Of a stretch of 64,000 nt of DNA, positions 1-64,000 are shown piece after piece. How positions within the stretch are numbered: the stretch's first letter is position 1; each line of letters opens with the position of its first letter. Location of the stretch: sequence record NC_014467.1; one strand, given 5' to 3'. A program made the translations under genes and the position numbers. The DNA is from Escherichia phage RB16. Under the pieces are notes generated by a model. The model worked only from the letters and a program-made list of their open reading frames with translations, made no database searches and was not told the DNA's origin.

Positions 1-146
1 AGTTGCAGAACGTAGGGGTTCCGGTTATTATCGACCCTACTGATGTACGAGATCCAGACTTTGCTATAGAAAGCGGACGACTGGACTATGTAATAAATGC
101 CGAAACAATGATCATGGAGATCACTTACTATGACCGAGCAGCATGA
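1..146 (+). CDS. 3' end of an upstream gene (partial, C-terminal ~48 codons)
   Basis: Frame open from window edge to TGA at 144-146; no start codon in window. Confidence 0.35.
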   Translation, partial: LQNVGVPVIIDPTDVRDPDFAIESGRLDYVINAETMIMEITYYDRAA

Positions 147-477
147 AGTATTAGACGAAGTGGCGCACGAGAAAACAGCAACAGAACTTCGTGAAGAAGA
201 ACTGGAATCCCTGAAAGGTACGCGTGTTGAACAGGAAGCGCTAAGCAAAGCACAGAAGTATATGCGAAAGAACCGCGCTGAATGGAAACGACTTCACAAA
301 CACGCAGAAAATGCCCTGTTTGATGGTAACAAAGCACAGTATGTGTACGCTATCAAAAAGATGCGTGATATGCTTAAACAGCCATACAACGATGAACTGA
401 TTGAAACGATGTGGATCACTTCAAATCAACAGCTTAAAGATCTATTCGTAATGGCTTCCGAAAAATACGGCAAATAA
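130..477 (+). CDS. hypothetical protein (115 aa)
   Basis: ORF track; followed by GC hairpin with UUCG loop. Confidence 0.55.
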   Translation: MTEQHEVLDEVAHEKTATELREEELESLKGTRVEQEALSKAQKYMRKNRAEWKRLHKHAENALFDGNKAQYVYAIKKMRDMLKQPYNDELIETMWITSNQQLKDLFVMASEKYGK

Positions 478-496
478 ACCCCTTCGGGGGTTTTGA
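478..496 (+). terminator. rho-independent terminator-like hairpin (ACCCC-TTCG-GGGGT + T-run)
   Basis: Read directly: aaccccttcgggggtttt. Confidence 0.55.
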
Positions 497-503
497 GGTA
501 TAT

Positions 504-1523
504 ATGAATTATGTGTTAATTGGCGATACACATGCAGGTCTTCGCCAGGATAACCCCTGGAACGAAGATAACCTGTATGAAGTATTCAAACAGATAGTAG
601 CGTATTGCAAAGAACATGGGATCACTCGCGGTTTCCATGCGGGTGATTTCTTTGATGTTCGAAAAGCAACCACGCAGACAACGATGAATTTCGTTCGTGA
701 AAAGCTGGTTCCTCTTCTGACTGAGGCTGGGATCGTTATCGATACTTTGGTTGGCAACCACGATTGCCAATTTAAAGACAAAATCCGGCCCAACGCGCCG
801 CGCGAGATACTCAGTCAGTATGAATGCTTTAATGTCATCGACGAACCGACCACAGTCGATTTAGGCGGTGGAAAATCGATTGACCTGATCCCGTGGATTT
901 GTCAGGAAAACAGTCATAGGATTTTCGAGTTTATCAAACAGTCAAAATCAAATTTCTGTCTGGGACACTTCGAACTTTCTGGTTACTATTTCTACAAAAA
1001 CAGTAAAGCGGATCACGGGCTTGAACCGGACTTCTTGAAAAAGTATGAACGCGTTTACTCTGGACACTATCACCATGCAAACGAAGGTGATAACGTGTTT
1101 TACATCGGTACACCGCTTACTATGAGCGCCAACGATGAAGACGAAACACGCGGGTTTTATGTGTTCACTGGTACGCCTGAATTAACGTTCATCGCTAACC
1201 CTGTCTGTCATCATCGCCGGATTTCATACCCAGCGCAGAAAGATGTTGATCTTGAACAATTCCGTAACTGTGCGGTACGTCTGATCGTCAGTGAGGTTGA
1301 TTCAAACCTTGCCAAGTTCCAAACCAAAATTGAAGAAATCGCCTACGAAATCAGTATCATTGACAACGTGAAAACTGATTCTGATGTGGATACCGATTTC
1401 GAAATTAAAACGGTTCGTGGGCTTATGGGTGAGTATGTCGCAAACATGCAGATCACCGATGACGAAAAAGAAGACGTTAATCGTATGATTAGCGAACTTT
1501 ACGCCGAGGTGTCTGGTGCATAG
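504..1523 (+). CDS. 47: recombination endonuclease subunit gp47 (Mre11-like metallophosphatase)
   Basis: 339 aa, same length as T4 gp47; GDTHAG and GNHD phosphoesterase motifs; aligns by eye to T4 gp47. Confidence 0.9.
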   Translation: MNYVLIGDTHAGLRQDNPWNEDNLYEVFKQIVAYCKEHGITRGFHAGDFFDVRKATTQTTMNFVREKLVPLLTEAGIVIDTLVGNHDCQFKDKIRPNAPREILSQYECFNVIDEPTTVDLGGGKSIDLIPWICQENSHRIFEFIKQSKSNFCLGHFELSGYYFYKNSKADHGLEPDFLKKYERVYSGHYHHANEGDNVFYIGTPLTMSANDEDETRGFYVFTGTPELTFIANPVCHHRRISYPAQKDVDLEQFRNCAVRLIVSEVDSNLAKFQTKIEEIAYEISIIDNVKTDSDVDTDFEIKTVRGLMGEYVANMQITDDEKEDVNRMISELYAEVSGA

Positions 1524-1797
1524 CAGATATGAAAAATATTTCGGTGAGAACCCCCGATATTCTCACCTGTTGCGTATGCTGGGAATGAAACATATCATTG
1601 CCACTTCTGACGAAGCAGGGGAAACCAGCGCAGTTTGTTTGACCATCATGAAGGGTGCATGGCATTCATCACGAACATGGTCAATCTTCATGCTTGATAC
1701 ACTGGACGACGATACGCTATCATATACTATTGATTCATCGGTTGTTCAATTGATCACTGAATTATGTGAACGGATTTTAAATGAAACTAAAAACTAA
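1516..1797 (+). CDS. hypothetical protein (93 aa)
   Basis: ORF between gp47 and homing endonuclease; no recognisable motif. Confidence 0.35.
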   Translation: MHSRYEKYFGENPRYSHLLRMLGMKHIIATSDEAGETSAVCLTIMKGAWHSSRTWSIFMLDTLDDDTLSYTIDSSVVQLITELCERILNETKN

Positions 1798-2311
1798 ATC
1801 ACATGGAGGTGGAAACCGAACAATTGATGATGAAATTTCTTCAATAAATGAACTACTTCCTATGTTGGATGTTGATGTTGTATTAGGAAAGATATACTGG
1901 AAAAACTCACCTCGTAAGAGCGTCCCTGCTGGAACTGAAGCAGGGAGTAAGACAAAACATGGTTACGTTGCTATCGGGTATAAAAAGACGTATTATAGAC
2001 GACATCGAATAATATTTTACGTCGCTAATGGTTATCTTCCTCTCGTAGTAGATCACAAACACGGTGTTGAATCTGGTGATGGAATAGATAACCTGCAAGA
2101 CATCACGCAACAACAAAACTCCGTTAAAATGAGAATGAGTAGAAGGAATTCTTCTGGGTTTAGAGGGGTTTCCTTTCACCAAAAATCAGGAAAATGGCAA
2201 TCATGTATTGTGTATAATAGAAAAACAATATATCTTGGTTTGTATGAAACACCAGAACTTGCACATAGTGCATATACAGACAAGCGAAAAGAATTATTTG
2301 GTGAAATATGA
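1781..2311 (+). CDS. HNH-AP2 homing endonuclease (paralog 1 of 6)
   Basis: HNH_3-type motif (VDHKHGV...DNLQ...QQQN) followed by AP2-like DNA-binding domain (SGFRGVSF...GKWQ...LGLY). Confidence 0.8.
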   Translation: MKLKTKSHGGGNRTIDDEISSINELLPMLDVDVVLGKIYWKNSPRKSVPAGTEAGSKTKHGYVAIGYKKTYYRRHRIIFYVANGYLPLVVDHKHGVESGDGIDNLQDITQQQNSVKMRMSRRNSSGFRGVSFHQKSGKWQSCIVYNRKTIYLGLYETPELAHSAYTDKRKELFGEI

Positions 2312-4005
2312 AATTAAATTTCCGTAAAATTAAGTATCAAAACATCTTATCAGTGGGTAATACCCCGATCGAACTTGAATTCGATACTGCAAAGAAAACC
2401 CTGATCACGGGTAAAAATGGTGGTGGTAAATCCACACTGATCGAAGCGTTGACGTATGCTCTTTTTGGTAAATCATTTCGTGATTTAAAAGTCGGGCAAC
2501 TGGTAAACAGTGTCAACAAAAAGAAATGTCTGGTTGAACTGGATATTGAATACGGGAAAGATTCGTACAAAGTCGTTCGCGGACAAAAGCCGAAAGTATT
2601 CGAGATCTGGAAAAACGGTGATAAGTTAGCAGAAGATTCAGCAGCGGGTGATTATCAATCTCAGCTTGAATCCATGCTCAATATTAACCTGGTTGGATTC
2701 AAACAGGTAATCGTGTTGGGTACTGCTGGCTATACTCCATTCATGGAACTGAAAACACCGGATCGCCGTAAACTGGTTGAAGACCTGTTGTCGCTATCGG
2801 TTATCAGTGAAATGGATAAGCTGAACAAATCATATGTCCGTGGTGTTAATCAGCAGTTGGATACCCTGTCAATGCAGGTTAACCACATCCAGCAGCAGAT
2901 CGCTACACACCAGCGCTTCATTGATGAACAGCGAGCTAAAGCGAACCAGAACAACGCACGATACAAAGAGATCTACGATAGCCACGTTGAAACCGCTAAG
3001 AACATCAAAGCACAGCTTATGCAGTTGCAAGCGGAGATCGCAGAAACGGTGATCACTGGTGCAGACCGAACGGAAGATATAAACAAACTCCGTGATGGCT
3101 ATACGCGCCTCTCTATGACTGTAGAACAGTTTAAAAAGCTGGAAGTGATGTATCAGAAAGGTGGTGAGTGTCCGGCCTGTAAACAGGCGATTAAGCCCAC
3201 TCCTGAACGCATGGAAGAGATCGCAAACAACATCAAAGCGGGTACGCAACGATTAACGCTGATCAAAACCAAACAGGACGAGTTGCAAGGCATTATGAAC
3301 GAGTTGCTTCAACAGCAACGCGCACTGAATGCTATGAAAACGAAATACGAAGCCCTGAAAGGTACGCTGCAAAATGAAGTTGCCAACGCTAAACGCGCAC
3401 AAGCGATCATGGAACAGGCAAGCGCGGAAGTTGTTATTGATGAAGAACCTGTTAAGCAGTTACAACAACAGGAAGCAGATCTGAACGATAAACGTCAAGG
3501 ATATGTGAAAGAAAAATATATCCGTGGTATCGTTACAGATATGTTAAAAGATTCTGGTGTAAAAGCCAGCATCGTAAAACGTTATATCCCGTACTTCAAC
3601 AAGCAGATCGCATACTATCTGGATCTGTTGGGCGCTGACTACCAGTTCACTTTAGATGATGAATTCAACGAATCAATCAAATCACTGGGGCGCGATGATT
3701 TTAGTTACGCATCATTTAGCCAGGGTGAACGCGCACGAATCAACCTTGCGTTGCTTATGACCTGGCGTGATGTAACAAGTAAAGTTTCTGGTGTTGATTT
3801 ATCGCTTCTGGTACTAGATGAAATCTTTGATGGTGCAATGGATAAAGAAGGTGGATTTGCAGTCAGAGCATTACTGGATGATATTGAAGGTAATGTTATT
3901 GTAATCAGTCATCAGGATTTAGATCCACAAGAATTTCATCGACATATTGTTATGTCTAAAGTAGGGAGATTCACCAAATGCAAGATAGTAAACAATGATT
4001 ACTAA
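2308..4005 (+). CDS. 46: recombination endonuclease subunit gp46 (Rad50/SbcC-like ATPase)
   Basis: 565 aa; Walker A GKNGGGKST; long coiled-coil middle; aligns by eye to T4 gp46 N-terminus. Confidence 0.9.
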   Translation: MKLNFRKIKYQNILSVGNTPIELEFDTAKKTLITGKNGGGKSTLIEALTYALFGKSFRDLKVGQLVNSVNKKKCLVELDIEYGKDSYKVVRGQKPKVFEIWKNGDKLAEDSAAGDYQSQLESMLNINLVGFKQVIVLGTAGYTPFMELKTPDRRKLVEDLLSLSVISEMDKLNKSYVRGVNQQLDTLSMQVNHIQQQIATHQRFIDEQRAKANQNNARYKEIYDSHVETAKNIKAQLMQLQAEIAETVITGADRTEDINKLRDGYTRLSMTVEQFKKLEVMYQKGGECPACKQAIKPTPERMEEIANNIKAGTQRLTLIKTKQDELQGIMNELLQQQRALNAMKTKYEALKGTLQNEVANAKRAQAIMEQASAEVVIDEEPVKQLQQQEADLNDKRQGYVKEKYIRGIVTDMLKDSGVKASIVKRYIPYFNKQIAYYLDLLGADYQFTLDDEFNESIKSLGRDDFSYASFSQGERARINLALLMTWRDVTSKVSGVDLSLLVLDEIFDGAMDKEGGFAVRALLDDIEGNVIVISHQDLDPQEFHRHIVMSKVGRFTKCKIVNNDY

Positions 4006-4570
4006 AAACTGGGACGACGAATTTCAAGCCGAGATTCGTCGTCGGTTTTACCATGTAAACGGGGTTTTGTATCACAAGACGGAGAGTAAACAAACTGCTT
4101 TTTCTCCGGCGGGATACTATTTCAAACCTGGTGATATGGTGAAATGTCACAAAACTAGGAAAAAGACTCCATATTTACAGATTTGTATGCGATATGAAGG
4201 GAAGTCTAACTATCTATACGTACATAGGGTTGTGTGGTTTCTTGAATATGGGTATCAGGTTGATACGATCGACCATATCGATCTAAATCCTTTAAATAAT
4301 GATCCATCGAATCTTAGAGAAGCAAGCACACAGCAGAACCATTACAACAAAAATGGAAAACCTAACACTTCCTCCACTTACAAGGGTGTATCATGGGATA
4401 AATCAACTTGCAAATGGAAAGTGGGTATTCAGCATAATAAGAAAAAGATTCATTTAGGATATTTTGATGATGAAGTCGAAGCGGCTAAGGCATACGATGC
4501 AAAGGCAATTGAAATTGGTGGACAATATGCGAGGTTAAACTTCCATGATTATGTTAGAACGAGAATTTGA
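3995..4570 (+). CDS. HNH-AP2 homing endonuclease (paralog 2)
   Basis: HNH motif (IDHIDLNPLNNDPSNL) plus AP2-like domain (YKGVSWDKSTCKWKV...LGYF). Confidence 0.8.
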   Translation: MITKNWDDEFQAEIRRRFYHVNGVLYHKTESKQTAFSPAGYYFKPGDMVKCHKTRKKTPYLQICMRYEGKSNYLYVHRVVWFLEYGYQVDTIDHIDLNPLNNDPSNLREASTQQNHYNKNGKPNTSSTYKGVSWDKSTCKWKVGIQHNKKKIHLGYFDDEVEAAKAYDAKAIEIGGQYARLNFHDYVRTRI

Positions 4571-4742
4571 ATTGATGACCTCTCCAGAAGCGGAGAGGTT
4601 TTATCTTCATAACGAACTGTTGGAAGAAAAACACGTTGTCTCTATGGAAGATGTCAAAGAAGCCTTTAAAGACAATCAGTTAGAGCTAACGCGAATACTG
4701 AATAATAAATCGTCTATGTGGTTTCTCGAAAAAATCTATTGA
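4545..4742 (+). CDS. hypothetical protein (65 aa)
   Basis: ORF track only. Confidence 0.35.
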   Translation: MIMLEREFELMTSPEAERFYLHNELLEEKHVVSMEDVKEAFKDNQLELTRILNNKSSMWFLEKIY

Positions 4743-4768
4743 CATCAGAACATAAATACCTTAAAGTT

Positions 4769-4800
4769 GCCCGTGTACTGAGATGCACGGGCTTTTATTT
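4769..4800 (+). terminator. rho-independent terminator-like hairpin (GCCCGTG...CACGGGC + TTTTATTTT)
   Basis: Read directly; sits inside the N-terminal extension of the ORF-track call 4718..6511, arguing for the internal start at 4814. Confidence 0.6.
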
Positions 4801-4813
4801 TGAGGAACGGAAA

Positions 4814-6511
4814 ATGATTAACGAAAAAATGACACACCGCGAAGCGTTGGAAATCTTAGGGGCCACGGGTACTGAATCCAAAGCTGAAATGTCCAAACTC
4901 TTCAAACGTGCTTCTCTGCGTAATCACCCCGATCGTGGTGGTAGCACAGAACTCATGCAAAAAATTAACCAGGCATATGACGTAGTAACGAGAACAAACA
5001 GTTCTGGTGAAACTATGATGGATATGCGAGCGCGTCACGCAGCGAATAAAAAAGCGTGGGAAGAAAAACTGGATGCGTATTTTGTTGTTGCTAAGAACTA
5101 TTTCAGCACGAAATTTAACGCACAGGAATTCGCTGAATACTTCACCAAATACACCGGACAGCCGACGACCTTCACACAGGTAGTCAAGAAAGATACAATT
5201 TCCGTATCTGCTGTGTTCCGTTTCACTTCTGGTGATGCTCACTTTGATTTCGCTTTCTACTGCAAGCCAGAAGAAGGTAAAGGTTTGATGTCTCCTGATG
5301 CAAGCGCATTGGGTAGTGTTTCTGTCAATACTCTGGTACTGGTTGGAACCAAAAAACATAAAATGGCAAGCCGTGAATATCAATGGGGCAAAAACCCAGA
5401 TAAGATCACACCGGAAAGCCTGTTCCCGTCCAAGAAACTTGCATCAATTTTCAGCCCGACACAAAAGAACCTCAAGTTCAAACGTGCTGACTATATGACT
5501 TCTTTCCGCAAGCACTTAGACGCAGAAATCAGCGGCAATGATATCTATGTTCCTGTAGGCGACCTGAAAGTTCGTTTCTATCGTCATGTAATGATGCGTA
5601 AAGGTGCGTATGTGTTTAGTGCGGTATACGACCCAGCGGTAAGTAAATTCCGTTCTGCTGCAAACCTTCGCGGTACTATGTTTGAAGACGAAGACGGCGC
5701 ATGTTTGGATATGATTATCGACACTTTCAAAGAAATGCAGAAAGCAAAACCGAACGTTAACGGTATTGTCAGTATCATTGACAAGATGAACGCAGAATTC
5801 GCAGCGGGACACCGTTCAGCATCTTTCGTCAAACGTATGGCACAGCAAGCAGCAGCACCGAAGCCGGAAGAAAAGCCGAAACGCACTGTTAACCGTATCA
5901 GCAAAGATGATTATTTCAACGCATTGAAACAAGCGGGTGCAACATTCCGTAGCAACTACGGTGAGTTTGATAACGGCGCTGGATTGACGTTCCACTTCAA
6001 ACGCGAGATCAGCAACCGTAAAGGCTTCTGGAGTTTCAGCAGTTTTAATTTCATGCACTCCGGTCAAAGTCATGTTGAATGGTTGAAAGATATCGACATT
6101 GACGAAGACAGCAAAGGTGCAAGTATCGGTCTGATGGTTGATACTCTGAAACAGTTGCGTGGTGTTGCTGATTGGTATACTGCAAGAAAGATCCTGGAAG
6201 CGATGCGCGATAACTTCAAAGCTGGTAAGTTCTCCGCACCACACGTTAAGAAAGAAGCCGAACAGAAACGCACTGAGGCGCAAGCTAAGGACGAGTTAGG
6301 CGCACAGCCTACCAAACCCCAGGGAGCGAAGAAAGAAGCCCCAGCAGTTGATAAGGCTCACGAGGCACAGATGGATCGTGAGAAGTCACAGATGAATGCA
6401 ACCATTCGTTCTATGCTCTCTGCCCTGGTTAAAGCCGGACGCAAAGACACGCCGGAAGAAATTAAAAAAGCAGTCGATGAAGCAATCGCTCTTTGGCGCT
6501 TGAAACACTAA
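4814..6511 (+). CDS. J-domain (DnaJ-like, HPD motif) protein, ~565 aa, C-terminal region unassigned
   Basis: N-terminal ~65 aa match J-domain consensus (ALEILG...LRNHPDRGG...INQAYDVV); start chosen at MINEKM with GAGGA RBS. Confidence 0.75.
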   Translation: MINEKMTHREALEILGATGTESKAEMSKLFKRASLRNHPDRGGSTELMQKINQAYDVVTRTNSSGETMMDMRARHAANKKAWEEKLDAYFVVAKNYFSTKFNAQEFAEYFTKYTGQPTTFTQVVKKDTISVSAVFRFTSGDAHFDFAFYCKPEEGKGLMSPDASALGSVSVNTLVLVGTKKHKMASREYQWGKNPDKITPESLFPSKKLASIFSPTQKNLKFKRADYMTSFRKHLDAEISGNDIYVPVGDLKVRFYRHVMMRKGAYVFSAVYDPAVSKFRSAANLRGTMFEDEDGACLDMIIDTFKEMQKAKPNVNGIVSIIDKMNAEFAAGHRSASFVKRMAQQAAAPKPEEKPKRTVNRISKDDYFNALKQAGATFRSNYGEFDNGAGLTFHFKREISNRKGFWSFSSFNFMHSGQSHVEWLKDIDIDEDSKGASIGLMVDTLKQLRGVADWYTARKILEAMRDNFKAGKFSAPHVKKEAEQKRTEAQAKDELGAQPTKPQGAKKEAPAVDKAHEAQMDREKSQMNATIRSMLSALVKAGRKDTPEEIKKAVDEAIALWRLKH

Positions 6512-6527
6512 CTGGTTATGCTATAAT

Positions 6528-6557
6528 GGGAACTGTTGAAAAGCAGTTCCCTTTTTT
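6528..6557 (+). terminator. rho-independent terminator-like hairpin (GGGAACTG...CAGTTCCC + T6)
   Basis: Read directly downstream of J-domain gene. Confidence 0.6.
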
Positions 6558-6568
6558 ATGAGGTGAGT

Positions 6569-6796
6569 ATGATTATTCAGGTATCGGTTCAGGGCAATAC
6601 CCTGACAGTAACAAATTCCATTATGACCGCTATGGCTGCATGTCGTGATCATGTCATGTCAAACCCTCCGGTAACGGAAATTCTGGAAATTGATGTATGG
6701 GAAGATGGTGTGATCGAAGAATCCTTTGGTTTCACTCCGTTAGAGGAAGATTTACGCAAAATGGAACAATGGCTATGGCAAACTGTACCCCAATGA
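6569..6796 (+). CDS. hypothetical protein (~75 aa)
   Basis: ORF with GAGGTGAG RBS; start trimmed from ORF track 6536. Confidence 0.45.
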   Translation: MIIQVSVQGNTLTVTNSIMTAMAACRDHVMSNPPVTEILEIDVWEDGVIEESFGFTPLEEDLRKMEQWLWQTVPQ

Positions 6797-7050
6797 AACT
6801 ACCAAAACACACAACCCTGTTAACCCGCGAAAAACTTCATTCTGTTGAATGGAGTCCGTTAGATGTGATGGTGTTCGATCTGGAATCCAAAATCATTAAC
6901 GCTCATGTTAACGGATTGAGTATCTTTTCTGTTGAATTTGAAAAGATTCGCGGGTACAATGAAGCCTGTAAAGACAAATTGCGCGTCATGGTTGAAGCTA
7001 TGGGCTACATCGTGACTATTGAAGACAACAAAATGTGGATCGCGCTATGA
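6793..7050 (+). CDS. hypothetical protein (~85 aa)
   Basis: ATGA start/stop overlap with upstream ORF and with frd (translational coupling). Confidence 0.45.
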   Translation: MKLPKHTTLLTREKLHSVEWSPLDVMVFDLESKIINAHVNGLSIFSVEFEKIRGYNEACKDKLRVMVEAMGYIVTIEDNKMWIAL

Positions 7051-7628
7051 GCAAAGTAAAAGCAGTTTTCGCCGTTGGTCATGATATGTACGAAGTGGAC
7101 TATGCTTTCGGTTATGAACAGGGTTTGCCGTGGGGCCACTGCAAAGAGGATTTGCAGAACTTCAAAGCAGAAACCGCAAATAGCGTCCTGATCATGGGTG
7201 CGAACACTTTTACTTCTCTGCCTGGTAAATTGCCAGGGCGAGTGCATTGCGTTCTGTCTGCGTCCGGTCAACGTCTGGTAACGAAGAACGGGAATACCGC
7301 TGATTACATCATCCACGGCGGCGGGTTGTCTGCTGCAATCGACGTGATGAAAGCAACGCATCCAGATAGTGATGTGTGTATCATTGGCGGTAAGGGGTTG
7401 CTTCTGGAAGCAATCAATAATAAACTGGTTGATGAAGTGGTTGTGACCCACATTTACGGACATCATGCATATAATGCACCCGCGTTTAAACGTGATGTTT
7501 CGTTCACTGTTCCTGAATTCTGCGAAGCGGTTCTGAAATATGAACTGACCGATTTCAAAATTCAACAGATCGAATCAAACGAACGCGTCAGAAAAATTAT
7601 CGTCGATCGACATACGAAAAAGGCATAA
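7047..7628 (+). CDS. frd: dihydrofolate reductase
   Basis: 193 aa (T4 Frd length); LPWG motif; position immediately upstream of td as in T4. Confidence 0.85.
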   Translation: MSKVKAVFAVGHDMYEVDYAFGYEQGLPWGHCKEDLQNFKAETANSVLIMGANTFTSLPGKLPGRVHCVLSASGQRLVTKNGNTADYIIHGGGLSAAIDVMKATHPDSDVCIIGGKGLLLEAINNKLVDEVVVTHIYGHHAYNAPAFKRDVSFTVPEFCEAVLKYELTDFKIQQIESNERVRKIIVDRHTKKA

Positions 7629-7629
7629 A

Positions 7630-8484
7630 ATGAAACAATATCTTGATATCGTCAACACCGTTCTAACACACGGTACTGAATCAACCGATCGTACTGGTGT
7701 TGGTACATTGCGCATCTTCGGGATGCAAGCACGTTGGAACCTCGCAGAAGGTTTCCCAGCGACTACCAGCAAACAGCTATTCTTCAAACCGTGTAAGCAT
7801 GAATTACAATGGTTCCTCGAAGGTTCTACCAACGTGGAAACACTGCGTAAAATGACGTGGGGTGAAGATAGCGATAAGCGGACGATCTGGGACGATAACT
7901 ACGAAAATCAGGCTAAAGCGCTGGGTTATACGCATGGTTATCTGGGACCGATCTACGGGCATCAATGGCGCTCATTTGGTGCGGAAGGTTCATTCAGTGG
8001 TGTTGACCAGATTGCTCGAATCGTCAAAGAACTGAAAGAAAAACCAGACGATCGCGGGATCATCGTTTCCGCCTGGAACCCTGTTGATCTTGATGATATG
8101 GCTTTGCGTCCGTGTCACTGTTTCTTCCAGTTCGTCGTAATCAACGGTAAACTGTCTCTACAGTGGTATCAGCGTTCAGTTGATGTCTTCTTAGGGTTGC
8201 CGTTCAATATCGCCTCCTACGCTCTCCTGACGCATATTATCGCTGATATTTGCGGGTATGAAGTGGGTGATCTGGTTTGGACTGGTGGCGATGTCCATAT
8301 CTACAAAAACGCAGTAGAACAAGCGAAAGAGTTGTTGAAGCCGGAACGCGCACCGCTTCCACTTCCGACCCTTTATATGCCGAAGGTAAATAGCTTACTT
8401 GATTTGGATCAAGAATTCTTTGACTCCATCCATTTGAAAGACTATAATCACCACGGCTCGCTAAAAGCAGCTATGGCAGTATAA
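7630..8484 (+). CDS. td: thymidylate synthase (uninterrupted, no intron)
   Basis: 284 aa; conserved TS motifs (DRTGVGT, WNPVD, PCH, SVDVFLGLPFNIASYALL); continuous ORF. Confidence 0.9.
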   Translation: MKQYLDIVNTVLTHGTESTDRTGVGTLRIFGMQARWNLAEGFPATTSKQLFFKPCKHELQWFLEGSTNVETLRKMTWGEDSDKRTIWDDNYENQAKALGYTHGYLGPIYGHQWRSFGAEGSFSGVDQIARIVKELKEKPDDRGIIVSAWNPVDLDDMALRPCHCFFQFVVINGKLSLQWYQRSVDVFLGLPFNIASYALLTHIIADICGYEVGDLVWTGGDVHIYKNAVEQAKELLKPERAPLPLPTLYMPKVNSLLDLDQEFFDSIHLKDYNHHGSLKAAMAV

Positions 8485-8486
8485 AC

Positions 8487-8510
8487 AAAGGGGGCGAAAG
8501 CCCCTTTCTT
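8487..8510 (+). terminator. hairpin GGGGGC-GAAA-GCCCC between td and nrdA
   Basis: Read directly. Confidence 0.5.
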
Positions 8511-8524
8511 AACAAGGTAAGATA

Positions 8525-10777
8525 ATGAGTGATATTAAAACAGTAGTAAAATCTTCTGGCGTAAGTCAGACATTTGAAAAAGAAAAACTGTTCAAAGTCC
8601 TTAATTGGGCGAGTGCTGGAAAGAATATTGATGTTAACGCATTCCTTGAAAATGTTGTTGACCTGCTTCGTGATGGTATGACTACCAAACAGATCCAGGC
8701 TGTAGCAATCAAGTATGCAGCGGATCGAATCTCCGTTAAAGAACCTGACTGGCAGTATGTAGCGGCTAACCTCGAAATGTTCGCCCTTCGTAAAACCGTT
8801 TACGGGCAGTTTGACCCGATCCCGTTCTACGAACACATCACTAAGCTGGTTGAGGCAGGAAAATACGATAAAGAAATCCTGACCAAATGGACTAAATCCG
8901 ATATCGAATATTTCGAAGAGAATATTAATCACGATAAAGATTTTGAATTCTCTTATGCTGGCGTTCAACAGTTGATCGGGAAATATCTGTTGCAGGATCG
9001 CACCAACGGCGATATCTACGAAACACCACAGTATGCATTCATGCTGATTGCGATGTGTTTACACCAGGATGAACCGCGCACCCTGTCGGCGTTTAATCAT
9101 GTGGTTGACTTCTATAACGCAATTTCGGATCGTAAACTGTCATTACCTACGCCTATTATGGCGGGTGTGCGTACTCCTACGCGTCAGTTCTCCAGTTGTG
9201 TTGTAATCGAATCTGGTGATTCTCTGGGTTCTCTGAACGCTGTTACGTCCGCGATCGTGAAATATATCTCTCAACGTGCGGGTATCGGTGTCAACGCCGG
9301 ACACATTCGCGCTATGGGTTCAAAAATCCGTGGTGGTGAAGCAGTCCATACAGGCGTTATCCCGTTCTGGAAACACATTCAGACGGCGGTTAAATCTTGT
9401 TCCCAGGGTGGCGTTCGTGGTGGTGCAGCAACCCTGTATTATCCGATCTGGCATCTTGAAGTTGAAAACCTGCTGGTTCTGAAAAATAACCGTGGCGTTG
9501 AAGAAAACCGTATTCGTCACCTGGACTATGGCGTACAGCTTAACGATTTGATGTATAAGCGTTTAATCAATAACGATTACATCACTCTGTTCAGCCCTGA
9601 CGTTGCGAATGATCGCCTCTATGACGCGTTCTATCAAGCGGATCAGACTGAGTTTGAAGAACTCTATACCAGTCTGGAAAAAGACCCAGCGGTACGCAAG
9701 AAACGTATTAAAGCGGTAGATCTGTTCCAGTTGCTTGTTCAGGAACGCGCACAGACCGGACGCAAATACATTTTCAACAGTCACCATGTAAACCAGCAGG
9801 GTAGTTTCTCTGTTCCGATTCGTATGTCGAACCTGTGCTGTGAAATCGCGATCCCAACTTCACCGCTGGATGATGATGATAAACTGGCTGGCGAAATTGG
9901 ACTGTGTACGCTTATGGCGATCGTTCTCGATAATGCCGATATAAGCGAATTCCCAGCCCTTACACGCATCGCAGTACGCGCACTGGATAACTTGCTGGAT
10001 TACCAGAACTACCCTGTTGCGGCGGCTCTGAAAGCCAAACAGCGTCGTTCTCTGGGTGTGGGTATCACCAACTATGCATCATGGCTGGCAAGCAACTATT
10101 GCGACTACTCCGAAGCATACGCCGGAAACGTTCATGAGTTGATGGAAGCGTTTCAATTTAACCTGCTGGTTGCCTCTATGGAACTCGCACAGGAACGCGG
10201 TGCATGTGGACTGTTCCACGAAACGAAATATGCACAAGGGCTGTTGCCTATTGACTGGTACTGCAAAAACGTTGATGAACTGGCATCACCTGTGTATAAC
10301 TGCGACTGGGAATGGTTACGCGGTGAAATCAAAAAACATGGCTTGCGTAACTCAACACTTTCTGCTTTAATGCCTTGTGAAAGTAGCTCACAGGTGAGTA
10401 ACTCAACCAACGGGATCGAACCTCCACGCGGCCCTGTGAGTGTGAAATCTTCTAAGGAAGGTTCATTCAATCAGGTAGTACCGAACCAGAATAATCAGAT
10501 TGACTTCTATGATTATCTCTGGACAATGGCAAAACGCGGAAATAAAGGTTATCTGGCTCACGTAGCGGTTATGCAGAAGTTTGTTGATCAGGCTATCTCT
10601 GCAAACACCAACTATGATCCGGCTAACTTCCCAGATGGTAAAGTGAAATCTGAAATCATCCTTGAAGATCTGCTGTATGCAAACTATTTCGGCATCAAAA
10701 CGCTGTACTACCACAACACCCGCGACGGTGCAGGTGAGGAAGAAGCGGAAGATTCATGTGAGGGATGCAAAATTTAA
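8525..10777 (+). CDS. nrdA: aerobic ribonucleotide reductase large subunit
   Basis: 750 aa; N-terminal ATP-cone-like region, class Ia catalytic motifs (SNLCCEI, PCESSSQ); T4 synteny td-nrdA-nrdB. Confidence 0.9.
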   Translation: MSDIKTVVKSSGVSQTFEKEKLFKVLNWASAGKNIDVNAFLENVVDLLRDGMTTKQIQAVAIKYAADRISVKEPDWQYVAANLEMFALRKTVYGQFDPIPFYEHITKLVEAGKYDKEILTKWTKSDIEYFEENINHDKDFEFSYAGVQQLIGKYLLQDRTNGDIYETPQYAFMLIAMCLHQDEPRTLSAFNHVVDFYNAISDRKLSLPTPIMAGVRTPTRQFSSCVVIESGDSLGSLNAVTSAIVKYISQRAGIGVNAGHIRAMGSKIRGGEAVHTGVIPFWKHIQTAVKSCSQGGVRGGAATLYYPIWHLEVENLLVLKNNRGVEENRIRHLDYGVQLNDLMYKRLINNDYITLFSPDVANDRLYDAFYQADQTEFEELYTSLEKDPAVRKKRIKAVDLFQLLVQERAQTGRKYIFNSHHVNQQGSFSVPIRMSNLCCEIAIPTSPLDDDDKLAGEIGLCTLMAIVLDNADISEFPALTRIAVRALDNLLDYQNYPVAAALKAKQRRSLGVGITNYASWLASNYCDYSEAYAGNVHELMEAFQFNLLVASMELAQERGACGLFHETKYAQGLLPIDWYCKNVDELASPVYNCDWEWLRGEIKKHGLRNSTLSALMPCESSSQVSNSTNGIEPPRGPVSVKSSKEGSFNQVVPNQNNQIDFYDYLWTMAKRGNKGYLAHVAVMQKFVDQAISANTNYDPANFPDGKVKSEIILEDLLYANYFGIKTLYYHNTRDGAGEEEAEDSCEGCKI

Positions 10778-10781
10778 CGGA

Positions 10782-10803
10782 GAAGCCCCGAAAGGGGCTT
10801 TTT
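10782..10803 (+). terminator. hairpin AGCCCC-GAAA-GGGGCT + T-run
   Basis: Read directly after nrdA stop. Confidence 0.5.
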
Positions 10804-10806
10804 GAT

Positions 10807-11295
10807 ATGATAACACAATCGCGATTGAAAGAATTATTGACGTATGACAAAGAAACTGGTATTTTTCACTGGAAAGTAAAACTGAATAACAACCATGACA
10901 TAACAAAACCTGCTGGCGTTGTGTATGATGGATATGTTAGGATACAGGTAGACGGTAAAAAATATCGAGCGCACCGATTAGCGTGGTTGTATGTATATGG
11001 CTATATGCCAGAACTTATCGACCACAAAAACGGAATAACTACCGATAATTGGATAGATAATTTGCGGATTGCTTCATGCACTCAAAATCAATACAACAGC
11101 AAGATTCGAAAAGATAACACGTCTGGAATCAAAGGCGTTTCTTTTCATAAAAGAACTGGAAAATGGCAAGCAAAATGCCGTGTTGATGGAATAGTTCATT
11201 ATTTGGGATTATTCCACACAACAACCGAAGCCGAATCCGCTGTAATTGCGTTTCGACATAAACACCATCAAGAATATAGTAACGACGGGAAATAA
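10807..11295 (+). CDS. HNH-AP2 homing endonuclease (paralog 3) at the nrdA/nrdB junction (position of mobE in T4)
   Basis: HNH motif (IDHKNGITTDNWIDNL) + AP2-like domain (IKGVSFHKRTGKWQA); start taken after the hairpin. Confidence 0.75.
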   Translation: MITQSRLKELLTYDKETGIFHWKVKLNNNHDITKPAGVVYDGYVRIQVDGKKYRAHRLAWLYVYGYMPELIDHKNGITTDNWIDNLRIASCTQNQYNSKIRKDNTSGIKGVSFHKRTGKWQAKCRVDGIVHYLGLFHTTTEAESAVIAFRHKHHQEYSNDGK

Positions 11296-11296
11296 T

Positions 11297-12472
11297 ATGC
11301 TTACAGTAATGAATACAAACCCAGATCACAAACACTTAGAACAGCCTATGTTCTTTGGCGAAGATACTGGGGTTGCGCGATACGAAGAACAAAAGCATCG
11401 TGTGTTTGAAAATCTTACGGAAAAACAGTTATCCTTCTTTTGGCGTCCAGAAGAAATTGACTTATCGATCGACCGTATGCAGTACGCGAAAATGCCGGAA
11501 CACGAAAAAATCATTTTCGATTCGAACCTGCAATATCAAACCCTGTTGGATACCATTCAGGGGCGCGGCCCTAACCTGGCTTTCCTCCCTATCGCTTCCG
11601 ATGTCTCGATGGAAACGTGGATCGAAACATGGGCGTTCAGTGAAACAATCCATAGCCGCAGTTATACGCACATTCAGCGCAACCTACACATCGACCCGTC
11701 AAAAGAGTTCGATAAAATTCTGCGCAACGAAGCGATCATGAAACGTTCGGCTTCCATGACAAAATACTACGATGACCTGATCGCAGAATGTCACGAACTG
11801 AAAAACATTGTGCTCAAAATCGAAATGTTAACGTCCCACGGATACCCAGACGAATCGATCGCAGAGTACGAAAAGAAACGCAAAGAGCAAATGCGTAAAT
11901 GTAAGATTGCTCTGTACCTGTGTATGCACGCTGTCAACGCTCTGGAAGCGATCCGCTTCTACGTGTCGTTTACCTTCACGTTCAACTTTGCCGAACAAGG
12001 TAAGATGGAAGGTAACGCGAAGATCATGCGTCTGATTGCCCGTGATGAAGCACTTCATCAGAAAGGTACTCAAAGCAAGATCCGACTCTGGCAAATGGGT
12101 AAAGACGACCCAGAAATGGCAGAAATCGCATTCCAGTATGAAGAGGAAGCGACACAGATTTTCCTTGAAGTATACGAACAGGAAAAAGAATGGGCTGAAC
12201 ACCTGTTCTCTATCGGTGACGTAGACGGCGTATCCCTGAAAAGTACGATCGCCTATATCGAACACCTGACGGATCAGCGTATGCGAGCGGTTGGCCTACA
12301 GTCTCCATTTAAACCTTCACCGAACCCGTATCCGTGGATGAATAAATGGTTGAAGTCAGACAACGTACAGGTAGCCCCGCAAGAGGTAGAAGTAAGTTCT
12401 TACCTGGTTGGCAACCTTAACACTGAGATCAGCGACGAAGCCTATGCAAAATGGCGACAAAAATACGCGTAA
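11297..12472 (+). CDS. nrdB: aerobic ribonucleotide reductase small subunit (uninterrupted)
   Basis: ~391 aa from MLTVMNTNPD; diiron-tyrosyl radical protein motifs; continuous ORF. Confidence 0.9.
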   Translation: MLTVMNTNPDHKHLEQPMFFGEDTGVARYEEQKHRVFENLTEKQLSFFWRPEEIDLSIDRMQYAKMPEHEKIIFDSNLQYQTLLDTIQGRGPNLAFLPIASDVSMETWIETWAFSETIHSRSYTHIQRNLHIDPSKEFDKILRNEAIMKRSASMTKYYDDLIAECHELKNIVLKIEMLTSHGYPDESIAEYEKKRKEQMRKCKIALYLCMHAVNALEAIRFYVSFTFTFNFAEQGKMEGNAKIMRLIARDEALHQKGTQSKIRLWQMGKDDPEMAEIAFQYEEEATQIFLEVYEQEKEWAEHLFSIGDVDGVSLKSTIAYIEHLTDQRMRAVGLQSPFKPSPNPYPWMNKWLKSDNVQVAPQEVEVSSYLVGNLNTEISDEAYAKWRQKYA

Positions 12473-12481
12473 GGACATAAC

Positions 12482-13039
12482 ATGATTGATGCGATTCCCG
12501 TTTATACGGGAGTCCATCACAATCTATACGCATACCTGGCGGGTTGTGTTGATTGTGATGGATGGATTAGTGAAAAAGGAAAGAATGGTTATCTGGTTGG
12601 GCTTACACAGCATATTCAACTATGGGATGATATGGTTAGCATTCAATCTGATTTGATTAACGATGGTGTTGATGCAAAATTATATGAAAGAACCAGTAGA
12701 ACAGGATTAGGTAATACGTTGATGTGCAACCTAATTATTCAAAAATCATCGGATCTCTTGATTCTGTTACCGAGAATCATTCCATACCTTCGATTTAAAA
12801 AGCAAAAAGCAGTTGACGCATATTTTAATTTGTGTAAACATTCAGATCTTAATGCAAGTTCATCCGATAATGATATGAAAGGAAGTAAACGAAAGTATTG
12901 GAAGCCGGAAGAAATATCCGAACTAATTCGTTTACATTCGGAGGGTTACAACAACCCAGCGATAGGGATTAAAATGAATCGTTCTACCGATTCAATAAGT
13001 CATAAGTTGCATCGGTTGGGTATCATGAGAAACGAATGA
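12482..13039 (+). CDS. putative LAGLIDADG-type homing endonuclease with C-terminal HTH-like region
   Basis: Single LAGLIDADG-like motif YLAGCVDCDGWIS near N-terminus; inserted between nrdB and denA. Confidence 0.45.
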   Translation: MIDAIPVYTGVHHNLYAYLAGCVDCDGWISEKGKNGYLVGLTQHIQLWDDMVSIQSDLINDGVDAKLYERTSRTGLGNTLMCNLIIQKSSDLLILLPRIIPYLRFKKQKAVDAYFNLCKHSDLNASSSDNDMKGSKRKYWKPEEISELIRLHSEGYNNPAIGIKMNRSTDSISHKLHRLGIMRNE

Positions 13040-13446
13040 TGGAATCGAAAGTTTATAGAATGTCTCTTGACAAATGCGGTCGAATAGACCGCAGTTTTAT
13101 CAAGTGTGGTGAGTTAAGAAATTGCGTTTACTGTATTGAAATCGACGGCGTGATCGTGTATGTTGGTAAAGCAAAAGACATGTGGAAGCGATTAGATACG
13201 TACAGGAATTCAAAATACTGGAGGGAAGCAAACCCCAGCAACATTTTGAAAACCGCACGTCTGGAAATGGCAATCAAAAAACGTAAGCGTGTGAATCTCA
13301 TTGTGACAACACACGACGAAAACACATATCATAATTTTGAAATAAACATGATCCGAAAAATTAATCCTGAATGGAATAAACAGCACTATGACAAAGCTAA
13401 CCAAAAACCAGAAAACACTCTTCAACCAATTAATGAAGTTGTGTAA
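13036..13446 (+). CDS. denA: endonuclease II (GIY-YIG family)
   Basis: 136 aa = T4 DenA length; GIY-YIG-like VYCIEIDGVIVYVGKA...R; T4 synteny nrdB-denA-rnlA. Confidence 0.75.
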   Translation: MMESKVYRMSLDKCGRIDRSFIKCGELRNCVYCIEIDGVIVYVGKAKDMWKRLDTYRNSKYWREANPSNILKTARLEMAIKKRKRVNLIVTTHDENTYHNFEINMIRKINPEWNKQHYDKANQKPENTLQPINEVV

Positions 13447-14545
13447 CGAAACCGAATGCTTTTACTTTATTGACCAAAAAACCGTAATGCAAACCCACGT
13501 TCGCATTTTCAACTATCGTATGGCAAGTTACAGCGATTGGTTGAAACCTGGTGCGCTGGAGTGTCGCGGTATTATGTTTGCGATGGATGGAGACACCCCC
13601 GTAAAACTCGTCAGCCGTCCTATGGAGAAGTTTTTCAACTATGCTGAGGTAAAGGCATGGGAAGCACTTAAAGAGGCTCCTGTGACGATTGGCGACACCG
13701 TAGTTGATGTGATGATCAAAGAAGATGGTTCCTTAATCTCAACCTTCTGCGATTCCGGCTATCTGGGCGTTAAATCTAAAGCGTCAGTTCAGTCTGAACA
13801 GGCTATGGATGCTATGAGCGTGATCCAATCTAACCGCGCATTGTTCGATCGCCTGACCGAACTGGTGGTTGATGGGTTCACCGTTAACATGGAATACGTC
13901 GCACCGACTAACCGCATTGTAATTGGTTATCAAGACCCCGCTGTTGTGATCCTGAACATCCGTAATAACGACACGGGCGAATACGTCGATTATCAGGACA
14001 TCTTCGCAGATAGTGTATTACGTCCGTTCCTTGTTGAGCGTGAGAAAATCGAAGTCACCGATCTGGATGCATTCATTACCGAAGCCTACACGAAAGAAGG
14101 TTTTGAGGGTTACGTAATCAAAACTGATAAAGGGTTCGTGAAAGCGAAAACTAACTGGTACGTAAACCTACACCGCACGAAAGATAGCATCAACAATAAT
14201 AAGGATCTGTTCTTAAATATTGTTGAAAATACCGTCGATGACCTGAAACAAATGTTCCTCGATGATATGTACGCACTCAAGAAAATTGACGCATTCGAAA
14301 CGTTATTCCTTGATAGTCTGAATCGTCTGACTGCAAAAGCATTCCAGTCAATCGAAGACACGAAAGGCAAATCACGCAAAGATTACGCGATCGCCCTGAG
14401 TTCTGACTTAACCCCTGACGGTCGTATCATCTTCGGGCCTATGATGCGTTATTTTGATGATACCGATAAGCAAAAGCTGGTCGATAACATCGTTGCATTA
14501 ATGGCGAAGAACTACGAACAGTTTATACCGGAAGAATATAAATGA
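13388..14545 (+). CDS. rnlA: RNA ligase 1
   Basis: N-terminal region aligns by eye with T4 gp63 (LFNQLMKLC...ASYSDWLKPGALECRGIMFAMDG). Confidence 0.85.
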   Translation: MTKLTKNQKTLFNQLMKLCNETECFYFIDQKTVMQTHVRIFNYRMASYSDWLKPGALECRGIMFAMDGDTPVKLVSRPMEKFFNYAEVKAWEALKEAPVTIGDTVVDVMIKEDGSLISTFCDSGYLGVKSKASVQSEQAMDAMSVIQSNRALFDRLTELVVDGFTVNMEYVAPTNRIVIGYQDPAVVILNIRNNDTGEYVDYQDIFADSVLRPFLVEREKIEVTDLDAFITEAYTKEGFEGYVIKTDKGFVKAKTNWYVNLHRTKDSINNNKDLFLNIVENTVDDLKQMFLDDMYALKKIDAFETLFLDSLNRLTAKAFQSIEDTKGKSRKDYAIALSSDLTPDGRIIFGPMMRYFDDTDKQKLVDNIVALMAKNYEQFIPEEYK

Positions 14546-14868
14546 CATTACCCGCCTTTCCAAAGTTAACTTCTTTGGTGTGGCCTGTACTTGTTGCCCT
14601 GTCTCTGGCAGGGCTTTTGTACATGACAATCACGCTGAAAAGTGAAAACGATCAATTGGCTAAAGATATCAAAGAGTTACGCGATGATGTCAAAAAAGTC
14701 AAAGAGACAAACAACACCAATACGGTGATCTACGTCGAACAAAAAGCGAAGGATCAGCAGTTGGTCAAGGATGCCGGACGTAAAGACCTGCTGTTCAAGA
14801 AACCAGGACTGATCGAAATCAAGATCAATAAATCCTTCGAAGAGTATATGAGAGATTTCGAAAAATGA
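14542..14868 (+). CDS. small membrane-anchored protein (108 aa)
   Basis: N-terminal hydrophobic helix then charged coiled-coil-like region. Confidence 0.5.
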   Translation: MTLPAFPKLTSLVWPVLVALSLAGLLYMTITLKSENDQLAKDIKELRDDVKKVKETNNTNTVIYVEQKAKDQQLVKDAGRKDLLFKKPGLIEIKINKSFEEYMRDFEK

Positions 14869-15191
14869 AAATAACGACATTAGCCCTTGTTCTGGGCGTT
14901 CTGTTGGTCGGGTGTGCTGAGAAGCCCCCTGAAAAGATTTTGCCGACTTTACCCGCTAAGGTAAACCCTGTTGATGTGAAATGGAAAGTAATAGCGGAAG
15001 TAAGGGAAATCGACGGGAAGAAATATCTCGTTATGCCGTTTGACGGCAACCCATACGTTGCGCTATCATATCCAGACTCATTGATTTTTCGTAGCTGGAT
15101 GAATGACGTTAAGCGACAGAAAGATCAAACCGATAATATCCTATGTGCCGTGGGATATTCTGAAAAATGTAAATTGAGAGATTCTAAATGA
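14865..15191 (+). CDS. putative lipoprotein (108 aa)
   Basis: Signal peptide with lipobox-like LLVGC. Confidence 0.5.
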   Translation: MKITTLALVLGVLLVGCAEKPPEKILPTLPAKVNPVDVKWKVIAEVREIDGKKYLVMPFDGNPYVALSYPDSLIFRSWMNDVKRQKDQTDNILCAVGYSEKCKLRDSK

Positions 15192-16075
15192 ACTTGTTTA
15201 TTACTGTAGGCGTACCAGGTAGCGGGAAAACTACATGGGCGAAAGAAAAAGCGCGTCAACTGGGGAACACTCTGACTGTTTCCCGTGACGATATCCGTCG
15301 AACCCTTTATTGTGCTGGCGGTGATCTAACTGGCTACCGCTTCACCGAAGAGAAAGAAAAACTGGTAACTCAGATGCAAACCAATATTGTTCTTAGTGCT
15401 CTGGGGCATGGAAAGAACGTTATTGTACACAATACGCATCTTAAACCAGGCGACCATATCTTCTGGAAAGAACTCGCGAAAGGAACAGGCGCGGAGTTGC
15501 ATTTCGAATACTTTGATGTTGATATCGTCGAACTGCTGAAGCGCAACCATAAACGCGGTGTAAATGCTTTGCCTGTCTCCCGTGTATGGGAAATGTTTAC
15601 ACAGTATCGTAAATTGCGTGGTTGGGTTCCGGCTATACAGTACGCAGATCCAAACAAACCAAAATGCGTTATCTTCGACGTTGACGGAACGTTAACCAAA
15701 GTTGGACAGCGTAGCCCGTATGACTTCACGAAGGTAATCGACGATCCTGCTAACCCTCCGGTTCAGGAACTGTTCAGGATGTATAAAGCCGCTGGTTATG
15801 CCTGTGTTGTTGTATCGGGGCGTGAGGGTACTGTACAGTGCGCACATGATACCGCTGCAAGCCTGATCGGGTATGATGTTGACCTGAGTGATGGTATTTT
15901 CATGCGTGAAGAAGGTGATCACCGTCACGATTTTCACGTAAAAGAGCAAATACTTGTTGAAAAGATTCTCGATAAGTATTATCCTGTTCTTGCAGTGGAC
16001 GACCGAGACACCCCTACCGGAATGTGGCGAATGAACGGTATCCCATGTTTCCAGGTTGATTACGGCGACTTCTAA
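15188..16075 (+). CDS. pseT: polynucleotide 5'-kinase/3'-phosphatase
   Basis: P-loop GVPGSGKTTWA at N-terminus, HAD-type phosphatase motif DVDGT in C-half; T4 synteny. Confidence 0.85.
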   Translation: MNLFITVGVPGSGKTTWAKEKARQLGNTLTVSRDDIRRTLYCAGGDLTGYRFTEEKEKLVTQMQTNIVLSALGHGKNVIVHNTHLKPGDHIFWKELAKGTGAELHFEYFDVDIVELLKRNHKRGVNALPVSRVWEMFTQYRKLRGWVPAIQYADPNKPKCVIFDVDGTLTKVGQRSPYDFTKVIDDPANPPVQELFRMYKAAGYACVVVSGREGTVQCAHDTAASLIGYDVDLSDGIFMREEGDHRHDFHVKEQILVEKILDKYYPVLAVDDRDTPTGMWRMNGIPCFQVDYGDF

Positions 16076-16134
16076 AAACAGTTGACAGTGATTGCTGGTA
16101 TGATAAGATACCCGCACACAAAAGGAGATATATT

Positions 16135-16401
16135 ATGATCGAACGTGAAAATGTAAATGTAATGGTTGAACTGGGTGATCGTGTTAATGTTGATAATCCG
16201 GTTGATTTACAACTGAAACTGAACCAGTTAGGCCAGCGTCTTGTTGATCGGCTTCCTGCTGGTTACAACGTGAAACTTGTCCGTGACGGTCAGTTCTCCT
16301 TCCTGCTGGGGATTATTAGTCAACGTGGTATCGTTGAACAACAGTTCGGAATCCAATGGAATCCGGTTTCTAAATTCGTAACGTGGGCTGGTGTATTATG
16401 A
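16135..16401 (+). CDS. hypothetical protein (88 aa)
   Basis: ORF track. Confidence 0.45.
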   Translation: MIERENVNVMVELGDRVNVDNPVDLQLKLNQLGQRLVDRLPAGYNVKLVRDGQFSFLLGIISQRGIVEQQFGIQWNPVSKFVTWAGVL

Positions 16402-16649
16402 ACGAAGCTAAAAAGATCCATCAAGCATGGTTGTTGATGGATACCCGAATGGTTCGATATGGTTGTGTTTTTGGTTTGGTTGACAACGATCCGAAATTGG
16501 ATATTGTAACAAGTCCGGTTGTTGAATACGAAATTCCTAGTGATAATTCGTATGTGATCGTGAAAACTCGTTCTGGTAGTACATATCATATTGTCGAACC
16601 AGACAACAATTTTCTGAAAGACCTTCTGAAATACATGGGCGACCGATGA
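16383..16649 (+). CDS. hypothetical protein (88 aa)
   Basis: ORF track. Confidence 0.45.
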   Translation: MGWCIMNEAKKIHQAWLLMDTRMVRYGCVFGLVDNDPKLDIVTSPVVEYEIPSDNSYVIVKTRSGSTYHIVEPDNNFLKDLLKYMGDR

Positions 16650-17170
16650 AATTACTTCATATGATCCGCGCCATACAACACAGCCAGGGTTCTCGATGTA
16701 TATCGACCCGTGTTGGTGCGGTTATTGTAATGAATGGGCGCGTGGTGTCCCAGGGTTCGAATAATACGGTTGATTCTGATTGTCGTTGTGCTGATCATAA
16801 CGAGCACATGCTGAATGATGAAGGTAAGCTGAAAGCTGTTCACCGTCCAGAACATTCAGCATGGTCGAACGACAACGAGATCCACGCCGAAATGAAAGCG
16901 TTGCTAAGTGCTCATACTAATGGTATCATGCTTAACAACGCAGAGTTGTACACAACCGCTTCACCGTGTCCGAATTGTGCAAAACACATCGAATGGTATG
17001 TTGCGATTGGTGCAATAACTGCTGTATACTACCTCGATAAATACGATCGTGGTAATGACGAATGGATTTCACGTTTGCAAAAATATGGTTGCAGAGTGGA
17101 ACAAATTAAACGGGAAGAGTTGGAACCTCATATCAACTTTTCTAATTTAGTGTTTAACAACAATGAGTAA
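16646..17170 (+). CDS. cd: dCMP deaminase
   Basis: Zinc-binding deaminase motifs HAEMKAL ... SPCPNCAKHI. Confidence 0.85.
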   Translation: MKLLHMIRAIQHSQGSRCISTRVGAVIVMNGRVVSQGSNNTVDSDCRCADHNEHMLNDEGKLKAVHRPEHSAWSNDNEIHAEMKALLSAHTNGIMLNNAELYTTASPCPNCAKHIEWYVAIGAITAVYYLDKYDRGNDEWISRLQKYGCRVEQIKREELEPHINFSNLVFNNNE

Positions 17171-17174
17171 CAAA

Positions 17175-17519
17175 ATGTCTGAATTGAAAGTAAAAGCATC
17201 TTTTGAATACGTGATTATCGAAGCAACTGCTCGACCGCAGGGTTCCGAAATCGTATCATCAACTGGCATTGTAGTAGGTGTGCGTCAACACGGGGAACAA
17301 CCGTATTTTGGTAAAGTTGTTTCTGTAGGGCCGGAAGTACCGGAAGAAAACGCAAAAGCCCTGCTGGGTAAAATGGTTCCGCTTCCACATGCTCAAATGG
17401 CGAATGTTCCAGATCCAGACCTGGTTGCTGGCTACATTTCCGAAAAAGAAGCAAAAGAGAAAGAAACGAAATACGTTTCCGCACATTACAAAGCAATCCA
17501 GGCAATCTACGAGATCTAA
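17175..17519 (+). CDS. 31: GroES-like co-chaperonin gp31
   Basis: ~114 aa; resembles T4 gp31 (EYVII...VGPEVPE...VSAHYKAIQAIYEI); downstream of cd as in T4. Confidence 0.7.
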   Translation: MSELKVKASFEYVIIEATARPQGSEIVSSTGIVVGVRQHGEQPYFGKVVSVGPEVPEENAKALLGKMVPLPHAQMANVPDPDLVAGYISEKEAKEKETKYVSAHYKAIQAIYEI

Positions 17520-17521
17520 AA

Positions 17522-17773
17522 ATGGCTAAATCAATTCAAGCAATTATCGCTGATACCGTCAGCAAATCCAAAAAGCTGTTCGACAAAGGCGAAATTCTGG
17601 AAGCCCCAGCGCGTATTGACGTAATGACAGCAATGATCATTGATGCGCATCAGGGTAAACTTAAATCCCGTACCGATGAAGTCATGGCGTACATCGTCCA
17701 GTTCGAAGACGTATGTAAGTACGCGAAAGATGTTGATCCGCTGGTTCGCGAAATCTATCGCAAACAGTTCTAA
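17522..17773 (+). CDS. rIII-like lysis-inhibition accessory protein (by size and position only)
   Basis: 83 aa ORF immediately after gp31, the T4 position of rIII; sequence not independently recognised. Confidence 0.35.
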   Translation: MAKSIQAIIADTVSKSKKLFDKGEILEAPARIDVMTAMIIDAHQGKLKSRTDEVMAYIVQFEDVCKYAKDVDPLVREIYRKQF

Positions 17774-17780
17774 AAATTCC

Positions 17781-17857
17781 GGCCCTTTAGCTTAATTGGT
17801 TAGAGCGGGTGACTCATAATCGCGCGGTTGCTGGTTCGAATCCAGCAGGGGCCACCA
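17781..17857 (+). tRNA. tRNA with CAU anticodon (Met or lysidine-Ile)
   Basis: Cloverleaf folded by hand: acceptor GGCCCTT/AGGGGCC, D-arm, anticodon loop CTCATAA, T-arm GCTGG-TTCGAAT-CCAGC, encoded CCA. Confidence 0.75.
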
Positions 17858-17862
17858 AATAC

Positions 17863-17938
17863 GCAGGTGTAGTTCAATTGGTAGAATATCTGGTTTCCAT
17901 CCAGATTGTTGAGGGTTCGAGTCCCTTCACCTGCTCCA
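17863..17938 (+). tRNA. tRNA-Gly (UCC anticodon)
   Basis: Acceptor GCAGGTG/CACCTGC, anticodon stem TCTGG/CCAGA with loop TTTCCAT, T-loop TTCGAGT, encoded CCA. Confidence 0.8.
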
Positions 17939-18087
17939 ATTCGGGTGCGTAGCGCAATGCCGTTAAATGGTTCGGAATATGCAACCTTATCGTATGCGAT
18001 AGGCTCTGTTGGTATCCGGTAATAGGTTCCCCGGAATGCGGGGTGAAGTAAAGAAACTTCCAGCCCACAAATTTAAAAGAGAAAAAT

Positions 18088-18510
18088 ATGAAAGGTCTTC
18101 AAAAGCTGTTTGATTTAACCCCACAAATTCGCGAAATCACTACCTCTGGTAAAAGCGACAATGAAATCAATAATGCATTGATGAAGTTTTTCACCGAAGA
18201 AATTGATGATTTCGAAACTCTGTTCCGTCACGCGTTAGAAGCGTATTCCGTGAACGGGTTCTTTGCATCACCACAGGTGAACAGCAAGAAACAATGCCAT
18301 CGTCGATTCTTCGACTGGTCGATCGTAAACGTGGTTCGCCGTACTGACATCGAACCAACAAATCACCAGTTGATGTCTGTTGATTCTGCTGTGTTTATCA
18401 TCCAGTATCTTATCAGCGGCGGTTTCAAATCGAACGATATTCCGTTCACAAATGAAGCTCTTATGGAAGAGTTTGCAGAAGCCCATAAGTACATCAAAGC
18501 AATTCGTTAA
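18088..18510 (+). CDS. hypothetical protein (140 aa)
   Basis: ORF track; terminator-like hairpin downstream. Confidence 0.5.
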   Translation: MKGLQKLFDLTPQIREITTSGKSDNEINNALMKFFTEEIDDFETLFRHALEAYSVNGFFASPQVNSKKQCHRRFFDWSIVNVVRRTDIEPTNHQLMSVDSAVFIIQYLISGGFKSNDIPFTNEALMEEFAEAHKYIKAIR

Positions 18511-18552
18511 TCATCAGGCTATCTTCGGATAGCCTTTTTTCTGGAGAAGCAC

Positions 18553-19122
18553 ATGCGCTTTTTAAAATACGCAAGCTGGCTTGTACTGGTTCCACTGGAT
18601 ATTCTTTCTGGTGTTCTGGCTATTCTGCTGGCTCCTTTCGTGGTTCCGTTCTATAGTGAAGAAACCGGACACTTACCTAAAGGGTTCCGTTGGATGGAAA
18701 CATTCGATAACCCGATCGATGGTGATGGTGGACATATCCGGCGTTGGGCTAACATCCGGTATCACTTAGGCGCTCTGGGTGTGTATACGCAACGTGTAGG
18801 CTGGTTGTGGCGTAACAAGGCGTACAACTTCGCTTATCACGTCTTAGGGCGTGAAGCACAATCAGACTTCGCCTGGAAGGGCAACCCGAAAACAGAAGGT
18901 GGTTCCGATCCATCACGTCACGGTTATCTGTTGATGTGGAATGATTCGGCATGGGGGCTTTATGTCTTCAAACCGTGGCTTAAAGTCGGAAAGGTTCAGT
19001 TCTGCTTACGCGTGTATTGCGGGTGGAAACTGAAACAGGAAGTAACTGACCCGAACGGGCTGGATCGTGCAATGCTGGCGTTCCATATCAACCCGTTGCG
19101 TTATTATGTCGTAGAAAGGTAA
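18553..19122 (+). CDS. membrane-anchored hypothetical protein (189 aa)
   Basis: N-terminal transmembrane helix ([25 protein letters not shown]). Confidence 0.5.
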
Positions 19123-19126
19123 TACA

Positions 19127-19489
19127 ATGAAAGCATATCAGATTTTAGAAGGTTTACACACTGGCACAATCTACATGGAAGAAGGTAATGATGTTCGTGT
19201 GGTGGTATCCAAAACCCTCGAAATGGATTCAGTGATCGGTAAAGCTCGCGTTGCTCCATTCGCAAAACGTGAAGTCGATATTGAATTTCAACCCACTGTT
19301 AAAGTGGAAGGTGGACAACACTTAAACGTAAACGTGTTGCGCCGCGAAACTCTGGAAGATGCTGTGAAGCATCCAGAAAAATACCCACAGTTAACGATCC
19401 GTGTGTCCGGCTATGCAGTGCGTTTCAATTCACTGACTCCTGAACAACAGCGCGACGTTATCGCCCGAACCTTTACAGAGAGTCTATAA
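19127..19489 (+). CDS. autonomous glycyl radical cofactor (GrcA/YfiD-like; T4 Y06I-type)
   Basis: C-terminal ~60 aa match the E. coli GrcA/PflB glycyl-radical domain as recalled ([61 protein letters not shown]). Confidence 0.85.
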
Positions 19490-19770
19490 TGGCGATTGAA
19501 GACGTACAGGGCTATAAGCCCCATTCAAAAGAAAAGATCGACAAAGTAAACCGCATCAAGGCCGCTGAAATTGCCCTGGGCGAAATCTTCAAAGAACTGG
19601 ATGAAGAGTATTCAAGCGATTACGCGGTATCAGATACCGATTCATTCACCACAGAAGAACTCGATGCGATGCTTGAACGTGTCCATCAAATCCAACTGGC
19701 GAAAGACCGACTGAAAGAAGCCTCTATGTGGGCGTGTCGTGCGGTGTTCCAGCCAGAAGAAAAGTATTAA
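19489..19770 (+). CDS. hypothetical acidic protein (93 aa)
   Basis: ORF track. Confidence 0.45.
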   Translation: MAIEDVQGYKPHSKEKIDKVNRIKAAEIALGEIFKELDEEYSSDYAVSDTDSFTTEELDAMLERVHQIQLAKDRLKEASMWACRAVFQPEEKY

Positions 19771-19820
19771 AATCCAGCCGTTGCCGAAAGGTAGCGGCTT
19801 TTTTCGTTTTTATGCAAAAT

Positions 19821-19856
19821 AATGCTTGCACTGAATCAGGCTTTCTTGTATCTTTA
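19821..19856 (+). promoter_or_regulatory. candidate promoter (MotA-box-like aaTGCTTgc / TTGCAC-17-TATCTT)
   Basis: Read directly upstream of 19896 ORF; weak -10. Confidence 0.3.
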
Positions 19857-19895
19857 ACCACGTAGGCAAGACAACTTAACTTTGAGGATGACATT

Positions 19896-20189
19896 ATGAA
19901 AACTTACAACATGAAAGACCTGGTTTGCTTCAAAACTCGCCGTGAAGCCCGTGCGTATGTTTTGGCGGCTGGTAAGAATACCTCTGCTGTAATCGACCTG
20001 GGTACTGATAAAGAGGTTGGTGCTCGTTGGGCTGCTGTTGTGGTTATCGCTGCTCCTGTGACTCCTGTTAAAACTCTGGTTCTGGGTGCGCGTAAAGCCG
20101 AAACTCTGAAAACCAGCACTTGCGGGGCGGGTGGTGTTCATAATGTTACGGTCATTCGAAAAAGATCTTTTAATCGAGTCGGTGTATGA
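19896..20189 (+). CDS. hypothetical protein (97 aa)
   Basis: ORF with GAGGA RBS. Confidence 0.4.
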   Translation: MKTYNMKDLVCFKTRREARAYVLAAGKNTSAVIDLGTDKEVGARWAAVVVIAAPVTPVKTLVLGARKAETLKTSTCGAGGVHNVTVIRKRSFNRVGV

Positions 20190-20279
20190 AGGTATACGGG
20201 GAAAACAGAAAGAACAATCTCCGAAGAGATTGATGTAATCAATGAATTTCTATGTAGACCATACGTTAAGAGAGTTATT

Positions 20280-20720
20280 ATGAATATTGGTAGTGGTGAT
20301 TCATACCCATCATGCGCATTGAGCAACTTCGCCCCGCATCCGTTTACGTTTGACGGGGTAGAATGTGCATCAATGGAGGGCTTTTTACAAAGTCTGAAAT
20401 TCAGCAATCCAGATATGCAAGCGCATGTGTGTACGCTGGTTGGTAAAGCCGCCAAGTTCAAAGGCAAGAAAAAGAAATGGTATCGCGATCAGACCCTATA
20501 CTGGAAGGGTATGCCGATTCACCGTGAATCAGAAGCATATCAAATTCTGATTGAAAACGCATATAATGCGTTATTCCTTAATGAAGGGTTTCGCCGTGCG
20601 CTGGCAGCAACCGGAAAAAGTACCTTGACACATTCAATGGGAAAGAATAAGATGAATGAAACGGTACTCACTGAACGTGAGTTTGTCCGAAATTTAACCC
20701 GATTGAGAGATCTGTTATGA
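20280..20720 (+). CDS. NADAR-domain (YbiA/DUF1768-like) protein
   Basis: LSNFAPHPFTFDGVECASMEGFLQSLKF resembles the NADAR core of E. coli YbiA (FSNFAAWPIKVDGKTWPTSEHYFQAQKF). Confidence 0.7.
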   Translation: MNIGSGDSYPSCALSNFAPHPFTFDGVECASMEGFLQSLKFSNPDMQAHVCTLVGKAAKFKGKKKKWYRDQTLYWKGMPIHRESEAYQILIENAYNALFLNEGFRRALAATGKSTLTHSMGKNKMNETVLTEREFVRNLTRLRDLL

Positions 20721-20995
20721 TAGGTTATAAAGATTATGATGAAAGAGTAGAATGCGCGTTCCTGTTCAAAGGCGCGATTAACCCGTTGGCATTACTCCAC
20801 GCACAGGGCGCTTTGAGTTCTACCCTGATTATGGGTGTTATCTACAAAGCGGGTGTGTATTACGTCACCATCGGCGCGAACAACATTAACGTGATCAACA
20901 GCTACGTTGAAAAATGTAAGCTGAAAGATATCGTGTTCGATAAAGTCGAAATGGATGTTCCTGGCTTCGACGCTGTTTATATGTACAAGGGTTGA
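20717..20995 (+). CDS. hypothetical protein (92 aa)
   Basis: ORF track. Confidence 0.4.
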   Translation: MIGYKDYDERVECAFLFKGAINPLALLHAQGALSSTLIMGVIYKAGVYYVTIGANNINVINSYVEKCKLKDIVFDKVEMDVPGFDAVYMYKG

Positions 20996-21219
20996 TGATG
21001 GGTTACGTGGTTTATTTCGATTGTTCGGATCTTGATCCGTTCGTTCTGCAACAGGCAAAGAAATATCATCAAGATATCACTGGTATCAGTGTCACGAACG
21101 ATGATATGCTGTGTATCGAATTTGATTATTATCGTACATTTGAGCGTGACAAATTCCTTGCGGATATTGAAGCGTTTAAGAGTACCCTTTTCTTTGATCG
21201 TTATGAGGTTAAATCTTGA
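20992..21219 (+). CDS. hypothetical protein (75 aa)
   Basis: ORF track. Confidence 0.4.
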   Translation: MMMGYVVYFDCSDLDPFVLQQAKKYHQDITGISVTNDDMLCIEFDYYRTFERDKFLADIEAFKSTLFFDRYEVKS

Positions 21220-21821
21220 AACCAGTTATTCTTACCGACATTGACGGGATCGCCGTAAAATGGCAGTCGGGGTTGCCGTTCTTTTTGTCTAAACACAACA
21301 TGCCGACCGATATCGCGCTGGATATGGTTACGGATGAAAAGTTCCGCGATATGACCGAAATCTTCGGGTGTGATCACCAACTGGCGAAAATTCTCATGGA
21401 AGAATACAACAACAGTTCGTTTATTCGCTATCTAAGCGCGTATGACGATGCGTTGATTGTGATCAACCGTCTGAAAGCAAAGTATGATTTCGTGGCTGTC
21501 ACGGCGCTGGGAACTACTCCTACGGCAAGCCTGAACCGTATTGCGAACCTGAACACGCTGTTCCCTTCTGCATTCAAAGAGGTTTGTGTTGTCGGTCACG
21601 GCGAAACGAAAGTACATCGTTACCTGGAAGCCAAAGCAAAATATGGCGATCGTTTAGTATGTTTCATTGATGACCTTGCAGTAAACTTGAATGAGTGTCA
21701 TAACGTCATCAGTCAGTTGCCGTTATTCCATATGTTGCGTGGCGAACGTAGTGAACCGAGTGTACCTCATACTAAAGTGAATAACTGGCATGAAATTGAA
21801 AAAGCAATTGAGAACTCTTGA
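21216..21821 (+). CDS. HAD-superfamily hydrolase (possible 5'-nucleotidase)
   Basis: N-terminal DxDG motif (ILTDIDGIAV) and later FIDD motif. Confidence 0.5.
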   Translation: MKPVILTDIDGIAVKWQSGLPFFLSKHNMPTDIALDMVTDEKFRDMTEIFGCDHQLAKILMEEYNNSSFIRYLSAYDDALIVINRLKAKYDFVAVTALGTTPTASLNRIANLNTLFPSAFKEVCVVGHGETKVHRYLEAKAKYGDRLVCFIDDLAVNLNECHNVISQLPLFHMLRGERSEPSVPHTKVNNWHEIEKAIENS

Positions 21822-22341
21822 TGAAGAAACGCAAGGTATAGAAAACCTACTACAATGTATTCGAGTAGAACCAGAAACCGGAAAATGTTTCTGGTTGGAA
21901 AAGAGAAGTAATAAAATTCCTGCTGGAAGTGAAGCAGGTTCTTTTCATAAATCAAGTGGATATACGCGAATAAAATTCGAAAATGCGATGTACATCCGGT
22001 CAAGGGTGATATTTTATTACGTTAATGGTTATCTTCCAGTGATGGTTGACCATGTTCACGGTGTTGAATGCGGTGATATGATTTCTAATCTAAGGGAGTC
22101 CAATCAGGTAACAAATCAACAAAACCGCACACGGAATAAAAATAATACCGTTGGGTTTAAGGGCGTGTCATTCAACAAGAAATCGCAAAAATATAGCGCC
22201 AAAATCACTTTACATGGAGTGACTAAGTGGTTAGGATTTTATGATTCTGCCGAGGAAGCAAGTGAAGCATATAAGGCCAAAGCACTCGTTTCCTTTACAC
22301 ATAATGAAAGGTACTTAAATGATCTTACAGATTCTGAATGA
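21790..22341 (+). CDS. HNH-AP2 homing endonuclease (paralog 4)
   Basis: HNH motif (VDHVHGVECGDMISNL...NQQN) + AP2-like domain (FKGVSFNKKSQKYSAKI). Confidence 0.8.
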   Translation: MKLKKQLRTLDEETQGIENLLQCIRVEPETGKCFWLEKRSNKIPAGSEAGSFHKSSGYTRIKFENAMYIRSRVIFYYVNGYLPVMVDHVHGVECGDMISNLRESNQVTNQQNRTRNKNNTVGFKGVSFNKKSQKYSAKITLHGVTKWLGFYDSAEEASEAYKAKALVSFTHNERYLNDLTDSE

Positions 22342-23842
22342 ACTTGCTTCGACTCTGAAAACATCAGAGAAAGAAGCGATCCTTAAACGTAATGCAGGTA
22401 ATGACCTGCTGAAAGAGATTTTCCGCATTACGTACACGAAACAGATTATGTTTCACATCAAGAAGTTCCCGCAGGTTGACGGGAAGCCAGGCACAACACC
22501 GCTATCGAATGCTATCGCGGATTTAATGTCTGATCTGGCAACGCGGAAGTATACAGGCAATGCAGCCCGTGATCGTCTTCTGGATATCGTTTCATCGGTA
22601 AACGAAAACGACCGCGAAGTGTTACGCCGTATCATTAATCGCGATCTGGAATGTGGTGCTGGTACAACGTTACCGAACCGAGTATGGAAGAAACTCATTC
22701 CAGAACAGCCCCAGTGCCTCGCTACGCCGTTCAGTGAGAAAGCCTTAAAACGTATTCGCTTCCCTGCTTACTCTCAGCTTAAAGCCGATGGTGCGCGTTG
22801 TATGTCCGATCTGTTAGAAGACAAGATCCGCAAAGCATCCCGCGCGGGGAATGAGTATGAAGGTTTATTGAATCTGGACAAGGGTCTGAAAAAGATTCGT
22901 GAATATCTGGGTTATGATGTTGTACTTGATGGAGAACTGATTTATGTCCCTGCTGAAAAAACTGCTGTCGTTCCTTCAAACAGCGTTCCATTTAGTCTTG
23001 CTGGGTTTATGGGCGATGACGACGATTCTGTTTCTGACCTTGTGGCAGATGTTAGGCGGGAAGCTACCGAGAACGAGACACAAGCGGAAGCGAAACGCGA
23101 AGAGGGCAACGGGATTGTAAACAAATCCCTGAAAGGTACTATCAGCGACGAAGAACAGCGCAATATCGTTTATGTTGTCTGGGATATCGTACCGTATGAA
23201 GTATACTATGGTGATGCTCCGAGTGTTCAGCCATATTGCGATCGTTTCTCTATTCTGGAAGGTGCGCTGGCTGGCTCTGGTGTAACGTCAGTTAAGCTGA
23301 TCCCTTCTATCCTGGTGCAGAACTACGCGGAAGCGAAAAAGGATTACAACAATTACCGAAATGAAGGTAAAGAGGGTTCAATCCTGAAAAACGTTGATTT
23401 CAAATGGAAAGATTCACGCGTTGCGGATCAGGTGAAGTTGAAGAACAAAACCCCGATTGAACTGCGAATCATCGACGTGTACGAACACACCAAAGAAGCT
23501 CATAAGGTCGGAGGGTTCGTGGTTGAGGACTTATCAGGAGAAGCCAGAACAAACACAGGTTCCGGTCTGACTGATACGGACTACCGATACGATGAAGACG
23601 GTATTAACCGCGTGTACATCCCGTTAGAAGAACGTGGTGAACTGGATCGCGAATACATCATGGCGAACAAAGATGACTATATCGGCGCTATCGTCGAAAT
23701 GGAAGTTGACGGACTCCAGAAGTCTAAAACGCGTAAGAAGGGCGAACCTGAGTTCAGTTTCTTCTTGCCAATCATCAAGAAGATCCGACGCGATAAGACC
23801 GAACCGGATGATATTCACGTTATCTTCGCTGATCTGTTTTAA
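22319..23842 (+). CDS. 30: ATP-dependent DNA ligase gp30
   Basis: Aligns by eye to T4 ligase N-terminus (MILQILNELA...), active-site KADGARC, LRRIINRDLECGAG; 507 aa. Confidence 0.9.
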   Translation: MILQILNELASTLKTSEKEAILKRNAGNDLLKEIFRITYTKQIMFHIKKFPQVDGKPGTTPLSNAIADLMSDLATRKYTGNAARDRLLDIVSSVNENDREVLRRIINRDLECGAGTTLPNRVWKKLIPEQPQCLATPFSEKALKRIRFPAYSQLKADGARCMSDLLEDKIRKASRAGNEYEGLLNLDKGLKKIREYLGYDVVLDGELIYVPAEKTAVVPSNSVPFSLAGFMGDDDDSVSDLVADVRREATENETQAEAKREEGNGIVNKSLKGTISDEEQRNIVYVVWDIVPYEVYYGDAPSVQPYCDRFSILEGALAGSGVTSVKLIPSILVQNYAEAKKDYNNYRNEGKEGSILKNVDFKWKDSRVADQVKLKNKTPIELRIIDVYEHTKEAHKVGGFVVEDLSGEARTNTGSGLTDTDYRYDEDGINRVYIPLEERGELDREYIMANKDDYIGAIVEMEVDGLQKSKTRKKGEPEFSFFLPIIKKIRRDKTEPDDIHVIFADLF

Positions 23843-23858
23843 ATAGCACTTTTTGCTA

Positions 23859-23933
23859 AAAAGCCCCTTGCATGAGTAAGGGGCTTTTGTTATATTACAA
23901 ACATCGAAACGAAACAGACAAAAGGAACATCCC
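23859..23933 (+). promoter_or_regulatory. promoter/stem-loop cassette (PeSL-like): hairpin AGCCCCTTGCATGAGTAAGGGGCT with -35 TTGCAT, 17-bp spacer, -10 TATATT, leader CATCGAAACGAAACAG
   Basis: Read directly; same architecture recurs at least 6 more times. Confidence 0.6.
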
Positions 23934-24206
23934 ATGCAAATCACTAAAGAACTCGAAGGCAAAGTAATCGTTCTGGTAAATGAAGACCGTTTGGCACAAC
24001 TGGGTAACGGTGGTGAAAAACTGCCAGCGGACGCACTCGAAAGCCTTTCTAAAATGCGCGTGATGCGTGTTACTGACGGTTGGGTTACTTGTCTGCCTCT
24101 GAACGACGAAGACAAAGCCGTATACGATGCACAAGCGGATTCATGGGATATCGAAGTACCTCTGGTAAACATCGAAGTTGAAGAGTGCTACGAAATCGAA
24201 AAATAA
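23934..24206 (+). CDS. hypothetical acidic protein (90 aa)
   Basis: ORF downstream of promoter cassette. Confidence 0.45.
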   Translation: MQITKELEGKVIVLVNEDRLAQLGNGGEKLPADALESLSKMRVMRVTDGWVTCLPLNDEDKAVYDAQADSWDIEVPLVNIEVEECYEIEK

Positions 24207-24267
24207 TGCTTGCTTCCTGGGTAATGTAGTGGTACATTACCCATATCGAAACGAAAGGAGAAACATC
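24205..24267 (+). promoter_or_regulatory. promoter/stem-loop cassette variant (TTGCTT-17-TACATT with hairpin GGGTAATGTA...TACATTACCC and CGAAACGAAAGGAG leader)
   Basis: Read directly. Confidence 0.45.
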
Positions 24268-24447
24268 ATGAAAATTATGCACACTGCAAATCAACTTCAA
24301 AACGGCAACTACGCTATCCACGATGCTATCGGTGCGCTGGTTGGGGTTTATCTTCATGGTATCAAACTCCTTGAAGTAAGTGGGAATACCTTTTATGGTG
24401 TTGAAAACATCGAAGCAGCGATGGAAATTATCGGTGACCTGAAATGA
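24268..24447 (+). CDS. hypothetical protein (~59 aa)
   Basis: Start after AGGAGA RBS; ORF-track N-terminal extension overlaps the hairpin. Confidence 0.4.
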   Translation: MKIMHTANQLQNGNYAIHDAIGALVGVYLHGIKLLEVSGNTFYGVENIEAAMEIIGDLK

Positions 24448-24635
24448 GTAAGAAACTCGAAATATTCGAAACTATCAGCGAAGACCCTAATCATCGCTGG
24501 TGCTGTGCGAAAACTGGTTTTGATGCTGCATGGGGTGATACTCCAGAACAGGCGCGTAAAAACTGGGAACACCAACAATTGTTTTTTGCCTGTCGGGTTC
24601 CTACCAATTATGAGGGGAGTCAATTGTTAGCATGA
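24444..24635 (+). CDS. hypothetical protein (63 aa)
   Basis: ORF track, 4-nt overlap chain. Confidence 0.4.
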   Translation: MSKKLEIFETISEDPNHRWCCAKTGFDAAWGDTPEQARKNWEHQQLFFACRVPTNYEGSQLLA

Positions 24636-24928
24636 AAAATAAAGAATATGACCCAATAGAAGTTAAAGAGCGGTTATCGGTAGCAAGAAGATTCCTTGAA
24701 TCTATCGACCCTGATAAACTTGGAAAATGCCCTGATACGATTTGCCTTAATTGTGGGCGATCCGTAATGGTTGGAAAGTGCTGTGATAATCAGAATATCG
24801 TTATCATGGACAGGAAAGAAGTTTCACCGGAAGTGTGGGATCGGATTCAAGAGATCATCAAAAACCCACCTGAACCGACGAAACGTTTACGCGAACTTAT
24901 GAGCAGGAAACCACGTTATGAAAAATGA
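24632..24928 (+). CDS. hypothetical Cys-containing protein (98 aa)
   Basis: ORF track; CPDTICLNCG...CC motif. Confidence 0.45.
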   Translation: MKNKEYDPIEVKERLSVARRFLESIDPDKLGKCPDTICLNCGRSVMVGKCCDNQNIVIMDRKEVSPEVWDRIQEIIKNPPEPTKRLRELMSRKPRYEK

Positions 24929-25292
24929 ACCAAGTAAGACTGTGCGCCTTATCCGTTGGGAAGGCAACGAACTCCGTTATGAAGACGGCGACCGCGAATT
25001 CGTCCATGAAATGCTTGCGCATAATCTGGGATTCAAAAACGCCGCACTGGTGATGATGCAACAAACCAGCGATGAAGACACCTGGCAATGCGTCATTCTC
25101 GATCTGGACAAAAACAAGGAATACACCGAAGATGAACTGTTTGCGCTCACAGAGAACGCTACAGCGCGTCAGAAGTGCTTCATGATCGATATGCCTCGCG
25201 AGAACTACGAGAATATCAAGAAAGCCCGTAAACAGAACAAGAACAACGTGTTCGACCTGTTCATGGGCTATCATGAAGAAACTACGGCCTAA
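24918..25292 (+). CDS. hypothetical protein (124 aa)
   Basis: ORF track. Confidence 0.45.
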   Translation: MKNEPSKTVRLIRWEGNELRYEDGDREFVHEMLAHNLGFKNAALVMMQQTSDEDTWQCVILDLDKNKEYTEDELFALTENATARQKCFMIDMPRENYENIKKARKQNKNNVFDLFMGYHEETTA

Positions 25293-26392
25293 GCCTCACT
25301 TGTTTTGCTGGTGTCGTTAGTAGCCGCTGCCACCTGTACACATTCCAATGTTTGCAGGTGGAAATCTTTTGATACGTCGCGGACACATTCAACGATCAGA
25401 TACTTCCCTGAATATTCATCCCCTAACACCTCAATCAATGCCCCCACTTTAACATCCATTCGACCCTGATTGATATCAAACTTAATCCTTTTCTCATAGC
25501 TGGATAACAGTTGACACTTCACTGCCTGGAACGGTTGCCCCTGTTTGTCTGGGTTCTGGAAGTTGTTCTCATATACCGCGTTCCGGTTCATGGTGATCCA
25601 TGCGTTTTCAATATCGGTACTCGCCAGGATATCACTATACAGCTTTTTATCCGTCATTGAGAAACTAAAGAAACTTGCATCCACTAACAGGGTAGTGTTA
25701 TCCTTATGCGTAATGTATTCCGCTTTAGTGAATACCAAAGTGTCACCTAAAAACGGGTTACTAACGTTGAACTTGTAAGCCTTTATCGGGGTTTGTGCGA
25801 GGATCTCCGTATTGCTTTTCATAAAGATACCGGAACCATCTTCCCACAGATAACAGAAGTCAGACGAGTCTACGCTCTGCCCGTTGTCACGGATGTAATC
25901 AAACACGGTTTCATACGTCCCGCTTAGGCAAGCCGGAGGAATACGCACGTTTGATGCGTCGATCGGCGGCGTGATTAACTTCATATCATTATACAGTGCC
26001 GTCATACACTCTGTAATCGTCTGCACGGCGTTGTTACTGAACGAACGGGAAAACTTACGACGAAACACCGTATGCACCGGAGAAAGGTTTAGGCGCAGTA
26101 TAGAACGGTTCATATCATCGGTTTCGACGTTTGAGTACAGAACACCGTAGTAATGTTGTTCTAACGTCTGATTATACTGGAAGGATACCTGAATAATCGG
26201 TTTCTCTGTCAACTGATAGATTAACTGGTTATCATAGATCTGCATCAATGTTTCAGAAGTACCGTTAATGATGGTTTTCTCACTCATTGAGACAAGGGCA
26301 GGTAACAATTCAAGATAGACGTTATCAGCGAACTTTTCATATGTTGGATATAATTTAACCGACACGACGCGGTTTATAACTTTACTGGACAT
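25289..26392 (-). CDS. 27: baseplate hub subunit gp27-like
   Basis: 367 aa; patchy similarity by eye to recalled T4 gp27 segments; divergent from gp28-29 cluster. Confidence 0.6.
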   Translation of the reverse strand: MSSKVINRVVSVKLYPTYEKFADNVYLELLPALVSMSEKTIINGTSETLMQIYDNQLIYQLTEKPIIQVSFQYNQTLEQHYYGVLYSNVETDDMNRSILRLNLSPVHTVFRRKFSRSFSNNAVQTITECMTALYNDMKLITPPIDASNVRIPPACLSGTYETVFDYIRDNGQSVDSSDFCYLWEDGSGIFMKSNTEILAQTPIKAYKFNVSNPFLGDTLVFTKAEYITHKDNTTLLVDASFFSFSMTDKKLYSDILASTDIENAWITMNRNAVYENNFQNPDKQGQPFQAVKCQLLSSYEKRIKFDINQGRMDVKVGALIEVLGDEYSGKYLIVECVRDVSKDFHLQTLECVQVAAATNDTSKTSEA

Positions 26393-26454
26393 TAGACATC
26401 CTCCCTTTATATTCTATTTACTAAATAGTAAATATCGGGATACTTGAGGCGATC
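26393..26454. promoter_or_regulatory. AT-rich divergent late-promoter-like region (TATAAAG on minus, TAAATA on plus; palindromic TATTTACTAAATAGTAAATA)
   Basis: Read directly between divergently oriented baseplate genes. Confidence 0.4.
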
Positions 26455-27033
26455 ATGAAAGAGAAGAAAAACACACTTGATAAATTTATGGTTACGCGTT
26501 TAAACATCAAGAACAGCAAAAATAAAGTAGTCACGTTGCCTACTGGTGAACAGGTTACGATCCCCCGTCTGGGCTATCGTCATTTCACCCAGATTAAAGC
26601 AATGAAAGACCCAATGCAGTTGCTTGAGTATATCATCAAAGAGATTCAACCGCGCGAATTAACCGCAGCAGAAACCGAATTCCTTTTGATTCACCTGCAT
26701 TATCATAATGACGATAAAGCAATGGCGATATTGAAAGAGATCGGCATTAATCTGGATGATATGAAAATCAGCGAAGCTAAGTATGAACATACTTTTGATA
26801 ACCTTCGATTGGTATTCAACAAACCGACCCTAATGCTGGATGATCTGGCATTACTGCTTAAAGAAGCGTATGACAACGGAAAGCCGATCGAACTGACGGA
26901 CGAAACCCGTATTCAATTAATTAACTGCCTGTATCGTTATGAATATGACGATGTAAAACGTGGTGTACTCCAGGAAGTTTATATTGTGCATGAGGGGAAA
27001 ACCATCAAAGGGCTTAACATCATCGGTGAATGA
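26455..27033 (+). CDS. baseplate hub protein, gp28-like (by size and position)
   Basis: 192 aa ORF preceding gp29-like gene. Confidence 0.45.
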   Translation: MKEKKNTLDKFMVTRLNIKNSKNKVVTLPTGEQVTIPRLGYRHFTQIKAMKDPMQLLEYIIKEIQPRELTAAETEFLLIHLHYHNDDKAMAILKEIGINLDDMKISEAKYEHTFDNLRLVFNKPTLMLDDLALLLKEAYDNGKPIELTDETRIQLINCLYRYEYDDVKRGVLQEVYIVHEGKTIKGLNIIGE

Positions 27034-28781
27034 TAATGGCTAACAATCCATATTACAGCGACGAACAACGCCGCAGGATGCAAAATCCAAAACCACAGCC
27101 ACAACCCACCGTTCGTAAGATTAACGCAACGTTGGATAAGGCTTCGATGCAGGAATTGAAGGACATCAACGACAACACTCTCGAAACCGCGTTGAATACG
27201 CTGGATATCAAAGACAGTGTGAAGTCCTTCGAAGACCGTTTTAAAGAGAAATTTGCAGGGTTCCAGGAACAGTACGAACAGGATCAACAACCGTTAGCCG
27301 ACCAGTTACCGGATTTTGTTGGTCCTTCTCGTCCTTCTGTTCTGACTGATAACAGCACGAATAGTGTTGATAATTCTGTTAGCGTATCAAATCAGAACAA
27401 TCCGTTTAGTAAGCTGGAAGCACACACCAGCACTATCGCAGACGCTATCACGAAGTTTATTGAACTGGCAAGCAAAAAGCCCGAACCAGCGCCGGAACCT
27501 GAACCCGTACCGGAAGAAGAACCAGAAGTTGATAAGAAGAAAAAGAAAATACGCGATAAAGACAAAGACGAAAAGAAATTCAGTAAGAAAGTTCTGTTTC
27601 TTCTGGATGCGATCAAAAGCAATACGTCATCTCTGTTGTCTCGTTTCATTGGTTATTCTCTGGAAACGATAGCGAAGTTTGCAAAGTGGACGTTGATTAT
27701 CGGCAGTATCGTATTCGCGATCGAGGTGTTGGGTAAAGTTATTGCCTCGTGGTTTAATGATTTACTTAATGATGGGGAAGCATCCAAACAACTTTTTGGA
27801 TCATATTTCAACAATATAAAGGCGTTGGCAAAAAGTATAGATGAAGGATTAGATAAATTAGGTGATAAAGATGCAACATTAGCAGAAAAATTAAAAGCTC
27901 TGTTAGTAGAACCATTTAAGATTCTGGGTAATACCATTAAAACCGCAATCACGGAAGGTATCGGTAATCTGATTTACGCTCTGGGTGAATATACCGGATC
28001 TGAAACGATTACCAACGCCGGACGCGGAATGAAAGTATCAGCACTGCGCGACAAACAAAAATACGGACTTGAAATTGATCCAGATGACCTGATTATGCTG
28101 AAAGAGCAAGAGATTCAGGATCAGAAAGATAAAATCACACAGGCCCGTGAAAAGGTTGTTGAGCAAGTCAAAGCAACACAAGGCATGTTTAGTTATGGTT
28201 TCGGGCAACAGACAGAAGCACAACAGGTTCAGTCTAAGCACCTTGAAGAACTCCGTAACCAGGTTGATCTTGAAGAACAGATCACGAAGGAGAAAGAGAA
28301 AGAACTCCAGATGCTGAAAGATAACCCTAACCTGCTTAAAGAGCAAGTGTTGAAGGAAAACACCGCGAACGCTAAACGTGTTGATGATGCTAAACAGGTG
28401 GAAGCAGCGCAAAAGGCTACCAAACCAAAAGCAGAAAATGAATTCGATCGGGGTGATGCTATTCTGGATAAAGACGAGATCACTGGCAAAGACAAAGAGT
28501 TAATGGAAAAGATCCTTGAATCTCTGGAAGAGAAGAACAATTCCAAAAAGCTCGATGAAGATGACAGCGAACGATATCGTTCTATGCTCGACCAATGGCA
28601 GAACAAAATTGCTGTTGTGCCGGAAAGCAGCGCATCAATCGACAAACAACCGGAACCTGTACGCGCACCTGTTGAAGCAACCGCATCAAACAATGTTCAG
28701 GTAAACAACAAAACAGTAAATAACACGGTTCAACATTCTGTTCAACGAACCGAACGTAAACCGTTGATTGCATTAGCATAA
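27030..28781 (+). CDS. 29: baseplate hub/tail-length protein gp29-like
   Basis: 583 aa (T4 gp29 ~590); low-complexity charged linker, internal hydrophobic segment; position before gp48. Confidence 0.55.
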   Translation: MIMANNPYYSDEQRRRMQNPKPQPQPTVRKINATLDKASMQELKDINDNTLETALNTLDIKDSVKSFEDRFKEKFAGFQEQYEQDQQPLADQLPDFVGPSRPSVLTDNSTNSVDNSVSVSNQNNPFSKLEAHTSTIADAITKFIELASKKPEPAPEPEPVPEEEPEVDKKKKKIRDKDKDEKKFSKKVLFLLDAIKSNTSSLLSRFIGYSLETIAKFAKWTLIIGSIVFAIEVLGKVIASWFNDLLNDGEASKQLFGSYFNNIKALAKSIDEGLDKLGDKDATLAEKLKALLVEPFKILGNTIKTAITEGIGNLIYALGEYTGSETITNAGRGMKVSALRDKQKYGLEIDPDDLIMLKEQEIQDQKDKITQAREKVVEQVKATQGMFSYGFGQQTEAQQVQSKHLEELRNQVDLEEQITKEKEKELQMLKDNPNLLKEQVLKENTANAKRVDDAKQVEAAQKATKPKAENEFDRGDAILDKDEITGKDKELMEKILESLEEKNNSKKLDEDDSERYRSMLDQWQNKIAVVPESSASIDKQPEPVRAPVEATASNNVQVNNKTVNNTVQHSVQRTERKPLIALA

Positions 28782-28792
28782 GGGAAATTTAC

Positions 28793-29887
28793 ATGAAAAT
28801 CAAAGTTTTACAAGATACTGTGCAATCATTTGCAGAAATCAAAAATGCTGGCATCCCCTCTGGGGGTGCTACAACAACTAAAAACGCGTTGACACAACCA
28901 ATAGTAACAGCGGAATTTCCTTCCCAACGTGCAGCAGGTATTGATAACGCTTATAACGCATCAAGCCTGTATAATAACGGCTTGCTGTTCACTGCATATG
29001 AATTCACTGGTGGATTTGCACCAGGCAGTAAAGATAACTACCGTTCACTACGTCAAGCAGCACAGAACGCACAACAGATCCTGAGCGCGAATACAGGCAA
29101 CGTTCGATATAAACAAGTTTTGAATACCCGTACTATGGGTACGCTCAACCCCATTTGTCAAATACTTTTACCGCGAAGCCTGAACGATAACGAGGTTAAC
29201 AGCCACCGTTACCAGGATGCAACCGATAGTATCGTTGCTAAAGGACCGTCAAGAGTTGTGTCTAACGTTATCTGGGGCGTTATTGAGTCTGCTAGTGGTG
29301 GTATTTTGGCAGACCGTAGAGAAGCAGTTGATGTTGGTACGAAAGCAGCGTTTCAAGGTTCTGATAAGCGCACAAAGATGTATTACAATACATTCGTTAT
29401 CGAAAGTCGTTATGACCTGCTGGAACTTATTAAAATCTATTATCTGTTCACGGTGCTGGGATATGGTACGACATCAGGAGGAACTGCCGCTGAAATAGCA
29501 GAATTAGCTAAACAAACAATTAATAAATCATCAACAACAGGGGCAAAACTTATTAATAATGCAGTTGCGGGAAATGGCCCTACACCTACTGTATCTAATG
29601 GTTCGATTATAAGTGATCAGATGGTTGATTTTGTAATTAACATTGAAGTTATTAAATCACCTCCTGTATGGTTTATACGTGATTTCCAGACGGGCGACAG
29701 TTTACGGTTCCCGCATTCGACTTTCGGGCCAGCAGGTATTACTAGCGTTCGTTTTGGGCGTACTATGGATAATATCGTAAATACATTAAGAGAGTCACCC
29801 AATACACCAATATCCGTTGAAATCGAAATTCAGTTTATGGAATTGATCGACATGCGTCAAGATTCTATTTTCGATGTTCAATACTAG
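28793..29887 (+). CDS. 48: baseplate tail-tube junction protein gp48-like
   Basis: 364 aa = T4 gp48 length; immediately upstream of gp54. Confidence 0.6.
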   Translation: MKIKVLQDTVQSFAEIKNAGIPSGGATTTKNALTQPIVTAEFPSQRAAGIDNAYNASSLYNNGLLFTAYEFTGGFAPGSKDNYRSLRQAAQNAQQILSANTGNVRYKQVLNTRTMGTLNPICQILLPRSLNDNEVNSHRYQDATDSIVAKGPSRVVSNVIWGVIESASGGILADRREAVDVGTKAAFQGSDKRTKMYYNTFVIESRYDLLELIKIYYLFTVLGYGTTSGGTAAEIAELAKQTINKSSTTGAKLINNAVAGNGPTPTVSNGSIISDQMVDFVINIEVIKSPPVWFIRDFQTGDSLRFPHSTFGPAGITSVRFGRTMDNIVNTLRESPNTPISVEIEIQFMELIDMRQDSIFDVQY

Positions 29888-29895
29888 GGGGAATA

Positions 29896-30759
29896 ATGTT
29901 TTATAGCGTAGATGAATTCTTATCTGGAATGGCTAACAATGATTTTCAACGCAGCAACTTGTTTAGCGTTGTGTTTGCCACGAGTCCAGCATCACGCATT
30001 CTTGATAGCACGATCGGGAGTATTCGAGATACGTTAATTGATGGTACAATGAGTTCCATTAACGCGAACAACCCGAACGAGTTCATGAACGCTATCACGG
30101 GGGGTGTACGCAAATTATTCAGCTATACAGTTGATAAAGCGATTATGTCCCTCAACAAAACAGGATTCAGTAAAATTATGGGGGCGTTAAGCCCTCGCCT
30201 TGTTACTTCCCTGTTTGGTGATAGCGTTTACGGACAACTGTTGACAGAATTCCGTGATAAAATGATGTACAATATGGGGTTGAGTATCGTCGGTGTTCAG
30301 TTGCCCGGTAAAACACTGGGATATGAATATGTTTATAACGGCGGTGTACCCCAGATCCGATTTACCCGACCGGAGAATGGAGAGCTATCTCTTACATTCC
30401 GTGTTGATTCAGAAGCACGTAACCTGAAAGTGTTTAACGAATGGATATCCGCTATTCGTGATGACATTACAGGGCAGTTTGCTTTCATTGATGAAGTATC
30501 CAGCGCGATCCAGGTTAACTTACATAACCGTGATGGTGTTCCGCATAGCACATACATATTCCAGAAGTGTTTACCTGTTAAGGTCAGCAGCCCTGAATTA
30601 AGCTATGAAACAAACAACGAAATCTGGACATTTACGGTTGACTTCGCATATAAAACTGCGTGGATCGTAGAAGCAGACAAAGAAGGTTGGGACGGATTCA
30701 AACAATCAATGATTGAAGGTGCAGCGGTTGCCCTTCGTGGTGTGGTATCAGGACAATAA
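29896..30759 (+). CDS. 54: baseplate tail-tube initiator gp54
   Basis: Aligns by eye with T4 gp54 (FQRSNLFSVVFATSP; IQVNLHNRDGVPHSTYIFQKCLPVKVSSPELSYETNNEIWTFTVDFAYK). Confidence 0.8.
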   Translation: MFYSVDEFLSGMANNDFQRSNLFSVVFATSPASRILDSTIGSIRDTLIDGTMSSINANNPNEFMNAITGGVRKLFSYTVDKAIMSLNKTGFSKIMGALSPRLVTSLFGDSVYGQLLTEFRDKMMYNMGLSIVGVQLPGKTLGYEYVYNGGVPQIRFTRPENGELSLTFRVDSEARNLKVFNEWISAIRDDITGQFAFIDEVSSAIQVNLHNRDGVPHSTYIFQKCLPVKVSSPELSYETNNEIWTFTVDFAYKTAWIVEADKEGWDGFKQSMIEGAAVALRGVVSGQ

Positions 30760-30778
30760 GGGGCGTAAGCCCCTTTTG
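30757..30778 (+). terminator. hairpin AAGGGGC-GTAA-GCCCCTT + T-run
   Basis: Read directly. Confidence 0.45.
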
Positions 30779-30786
30779 AGGTTAAT

Positions 30787-31530
30787 ATGATTGATGTAAT
30801 TCGCGTCAAACTCCCTTGTGGGGTAAAACGTTTTCCGATGTTCACTGTACGCGATCAGTTGAGTTTCTTGCTCACCAGCGCGGATATGGAAGGGAAAACA
30901 TTAACAGAACAGCAGCAGATCCTTGATGAAATTTTAGATATTCTTTATCCGGGTTATTCAAAAACCGAACAGGAAAATATATTCACTAAGGTTTATTGTG
31001 TATCGTTTGGTAAGAACGTCATTAAGATCCGAATCAAAAACAAAGACAGTTACACAGAAACATTCATGCAGGTCAAAGACTATGAATTGCAGAATGAATA
31101 TGCTCTTGATGATTCTCTGACCCTGGGGTTCCGGTTCCCAAAACACAGAAAGAGCAGTGAAGAATTGTTCCTTGAATGTATCCAGTATGTCAAGCAAAAT
31201 GATACCCGTTATGAATGGGAAGCACTCGACGAAGACACGAAGAATGCTATACTTGATTTGGTATCTATCACCGATATGGAAAACATTGTGAAGATGTTAC
31301 GTAAATCCTGTCATGTTGTCGTTCGCGACCTTGAATTCAGTGATTTGCTTACCCTTTACAAGATCCTGTTTAACAAATCAGAATTGAATGAGTTCTTCAA
31401 GACAAACTATTTGTTAAATAAGAATGAAGTACATATTGAACCTATCATGAATGCAAGCCCGATGGAACGGTCAATTTACGTTGCAATACTGGCAGAAGAT
31501 TTAAAACAGAGACAAAATACAAATGCGTAA
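30787..31530 (+). CDS. baseplate hub assembly protein, gp51-like (by size and position)
   Basis: 247 aa (T4 gp51 249), precedes gp26-like and gp25. Confidence 0.45.
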   Translation: MIDVIRVKLPCGVKRFPMFTVRDQLSFLLTSADMEGKTLTEQQQILDEILDILYPGYSKTEQENIFTKVYCVSFGKNVIKIRIKNKDSYTETFMQVKDYELQNEYALDDSLTLGFRFPKHRKSSEELFLECIQYVKQNDTRYEWEALDEDTKNAILDLVSITDMENIVKMLRKSCHVVVRDLEFSDLLTLYKILFNKSELNEFFKTNYLLNKNEVHIEPIMNASPMERSIYVAILAEDLKQRQNTNA

Positions 31531-32080
31531 ACATACTCCAAAGCATATCCAAAAATATAATGTGACTTATCGCCCGTTGACTATTGGTGATGTGAATGAC
31601 ACGGATAACTTCATTTTAGAAGGGAAGGTGTTTAAGCATCAACGCGATTATGTGTATCTTATGGCCTTGTTTGATTCAATCAATACAGATACTGTCGACC
31701 TACAAATCAAGTGTCCTGATTGCGGTGAACTGATTAAGTTCACGTTAAACCGTCATCATATCATGATTGACGAGTTCGAAGAAAAACTCTTCGGTAATGA
31801 AATTAAAATTGCGGTCAGCCCGTATGTTACCGGAAAAGAAGAATTACCGGATCTGATTAAGTTTGTTGTCATCGACGGCGAACAAATCTTATGGGAAGAC
31901 TGCAAAGAGTCAGAAAAGGAAGCGGTGTTAGATAGCATCGACTATCCGGTCTTTAAATCGATAAATACCGCGCTGGAAGCCCCAGCAATGGTCGCAAACA
32001 TTCCGGTCGGGTGTTCGTGTGGCTATAAACACATAGTCTCTCTGCGTGGCTTAGAGGCGTTTTTAAAGGTGGTTGGATAA
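31523..32080 (+). CDS. baseplate hub subunit, gp26-like (by size and position)
   Basis: 185 aa ORF directly upstream of gp25. Confidence 0.45.
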   Translation: MRKHTPKHIQKYNVTYRPLTIGDVNDTDNFILEGKVFKHQRDYVYLMALFDSINTDTVDLQIKCPDCGELIKFTLNRHHIMIDEFEEKLFGNEIKIAVSPYVTGKEELPDLIKFVVIDGEQILWEDCKESEKEAVLDSIDYPVFKSINTALEAPAMVANIPVGCSCGYKHIVSLRGLEAFLKVVG

Positions 32081-32473
32081 ATGGCTGTTAACCTTCGCTT
32101 ACTATACAGCGATATCGATCCGAACCTTACGAAAGATTGGAATAAAGATGTTGCCGCCTCGAAAGGGGCGGCAGCAGTAAAGAACAGTCTGATCGGTATC
32201 GTTACTACCCAGAAAGGCACACGTCCTTTCGATAGCAATTTTGGATGTGAGATCGGGGAACAGATATTCGAAAACATGAACCCGCTAACAGCGGAATCAG
32301 TACGAACTTCGATTACCTCCGCAATACGAACCTACGAACCCCGCGTTTATAACCTTAATGTTGAAGTGATCCCGCAGTATGACGAAAACGCGATTACTGT
32401 TACGATTTACTACAGCATCATTGATGAACCGGAAGAAGTAGAAAAAATCAAACTCCAGCTTTCATCCTCATAA
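32081..32473 (+). CDS. 25: baseplate wedge subunit gp25
   Basis: 130 aa; aligns by eye with T4 gp25 (LYSDIDP...DWNKDV...RPFD..FGC...YEPR...IKLQL). Confidence 0.9.
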   Translation: MAVNLRLLYSDIDPNLTKDWNKDVAASKGAAAVKNSLIGIVTTQKGTRPFDSNFGCEIGEQIFENMNPLTAESVRTSITSAIRTYEPRVYNLNVEVIPQYDENAITVTIYYSIIDEPEEVEKIKLQLSSS

Positions 32474-32475
32474 CA

Positions 32476-32497
32476 AAAAGCCCCTTTCGGGGCTTTT
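32476..32497. terminator. bidirectional hairpin AAGCCCC-TTTC-GGGGCTT between convergent genes
   Basis: Read directly. Confidence 0.55.
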
Positions 32498-32498
32498 C

Positions 32499-32996
32499 TT
32501 ATTCCATCACGATCCAGCCCATTAGCTGTTGATATCGCAATTCGAACGGGGTGATGAAAGAGCGGTTATTGATAACCTTCGTCCCGTTGTAGGACTTAAT
32601 CACTTCCTCACCACGAAGCACATATTCGTATACTTCGTCCATAGTGTCGTAACGCACTTCTTCGACTTCGAAGCAGAAGTTGGAATACTCAATCATCCCA
32701 ATCTTGTTCGCGTAACGGCGTTCGATACAACCCTGTTTTTCAACCAGAGTGATCGCAGTATCAATGAACTGCGCAAGTGCTTGCATGAAATTACCACATT
32801 CGACTTCACGCCCCCCGCTTGAGATAGCCAGGTAAACGCGGCTCAATCCATCATTGCCGATGTAACCGATGCAATCACCACCAATGTTAACAGACCACAC
32901 TTTGCCAATCGGCCCCATACCCATTCTGTTTTCACTGCGAGAAACACCTTTCAGTAACAGTGCCATGATGCCGCCGCGAACGTAATTCATTTTCAT
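32499..32996 (-). CDS. hypothetical protein (165 aa)
   Basis: ORF track. Confidence 0.5.
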   Translation of the reverse strand: MKMNYVRGGIMALLLKGVSRSENRMGMGPIGKVWSVNIGGDCIGYIGNDGLSRVYLAISSGGREVECGNFMQALAQFIDTAITLVEKQGCIERRYANKIGMIEYSNFCFEVEEVRYDTMDEVYEYVLRGEEVIKSYNGTKVINNRSFITPFELRYQQLMGWIVME

Positions 32997-33006
32997 GATA
33001 AGCCCC

Positions 33007-33237
33007 TTATTTTTTCAGGTTGATTAACCAAGACGGTTGGGTTTCTAAACTAACCTCTTTCCAAGCATATGCAACACTATAACCGGAATACGTCTGACAT
33101 ACAACAGCATTTTCATTTAAATATTTCACTTTGTGATCTGCCTCTTGTTCATTCAGGGCAGCACATACGATATTCTTTTCATACACTCCGCCGTTTGGCT
33201 GGATAATTGTTTCTTCAATCAGATAAACGCTGTTCAT
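33007..33237 (-). CDS. hypothetical protein (76 aa)
   Basis: ORF track. Confidence 0.4.
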   Translation of the reverse strand: MNSVYLIEETIIQPNGGVYEKNIVCAALNEQEADHKVKYLNENAVVCQTYSGYSVAYAWKEVSLETQPSWLINLKK

Positions 33238-33446
33238 GCTAATTCCTTCTCGATTGCTTCGATGATGTGGAGAACATAACCATTCAATCTTTCGGCTTGT
33301 TCAGCGGCTTCGATCATACCGTAACGAGGAACTTCTAAAACGTCGAAACCTTCGATCGGGTTGCTTTCGATATCAACGATGATATAGCTTTCACCGATTA
33401 CCGCACCTTTTCTCCAGTCTTTTACGAATTTCATTTTAGCGTTCAT
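33234..33446 (-). CDS. hypothetical protein (70 aa)
   Basis: ORF downstream of promoter cassette. Confidence 0.45.
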   Translation of the reverse strand: MNAKMKFVKDWRKGAVIGESYIIVDIESNPIEGFDVLEVPRYGMIEAAEQAERLNGYVLHIIEAIEKELA

Positions 33447-33530
33447 TTTCTCGTTCCTTTTGTCTGTTCCGTTTCAACACCCCTAATATACAAAAACCCC
33501 TCGCGATATGCAAGGGGTTTTCGATTAATT
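33447..33530 (-). promoter_or_regulatory. promoter/stem-loop cassette (TTGCAT in hairpin AACCCCTTGCATATCGCGAGGGGTT, 17-bp spacer, TATATT)
   Basis: Read on minus strand. Confidence 0.55.
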
Positions 33531-34169
33531 AAACTTATTGTACAGCATGAAGTTTACACCGATTGAACTTAGGGAGGTACAAGCTCGTTCCAGGTCGTCC
33601 GCTTCAATTTCGATAACGAATTTCGTTCGTATTAAAGCTGGCGCGACTTCTTCGACAGAAGGTGTAGTGACTTCTACGACAGGTTTATATACGTTCTTAT
33701 CATGATCAGGAACATCATCGAGATACTTCAACATTTGATTGATGTATCGTTTATCTGAGTATACAAACCGCTTCGCATTCGTCAGAAGAGAACGCATTTT
33801 AGAGCGGGTTGTAACTTTTGTACTTTCTTTGTATCCGCTACTTTCGGTGTTAAGAAAGTTTGGATTGCTATCCAGCATAATGATAGACGCTAGATTGTTT
33901 TTGTGGAAGTATCCCACGAGTTCATTACGAGACTGAGAGAAAACAAGCACATAAGCCTCTTCACCTACCAGATACATTTGTATATGTACTGGCGCTGTAA
34001 ACATTTTGTTTATGATTTTATGGAATCGAGTGTTTTCCGATAAACTGCGTTGTCTTGTATAACTTTTGAAAATGTTATCTTTGACAATGGTCGCCATCGT
34101 TTCGATGTGGTTTAGCGATTTCCCAAGTAACGGGTTCAGAAAAACTTCTTTTTTCGGTACATAAGCCAT
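33525..34169 (-). CDS. hypothetical protein (214 aa)
   Basis: ORF track. Confidence 0.5.
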   Translation of the reverse strand: MAYVPKKEVFLNPLLGKSLNHIETMATIVKDNIFKSYTRQRSLSENTRFHKIINKMFTAPVHIQMYLVGEEAYVLVFSQSRNELVGYFHKNNLASIIMLDSNPNFLNTESSGYKESTKVTTRSKMRSLLTNAKRFVYSDKRYINQMLKYLDDVPDHDKNVYKPVVEVTTPSVEEVAPALIRTKFVIEIEADDLERACTSLSSIGVNFMLYNKFN

Positions 34170-34185
34170 ATTTCAAATTCTCTTT

Positions 34186-34476
34186 TTAGTGCATGAAAGA
34201 TTTAACGTACTTCAATATTTCTTCACGACATGTGTCAACGCTTGTGTTTTCGGCAATCATAGCATGACAAAGTATCTCACCGTCAAGCCAAAACGTCAGC
34301 ATGTATTGAATATCACGACCTTCTGTTGCTTCCTGATGATACTTGATTTTCGCGAAAGCAGTTTCGATACTTTCGGTTACTGTCAACATTTCGGAATCAC
34401 CATCTACAGCAGCCATTTCCCCAGCTTCTTCGCTGAATTCGCTTTCCAGTTCTTCCCAGTATACTATCGTTATCAT
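34186..34476 (-). CDS. hypothetical acidic protein (96 aa)
   Basis: ORF track. Confidence 0.45.
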   Translation of the reverse strand: MITIVYWEELESEFSEEAGEMAAVDGDSEMLTVTESIETAFAKIKYHQEATEGRDIQYMLTFWLDGEILCHAMIAENTSVDTCREEILKYVKSFMH

Positions 34477-34609
34477 TGATTACCCCAAACATACTTTACA
34501 TTTGCATAAAGGGCATTCAGCCTCTTTGATGCGTAGACGTTTCGTTGTTGTCTTCTTCTCCGTATTGTGATCATATACATGAAGACAACGGAAGCAGATC
34601 ACCCAACGT

Positions 34610-35077
34610 TTATCCGTCATAACCGCCACCGCACTTAACCTCACCTTCAATGAACAGTTCGCGGTTGTCTCTCAAAAGATTGTATTTCTTTTCGAGTTCC
34701 GGCCCGAATGCGTCAGCGTCTTCATAATAGCTATAATTATAACAACCGCATTCATCATCCCATTCAGGTTCATCACCGCGTTCGTTGAAGTGTACGACTT
34801 TGAGATCGTCAACTCCAGACTCTTTCATTTTATCCCAGATATACCGGATGTCAACGCTATGGTAACTGAATGCTTCAAGGGTGATGTTATCACCATCGAT
34901 TTGAGGGATACCCCATTTAGGACGTTGGTCATCGGTGATGATATCAAGCAAAGATTCTACGTTTTCGTGTCCGTAAATCTTCGCGACCTCTTCCTCTTTA
35001 CCAGGACGAACAAGCCCGATCCCGATAATAAAGCTACTGCTTGAACTGTTACTTACAAAACCAGAACGGATCTTCAT
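34610..35077 (-). CDS. hypothetical protein with conserved N-terminal leader MKIRSGFVSNSSSSSF (paralog A)
   Basis: First 16 residues identical to the 38488..39000 product; the rest is unrelated. Confidence 0.55.
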   Translation of the reverse strand: MKIRSGFVSNSSSSSFIIGIGLVRPGKEEEVAKIYGHENVESLLDIITDDQRPKWGIPQIDGDNITLEAFSYHSVDIRYIWDKMKESGVDDLKVVHFNERGDEPEWDDECGCYNYSYYEDADAFGPELEKKYNLLRDNRELFIEGEVKCGGGYDG

Positions 35078-35265
35078 CGTCTTGCCTCATATTTCGCGTT
35101 CTCAGCGATTTTTTCTTGATAGATGTTATATGACATTACCAGAGGCGCAACCGCCACGATAAGCCCTATAAAGCACACAGAGAACTCACGTTTATTGAAA
35201 GCCAGGAACGCAATTGCGCTCCCGACCACGAACACACCCAGCGCTAATAAGAAGAATAACGTCAT
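35074..35265 (-). CDS. small two-helix membrane protein (63 aa)
   Basis: Two hydrophobic segments; 4-nt overlaps with neighbours. Confidence 0.45.
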   Translation of the reverse strand: MTLFFLLALGVFVVGSAIAFLAFNKREFSVCFIGLIVAVAPLVMSYNIYQEKIAENAKYEARR

Positions 35266-35879
35266 TTTGTGAGGGTGTCCATTTGTTTTGATTTTTCCAA
35301 CAGGGTTTTGATTACCGTATCCATCGCCTGTTCTGTATCACCATCATGATAGATGATCGCGGTTTGATGCAAACCTTTCACCAGACGATTGATAATGTAC
35401 GCCATTTCGGTCGGTAACAGTTTACCCGTTTTGTTGAATTTTTCAAACAGATTGAACAGTTCTTCGTTATTCCCTTTCTTACGGAAATTGAAGTTGTGCA
35501 TCCCAGACAGAAGACTATCCAGATACAGAACTGTTTTGTTATCAGAGCGGAGGTGTCCACCGATTTTGTAGTAGTTGCTGAAAACGTATGGTGCTTCACG
35601 AACATCATCGATGTCGAAACCAGCATCATCGATATTGCCTACGTGGGAGAAGAAATCCGCATCGTTATCGAACAGATTGATCGCGCCTTTCTTGTATGGG
35701 AATCCAGCCAGGTTAATGACTCCCTTTTCATACGCATCATCGTTATCAACGACAACGTATTCAGGAAGCATAGGGGCATATGGTTTGTTTTTGTCGTGGT
35801 TTTCGCGATACGCTAAAGGTTCAGCCAGATAGAGGATATCGCCTTGTTTGACTTCATCCCAAAAGATATTACGTGACAT
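35262..35879 (-). CDS. hypothetical acidic protein (~205 aa)
   Basis: Start set at MSRNIF with GAGGAA RBS; the longer ORF-track start would run through the upstream hairpin. Confidence 0.5.
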   Translation of the reverse strand: MSRNIFWDEVKQGDILYLAEPLAYRENHDKNKPYAPMLPEYVVVDNDDAYEKGVINLAGFPYKKGAINLFDNDADFFSHVGNIDDAGFDIDDVREAPYVFSNYYKIGGHLRSDNKTVLYLDSLLSGMHNFNFRKKGNNEELFNLFEKFNKTGKLLPTEMAYIINRLVKGLHQTAIIYHDGDTEQAMDTVIKTLLEKSKQMDTLTK

Positions 35880-35919
35880 ATTAAATTCCTCAACATGCCC
35901 CCTTTCGGGGGCTATATCA

Positions 35920-38139
35920 TTACAGTTTAACTTCTTTTTCTTCCAGGACGATTTCGCAATCGAATGTTGCACCTTCCCAGAACTTATGCGGGATAATGTC
36001 AGTCGCTTTAACCGATACTTTGGTTTCTTCAAAATCCATATCCGCAAACCAGGCGTGGCCTACAACGATACCGTACATTACACGGCTCAGGCGCTTGTTC
36101 AGTGCGCGTACTTCGTTGATGGTTGCCTTTGTTTCTTTATCAAGGTACTCGATTACCTTATCCTTGTCAAGCGCTGCGAGTTCAGCTTTAACAGCATCGT
36201 AAGCCCACAGGATGATCAGGTCGCCGTTGTTCAGTTTCTTCTTACCTTCGGCACGTTTCGCAACGGTTGCCGCTACAGCAGGAAGGGAGGAAACACCCTT
36301 GATTTTCAGATTCAGTTCTTTCGACATATAAACATCAGTCGAATCGGTACGGGTTACTTTCGGGGAGAATCCATAATCACGAATACCCTGTTCAGATAAC
36401 CATTCACCAGCGGCTTCACCGTATTTCTGTTTCAGACCTTCGGCATTACGTAAACCGATCGCGTCGTCACGGAAGAACTTCATCACCTTCTGGCGACCTT
36501 TCAGGATTTCCAGACGGATAGAGTCGTTTACATACTCTTTACCGGAGATCCCGCGAGTCATCGCACGGTTAACCAGAGGCAGACTTGTAAAGTCAACCAG
36601 AACCGACATACGGTCTTCACCGATTTTTGCCAGCGGCTTGATGGTCAAACCAGAAGCGCGGAGGTTTTTCAGTGTCGGAATATCAGTTTCCAGAGGCAGA
36701 ACTTTAACGTTTACGATACCGTCTTTAACGATGGTAAAGTTACGCACCTGCTTAGTTTCGATCTGTTCAGGCAGTCCCAGTTCTTTCTGTTTGCTTTCTG
36801 GGATAGTTACGTAACCTTGCAGATCCGTGTTAATGGAAATGTTAGGACGTGAACTGTTGCCGACCAGATGTTTAACCGATACTTTGGTTGTTGTCTGGGT
36901 AAATTTCGGTGTCCAGATTTCGTGCGTTACCATTTGTGCGGCTAATGCTTTGCGTTCTTCCGGTGTTTTCGCATTTGCGATCTGTTCTGACAGTTGATCC
37001 AGAGTATCATCTTCTTTCTGTACTGTCTGACGGCCTGTACGGTTGTACGCCCAGTGTTCAGAAGACAGGTCGATCACTGTGTCAGTTTCTGCCAGCAGTT
37101 CTAGAGCATCAACCAGAGTGAATGCGTTTTCGTCTGGAACCATGTTGTAATCAACACCTTCAATCAGACGTTTACCCGCATCAACTACCGCTTCCGCGAT
37201 CAGGTCTTTGGCGTTGGAATAATCCTGCTTAGTAAAGCAGTTATCGTAAGCCTTAATCAGACGAACGTCACCGACTTTTTTCAGCACTTTCCATGCCAGA
37301 TCAGGGTTCATGGTATGAAGTGCATGATACAGAACCACGTACAGAACCTGTTCACCTTCCATCGTAGCTGGATCAAATCCGTCGATATCGTTGATTGCGT
37401 TATCACCCAGCGCCCAGATGTTTTTGATATGCTCAGGAACCAGCACAACACCGTTTGCAGCGTTCAGGACATACACGCGCCCTTCGTCAATGTAGATCGC
37501 ATGGGTAGCATCACCTACTTTAACTTCAATACGCGCTGATGTTTGAGCGGTAATGATTTCAGCAAATGCTGGCTCGTATGCGTCGAAACCTTCAACGAAT
37601 TTATGCAATGCGTTGGTTGCTTCTGCCATTTTTTCCAGCAGAGGACGGTTAACATAGTAACCATATTCCAGGAACGCAATGCTGTTAAACGTCAGAGGGA
37701 GAACCGCACACGCTTTCAGGATGTCATCGGTACGCCAGCAGTTATCATAACCATCCGTCAGGAAGATCAGGCTGTTCAGGTTGCCGTTTTCGGATTGCAG
37801 GTCAGTTGCAATCTCAGCAGCCAGATTCAGAGGTTCGACGAAACCAGTACAACCAGTAGGTTTCAGATAACGGTCGATCGCGGTGCAGATATTGGTCAGA
37901 TCCGATACGTTGCTAACCTTCTCACCACGGAACACAGTACCGTAATCGCCTTTGCTGGAGAAGTACAGGATCGAAACAGTATCATCCTGTTTAACCAGGC
38001 TTGCCAGATTCGCTTTCAGGTGCTTACGAATTTTCGGCAATTCGCTGTACATTGAACCGGAAACGTCGCAAACGAAAACGTGGTTGGTCGGAGTCGGTTT
38101 AGATACTGCATTTTTGAATTCGATATTTGTAATTGACAT
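35920..38139 (-). CDS. von Willebrand factor A (vWA) domain protein, 739 aa
   Basis: N-terminal MIDAS motif DVSGSM with downstream FLTDGYDN; C-terminal ~500 aa unassigned. Confidence 0.7.
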   Translation of the reverse strand: MSITNIEFKNAVSKPTPTNHVFVCDVSGSMYSELPKIRKHLKANLASLVKQDDTVSILYFSSKGDYGTVFRGEKVSNVSDLTNICTAIDRYLKPTGCTGFVEPLNLAAEIATDLQSENGNLNSLIFLTDGYDNCWRTDDILKACAVLPLTFNSIAFLEYGYYVNRPLLEKMAEATNALHKFVEGFDAYEPAFAEIITAQTSARIEVKVGDATHAIYIDEGRVYVLNAANGVVLVPEHIKNIWALGDNAINDIDGFDPATMEGEQVLYVVLYHALHTMNPDLAWKVLKKVGDVRLIKAYDNCFTKQDYSNAKDLIAEAVVDAGKRLIEGVDYNMVPDENAFTLVDALELLAETDTVIDLSSEHWAYNRTGRQTVQKEDDTLDQLSEQIANAKTPEERKALAAQMVTHEIWTPKFTQTTTKVSVKHLVGNSSRPNISINTDLQGYVTIPESKQKELGLPEQIETKQVRNFTIVKDGIVNVKVLPLETDIPTLKNLRASGLTIKPLAKIGEDRMSVLVDFTSLPLVNRAMTRGISGKEYVNDSIRLEILKGRQKVMKFFRDDAIGLRNAEGLKQKYGEAAGEWLSEQGIRDYGFSPKVTRTDSTDVYMSKELNLKIKGVSSLPAVAATVAKRAEGKKKLNNGDLIILWAYDAVKAELAALDKDKVIEYLDKETKATINEVRALNKRLSRVMYGIVVGHAWFADMDFEETKVSVKATDIIPHKFWEGATFDCEIVLEEKEVKL

Positions 38140-38149
38140 TTAAATTTTC

Positions 38150-38488
38150 TCAGTATTTGGTTGTTTTATGTGCGTTTAAAATGCTTTGGATTTTTTCGGA
38201 AATCGTTTGCTGGTCTGGTTCACATCCCAACTTACCGCCAATCGCCTTATAAAAATCTTCAACAGAGTTTACGTTAAAATCCTGCATATTGAAACCTAAA
38301 GAGTACATGTGTGGATTTTTGAATTCGTAAACATCTACATCATACTCGTTAAGGTCGAAACGTTCAATATATTTCTTCAAAGAAAATAAATCGAACGGTA
38401 GCGGGAGGTGCTGTTCAATCGTTACAGGTTCCCCCAGCTTATGCGCTTTTAGCGTTGCCGCTTTCGTGTACATCATTTCTTCTTTCAT
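38150..38488 (-). CDS. hypothetical protein (112 aa)
   Basis: ORF track. Confidence 0.45.
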   Translation of the reverse strand: MKEEMMYTKAATLKAHKLGEPVTIEQHLPLPFDLFSLKKYIERFDLNEYDVDVYEFKNPHMYSLGFNMQDFNVNSVEDFYKAIGGKLGCEPDQQTISEKIQSILNAHKTTKY

Positions 38489-39000
38489 CAGTGGTGACTC
38501 TTTGATGTATGTTCAAGGTTGCGGAAAATGTTACCATGTTCCAGTTGGGTTCCAATCGGGCCGCACTCGTCAGAGTACGTAAACTCGTAGATAAACACGC
38601 CGTTTTGATTCCCGTACTTCGTGTTGTATTCTTCATACAGCCACATCTTGATCAGAGCGTCTTTCTCTTCGGTTTCTAAATCGTACCAATCCCGACCATC
38701 ATATGCAAGTGCAATTTGCGGATTTGAACGATAACGGGTTTCCGCGCTGTCTTCGGTTTCCCAATCATAGCGCTTATCATCGTAATACGATTCAAAACTA
38801 TTACCCATATGACCGCCTAAGTCACGGTGAACGTGTTGAACAACTTCTTCGGATGTCAGCGGGGGATTGTAGTAACCGCAATTAGGGGAACATTCACCCA
38901 TCATTTCACGAAGGTTGTTGATATCAGTCGGATCTTTCGGGAACCGGACGATGAAACTACTTGATGAACTATTGCTTACAAAACCAGAACGAATTTTCAT
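38488..39000 (-). CDS. hypothetical protein with conserved N-terminal leader MKIRSGFVSNSSSSSF (paralog B)
   Basis: Leader identical to paralog A with 9 synonymous nucleotide differences in 48 nt. Confidence 0.55.
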   Translation of the reverse strand: MKIRSGFVSNSSSSSFIVRFPKDPTDINNLREMMGECSPNCGYYNPPLTSEEVVQHVHRDLGGHMGNSFESYYDDKRYDWETEDSAETRYRSNPQIALAYDGRDWYDLETEEKDALIKMWLYEEYNTKYGNQNGVFIYEFTYSDECGPIGTQLEHGNIFRNLEHTSKSHH

Positions 39001-39242
39001 TTCAACGCCTCGAATTTGATTTCTTTCAGTGATTGTGTGTGATTATAACAAACCACTCCGCGATGTGTTTTCTTTCCGGTAAATCCGTCGAATATGGTGA
39101 CATAATAATGATAGCAACAATCATCAAGAGGATTGTTTCTGATATAGTCTAACACAACGTCTAACGATACGGTAGAGCATACACAGTCAGATTCATTGTC
39201 ACGACCATCATAGAAATCTTTTTCAATACTATAAATTTTCAC
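38997..39242 (-). CDS. hypothetical protein (81 aa)
   Basis: ORF track. Confidence 0.4.
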   Translation of the reverse strand: MKIYSIEKDFYDGRDNESDCVCSTVSLDVVLDYIRNNPLDDCCYHYYVTIFDGFTGKKTHRGVVCYNHTQSLKEIKFEALK

Positions 39243-39481
39243 GATATTTTGCCTTTTCTTTCAGATTTGAGAACGATGTTACTGTAAGGATCCTTTGCTA
39301 CCAGTTCCCACAGGTCGCCAGGATGTTCCCCGCTACGGTAAACAGATGAACGAATGATTTCGTTAAACTTGATCAATGCTTCGTCGATGTCATCATAGCC
39401 ACGTTTCAGAGGCTTACGGTTGCGACGGATGAAGAACATTTCTTTGGTCTTCTCCCAGCGTTCAGAGTTTTTAACCTTCAT
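39239..39481 (-). CDS. hypothetical protein (80 aa)
   Basis: ORF track. Confidence 0.4.
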   Translation of the reverse strand: MKVKNSERWEKTKEMFFIRRNRKPLKRGYDDIDEALIKFNEIIRSSVYRSGEHPGDLWELVAKDPYSNIVLKSERKGKIS

Positions 39482-39770
39482 TGACCTGCCTCATGTTAGC
39501 CATGATTTCTTCAAAAGTCACGGGAATTTCTTTATACTGTTGTGATTCTTCATCCCATACATCGCGATACCCGTATGTTGAACTTTTTGCAATACGTTTT
39601 TCATTTTCCCAAACATCAATAGTAATGTTGTCACCAAGATAAGGAAAATTGTCAACTTTGTTTAAAGCGTCAATACAATTTTGTAACGATTCAGAAACAT
39701 GAACAATTTCAGTGAATTCATAATCGGCACTATAAGAAGAAACGTAAATCATAAAACCCGCACCCACCAA
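39471..39770 (-). CDS. hypothetical protein (99 aa)
   Basis: ORF track. Confidence 0.4.
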   Translation of the reverse strand: MVGAGFMIYVSSYSADYEFTEIVHVSESLQNCIDALNKVDNFPYLGDNITIDVWENEKRIAKSSTYGYRDVWDEESQQYKEIPVTFEEIMANMRQVNEG

Positions 39771-39940
39771 ATAAGGTCAGTAATTACGTCATAGATCATG
39801 AGTGGGAACACTGTAAGAATAATACCCATAACGAACACGGTTCCCCACAACCCCAAACTTTTACGAATAGATAACGCGTATCCAAAAACAACAATCATTC
39901 CTACTACTGCAATGATCAACATAATGATAGATGCAACCAT
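39749..39940 (-). CDS. small membrane protein (63 aa)
   Basis: Two hydrophobic helices. Confidence 0.45.
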   Translation of the reverse strand: MVASIIMLIIAVVGMIVVFGYALSIRKSLGLWGTVFVMGIILTVFPLMIYDVITDLIWWVRVL

Positions 39941-39981
39941 AATATAACCCTCACGAAAAGCCCCTTTCGGGGCTTGATTAA

Positions 39982-40269
39982 TCAGTGTCCGAAGATGTGT
40001 TTAACAGACTCAGCGAAAGCGTAGAACACTGGATTGTTTTCTTTCAACATCGCTTCCGATTTCAGAAGGTAATCGCTTTTGAACTTAGTACCGAACAGGC
40101 AGTAAGAAAACGATTTGTCCCAGTAAAAGCAGTTATAACCACCATCAACAAATCTCACTTCAACCAACAAATAACCCACATCTTCCGGTTTGGTATTTGA
40201 ATAATCTTTCAGAAGGTTAGCACTTGCTACTTTGTATGCGTTACCAGCAACCAAATCGTTATAAGTCAT
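39982..40269 (-). CDS. hypothetical protein (95 aa)
   Basis: ORF track; hairpin upstream. Confidence 0.45.
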   Translation of the reverse strand: MTYNDLVAGNAYKVASANLLKDYSNTKPEDVGYLLVEVRFVDGGYNCFYWDKSFSYCLFGTKFKSDYLLKSEAMLKENNPVFYAFAESVKHIFGH

Positions 40270-40319
40270 GATGTGTTCCTTTTCAGTTTCGTTTCGATAA
40301 AGCTAAGGTATCACTGTTC

Positions 40320-40751
40320 TTACGAAGATGCAAACACTTTTTTGAAGAATTTTGTTTCCGGTCTTTCTTTGTATGGACGCATGGTCAATTCTTTACCATC
40401 CAACACAATTGGTTCTCCGTTCAGTTCGATCAGGATAAAGTTGCCTTTGCGATACTTCAACACACCCTGGCTTGCCGACCATTCATCATTATCCCAGTGG
40501 TTATAATGCCACTCAACAACGGTATCGATTGGTATTTCTGGTTGATTTCTCATAGCTTTCCTTCGTTCTGATGCTTCTTTCAATTGTCGTATTTGTGGGA
40601 TCAACTGTTGTGGTGGAACAGTATCTGCTTGTTTCAGTGCCTTTCGAGCTTGTTCAACAAACCATTCATATTTCGGACGGTGTTTAAGTTGTTCACGCAG
40701 TCGGGCATTCTCTTGTTCGGCAATACTTGCACGTTTTCTATAATCAGTCAT
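40320..40751 (-). CDS. hypothetical protein (~143 aa)
   Basis: Start at MTDYRK after GAGG RBS. Confidence 0.45.
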   Translation of the reverse strand: MTDYRKRASIAEQENARLREQLKHRPKYEWFVEQARKALKQADTVPPQQLIPQIRQLKEASERRKAMRNQPEIPIDTVVEWHYNHWDNDEWSASQGVLKYRKGNFILIELNGEPIVLDGKELTMRPYKERPETKFFKKVFASS

Positions 40752-40758
40752 ATAAACC

Positions 40759-41013
40759 TCAAAAAATATGCGTAAGGTTTCCGGCGTTGTTCGGGTATTC
40801 CACGTAATCGCCACGGAATATGTTTAGATCGGAATCGAACTTAAATCCTTGACCCCTGACATCCTCATGACGGGAAATATAAGAACATCCGTACTTTTGT
40901 AGATCTTCCATGTACATTTCAGTGATGCGTTTTGCTTTGTCCATTCCCCGACCTTCAAATCGGGAACGGCGATAATGTTCCAGCAAAAACGCATATAACT
41001 TTTCGTATGTCAC
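40759..41013 (-). CDS. hypothetical protein (84 aa)
   Basis: ORF track. Confidence 0.4.
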   Translation of the reverse strand: MTYEKLYAFLLEHYRRSRFEGRGMDKAKRITEMYMEDLQKYGCSYISRHEDVRGQGFKFDSDLNIFRGDYVEYPNNAGNLTHIF

Positions 41014-41918
41014 AGAACTTTCCTTATCTGTTTGGCTATTGCCTCGATAACTGGCACGGAAACGGAGTTACCCGCTTGCTTGTATGCTTGTTTTTTACTC
41101 GATGGAATAATAAACGAATCTGGGAAGCCTTGCAAGCGAAAACATTCACGCGGGGTTAATCGTCGTGGGTTCTTCCCGTCCTGCAACACCAGACATTGAA
41201 CGCCGTCCTTGTAATATTGCGCGGTGATGGTTCCTGTGTGCGTAGAATCGGCTGTGACGGCCTGATAACCAAAGCCCTTACCGTTTGCCTTATTTCGTTC
41301 CTTACGCTCTCTAAAGCCTTTCCACGCGTTATCTGATAGAGTGTACGAATCATCAGCATCTTCGAGGATATCACCTACGCGCGTAGGGGTACGCGGGGGA
41401 ACCGGAAACGAAAAGAATACATCATCCAGGAAGCAGACAATGAACACGCGTTCACGTCGCTGGGGTAGTCCGAAATCTTTTGTATTCAGTCGCTGATAGA
41501 ATACGTTGTATCCTTCGGCCTCAAGAAGCCCGTAAATCGTTTTAAACGTCTTTCCCTTGTCATGGGTTAGCAATTCAGGCACGTTCTCAAAGAACAGCAC
41601 ACGGGGCTTTTTAGCGCGTATGATGCGGAGGATTTCAAAGAACACCGTACCGCGAGCATCATCAAATCCCAGTTTCAATCCGGCTTTACTGAATGCCTGA
41701 CACGGGAACCCAGCCAACAGGATATCGTGATCGGGTACTTTGTTTTCATCAATGGCAAACAGATCACCCTGTAGGTTATCGTCGCCCCAGTTTTCAATAT
41801 AGGTTTGCTGTGCGTGTTTGTCGATCTCAGACGTTAAAAGGCATTCGACCCCGCCGAATGCATTATCAAATCCAAATCGAACTCCACCAACGCCAGCGCA
41901 GAGGTCAATTATTTTCAT
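41010..41918 (-). CDS. DNA (cytosine-5)-methyltransferase
   Basis: Motif I DLCAGVGG, motif IV GFPCQAFS, ENV motif. Confidence 0.85.
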   Translation of the reverse strand: MKIIDLCAGVGGVRFGFDNAFGGVECLLTSEIDKHAQQTYIENWGDDNLQGDLFAIDENKVPDHDILLAGFPCQAFSKAGLKLGFDDARGTVFFEILRIIRAKKPRVLFFENVPELLTHDKGKTFKTIYGLLEAEGYNVFYQRLNTKDFGLPQRRERVFIVCFLDDVFFSFPVPPRTPTRVGDILEDADDSYTLSDNAWKGFRERKERNKANGKGFGYQAVTADSTHTGTITAQYYKDGVQCLVLQDGKNPRRLTPRECFRLQGFPDSFIIPSSKKQAYKQAGNSVSVPVIEAIAKQIRKVL

Positions 41919-42178
41919 GCGTCGAAATCTATCTCGTCAATTTTGTAAGACTGTTCATCGATATCAGCCCACAGGGTGACTTTAACCGTTTTGCGGTCTT
42001 CGTACATGTCACGACCATCATAGCCGCCTACGTATTCGCTGTGCGTCTGTTCATCCACTTCCAAACGCAGACTATCGCGCATGATTTGGACAACAGCCTG
42101 TTCCATCGTAACAGAATCTGGGTGTTGTTCTGTGCCACCAACTCGAACATCTTTCAGGTGTAAAATAATATCAGACAT
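41915..42178 (-). CDS. hypothetical acidic protein (87 aa)
   Basis: ORF track. Confidence 0.4.
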   Translation of the reverse strand: MSDIILHLKDVRVGGTEQHPDSVTMEQAVVQIMRDSLRLEVDEQTHSEYVGGYDGRDMYEDRKTVKVTLWADIDEQSYKIDEIDFDA

Positions 42179-42447
42179 CAGTTGCTACCCCACGTATAAA
42201 AATCAAATTTTTCGGTTTGCGCTTCTTCAACACGGATCACGTAATCACTGGTATCGTATTTGTCAGCGGTACGGAATTCAACCGAATACACACGAGCAAA
42301 CACAGCATAAAGCGCTTCGCGGATTTTCTCTGCGATCTCTTCATCGGTCTTATCGATATGCAACGTAAGCATATCGGAAACCACATCTTCAACGCGACGA
42401 ACATCACGCTTATCAATGTAACCAGTGTATAAATTTACTTCTTTCAT
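42178..42447 (-). CDS. hypothetical protein (89 aa)
   Basis: ORF track. Confidence 0.4.
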   Translation of the reverse strand: MKEVNLYTGYIDKRDVRRVEDVVSDMLTLHIDKTDEEIAEKIREALYAVFARVYSVEFRTADKYDTSDYVIRVEEAQTEKFDFYTWGSN

Positions 42448-43442
42448 TTGTAATACCTCATAACATGATCTTTGTACACGAGTTCAATGAAGTTATCCCA
42501 GAACTCGCGATCGACTTCTTTCGGATAGGTAGAGATTGCAGCCAGGCGTTCAACTTCACCCATCACTTCCTCCAGTTTTTCCTGTACTTCGGCAAACGGG
42601 ACATTACCAGCTTTAACCGATTTCAACAGGTCACTCTCAGGAAGAGGATAAACGATATCACCGTGCTTGTAAATCTGTACCAACTGCATACCGCCGCGCA
42701 ATGCGTGACTTAATGCTTTCCAATCGATCCCATTGTTGGCTTCTGCTTGTCGTGCGCGTTCGCCATATTCATCCCAGAGCTTATACACGGATTTCTTCAT
42801 TTCCGCTACGGTGATTGTGAACTGGAATTTACGACCCAGAACTTCGTAGAAATTCTGCATACCACCTTTTTCGCTATAATGCAAAATAGAACGACAGAAT
42901 TCATTGGTCGGTAGTTGGTCTTTGATGTCGCCAACTTTGGTATTAACCAACGATGAAGCGTTTTCATCGTAATGTGCATTATCGGTGTCTTGCAACACGT
43001 CATACACTTCACGCAATGCAGCCAGGCGTGAACCCTTAACGCCATATTTCGCGGCTTGCTTACGAACATAACCGAACAGACCAGTTAACTCCGTGGTGTA
43101 GAAACGCCAGCGGTTAGCGCGGATATACTGCCAGATTTCAGAGTTAGCGATCAGCTTGCTATCATCAGCATGAAGCATATCGAGCGCTACGGTATCACCA
43201 TCACACGCAAGGCTGATGAACTTAGGCAGACTATACAACTGACGGTCTACGTCATCAACGGTGTTTTTAGAGTTCTTATCGCCCGTGCTCGTGTCGATGG
43301 TCTTTGGGGCTTTACCCAGTAAGATATCGCGTGGATGCGGGAGAAAGATCCCTTTATAATCTTTGTCGCTTGTCGGGGTGTTCAGTCCGTACAAAAAACT
43401 TCCAAACACCATTTCAACTACGGTTTTCATAAAATTCTCCAA
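42444..43442 (-). CDS. Pol-beta-superfamily nucleotidyltransferase (GS-x10-DxD), 332 aa
   Basis: N-terminal FGSFLYGLNTPTSDKDYKGIF matches the minimal nucleotidyltransferase signature. Confidence 0.6.
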   Translation of the reverse strand: MENFMKTVVEMVFGSFLYGLNTPTSDKDYKGIFLPHPRDILLGKAPKTIDTSTGDKNSKNTVDDVDRQLYSLPKFISLACDGDTVALDMLHADDSKLIANSEIWQYIRANRWRFYTTELTGLFGYVRKQAAKYGVKGSRLAALREVYDVLQDTDNAHYDENASSLVNTKVGDIKDQLPTNEFCRSILHYSEKGGMQNFYEVLGRKFQFTITVAEMKKSVYKLWDEYGERARQAEANNGIDWKALSHALRGGMQLVQIYKHGDIVYPLPESDLLKSVKAGNVPFAEVQEKLEEVMGEVERLAAISTYPKEVDREFWDNFIELVYKDHVMRYYK

Positions 43443-43947
43443 ATAATTCTTTCGCTTTCGCTTCGTATACTACACTAGCTTCTTCTGGCGTGGCAAACCT
43501 ACCCAAAAACATATCTTTGCGGTTATGTTTGATTTTAGCTATCCATTTATCACGAGCATTGTCGAAATAGACCCCCTTATAGCCAGATTTATTGGTTTTC
43601 GGAGTTTTTGCTTTCATCGTGTTCTGCTGTTGCGTTACTTCCTGTAGGTTATCTTTGCCATTACCGTTCCCGACCCCGCGTTTATGGTCAACGATAGCGG
43701 GAAGATACCCGTTAGCAACATAGAAAACAATTCGATGAACATAGTACGACTTGCCGTTATATCCTATTGCAGTGTATCCAAATGAATTCGTACTACCCGC
43801 AATACTTCCTACTGTAGCCCTACTACCCCTGTGAACTTTCCAATAACACAACCCTGTGTCAACATCAACCCGAAGAATTTCTAACAATGAATCTATTTCG
43901 CTGCGTTCATCTTCTAGCGTTCTTTTCCACCGTCCGTGGCATTTCAT
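43414..43947 (-). CDS. HNH-AP2 homing endonuclease (paralog 5)
   Basis: HNH motif (VDHKRGVGNGNGKDNL...QQQN) + AP2-like (YKGVYFDNARDKWIAKI). Confidence 0.8.
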   Translation of the reverse strand: MKCHGRWKRTLEDERSEIDSLLEILRVDVDTGLCYWKVHRGSRATVGSIAGSTNSFGYTAIGYNGKSYYVHRIVFYVANGYLPAIVDHKRGVGNGNGKDNLQEVTQQQNTMKAKTPKTNKSGYKGVYFDNARDKWIAKIKHNRKDMFLGRFATPEEASVVYEAKAKELFGEFYENRS

Positions 43948-44336
43948 TCTTCAATTCCCAAGATAGCAGCAATTGCTTTCAGGTTTTCGGTAGTGATTTC
44001 GGGAACATTCACAGTGTATGAATTACCGAACATAGGCTGAATTTTAGCACACAATTCTTTACGATACATCATTTCTTTATAATGTTCTTCACTGCGATAG
44101 ACAGTGTACCCCATCCATCCATCGGTTCGTCCAAATGTGCGGTCAATCTTTTCATTGGTGTACGATTTCGGATCGAAGGTTTCAGAAGTTGACGCATAGA
44201 TGTATTTTCTTGCTACTTTATGCACATACAGTGTGCGCGGTTTTCTGTTCTGTCTTGTATCAGAACGAATACCGCAATCATAAAGGGTATCGCCCACTTT
44301 CACATCAGATAAATTTCTCATTTCATTTTCCAACAC
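43944..44336 (-). CDS. hypothetical protein (130 aa)
   Basis: ORF track. Confidence 0.45.
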   Translation of the reverse strand: MLENEMRNLSDVKVGDTLYDCGIRSDTRQNRKPRTLYVHKVARKYIYASTSETFDPKSYTNEKIDRTFGRTDGWMGYTVYRSEEHYKEMMYRKELCAKIQPMFGNSYTVNVPEITTENLKAIAAILGIEE

Positions 44337-44569
44337 TTTTTCTTTTCACAATAAAACACAGGGAGTTTAGACAATACCGGAGTAATGACATTCTCACCAG
44401 TTTTCGTATTATGCACCAGTTCGATAGTAAGTGATTTACCCATCGCAGATTTGACAATATCCAGTTTCAGGATCTCACGATTACCCTTTGTATTGATTTC
44501 CGCAACATAATAATCATTACCGTTGATGTTAATAACATCACCCATCAAAACGCTTCTGGCATGTTTCAT
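44318..44569 (-). CDS. hypothetical protein (83 aa)
   Basis: ORF track. Confidence 0.4.
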   Translation of the reverse strand: MKHARSVLMGDVININGNDYYVAEINTKGNREILKLDIVKSAMGKSLTIELVHNTKTGENVITPVLSKLPVFYCEKKKCWKMK

Positions 44570-45141
44570 TTAAACGTCACCTTCGTATACAGCGAGGACA
44601 TCAAAGAACGGTCAACACCGTCAATAACAATCATACCCTGGTACGCGTCTTTGTCTTTGCGGGAGTACATACGACACAGCAGCGAACCATCTTTTGCGAT
44701 GTATTCAACCTGGTATGTGCGACGTTCTGTTTTCAGAATATCACCAATAGCAACCGGACGTTCTACCTTTTCCCGTTTGTTCAGTGAAAATGACAACACA
44801 TTATTTCCATCTACATCAACCGTTTTATCTTTTGCCGCACAATCACGGCTATCAATGCTATGGATGTTAACTGAATACACGCTATCAGAAAGCAGCCTAT
44901 GATCATCACCTGAACCAATTGTCGCGATGATGGTCGATCCAGTCGTGCTGCGATTGTCAGACACAAACACATACACAGTGAACGGTACACCGAGTTTAAT
45001 ATCTTTCGCAACAGATTGAACAGTGAACGGTTCTTTGAACCCGCGAGATAGTGAGTGATTAATAAAAACGCCATCACCAGGGATCAGAGCGCGACGAACA
45101 ATTTTGGTTTCTTCGGTTTTGATAAATGCAGTTTTGTTCAT
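44566..45141 (-). CDS. hypothetical protein (191 aa)
   Basis: ORF track. Confidence 0.5.
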   Translation of the reverse strand: MNKTAFIKTEETKIVRRALIPGDGVFINHSLSRGFKEPFTVQSVAKDIKLGVPFTVYVFVSDNRSTTGSTIIATIGSGDDHRLLSDSVYSVNIHSIDSRDCAAKDKTVDVDGNNVLSFSLNKREKVERPVAIGDILKTERRTYQVEYIAKDGSLLCRMYSRKDKDAYQGMIVIDGVDRSLMSSLYTKVTFK

Positions 45142-45410
45142 AATGATTTCCTCTCAAATTCTTCATCAGATTTCCAGTACACGTTAAAGTTACGGCAATC
45201 ATGATCAGAAGTCAATGTATATTTTTCACTTGTTTTTTCATCGGTGATAACCATCGTTTCATTTTCGATAGAGTCAACACCATACACAAACACTTTATCA
45301 CCGCGCGTATTCAGGAACGCGTCACCTTCTTCAATCAACTGCCAACAGTTCACTGGTAAACCGCCCGTGCTTATCGGACGGCTAACAAGACAGTAAGGGT
45401 GTTTAATCAT
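45138..45410 (-). CDS. hypothetical protein (90 aa)
   Basis: ORF track. Confidence 0.4.
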   Translation of the reverse strand: MIKHPYCLVSRPISTGGLPVNCWQLIEEGDAFLNTRGDKVFVYGVDSIENETMVITDEKTSEKYTLTSDHDCRNFNVYWKSDEEFERKSL

Positions 45411-45601
45411 TTAAATTCTTCCATTGCATAGGAAGTAAGATCTTTGAAATACCTTGCGGTGTTGCCTTCTGGGTTGTTTGTAATCTCCATCAGGATAACA
45501 GCACTATCAACTCCTGCTTTCTTAGCCATGAATGAAAGGGCTTCGGTAGCAATAATCGTTGCTTTCATAACATCAGCTTTAGAAACGTTGATTGTATTCA
45601 T
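45407..45601 (-). CDS. hypothetical protein (64 aa)
   Basis: ORF downstream of promoter cassette. Confidence 0.4.
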   Translation of the reverse strand: MNTINVSKADVMKATIIATEALSFMAKKAGVDSAVILMEITNNPEGNTARYFKDLTSYAMEEFK

Positions 45602-45690
45602 TTTTCTTCCTTTTCATTAATCACTTGGTATGTGTGTATAATACAAAAGCCCTCACGAGAACGCAAGGGCTTTTTATTAAATTCCGTATA
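45602..45690 (-). promoter_or_regulatory. promoter/stem-loop cassette (TTGCGT in hairpin AGCCCTTGCGTTCTCGTGAGGGCT, 17-bp spacer, TATTAT)
   Basis: Read on minus strand. Confidence 0.55.
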
Positions 45691-45774
45691 AATCTGGATT
45701 CACAATAACCGCACATAAAAGATCATCTATATGTGCGGCTTCTTGTTCTAAGGTTTGTTTAGATGAATGTGCTT

Positions 45775-46836
45775 TCAAGCAACCCCCGTAAAGGCGTTTA
45801 CTATCTGGAAATGATCATCGAAGAATTCCCCTTGTCGTTGTACGACCTCATGTAAGGGCATCCAGAACGCCTCTGCTGCATCGTCAGCGCCTCCCATAAT
45901 GCGGGGCAGACTTCCATCATTGTTAGGTTCTAACTTGATGTATTGCGCTACAGTCGGTTTTGAGAAGTGTACGGAACGCTTCGGATGATCAAACAACATC
46001 GAATTGCGAATTGAACCACGGATAACCTTTTCAGGAACCTTGATCCGAACCTCTTCGAGCAATTCACGGATCGCACAATCCAGGAATGTTTCGTTTGCGT
46101 TTTTGTGTCCACCTGGCAGGGCCAACGCGCCTTTACCCGGTGCAAACTTACGACGAATTACCAGAAGGTGATTGTTACACACAACCACGCTATCACCCGT
46201 ACAACAGTTTAACGCGTCGGGGTATGGGTACGCTTTGAACTTCTCCAGTTCATCTTCCCATTTCTCGAACTCGTAGTACAAGCGCCAGAACGTATCGGTC
46301 ATCATCCATCCGTTAAGAGAACCCACGACAGCAGCAGGAACATAACGGGCGATCTTCTCGTCCCATCCATTTTTATGTAAAAATATGGTTGGACGCAGGT
46401 CGGTAGCAGATAAATCTTTGCCGTCAACCTTAACCGGATCAACCGGAACATGAGTCCATCCGAACGCTTTAAGCCAGTACGAATCAGCATCTTTTTCGTA
46501 ACCGTAGATCGCGATGTTATCGCCTTTAGTTTCGTCGATTGCTGTACGAACAGAGGTTTTCCATTTTTCTTCATTGTAAAGGTAATCTGGAATCGGTTTG
46601 AATTGCACACGGGACACATCTTCATATTTGAACTCAGACAGTAACCAGCTTGTAATCATACGTTCCCGTTCGGTTGCTGTTAGCGGGTTTAAAACGTTAG
46701 GGTAAGCATAAGCGGAACCCAGGAGGATATAAACGGCCTTCGACTCTTCAAGTGCTTTACGCACCATTGCCGCATGACCATTATGGAAGGGTTGGAATCT
46801 GCCAATTACGACAGCTTTATCAAATTTGTATTTCAT
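45775..46836 (-). CDS. bifunctional NMN adenylyltransferase / Nudix hydrolase (NadM/NatV-like)
   Basis: N-terminal HxGH motif (GRFQPFHNGH); C-terminal Nudix box (GGHKNANETFLDCAIRELLEEVRI). Confidence 0.8.
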   Translation of the reverse strand: MKYKFDKAVVIGRFQPFHNGHAAMVRKALEESKAVYILLGSAYAYPNVLNPLTATERERMITSWLLSEFKYEDVSRVQFKPIPDYLYNEEKWKTSVRTAIDETKGDNIAIYGYEKDADSYWLKAFGWTHVPVDPVKVDGKDLSATDLRPTIFLHKNGWDEKIARYVPAAVVGSLNGWMMTDTFWRLYYEFEKWEDELEKFKAYPYPDALNCCTGDSVVVCNNHLLVIRRKFAPGKGALALPGGHKNANETFLDCAIRELLEEVRIKVPEKVIRGSIRNSMLFDHPKRSVHFSKPTVAQYIKLEPNNDGSLPRIMGGADDAAEAFWMPLHEVVQRQGEFFDDHFQIVNAFTGVA

Positions 46837-46861
46837 AACGTGCTCCACGTTTAAAGGGTAA

Positions 46862-46960
46862 TCATAAAACAGACGCAATAATCAATACACCAAGCAAACC
46901 GCCAATAAAGCCGAAGAATAGCGAAATGAAGATAGATAAGATGATCTGTTTTATGTTCAT
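46862..46960 (-). CDS. small hydrophobic peptide (32 aa), candidate membrane micro-protein
   Basis: Hand-translated MNIKQIILSIFISLFFGFIGGLLGVLIIASVL between SPFH and NMNAT genes; below ORF-track cut-off. Confidence 0.3.
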   Translation of the reverse strand: MNIKQIILSIFISLFFGFIGGLLGVLIIASVL

Positions 46961-46981
46961 TATAGTATTCTCGTTTTAAGA

Positions 46982-47010
46982 ATCAAGCCCCCAAGGAAAG
47001 GGGGCTTTAA
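46982..47010 (-). terminator. hairpin GCCCCC...GGGGGC
   Basis: Read directly downstream of SPFH gene. Confidence 0.4.
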
Positions 47011-47014
47011 AATC

Positions 47015-47941
47015 TTATTTACGAGAATCGAAAATCACTTTACCAGCGTAATCTGAACCCATGACAGTCTGAGGCACATCACCTTTATAACGGGTAGAGT
47101 AGTTCATCTGTACATCCAGTTCTTTCCAGCGGATCATTTCTGGTGTGATGGTACGTTGCAACACGGCGTTCGCTTCTGCTTCTTTCTTCGCTGCATACAG
47201 TTTAGCGTCTGCATCACGTTCGTTGGCGATCGCATCGTTTTCACGCGCCTGACGATTTGCTTCCGCTTGTTTTACCTGTTGCTGTGAAGTCTGTTCGACT
47301 TTTGCCAGTTCCGCACGAGCGGCGTTAACCTGTTCTTCACGAATTTTCGTGTTAGTTACCTGTTCCATGATAACATCCGGCAGGGTGATATCCTGCAAGA
47401 ATACCTGTTTCACGGTGTAACCGTAAGGACGCGCATACTCTTCGACTTCCTGTTGAATTGCGGTCTGCAACTGGTTCTGGATCTTAGCATCAAACAGATC
47501 CTGTGCTTTTGGAACCGATTTGCCGAACTCGCGAACGGTTGACAGCAGTTTTTCGGTTACATACTTATCCAGTGCCTGTTCCTGGTCTCCCGCGTTGATG
47601 CGGTTGATAGGCGCTTTGTTACCGTCAAATTGCAGCATAACGGTCATATCAACAGTGGATTTAAACTTATCCTGTGAAGGAACCTGCAATTTATCGAACT
47701 TCTTCGCAATGTCTTTCGTGCTGAAAGTATCGAAATCAGCCAGCGGGTTTACGATATGGAAACCAGGCAGTACAGGTTTCGGAGAAACCTTACCCATGAA
47801 GGTCTGAGTTTTGACCGTGCCGTCCTGTACTACTGTAAAGGAGTTCGGAACCAGCCACAGTGCGGCTACTACGCCCAGAGCGATCAGAGTGGTTTTCTTC
47901 GGGTTGTTCAGGATAGTATTCATATTCATAGTATGTCTCAT
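47015..47941 (-). CDS. SPFH/Band-7 (prohibitin/HflK-like) membrane protein
   Basis: N-terminal TM helix, SPFH-like core, Ala/Glu/Gln-rich coiled coil. Confidence 0.65.
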   Translation of the reverse strand: MRHTMNMNTILNNPKKTTLIALGVVAALWLVPNSFTVVQDGTVKTQTFMGKVSPKPVLPGFHIVNPLADFDTFSTKDIAKKFDKLQVPSQDKFKSTVDMTVMLQFDGNKAPINRINAGDQEQALDKYVTEKLLSTVREFGKSVPKAQDLFDAKIQNQLQTAIQQEVEEYARPYGYTVKQVFLQDITLPDVIMEQVTNTKIREEQVNAARAELAKVEQTSQQQVKQAEANRQARENDAIANERDADAKLYAAKKEAEANAVLQRTITPEMIRWKELDVQMNYSTRYKGDVPQTVMGSDYAGKVIFDSRK

Positions 47942-48003
47942 TTAAGTTTATGTTTCAATTCGATAGTTATTCTATCATCACCATTCAGCTTGTCAAATAC
48001 TTT

Positions 48004-48387
48004 TTAAGAAAGTTTTGTCAGCTTGTAAATCGTTTGATAGCACAAGCCTTTTATCTCGTCCATGATGTTCTTCAATGAACTATCAACTGCGTCGTAGATT
48101 TCTTCGGCTTCGGTGGCTATTTTACGGAGATACGCTACCGTGTCAAGCACATTTTCAACTTTTAATACGGGTTTGTACCTTCCGGTAATGCCTATATGGA
48201 TTTCGGTGAACTTATCGACCAGATCCTGCATATCTTCGTAAAACCCTTCATATGCTTTATGCTGTGAGTATGAACCAGTCGCGAAGTGTGCGCTGTGCAT
48301 ATACGTAACAGACATTAGGCAAGTGCCGATAAAGGCATCGATCTTACTTGTGGTATCGCGTTCTGTAATTTCGTTAAACGTCTGCAT
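48004..48387 (-). CDS. hypothetical protein (127 aa)
   Basis: ORF track. Confidence 0.45.
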   Translation of the reverse strand: MQTFNEITERDTTSKIDAFIGTCLMSVTYMHSAHFATGSYSQHKAYEGFYEDMQDLVDKFTEIHIGITGRYKPVLKVENVLDTVAYLRKIATEAEEIYDAVDSSLKNIMDEIKGLCYQTIYKLTKLS

Positions 48388-48397
48388 CTTTCATCCC

Positions 48398-48679
48398 TTA
48401 TGAACGATGAATAGAAGCGAATTCAGTTGCTACCCTAAGCCCTAAGCGTTTGCATTCAGGTTCAGATTTACACTGTTTCTGCTGCCATTTTCGTTCCATA
48501 TAATTATAGAAAAGTTCACTTGTATTTACGCTGGGAGGGATGGTGTCTAGATACACCTGTAGCGCTGCATTGATGTAGTAGTCGAATTCTTTCGGTACGA
48601 CTGAATCATCTGCGTGTGATGCTGGAGACAAGATTAACAAACCAAACATCAGCGCTTTGGATATGCGTTTAATGTTCAT
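48398..48679 (-). CDS. secreted/periplasmic small protein (~93 aa)
   Basis: Signal peptide MNIKRISKALMFGLLILSPASHA; start trimmed to second Met. Confidence 0.5.
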   Translation of the reverse strand: MNIKRISKALMFGLLILSPASHADDSVVPKEFDYYINAALQVYLDTIPPSVNTSELFYNYMERKWQQKQCKSEPECKRLGLRVATEFASIHRS

Positions 48680-48786
48680 AAGCAATTTCTCTACGTGCTT
48701 ACGGATCACCAATAGACCCGTTCCTGTATATATTTATAGCAAAAAAGGGGCAATAAACCCCTTATGTTAAATCAGTATAAAAATAA

Positions 48787-49179
48787 TCAGGTTATGTCAT
48801 ACCAGCATAAGCTACGCTCATATGCGCGGATCTTGTTGGCGTTTTCGATGTTTTCATCCCACCCAATTACACCAGCTTTCATCCGGCGCAATTCCTGACG
48901 CATCTTTTCACGAACTTTTGAATCTATGCGCTTCTTTGCAATTTCGAGCATAACGGAAATGTCACCATGTGCTTTGTTACCGTCGCGGTTCACGTTCTTA
49001 TCAAACCGGATATATGCGCAACCTGATTTGTGTTTCCAATTGGTTGTATACCAACGTAAACCATCAGGGCTTTCCCCGTGTTGTGCATAATACTGTGAAA
49101 ATGTTTTTGTCTCTTCGATCTGTTCGATAGAGGACTTATCACGGGCTGGAACATATTTGTTACGGTAAGTACGGCTCAT
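48787..49179 (-). CDS. hypothetical protein (130 aa)
   Basis: ORF track. Confidence 0.45.
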   Translation of the reverse strand: MSRTYRNKYVPARDKSSIEQIEETKTFSQYYAQHGESPDGLRWYTTNWKHKSGCAYIRFDKNVNRDGNKAHGDISVMLEIAKKRIDSKVREKMRQELRRMKAGVIGWDENIENANKIRAYERSLCWYDIT

Positions 49180-49209
49180 AATGACTCTCCTTTGTTGTCT
49201 GATTACACC

Positions 49210-49794
49210 TTAACAGTTCACACCGACTTTATCAAGCACTTTTTCATGATAATGTTTCCGGCATAACGAAACATATTTGTCTTCGGCTCCGATTTCGACT
49301 TGCGCCCCTTCTGTTACGAAGTTGCATTGTGCGTCGATACGGGCGACCGTAGTTGCTTTACGTCCACAGTGACACATTCCCCGCAGTTCGCGGATCTCGT
49401 CAGCCCATGCAAGCAACCAGTAAGAACCCTCGAACAGATTCAACTGAAAGTCGGTACGCAACCCGTAGCACATCACAGGAATTTCGAGTTCATCGACAAC
49501 ACGACACAGATCGAAAACGTTTTTCTTCGAGAGGAATTGCGCTTCATCAACGAAGATGCAAGAGATATTATTCTGGCGCTGGATATCCCAGAACAGATCC
49601 ATACTTGGTGCAATCAGTTCGCAATTTGCATTTAGCCCTACACGAGAAGAAACGGTGTGCGACGTGCGAGTGTCAAGCATAGGCTTGTAGATCACAACGT
49701 TCATACCGCGTTCTTTGTAGTTGTATGCGTCTGTTAACAGTCGCGCACTTTTACCAGCGTTCATTGATGCGTAGTGATAATACAGTTTAGCCAT
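49210..49794 (-). CDS. tk: thymidine kinase
   Basis: 194 aa; P-loop SMNAGKS; aligns by eye with T4 Tk (VDEAQF, YGLRTDF, CHCG...C..H zinc ribbon). Confidence 0.9.
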   Translation of the reverse strand: MAKLYYHYASMNAGKSARLLTDAYNYKERGMNVVIYKPMLDTRTSHTVSSRVGLNANCELIAPSMDLFWDIQRQNNISCIFVDEAQFLSKKNVFDLCRVVDELEIPVMCYGLRTDFQLNLFEGSYWLLAWADEIRELRGMCHCGRKATTVARIDAQCNFVTEGAQVEIGAEDKYVSLCRKHYHEKVLDKVGVNC

Positions 49795-49999
49795 GTTTAG
49801 CCCGTTCCTCTGCTACCGCATCAAACACCGCGTCTTCAACTTCTTTTTCGACGAATGAAATGATTTCATCAACCATGCGATCGATGTATAATTGATTGAC
49901 ATTGCGCGAATCTGGATCATCTTCTGCTGCATAATCCTGGTAAAGTTCTCCCAGTTCTTTCAGCTTGTGCTTTAACACTTTTTCTTCTTGAACTCTCAT
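49787..49999 (-). CDS. hypothetical acidic protein (70 aa)
   Basis: ORF track. Confidence 0.45.
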   Translation of the reverse strand: MRVQEEKVLKHKLKELGELYQDYAAEDDPDSRNVNQLYIDRMVDEIISFVEKEVEDAVFDAVAEERAKHG

Positions 50000-50091
50000 T
50001 CTTTATTACCCATTTTATAGCCGATCCCAATGACCAGCCCCATCAAAATAACCGCGCTTATCAAAAGCGCGAATTGTAGACCTATGCTCAT
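49996..50091 (-). CDS. small hydrophobic peptide (31 aa)
   Basis: Hand-translated MSIGLQFALLISAVILMGLVIGIGYKMGNKE; ATGA overlaps with both neighbours. Confidence 0.3.
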   Translation of the reverse strand: MSIGLQFALLISAVILMGLVIGIGYKMGNKE

Positions 50092-50231
50092 TTAAATTGA
50101 TCGTCCCATAGTTGCCACGCTTCCAGTTCATCATTGTATTCAGGGAGTGAACGTTCCCCTGGTTTCTTGACGTAATACCAGATAATGATAGCAACGGCGA
50201 TAACAGTACCGTAAAAGATAATTAATCCCAT
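50088..50231 (-). CDS. small membrane protein (47 aa)
   Basis: Hand-translated MGLIIFYGTVIAVAIIIWYYVKKPGERSLPEYNDELEAWQLWDDQFK; overlapping start/stop coupling. Confidence 0.3.
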   Translation of the reverse strand: MGLIIFYGTVIAVAIIIWYYVKKPGERSLPEYNDELEAWQLWDDQFK

Positions 50232-50557
50232 TAGTATAATCCTATTCCGGCGTTATATTCATCCACCAGATAGGTACGCAGTTTTTCGCAGCGTTCCTTA
50301 TTCGGTGCGCGGGTACAGAGTTTCATCATTGGTTCAGACTGCAAAAACTCACGCTGTTTAACCAGCTTCTGACGCTTATACAGGTGCGCATTTTCTTCGC
50401 CCCACACATAAGCCGCGTCGAGTTGTTCCGCGATCACCTGGTAACATACCGCAGTATCTTTAATGTCTCGATGGTCGCAGAGTTCAGACAGACGGTTGTC
50501 ATCAACAGCGAACACGGAACCAGAAACCAAAGTCAGCAACAGCGCAAGTTTTTTCAT
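50231..50557 (-). CDS. periplasmic Cys-containing protein (108 aa), possibly rI-like
   Basis: Signal peptide MKKLALLLTLVSGSVFA; sits upstream of tk as rI does in T4. Confidence 0.45.
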   Translation of the reverse strand: MKKLALLLTLVSGSVFAVDDNRLSELCDHRDIKDTAVCYQVIAEQLDAAYVWGEENAHLYKRQKLVKQREFLQSEPMMKLCTRAPNKERCEKLRTYLVDEYNAGIGLY

Positions 50558-50559
50558 TA

Positions 50560-50961
50560 TTACTCTCCCAGTACGTAAACAAAGCGGTCTTCGATTGAAT
50601 CGTTAACACATTCGTAAATTCCCCCAGCGCGTACAGCTTTACGAATGCCGGATTTTACGATTTCCATGATCTCTTTGTTGCTTCCCCATACATTCAAATT
50701 GAAGTATAGCGCACATTCGATTGGATAGTCTTCTACGTTGCGATACACATCATCACTTTCACATACAAACAGTATGCGCTTTTCTTCTCCATATTCGAAG
50801 TAAATGCTAAACGCGTTCATACTGTTTTTATCAACAGTGATTTGAGTGATTTTAACGTTCGGTTTGCTTTTGAGTTCAGCAAGAACACTCTGAATAATAG
50901 ATAACGCATTCAGTTTAATAAGTCCGCATTTTCCTACAATAACACGATGTGATGTACTCAT
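50560..50961 (-). CDS. hypothetical protein (133 aa)
   Basis: ORF downstream of promoter cassette. Confidence 0.5.
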   Translation of the reverse strand: MSTSHRVIVGKCGLIKLNALSIIQSVLAELKSKPNVKITQITVDKNSMNAFSIYFEYGEEKRILFVCESDDVYRNVEDYPIECALYFNLNVWGSNKEIMEIVKSGIRKAVRAGGIYECVNDSIEDRFVYVLGE

Positions 50962-51028
50962 AATTCAATCCTCAATAGTTGGTACACACATAATAAAAAA
51001 GCCCCTGCAAAAATGCAAGGGCTTTCGA
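50962..51028 (-). promoter_or_regulatory. promoter/stem-loop cassette (TTGCAT in hairpin AGCCCTTGCATTTTTGCAGGGGCT, 17-bp spacer, TATTAT)
   Basis: Read on minus strand. Confidence 0.55.
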
Positions 51029-51388
51029 TTAAATAATTTGCTTTTCTTCTAACAGTTTCGCGGTATGGTTAACCATGCGAGCATAATCACGGGCTTCTTT
51101 CTTCGTATACTTGAAGCCCGCGTTATAGCTTGCCAGCGCCTTTTTCAAGTCGCCTTTGTGGTAATCAAGCCAGTATTCCAGTTCATGAATGGCAAACTTA
51201 GAACCTCCCCGAAGGGATTCGAGCTTATTGATTACTACGCGTTTGGAATATGATTTATCCATCCGTGCGGAAGCACTGTTTACAGTGACTTGCCAACAGC
51301 CATAAGCATGATGACCTTTTTTGCCCTTTCCGGTGTTCTCACATGCGCGAGATTCGATCCAGGCGATAGCCGCTAAATGATATCCCAA
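51029..51388 (-). CDS. lytic transglycosylase (SLT) catalytic domain, possibly the 3' part of a frameshifted gene
   Basis: AIAWIESR...GCWQV...ASYNAGFKY motifs; ORF begins at TTG with no RBS and overlaps upstream ORF. Confidence 0.5.
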   Translation of the reverse strand: MGYHLAAIAWIESRACENTGKGKKGHHAYGCWQVTVNSASARMDKSYSKRVVINKLESLRGGSKFAIHELEYWLDYHKGDLKKALASYNAGFKYTKKEARDYARMVNHTAKLLEEKQII

Positions 51389-51677
51389 ACGTTTCGATTT
51401 TTCTTTTTTCAGCAGGTTTTGCAGTCGTTAGATCATAGTCGTTGCCAACTCTGAAAGCATACTCCAAAACCTTTTTCTGCTTTGGTGTAATTTCGTCCAA
51501 TTCCTTGACATATGCAGGGGCATTGGCTGGTGCTTTCTTGATCACTGTTGCCTGTTGAAGCGGAAGTGTTGACTGAACAGCAGGAAGTTTTTCGATGAAT
51601 TCTCCTAGCGGATCTGTCTTTGCGTGACCAGAAAAAGAGCATAAGAAAATGAAAGGTAGTATCCATTTGAATCTCAT
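51339..51677 (-). CDS. signal-peptide protein, possibly the 5' part of the SLT gene
   Basis: Signal peptide MRFKWILPFIFLCSFSGHA; ends in a poly-A tract where a 1-nt shift joins the SLT frame. Confidence 0.45.
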   Translation of the reverse strand: MRFKWILPFIFLCSFSGHAKTDPLGEFIEKLPAVQSTLPLQQATVIKKAPANAPAYVKELDEITPKQKKVLEYAFRVGNDYDLTTAKPAEKRKIETFGISFSGYRLDRISRM

Positions 51678-52234
51678 GGGCTTTCCTTATTATAAAAAGT
51701 TCCAAAATTTAACAACGCTGATTTTTTATAAGCGTTGCTTGCTTCTTCAGGATCATCAAAAGATCCCAAGTAGGTTGCTTTACCATTAATGGTTATTTGA
51801 GCAATCCACTTTTCATTTATAGTATTCCAAGTAACACCGATAAAACCAGAAGTATTAGTTTTCATCATACTTTTCTTTTGCTGATTTTGAGTATTAGTCA
51901 CTTCTTGCAAGTTGTCAATACCATCACCAAAAGAAACACCTTTCTTATGATCAATCATAACAGGAAGAGTACCTGTAGATACATAATACACGATGCGGTG
52001 TCTTCTAAACTGCTTTCCTTTGAAGTTTATAACGGTATATCCATCTTTCCGCAAGGTTCCTGCAAAAGAACCAACTTTAATTTTTCGGTTAGTTGATTTT
52101 ATCCATACACACGTACCGGAAACAACGTCAACGCTGATATATTCAAGTAATTCATCAATCAGTTGTTTTTCTTCTGATAGTGTACGCTCTCCCCATCCAT
52201 AAGATTTAGTCATGTTTAATACCTTTTGTAACAA
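51674..52234 (-). CDS. HNH-AP2 homing endonuclease (paralog 6)
   Basis: HNH motif (IDHKKGVSFGDGIDNL...NTQNQ) + AP2-like (FIGVTWNTINEKWIAQI). Confidence 0.8.
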   Translation of the reverse strand: MLQKVLNMTKSYGWGERTLSEEKQLIDELLEYISVDVVSGTCVWIKSTNRKIKVGSFAGTLRKDGYTVINFKGKQFRRHRIVYYVSTGTLPVMIDHKKGVSFGDGIDNLQEVTNTQNQQKKSMMKTNTSGFIGVTWNTINEKWIAQITINGKATYLGSFDDPEEASNAYKKSALLNFGTFYNKESP

Positions 52235-52272
52235 GAGAGGGCAATGATACCTTCACCTTATTATTTACGCAA

Positions 52273-52833
52273 CTAAAATTCTGGTTCTTCCGACTCACCC
52301 AGTTTATTGATGATGAATTCAGCAACGTTATAGTTTGAAATCGACTTATTGGGATCGTACAGGGAAACGAGTTCTTCGAAAGATACTTGTACGACTTTCT
52401 TAAAGTGGACACCCCAGTTAGTAAAAAAGATCTCACTATTATCGAAACAACAAACAGGACTGAATAAAGCGCGATACTTATATCCGCTATAACATTCCAG
52501 TCGGCTACTATGGTGTGCGTTACTGGTGATAAGGAAACGCCCCTGATGTGTTTCAACAACATAAAAGAAACCCAGACGTTCTTTATCATCAAATATACTG
52601 ACAAATTTACGATGTGATTCCTCGCGTTCAACACGGGTTTCAATGGCTTTCCATGTTGGTTCGTATTCAGGCCAATCGTGTTCGACAACAACAGCCTTTA
52701 ACGGTTCTTTACCATCACGGGAACGTTGACGTTCAACCCGTCGCGCAATAGCACGTAAACTCAGTTGATCTTCATATTTCAATTTGTCGAAATCAGACAT
52801 TTTGATCACAATATACTTTTGTTCGCGTTCCAT
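52273..52833 (-). CDS. hypothetical protein (186 aa)
   Basis: ORF track; preferred over overlapping 52206..52691 frame. Confidence 0.5.
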   Translation of the reverse strand: MEREQKYIVIKMSDFDKLKYEDQLSLRAIARRVERQRSRDGKEPLKAVVVEHDWPEYEPTWKAIETRVEREESHRKFVSIFDDKERLGFFYVVETHQGRFLITSNAHHSSRLECYSGYKYRALFSPVCCFDNSEIFFTNWGVHFKKVVQVSFEELVSLYDPNKSISNYNVAEFIINKLGESEEPEF

Positions 52834-53009
52834 TATTTCACCACGATTTTATTATGACAGATAGGACAGGTGATCATTCTGTAGGTATCACGACCACCAG
52901 TGTAATCAGTATGCGTTTCTTCGCGAACGTCAGTTGCCACGTAAGAAAGACGCGAATCACATTTACGACAATTTACTTCTTTCGGTTTCATTTCAACAAC
53001 TTGTACCAT
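52833..53009 (-). CDS. zinc-ribbon mini-protein (58 aa)
   Basis: Hand-translated MVQVVEMKPKEVNCRKCDSRL...CPICHNKIVVK; two CxxC pairs. Confidence 0.35.
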   Translation of the reverse strand: MVQVVEMKPKEVNCRKCDSRLSYVATDVREETHTDYTGGRDTYRMITCPICHNKIVVK

Positions 53010-53016
53010 AATAACC

Positions 53017-53214
53017 TCAGTTCAGATTTAAGTTGACTTTACTACCGCACTTAGGGCAGGTAATGAACTTCTTCACGATGTAGTCAGCAGGACTATAAAA
53101 CCCGTTGTAAATGGTTACTGTCTTGCTTTGAATGTCTTCCAGTTCGTATTCTAACCCAGTACGACAGGATTCGCAAACAGTAATTAATTTTGGCGAAACG
53201 ATAATTTTGATCAT
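53017..53214 (-). CDS. zinc-ribbon mini-protein (~65 aa)
   Basis: CESC...CPKC pairs; start trimmed to MIKIIV. Confidence 0.4.
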   Translation of the reverse strand: MIKIIVSPKLITVCESCRTGLEYELEDIQSKTVTIYNGFYSPADYIVKKFITCPKCGSKVNLNLN

Positions 53215-53224
53215 GTATACCTCA

Positions 53225-53250
53225 CGAAAAAAGGGGCCGAAGCCCCTTTG
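53225..53250. terminator. hairpin GGGGC-CGAA-GCCCC flanked by A/T runs
   Basis: Read directly. Confidence 0.45.
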
Positions 53251-53251
53251 A

Positions 53252-62499: not shown

Positions 62500-62672
62500 A
62501 TTTCGATATTTGGTGAGTAAGTAACGTTCACCATCGGCATAGTGCGGTATTTGTAAGCGGCTTTGTACGCGTCAAGTTCAGTCGGAACACAGAAAGAGAA
62601 ACCGTCGTCATAACGTTCTGCGTTAGAAACTTCACAACCAACTACAGCAGCAATATTTTTGTTCATGTTCAT
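62469..62672 (-). CDS. hypothetical protein (67 aa)
   Basis: ORF downstream of promoter cassette. Confidence 0.45.
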   Translation of the reverse strand: MNMNKNIAAVVGCEVSNAERYDDGFSFCVPTELDAYKAAYKYRTMPMVNVTYSPNIEMWVVQVYNKV

Positions 62673-62750
62673 GATGTTTTCCTTTCTGTGTTTCGTTTCG
62701 ATGTGTGTAATATAACAAAGCCCTTACAGTAATACAAGGGCTTTTTCAAT
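62673..62750 (-). promoter_or_regulatory. promoter/stem-loop cassette (TTGTAT in hairpin AGCCCTTGTATTACTGTAAGGGCT, 17-bp spacer, TATATT)
   Basis: Read on minus strand. Confidence 0.55.
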
Positions 62751-63059
62751 TTATTCGAATTTTTTTGGCAACTGGTCTACAAGTGTTTGAGTTTGATGAA
62801 GTTCTTCACTCAATTTATCACGATATTGAACCAGTTCGCGGGTTCGTGATGCGGAATAGCTAATGATTTTATCCGCGTTAGCCATGTAACCGTAACCAGC
62901 ACACGCGATTTCCAGTTTTGCGTTATCGCCGTTAGGTACGCGGATATGAGCATACGCCAGCAAGTTTTTAACCGCTTGTAACAGTTCATGATCTTCTTTA
63001 CCGATGATAAACTGGTTTGGTTCTACTGAATCAACATTCAGTTCTTCGTCTTTGTTCAT
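62751..63059 (-). CDS. hypothetical protein (102 aa)
   Basis: ORF track. Confidence 0.45.
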   Translation of the reverse strand: MNKDEELNVDSVEPNQFIIGKEDHELLQAVKNLLAYAHIRVPNGDNAKLEIACAGYGYMANADKIISYSASRTRELVQYRDKLSEELHQTQTLVDQLPKKFE

Positions 63060-63589
63060 TTTGCAGCCTTATACATTTCAATTACGCGTTTCATGTGCTC
63101 TTGTGATTGAGGCACACCAGCGAAATTCAATTTAATGAAGAATTCAAGACGATCCTTTTTATTACATTCATCCAACCCCAGGGCAGGTAATGACAGGTTT
63201 TCAAAGGCGCGTTGTTCGTGTCGCTGCATATCGTCCCAGAACAGACGGGAACCATCCGACATAGGAATCCCTATCTCACCTTCATAAACTTTGATAATCG
63301 TCGTCAGGCGTTGCTTGCCGTCGATTACTTCGACCCAGTGAGATTCGTTAAACTCGCTATCAACAGCGATCGCGATAATACCGCAAGGGAAACCCGTGAT
63401 CAACGTGGTCAGGAATTCATCTTGTTCTTTCTGCGTCCACACATAGGGGCGCTGATATGATGGATTCAGATCCAGATCCTTATTTTTCCACCAGTGGATA
63501 TAACTTCCAACCATGATCGCATGTTCACGACTTCTGAAAGTTATCCGTTCACGAATTCGGTTACGGGCTGGGATATCATCTTTAGACAT
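63056..63589 (-). CDS. DUF262 / ParB-like (sulfiredoxin-fold) domain protein, 177 aa
   Basis: Signature motifs QRPYVW and DGKQRLTT. Confidence 0.6.
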   Translation of the reverse strand: MSKDDIPARNRIRERITFRSREHAIMVGSYIHWWKNKDLDLNPSYQRPYVWTQKEQDEFLTTLITGFPCGIIAIAVDSEFNESHWVEVIDGKQRLTTIIKVYEGEIGIPMSDGSRLFWDDMQRHEQRAFENLSLPALGLDECNKKDRLEFFIKLNFAGVPQSQEHMKRVIEMYKAAK

Positions 63590-63911
63590 TATGGATCACC
63601 CACAGCAATAAACAAGAATTGATAACCGCGAAAGTGGTACAAATTGCAGCAAAAACACGCGCATTATGAACATCAGTTTTCAGTTCTGCGATCTCTTGAT
63701 CCTTTTCGCTTTCGAATTCGTCGCGGGTTCCGTAATAGCCAGGATCAGCAGGGGTAGAGATACGCACCGCATCTTTTTCTACAATAGTCGCATAACCATT
63801 GTTTACATTTGTTGCACCGTACCAATCACCACGGTCATTGTTAATGATCAGGTGTTGCCCCTTTTCATTGTGCTTTGCTTCACCAGTGACAACTACACGT
63901 TTACCGTTCAT
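63582..63911 (-). CDS. hypothetical protein with C-terminal membrane anchor (109 aa)
   Basis: ORF track; hydrophobic C-terminus. Confidence 0.45.
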   Translation of the reverse strand: MNGKRVVVTGEAKHNEKGQHLIINNDRGDWYGATNVNNGYATIVEKDAVRISTPADPGYYGTRDEFESEKDQEIAELKTDVHNARVFAAICTTFAVINSCLLLWVIHNV

Positions 63912-64000
63912 AATTTATTCCTTCACATGTTGTAACAGGAAGTCTAACAGATTTCCTTCCGCTTGCATAGCATAAACTTTATTAAGTTTTGCGATGTTTT

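Follow-up and report, generated by a model that had tools for sequence, protein, structure and literature searches.

A DUF262 gene in a cluster of small accessory genes

The window analysed here, the whole 64,000-nt stretch of Escherichia phage RB16 DNA, comes from an RB43-type T4-like phage (Straboviridae, Pseudotevenvirus), and its gp25 is 100% identical to the gp25 in a Pseudotevenvirus RB43 record. Near its end, in a leftward cluster of small accessory genes that extends from the endolysin to gene 57A/1, we found a complete open reading frame for a 177-aa protein, 411 nt from the last position of the window. The features of the locus are:

62717..62744 (-): terminator-like hairpin with a 12-bp stem, just past the 102-aa ORF, closing the minus-strand transcription unit
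62751..63059 (-): downstream ORF, 102 aa, phrog_15764, function unlabelled; ATGA overlap with the DUF262 stop
63056..63589 (-): DUF262 ORF, ATG start, TGA stop, 177 aa, 20.9 kDa, pI 6.2
63116..63139 (-): motif III, FIKLNFAG (FxxxN..G), aa 151-158, from the family alignment
63299..63322 (-): motif II, DGKQRLTT, aa 90-97, predicted phosphate-binding loop
63437..63454 (-): motif I, QRPYVW (QRxxxW of DUF262), aa 46-51, from the family alignment
63582..63911 (-): upstream ORF, 109 aa, phrog_7472, function unlabelled; hydrophobic C-terminal helix with a tail-anchored look

Promoter-like sites showed no enrichment over shuffles.

An earlier note on this DNA had read the product as a ParB/sulfiredoxin-like DUF262 protein because of two motifs, QRPYVW and DGKQRLTT. 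Both are present, at aa 46-51 and aa 90-97, and the domain call held up in the profile search that the note had named as its test. In Pfam, the 177-aa protein matches PF03235 (GmrSD_N, formerly DUF262) with 73.7 bits (E=2.8e-20), a score far above chance level and above the gathering cut-off of 33.2 bits; the alignment spans aa 40-160 of the protein and positions 12-187 of the 199 in the profile. An AlphaFold2 model built from a 26-sequence alignment (pLDDT 88, pTM 0.83) agrees with this call. It resembles BrxU, SspE and ParB N-domains, the ParB match covering the N-domain only, and has the ParB/sulfiredoxin fold expected of DUF262. A PDB search with the single sequence returned spurious matches only, whereas the family profile reached BrxU, DndI and SspE. 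Within the 177 aa, Pfam gave no match to a nuclease domain, as the note had said of a fused partner nuclease, and none to PF02195 or an HTH at E<=1. An NCBIfam search with the protein gave no match, and its PHROGs family, phrog_1583 (E=2e-59), is unlabelled as to function. The product is a single-domain DUF262 (GmrSD_N) protein of the ParB/Srx fold.

The same note had considered that the ORF could be a fragment of a larger gene. Orthologues of 165-177 aa with the same end are found in 254 phage records at >=80% coverage. This shared length and end in >250 phage genomes, the dN/dS of about 0.08 (177-aa gene against two orthologues) and the intact translational coupling rule out a fragment or pseudogene, and the gene is under strong purifying selection. 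The protein is the orthologue of RB43ORF182c of RB43 and is 97% identical to it and to its counterparts in Lw1 and CfP1, in agreement with the phage origin that had been assumed. The gene itself is already known: hundreds of phage records contain it under the names 'hypothetical' or 'DUF262 domain-containing', and in two records it bears the Pharokka label 'DefenseFinder protein'.

We also considered a capsid-targeted internal protein. The gene lies at a position that corresponds to the one where T4 carries its ip genes, and the N-terminal I-R-E tripeptide of its product resembles the L/I-x-E site of the prohead protease. We dropped this idea because the E of the tripeptide is D in close orthologues.

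At >=60% identity, the DUF262 gene is present in 171 records, compared with 175 records that have gp25 at >=80% identity; it is therefore near-universal in Pseudotevenvirus and Slopekvirus. RB49-type Krischvirus, Mydovirus DP, an Erwinia phage and the lambdoid Salmonella phage ST64B have copies with 37-46% identity. Records with a gp25 homologue number 1467, and only three genera among them carry the gene. RB43 and RB49, type phages of genera that carry it, are without the hmC gene 42 (PMC2993671). The three-genus distribution fits a role tied to unmodified or 5mC-containing DNA, but it may equally reflect phylogeny.

Neighbouring genes and the search for a partner

The stop of the 109-aa ORF and the start of the DUF262 gene overlap by 8 nt. 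This ORF is always upstream of the gene in RB43-type phages and is absent beside the RB49, ST64B and Mydovirus copies. We regard it as genomic context, not as a demonstrated partner. On the other side, phrog_10932 (304 positions) is a second match of the 102-aa protein, which aligns with its C-terminal third. The slot 3' of the DUF262 gene is hypervariable and contains the 102-aa ORF in the window and in UPEC03, a 41-aa ORF in RB43 and, in many Klebsiella, Enterobacter and Cronobacter phages, an insert of about 1 kb with a 175-aa ORF on the opposite strand. Equivalents of this slot are present at the loci L002 and L004. Small CxxC-rich proteins with weak similarity to the DnaJ central (zinc-finger) domain recur within the accessory-gene cluster (window 62278-62499 (-), L001:10037-10474).

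The earlier note had suggested looking for a partner in the genes just beyond the window end. At this position, relatives show small hypothetical genes, nudE, RNA ligase, 57A and gene 1, and we found no partner among them. Pfam and PADLOC searches on the ORFs of UPEC03, phi1_146015 and RB43 rule out a partner nuclease just past the window end; the ORFs there code for nudE, DUF7415, a zinc-ribbon-like protein and small proteins without known function. None of the ORFs flanking the DUF262 gene in the window and its relatives matched a nuclease or defence model (Pfam, PADLOC), and PADLOC gave no match at E<=0.01 for ten flanking proteins. The screen for distant partners covered about 130 kb of related phage sequence. 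We also searched for a split architecture, using profiles built from the bacterial long-form loci described below. A separate C-terminal ParBDB-like domain, RelA/SpoT and an Eco57I-like methyltransferase had no match at E<=10 in the window and eight related loci. No homologous neighbour was found among the window, RB49, ST64B and Mydovirus DP. A shared methyltransferase partner was rejected, the ORFs concerned in RB49 and DP being mutually unrelated and absent from the window. The DUF262 gene spreads and acts as a single-gene cassette in unrelated phages.

These results bear on the possibility that the gene is part of a phage-borne defence or superinfection-exclusion system, in which a GmrS-like subunit would work with a nuclease or toxin encoded elsewhere. 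Such an arrangement has a precedent in the original GmrSD, a two-subunit enzyme with a DUF262-only GmrS (PMC4619093). The protein has matches to defence models, the annotation 'DefenseFinder protein' implies a defence reading, and the copy in the temperate phage ST64B lies among early-left accessory genes. However, the flanking genes of the window and its relatives contain no DUF1524/HNH, NsnB/C, RelA/SpoT or other defence-model match, no neighbour is conserved across lineages, and the phage protein is without the second conserved region and the helical domain of GmrS, which has about 300 aa (PMC4619093). We consider this explanation very unlikely.

Elsewhere in the window, positions 41010-41918 (-) encode a C5-cytosine DNA methyltransferase (PF00145, E=1e-93). 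Pseudotevenvirus and Slopekvirus records with this enzyme at >=80% identity number 171, which equals the count for the DUF262 gene. The RB49 'DNA methyltransferase' RB49p189 (L005:1451-2167), one gene upstream of the DUF262 copy in that phage, has no Pfam match at E<=0.001; on reading its sequence, FDGSG, FPPC and ENP recall motifs I, IV and VI of C5-methyltransferases. Among the clustered small early-type genes, positions 58403-59674 (-) encode a 423-aa protein that contains a SPASM iron-sulfur domain (E=1.3e-5). Its relatives are annotated as 'SPASM domain-containing' or 'Fe-S oxidoreductase', and a radical-SAM-type maturase would be unusual in a phage. The ORF at 45775-46878 (-) codes for a cytidylyltransferase-like and NUDIX fusion, which the RB43 annotation likens to NMN adenylyltransferase/Nudix hydrolase, and UPEC03 also encodes a nicotinamide phosphoribosyltransferase; together they resemble a phage NAD+ reconstitution pathway (NARP2-type). 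Further ORFs encode a 467-aa fusion of a PIN domain with a PhoH-like ATPase (53252-54655 (-)) and a 739-aa protein whose N-terminal domain is of the von Willebrand factor A type (35920-38139 (-)), which is hypothetical in RB43 (RB43ORF119c).

The nucleotide pocket and the DGKQR clade

QRxxxW, DGxQR and FxxxN are the defining motifs of DUF262 (PMC12065111), and in characterised members these three motifs form the NTP site (PMC12065111, PMC10952713, PMC4619093). They correspond to motifs I, II and III of the phage protein, and a conserved PQSxEH follows directly after motif III. The family alignment shows no variation at Q46, R47, D90, G91, K92, Q93 or R94 and very little at N155 and G158, and the family profile aligns all three motif blocks with those of BrxU, SspE and DndI. 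This degree of conservation suggests that the 177-aa protein binds an NTP and probably hydrolyses it. The nucleotide specificity of ParB folds is unpredictable from sequence (PMC12704722), and in a phage ParB-like activator mutation of the equivalent residues was not enough to abolish function (PMC13229309).

The protein ends 19 residues past G158 and therefore has neither the DUF1524/HNH nuclease nor the helical ParBDB domain, both of which come after the core in all characterised DUF262 defence proteins. The earlier note had listed a nicking enzyme among its guesses, alongside a decoy and a modifier, and we found no support for a nicking enzyme. A DNA nickase or nuclease would have to act through the 'ParB-like nuclease' fold, but in the characterised DUF262 enzymes it is DUF1524/HNH that cleaves, and DUF262 is the NTPase (PMC10952713, PMC4619093). 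With a pI of 6.2 the protein is also slightly acidic, and no DNA-binding domain is recognised in it. Taken together, this makes a nickase extremely improbable.

An exhaustive profile search yielded 760 cluster representatives at E<1e-30, the best 150 of which are 150-370 aa long. DGKQR is conserved in 176 of the 178 retrieved members, QRxxxW likewise in 176/178 and FxxxNxxG in 174/178, and the median tail past motif III is 18 residues. Since the retrieved members of this clade, the mini-DUF262 proteins, almost all end about 18 residues past motif III, they have neither the nuclease nor the helical DNA-binding domain found in GmrSD, BrxU and SspE. Most of them reach 260-300 aa because of an N-terminal extension, which was modelled as a helix and a five-strand beta domain. 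At the third position of DGKQR the clade has K, in place of the Q in the DGQQR of GmrSD and SspE. The window protein belongs here, with its DGKQR, its end soon after motif III and its phage context.

The five genomic contexts of clade members that we inspected were all phage-like. One clade gene, coding for a distant relative of 262 aa, is located between a DnaB helicase and an exonuclease in the replication module of a 56-kb contig, and another adjoins a T4 gp2-like gene. In a BFVD structure search, many phages and giant viruses proved to have DUF262 proteins, some of them DUF262-only and others longer. On a Klebsiella grimontii contig, two short DGKQR ORFs lie within 6 kb (L014:471-966 and L014:5992-6522). 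This contig is probably a prophage with duplicated or paralogous mini-DUF262 genes, since the first ORF resembles genes of temperate Klebsiella phages. In the literature searched, we found no biochemical or genetic data on any clade member, no characterised stand-alone DUF262 from a phage and, in the papers retrieved, no description of the clade. The minimal architecture and the DGKQR signature set the clade apart from every characterised DUF262 member.

Cellular relatives, proposed function and known systems

A scan for the pattern [VI][IV]DGKQRLx[TA] in one genome per prokaryotic species left 80 loci: 16 short phage-type forms, apparently prophage-borne, and 64 loci coding for proteins of about 350 aa. 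These long forms consist of a DUF262 core and a C-terminal domain of about 190 aa. Aligned with the window protein, they are 34-36% identical across 98-134 aa (E about 1e-16 to 1e-17) and, judging from sequence similarity, are the closest cellular relatives found, with the same DGKQR variant and a compact core. The long forms match the PADLOC models NsnA (about 1e-30 to 1e-35) and PD-T4-2_A.

A RelA_SpoT-domain gene begins <=200 nt downstream in 40 of the 64 long-form loci, and seven such genes that were tested matched PF04607 with E from 2.5e-5 to 6.5e-14. The encoded protein has about 320-350 aa, a stop/start overlap with the DUF262 gene is frequent, and an Eco57I-like methyltransferase is found upstream in some loci. 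This two- or three-gene DUF262-RelA_SpoT module recurs in diverse bacteria (L016-L093, for example L023:4490-8076, L027:4581-8004 and L043:5968-8030). It looks like a defence system made up of a sensor and an alarmone/toxSAS-type effector, and the RelA_SpoT effector weakly matches the PADLOC candidate PDC-S33. We found no report of DUF262 joined with RelA-SpoT or toxSAS in the literature searched. The RelA/SpoT partner and the C-terminal domain are absent from all 16 short forms, from the window and from the fetched phage loci, and the host family, Enterobacteriaceae, contributes none of the 64 long-form loci.

The long forms are relevant to another guess of the earlier note, that of a decoy. 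Here the phage module would be an anti-defence poison subunit that heterodimerises or competes with host DUF262 sensors and so blocks their activation; possible targets are type IV enzymes of the GmrSD/BrxU kind, Menshen NsnA, PD-T4-2, Dazbog and the DUF262-RelA/SpoT pairs. The best defence-model matches of the phage protein are indeed NsnA (4e-16) and PD-T4-2_A (3e-12) in PADLOC, the NsnA model aligning over its positions 45-200 of 385 only, which is the DUF262 core. Its closest cellular relatives being sensor-type proteins of about 350 aa with the same DGKQR also speaks for a decoy, but none of the long-form loci comes from the host family. ECOR17 pairs DUF262-only proteins with GmrSD proteins (PMC12373910), and BrxU works via dimer-monomer cycling of its DUF262 domain (PMC10952713). 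Nevertheless, the phage protein has only 14-18% identity to BrxU and SspE, and a single-sequence search reaches no PDB relative. All RB43-type and Slopek-type phages carry a C5-cytosine methyltransferase, so their DNA should be a target of 5mC-reading GmrSD-family enzymes, for example BrxU. On the other hand, the gene is near-universal and slow-evolving in two genera, whereas anti-defence genes are usually patchy and fast-evolving, and the clade is old, large (the 760 representatives at E<1e-30) and distinct, with its own invariant K. The age of the clade, its distinct motif and the low similarity to characterised defence enzymes weaken the decoy guess. That mini-DUF262 might be a catalytically competent, effector-less and NTP-gated antagonist, poisoning or pre-empting DUF262-based immunity sensors, is conceivable though not likely. 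If it were true, it would explain the retention of the gene in all these T4-like phages with plain or 5mC cytosine DNA, and the clade members of marine and jumbo phages would make up a widespread anti-defence family that has escaped recognition.

The protein might also be an accessory activator or regulator of a phage enzyme that modifies or metabolises DNA, the candidates being the C5-methyltransferase and the replication machinery. Models for this are ParB176 with a phage T-dioxygenase, DpdB with DpdA and DndB with the dnd operon, and a phage ParB-like protein without a DNA-binding domain activates a DNA dioxygenase (PMC13229309). A methyltransferase-annotated ORF is one gene away from the DUF262 copy in RB49, and another is about 1 kb away in Mydovirus DP. 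However, the two enzymes are unrelated to each other, which makes them weak support, and both are unrelated to the window enzyme. The latter is encoded 22 kb away, and there is no methyltransferase near the ST64B copy. That the DUF262 gene and the C5-methyltransferase are each present in 171 records is consistent with a joint function, but the equal counts may simply stem from the shared ancestry of two sister genera. The location of distant 262-aa relatives between DnaB helicase and exonuclease also points towards DNA metabolism. We think that an activator role is unlikely.

The best explanation, to which we assign a probability of roughly 0.55, is that the protein is a bare DUF262 module that acts as an autonomous nucleotide-gated switch or as a small enzyme. 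Its gene belongs to the leftward-read group of small accessory genes that separates the endolysin from gene 57A/1, and the protein offers a bare ParB/sulfiredoxin-fold nucleotide pocket, with no DNA-binding or effector domain attached. NTP would be bound and probably hydrolysed, and the protein would most plausibly act via NTP-dependent self-association or binding of a protein partner, like other ParB-fold domains. It would not be expected to recognise or cut DNA in the manner of GmrSD, BrxU and SspE. A role in phage-host conflict or phage DNA metabolism is probable.

DUF262 is a highly recurrent sensor/NTPase module of bacterial immunity, found in GmrSD, BrxU, SspE, DndI, Menshen, Dazbog and PD-T4-2. 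In the present case it stands alone, with an intact pocket, and strong purifying selection maintains it in several phage lineages that are unrelated to one another. The 177-aa protein is a small, soluble-sized and tractable DUF262 for questions of nucleotide specificity, dimerisation and partner binding, and mini-DUF262 could show whether phages act against DUF262-based defences. Unless a phenotype emerges, the practical significance is modest; it currently consists in the correct annotation of a known but uncharacterised gene.

Several known systems share the fold or the domain and differ in what surrounds it. At the position of the Cys-containing active-site motif of sulfiredoxin, the phage protein has DGKQR and no such motif. 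SerK and SbnI are further ParB/Srx-type proteins for comparison, but the context of the phage gene suggests no kinase substrate. Canonical ParB of ParABS systems combines PF02195 and an HTH with C-terminal dimerisation and ParA, while the phage protein is a single domain and does not qualify. Single-domain ParB-fold proteins of phages have been proposed as independent units (Kaljevic et al., PMC12704722); like sulfiredoxin and SerK, they are precedents for the nucleotide-gated module proposed here. That survey of single-domain ParB-CTPase folds used PF02195, whereas the window protein is a DUF262 without a PF02195 match. ParB176, DndB and DpdB are ParB folds without a classical DNA-binding domain and are accessory to DNA modification (PMC13229309). 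Their genes adjoin that of the client enzyme, in contrast to the phage DUF262 gene with no conserved neighbour, and ParB176 also needs a C-terminal dimerisation domain, whereas the phage protein has no C-terminal domain.

Among the DUF262 systems, Menshen (NsnABC) has NsnA followed by the ABC-ATPase NsnB and the effector NsnC, and in PD-T4-2 the A protein is followed by PD-T4-2_B; among the flanking genes searched, the phage gene has none of these partners. The bacterial DGKQR proteins of about 350 aa differ from it by their extra C-terminal domain of about 190 aa and their RelA_SpoT neighbour. GmrSD, BrxU and SspE have a helical ParBDB middle domain and a DUF1524/HNH nuclease. The phage protein is without both, and no adjacent gene gave a nuclease match, so that neither the nuclease nor the helical DNA-binding domain of a type IV enzyme is present; the best reading is that the protein is no restriction enzyme. 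Motifs II and III are separated by about 60 aa in it, compared with about 130 aa in BrxU, and its identity to BrxU and SspE is 14-18%. While GmrSD, BrxU, SspE and DndI have DGQQR, the phage protein is a virus-encoded single-gene cassette with DGKQR.
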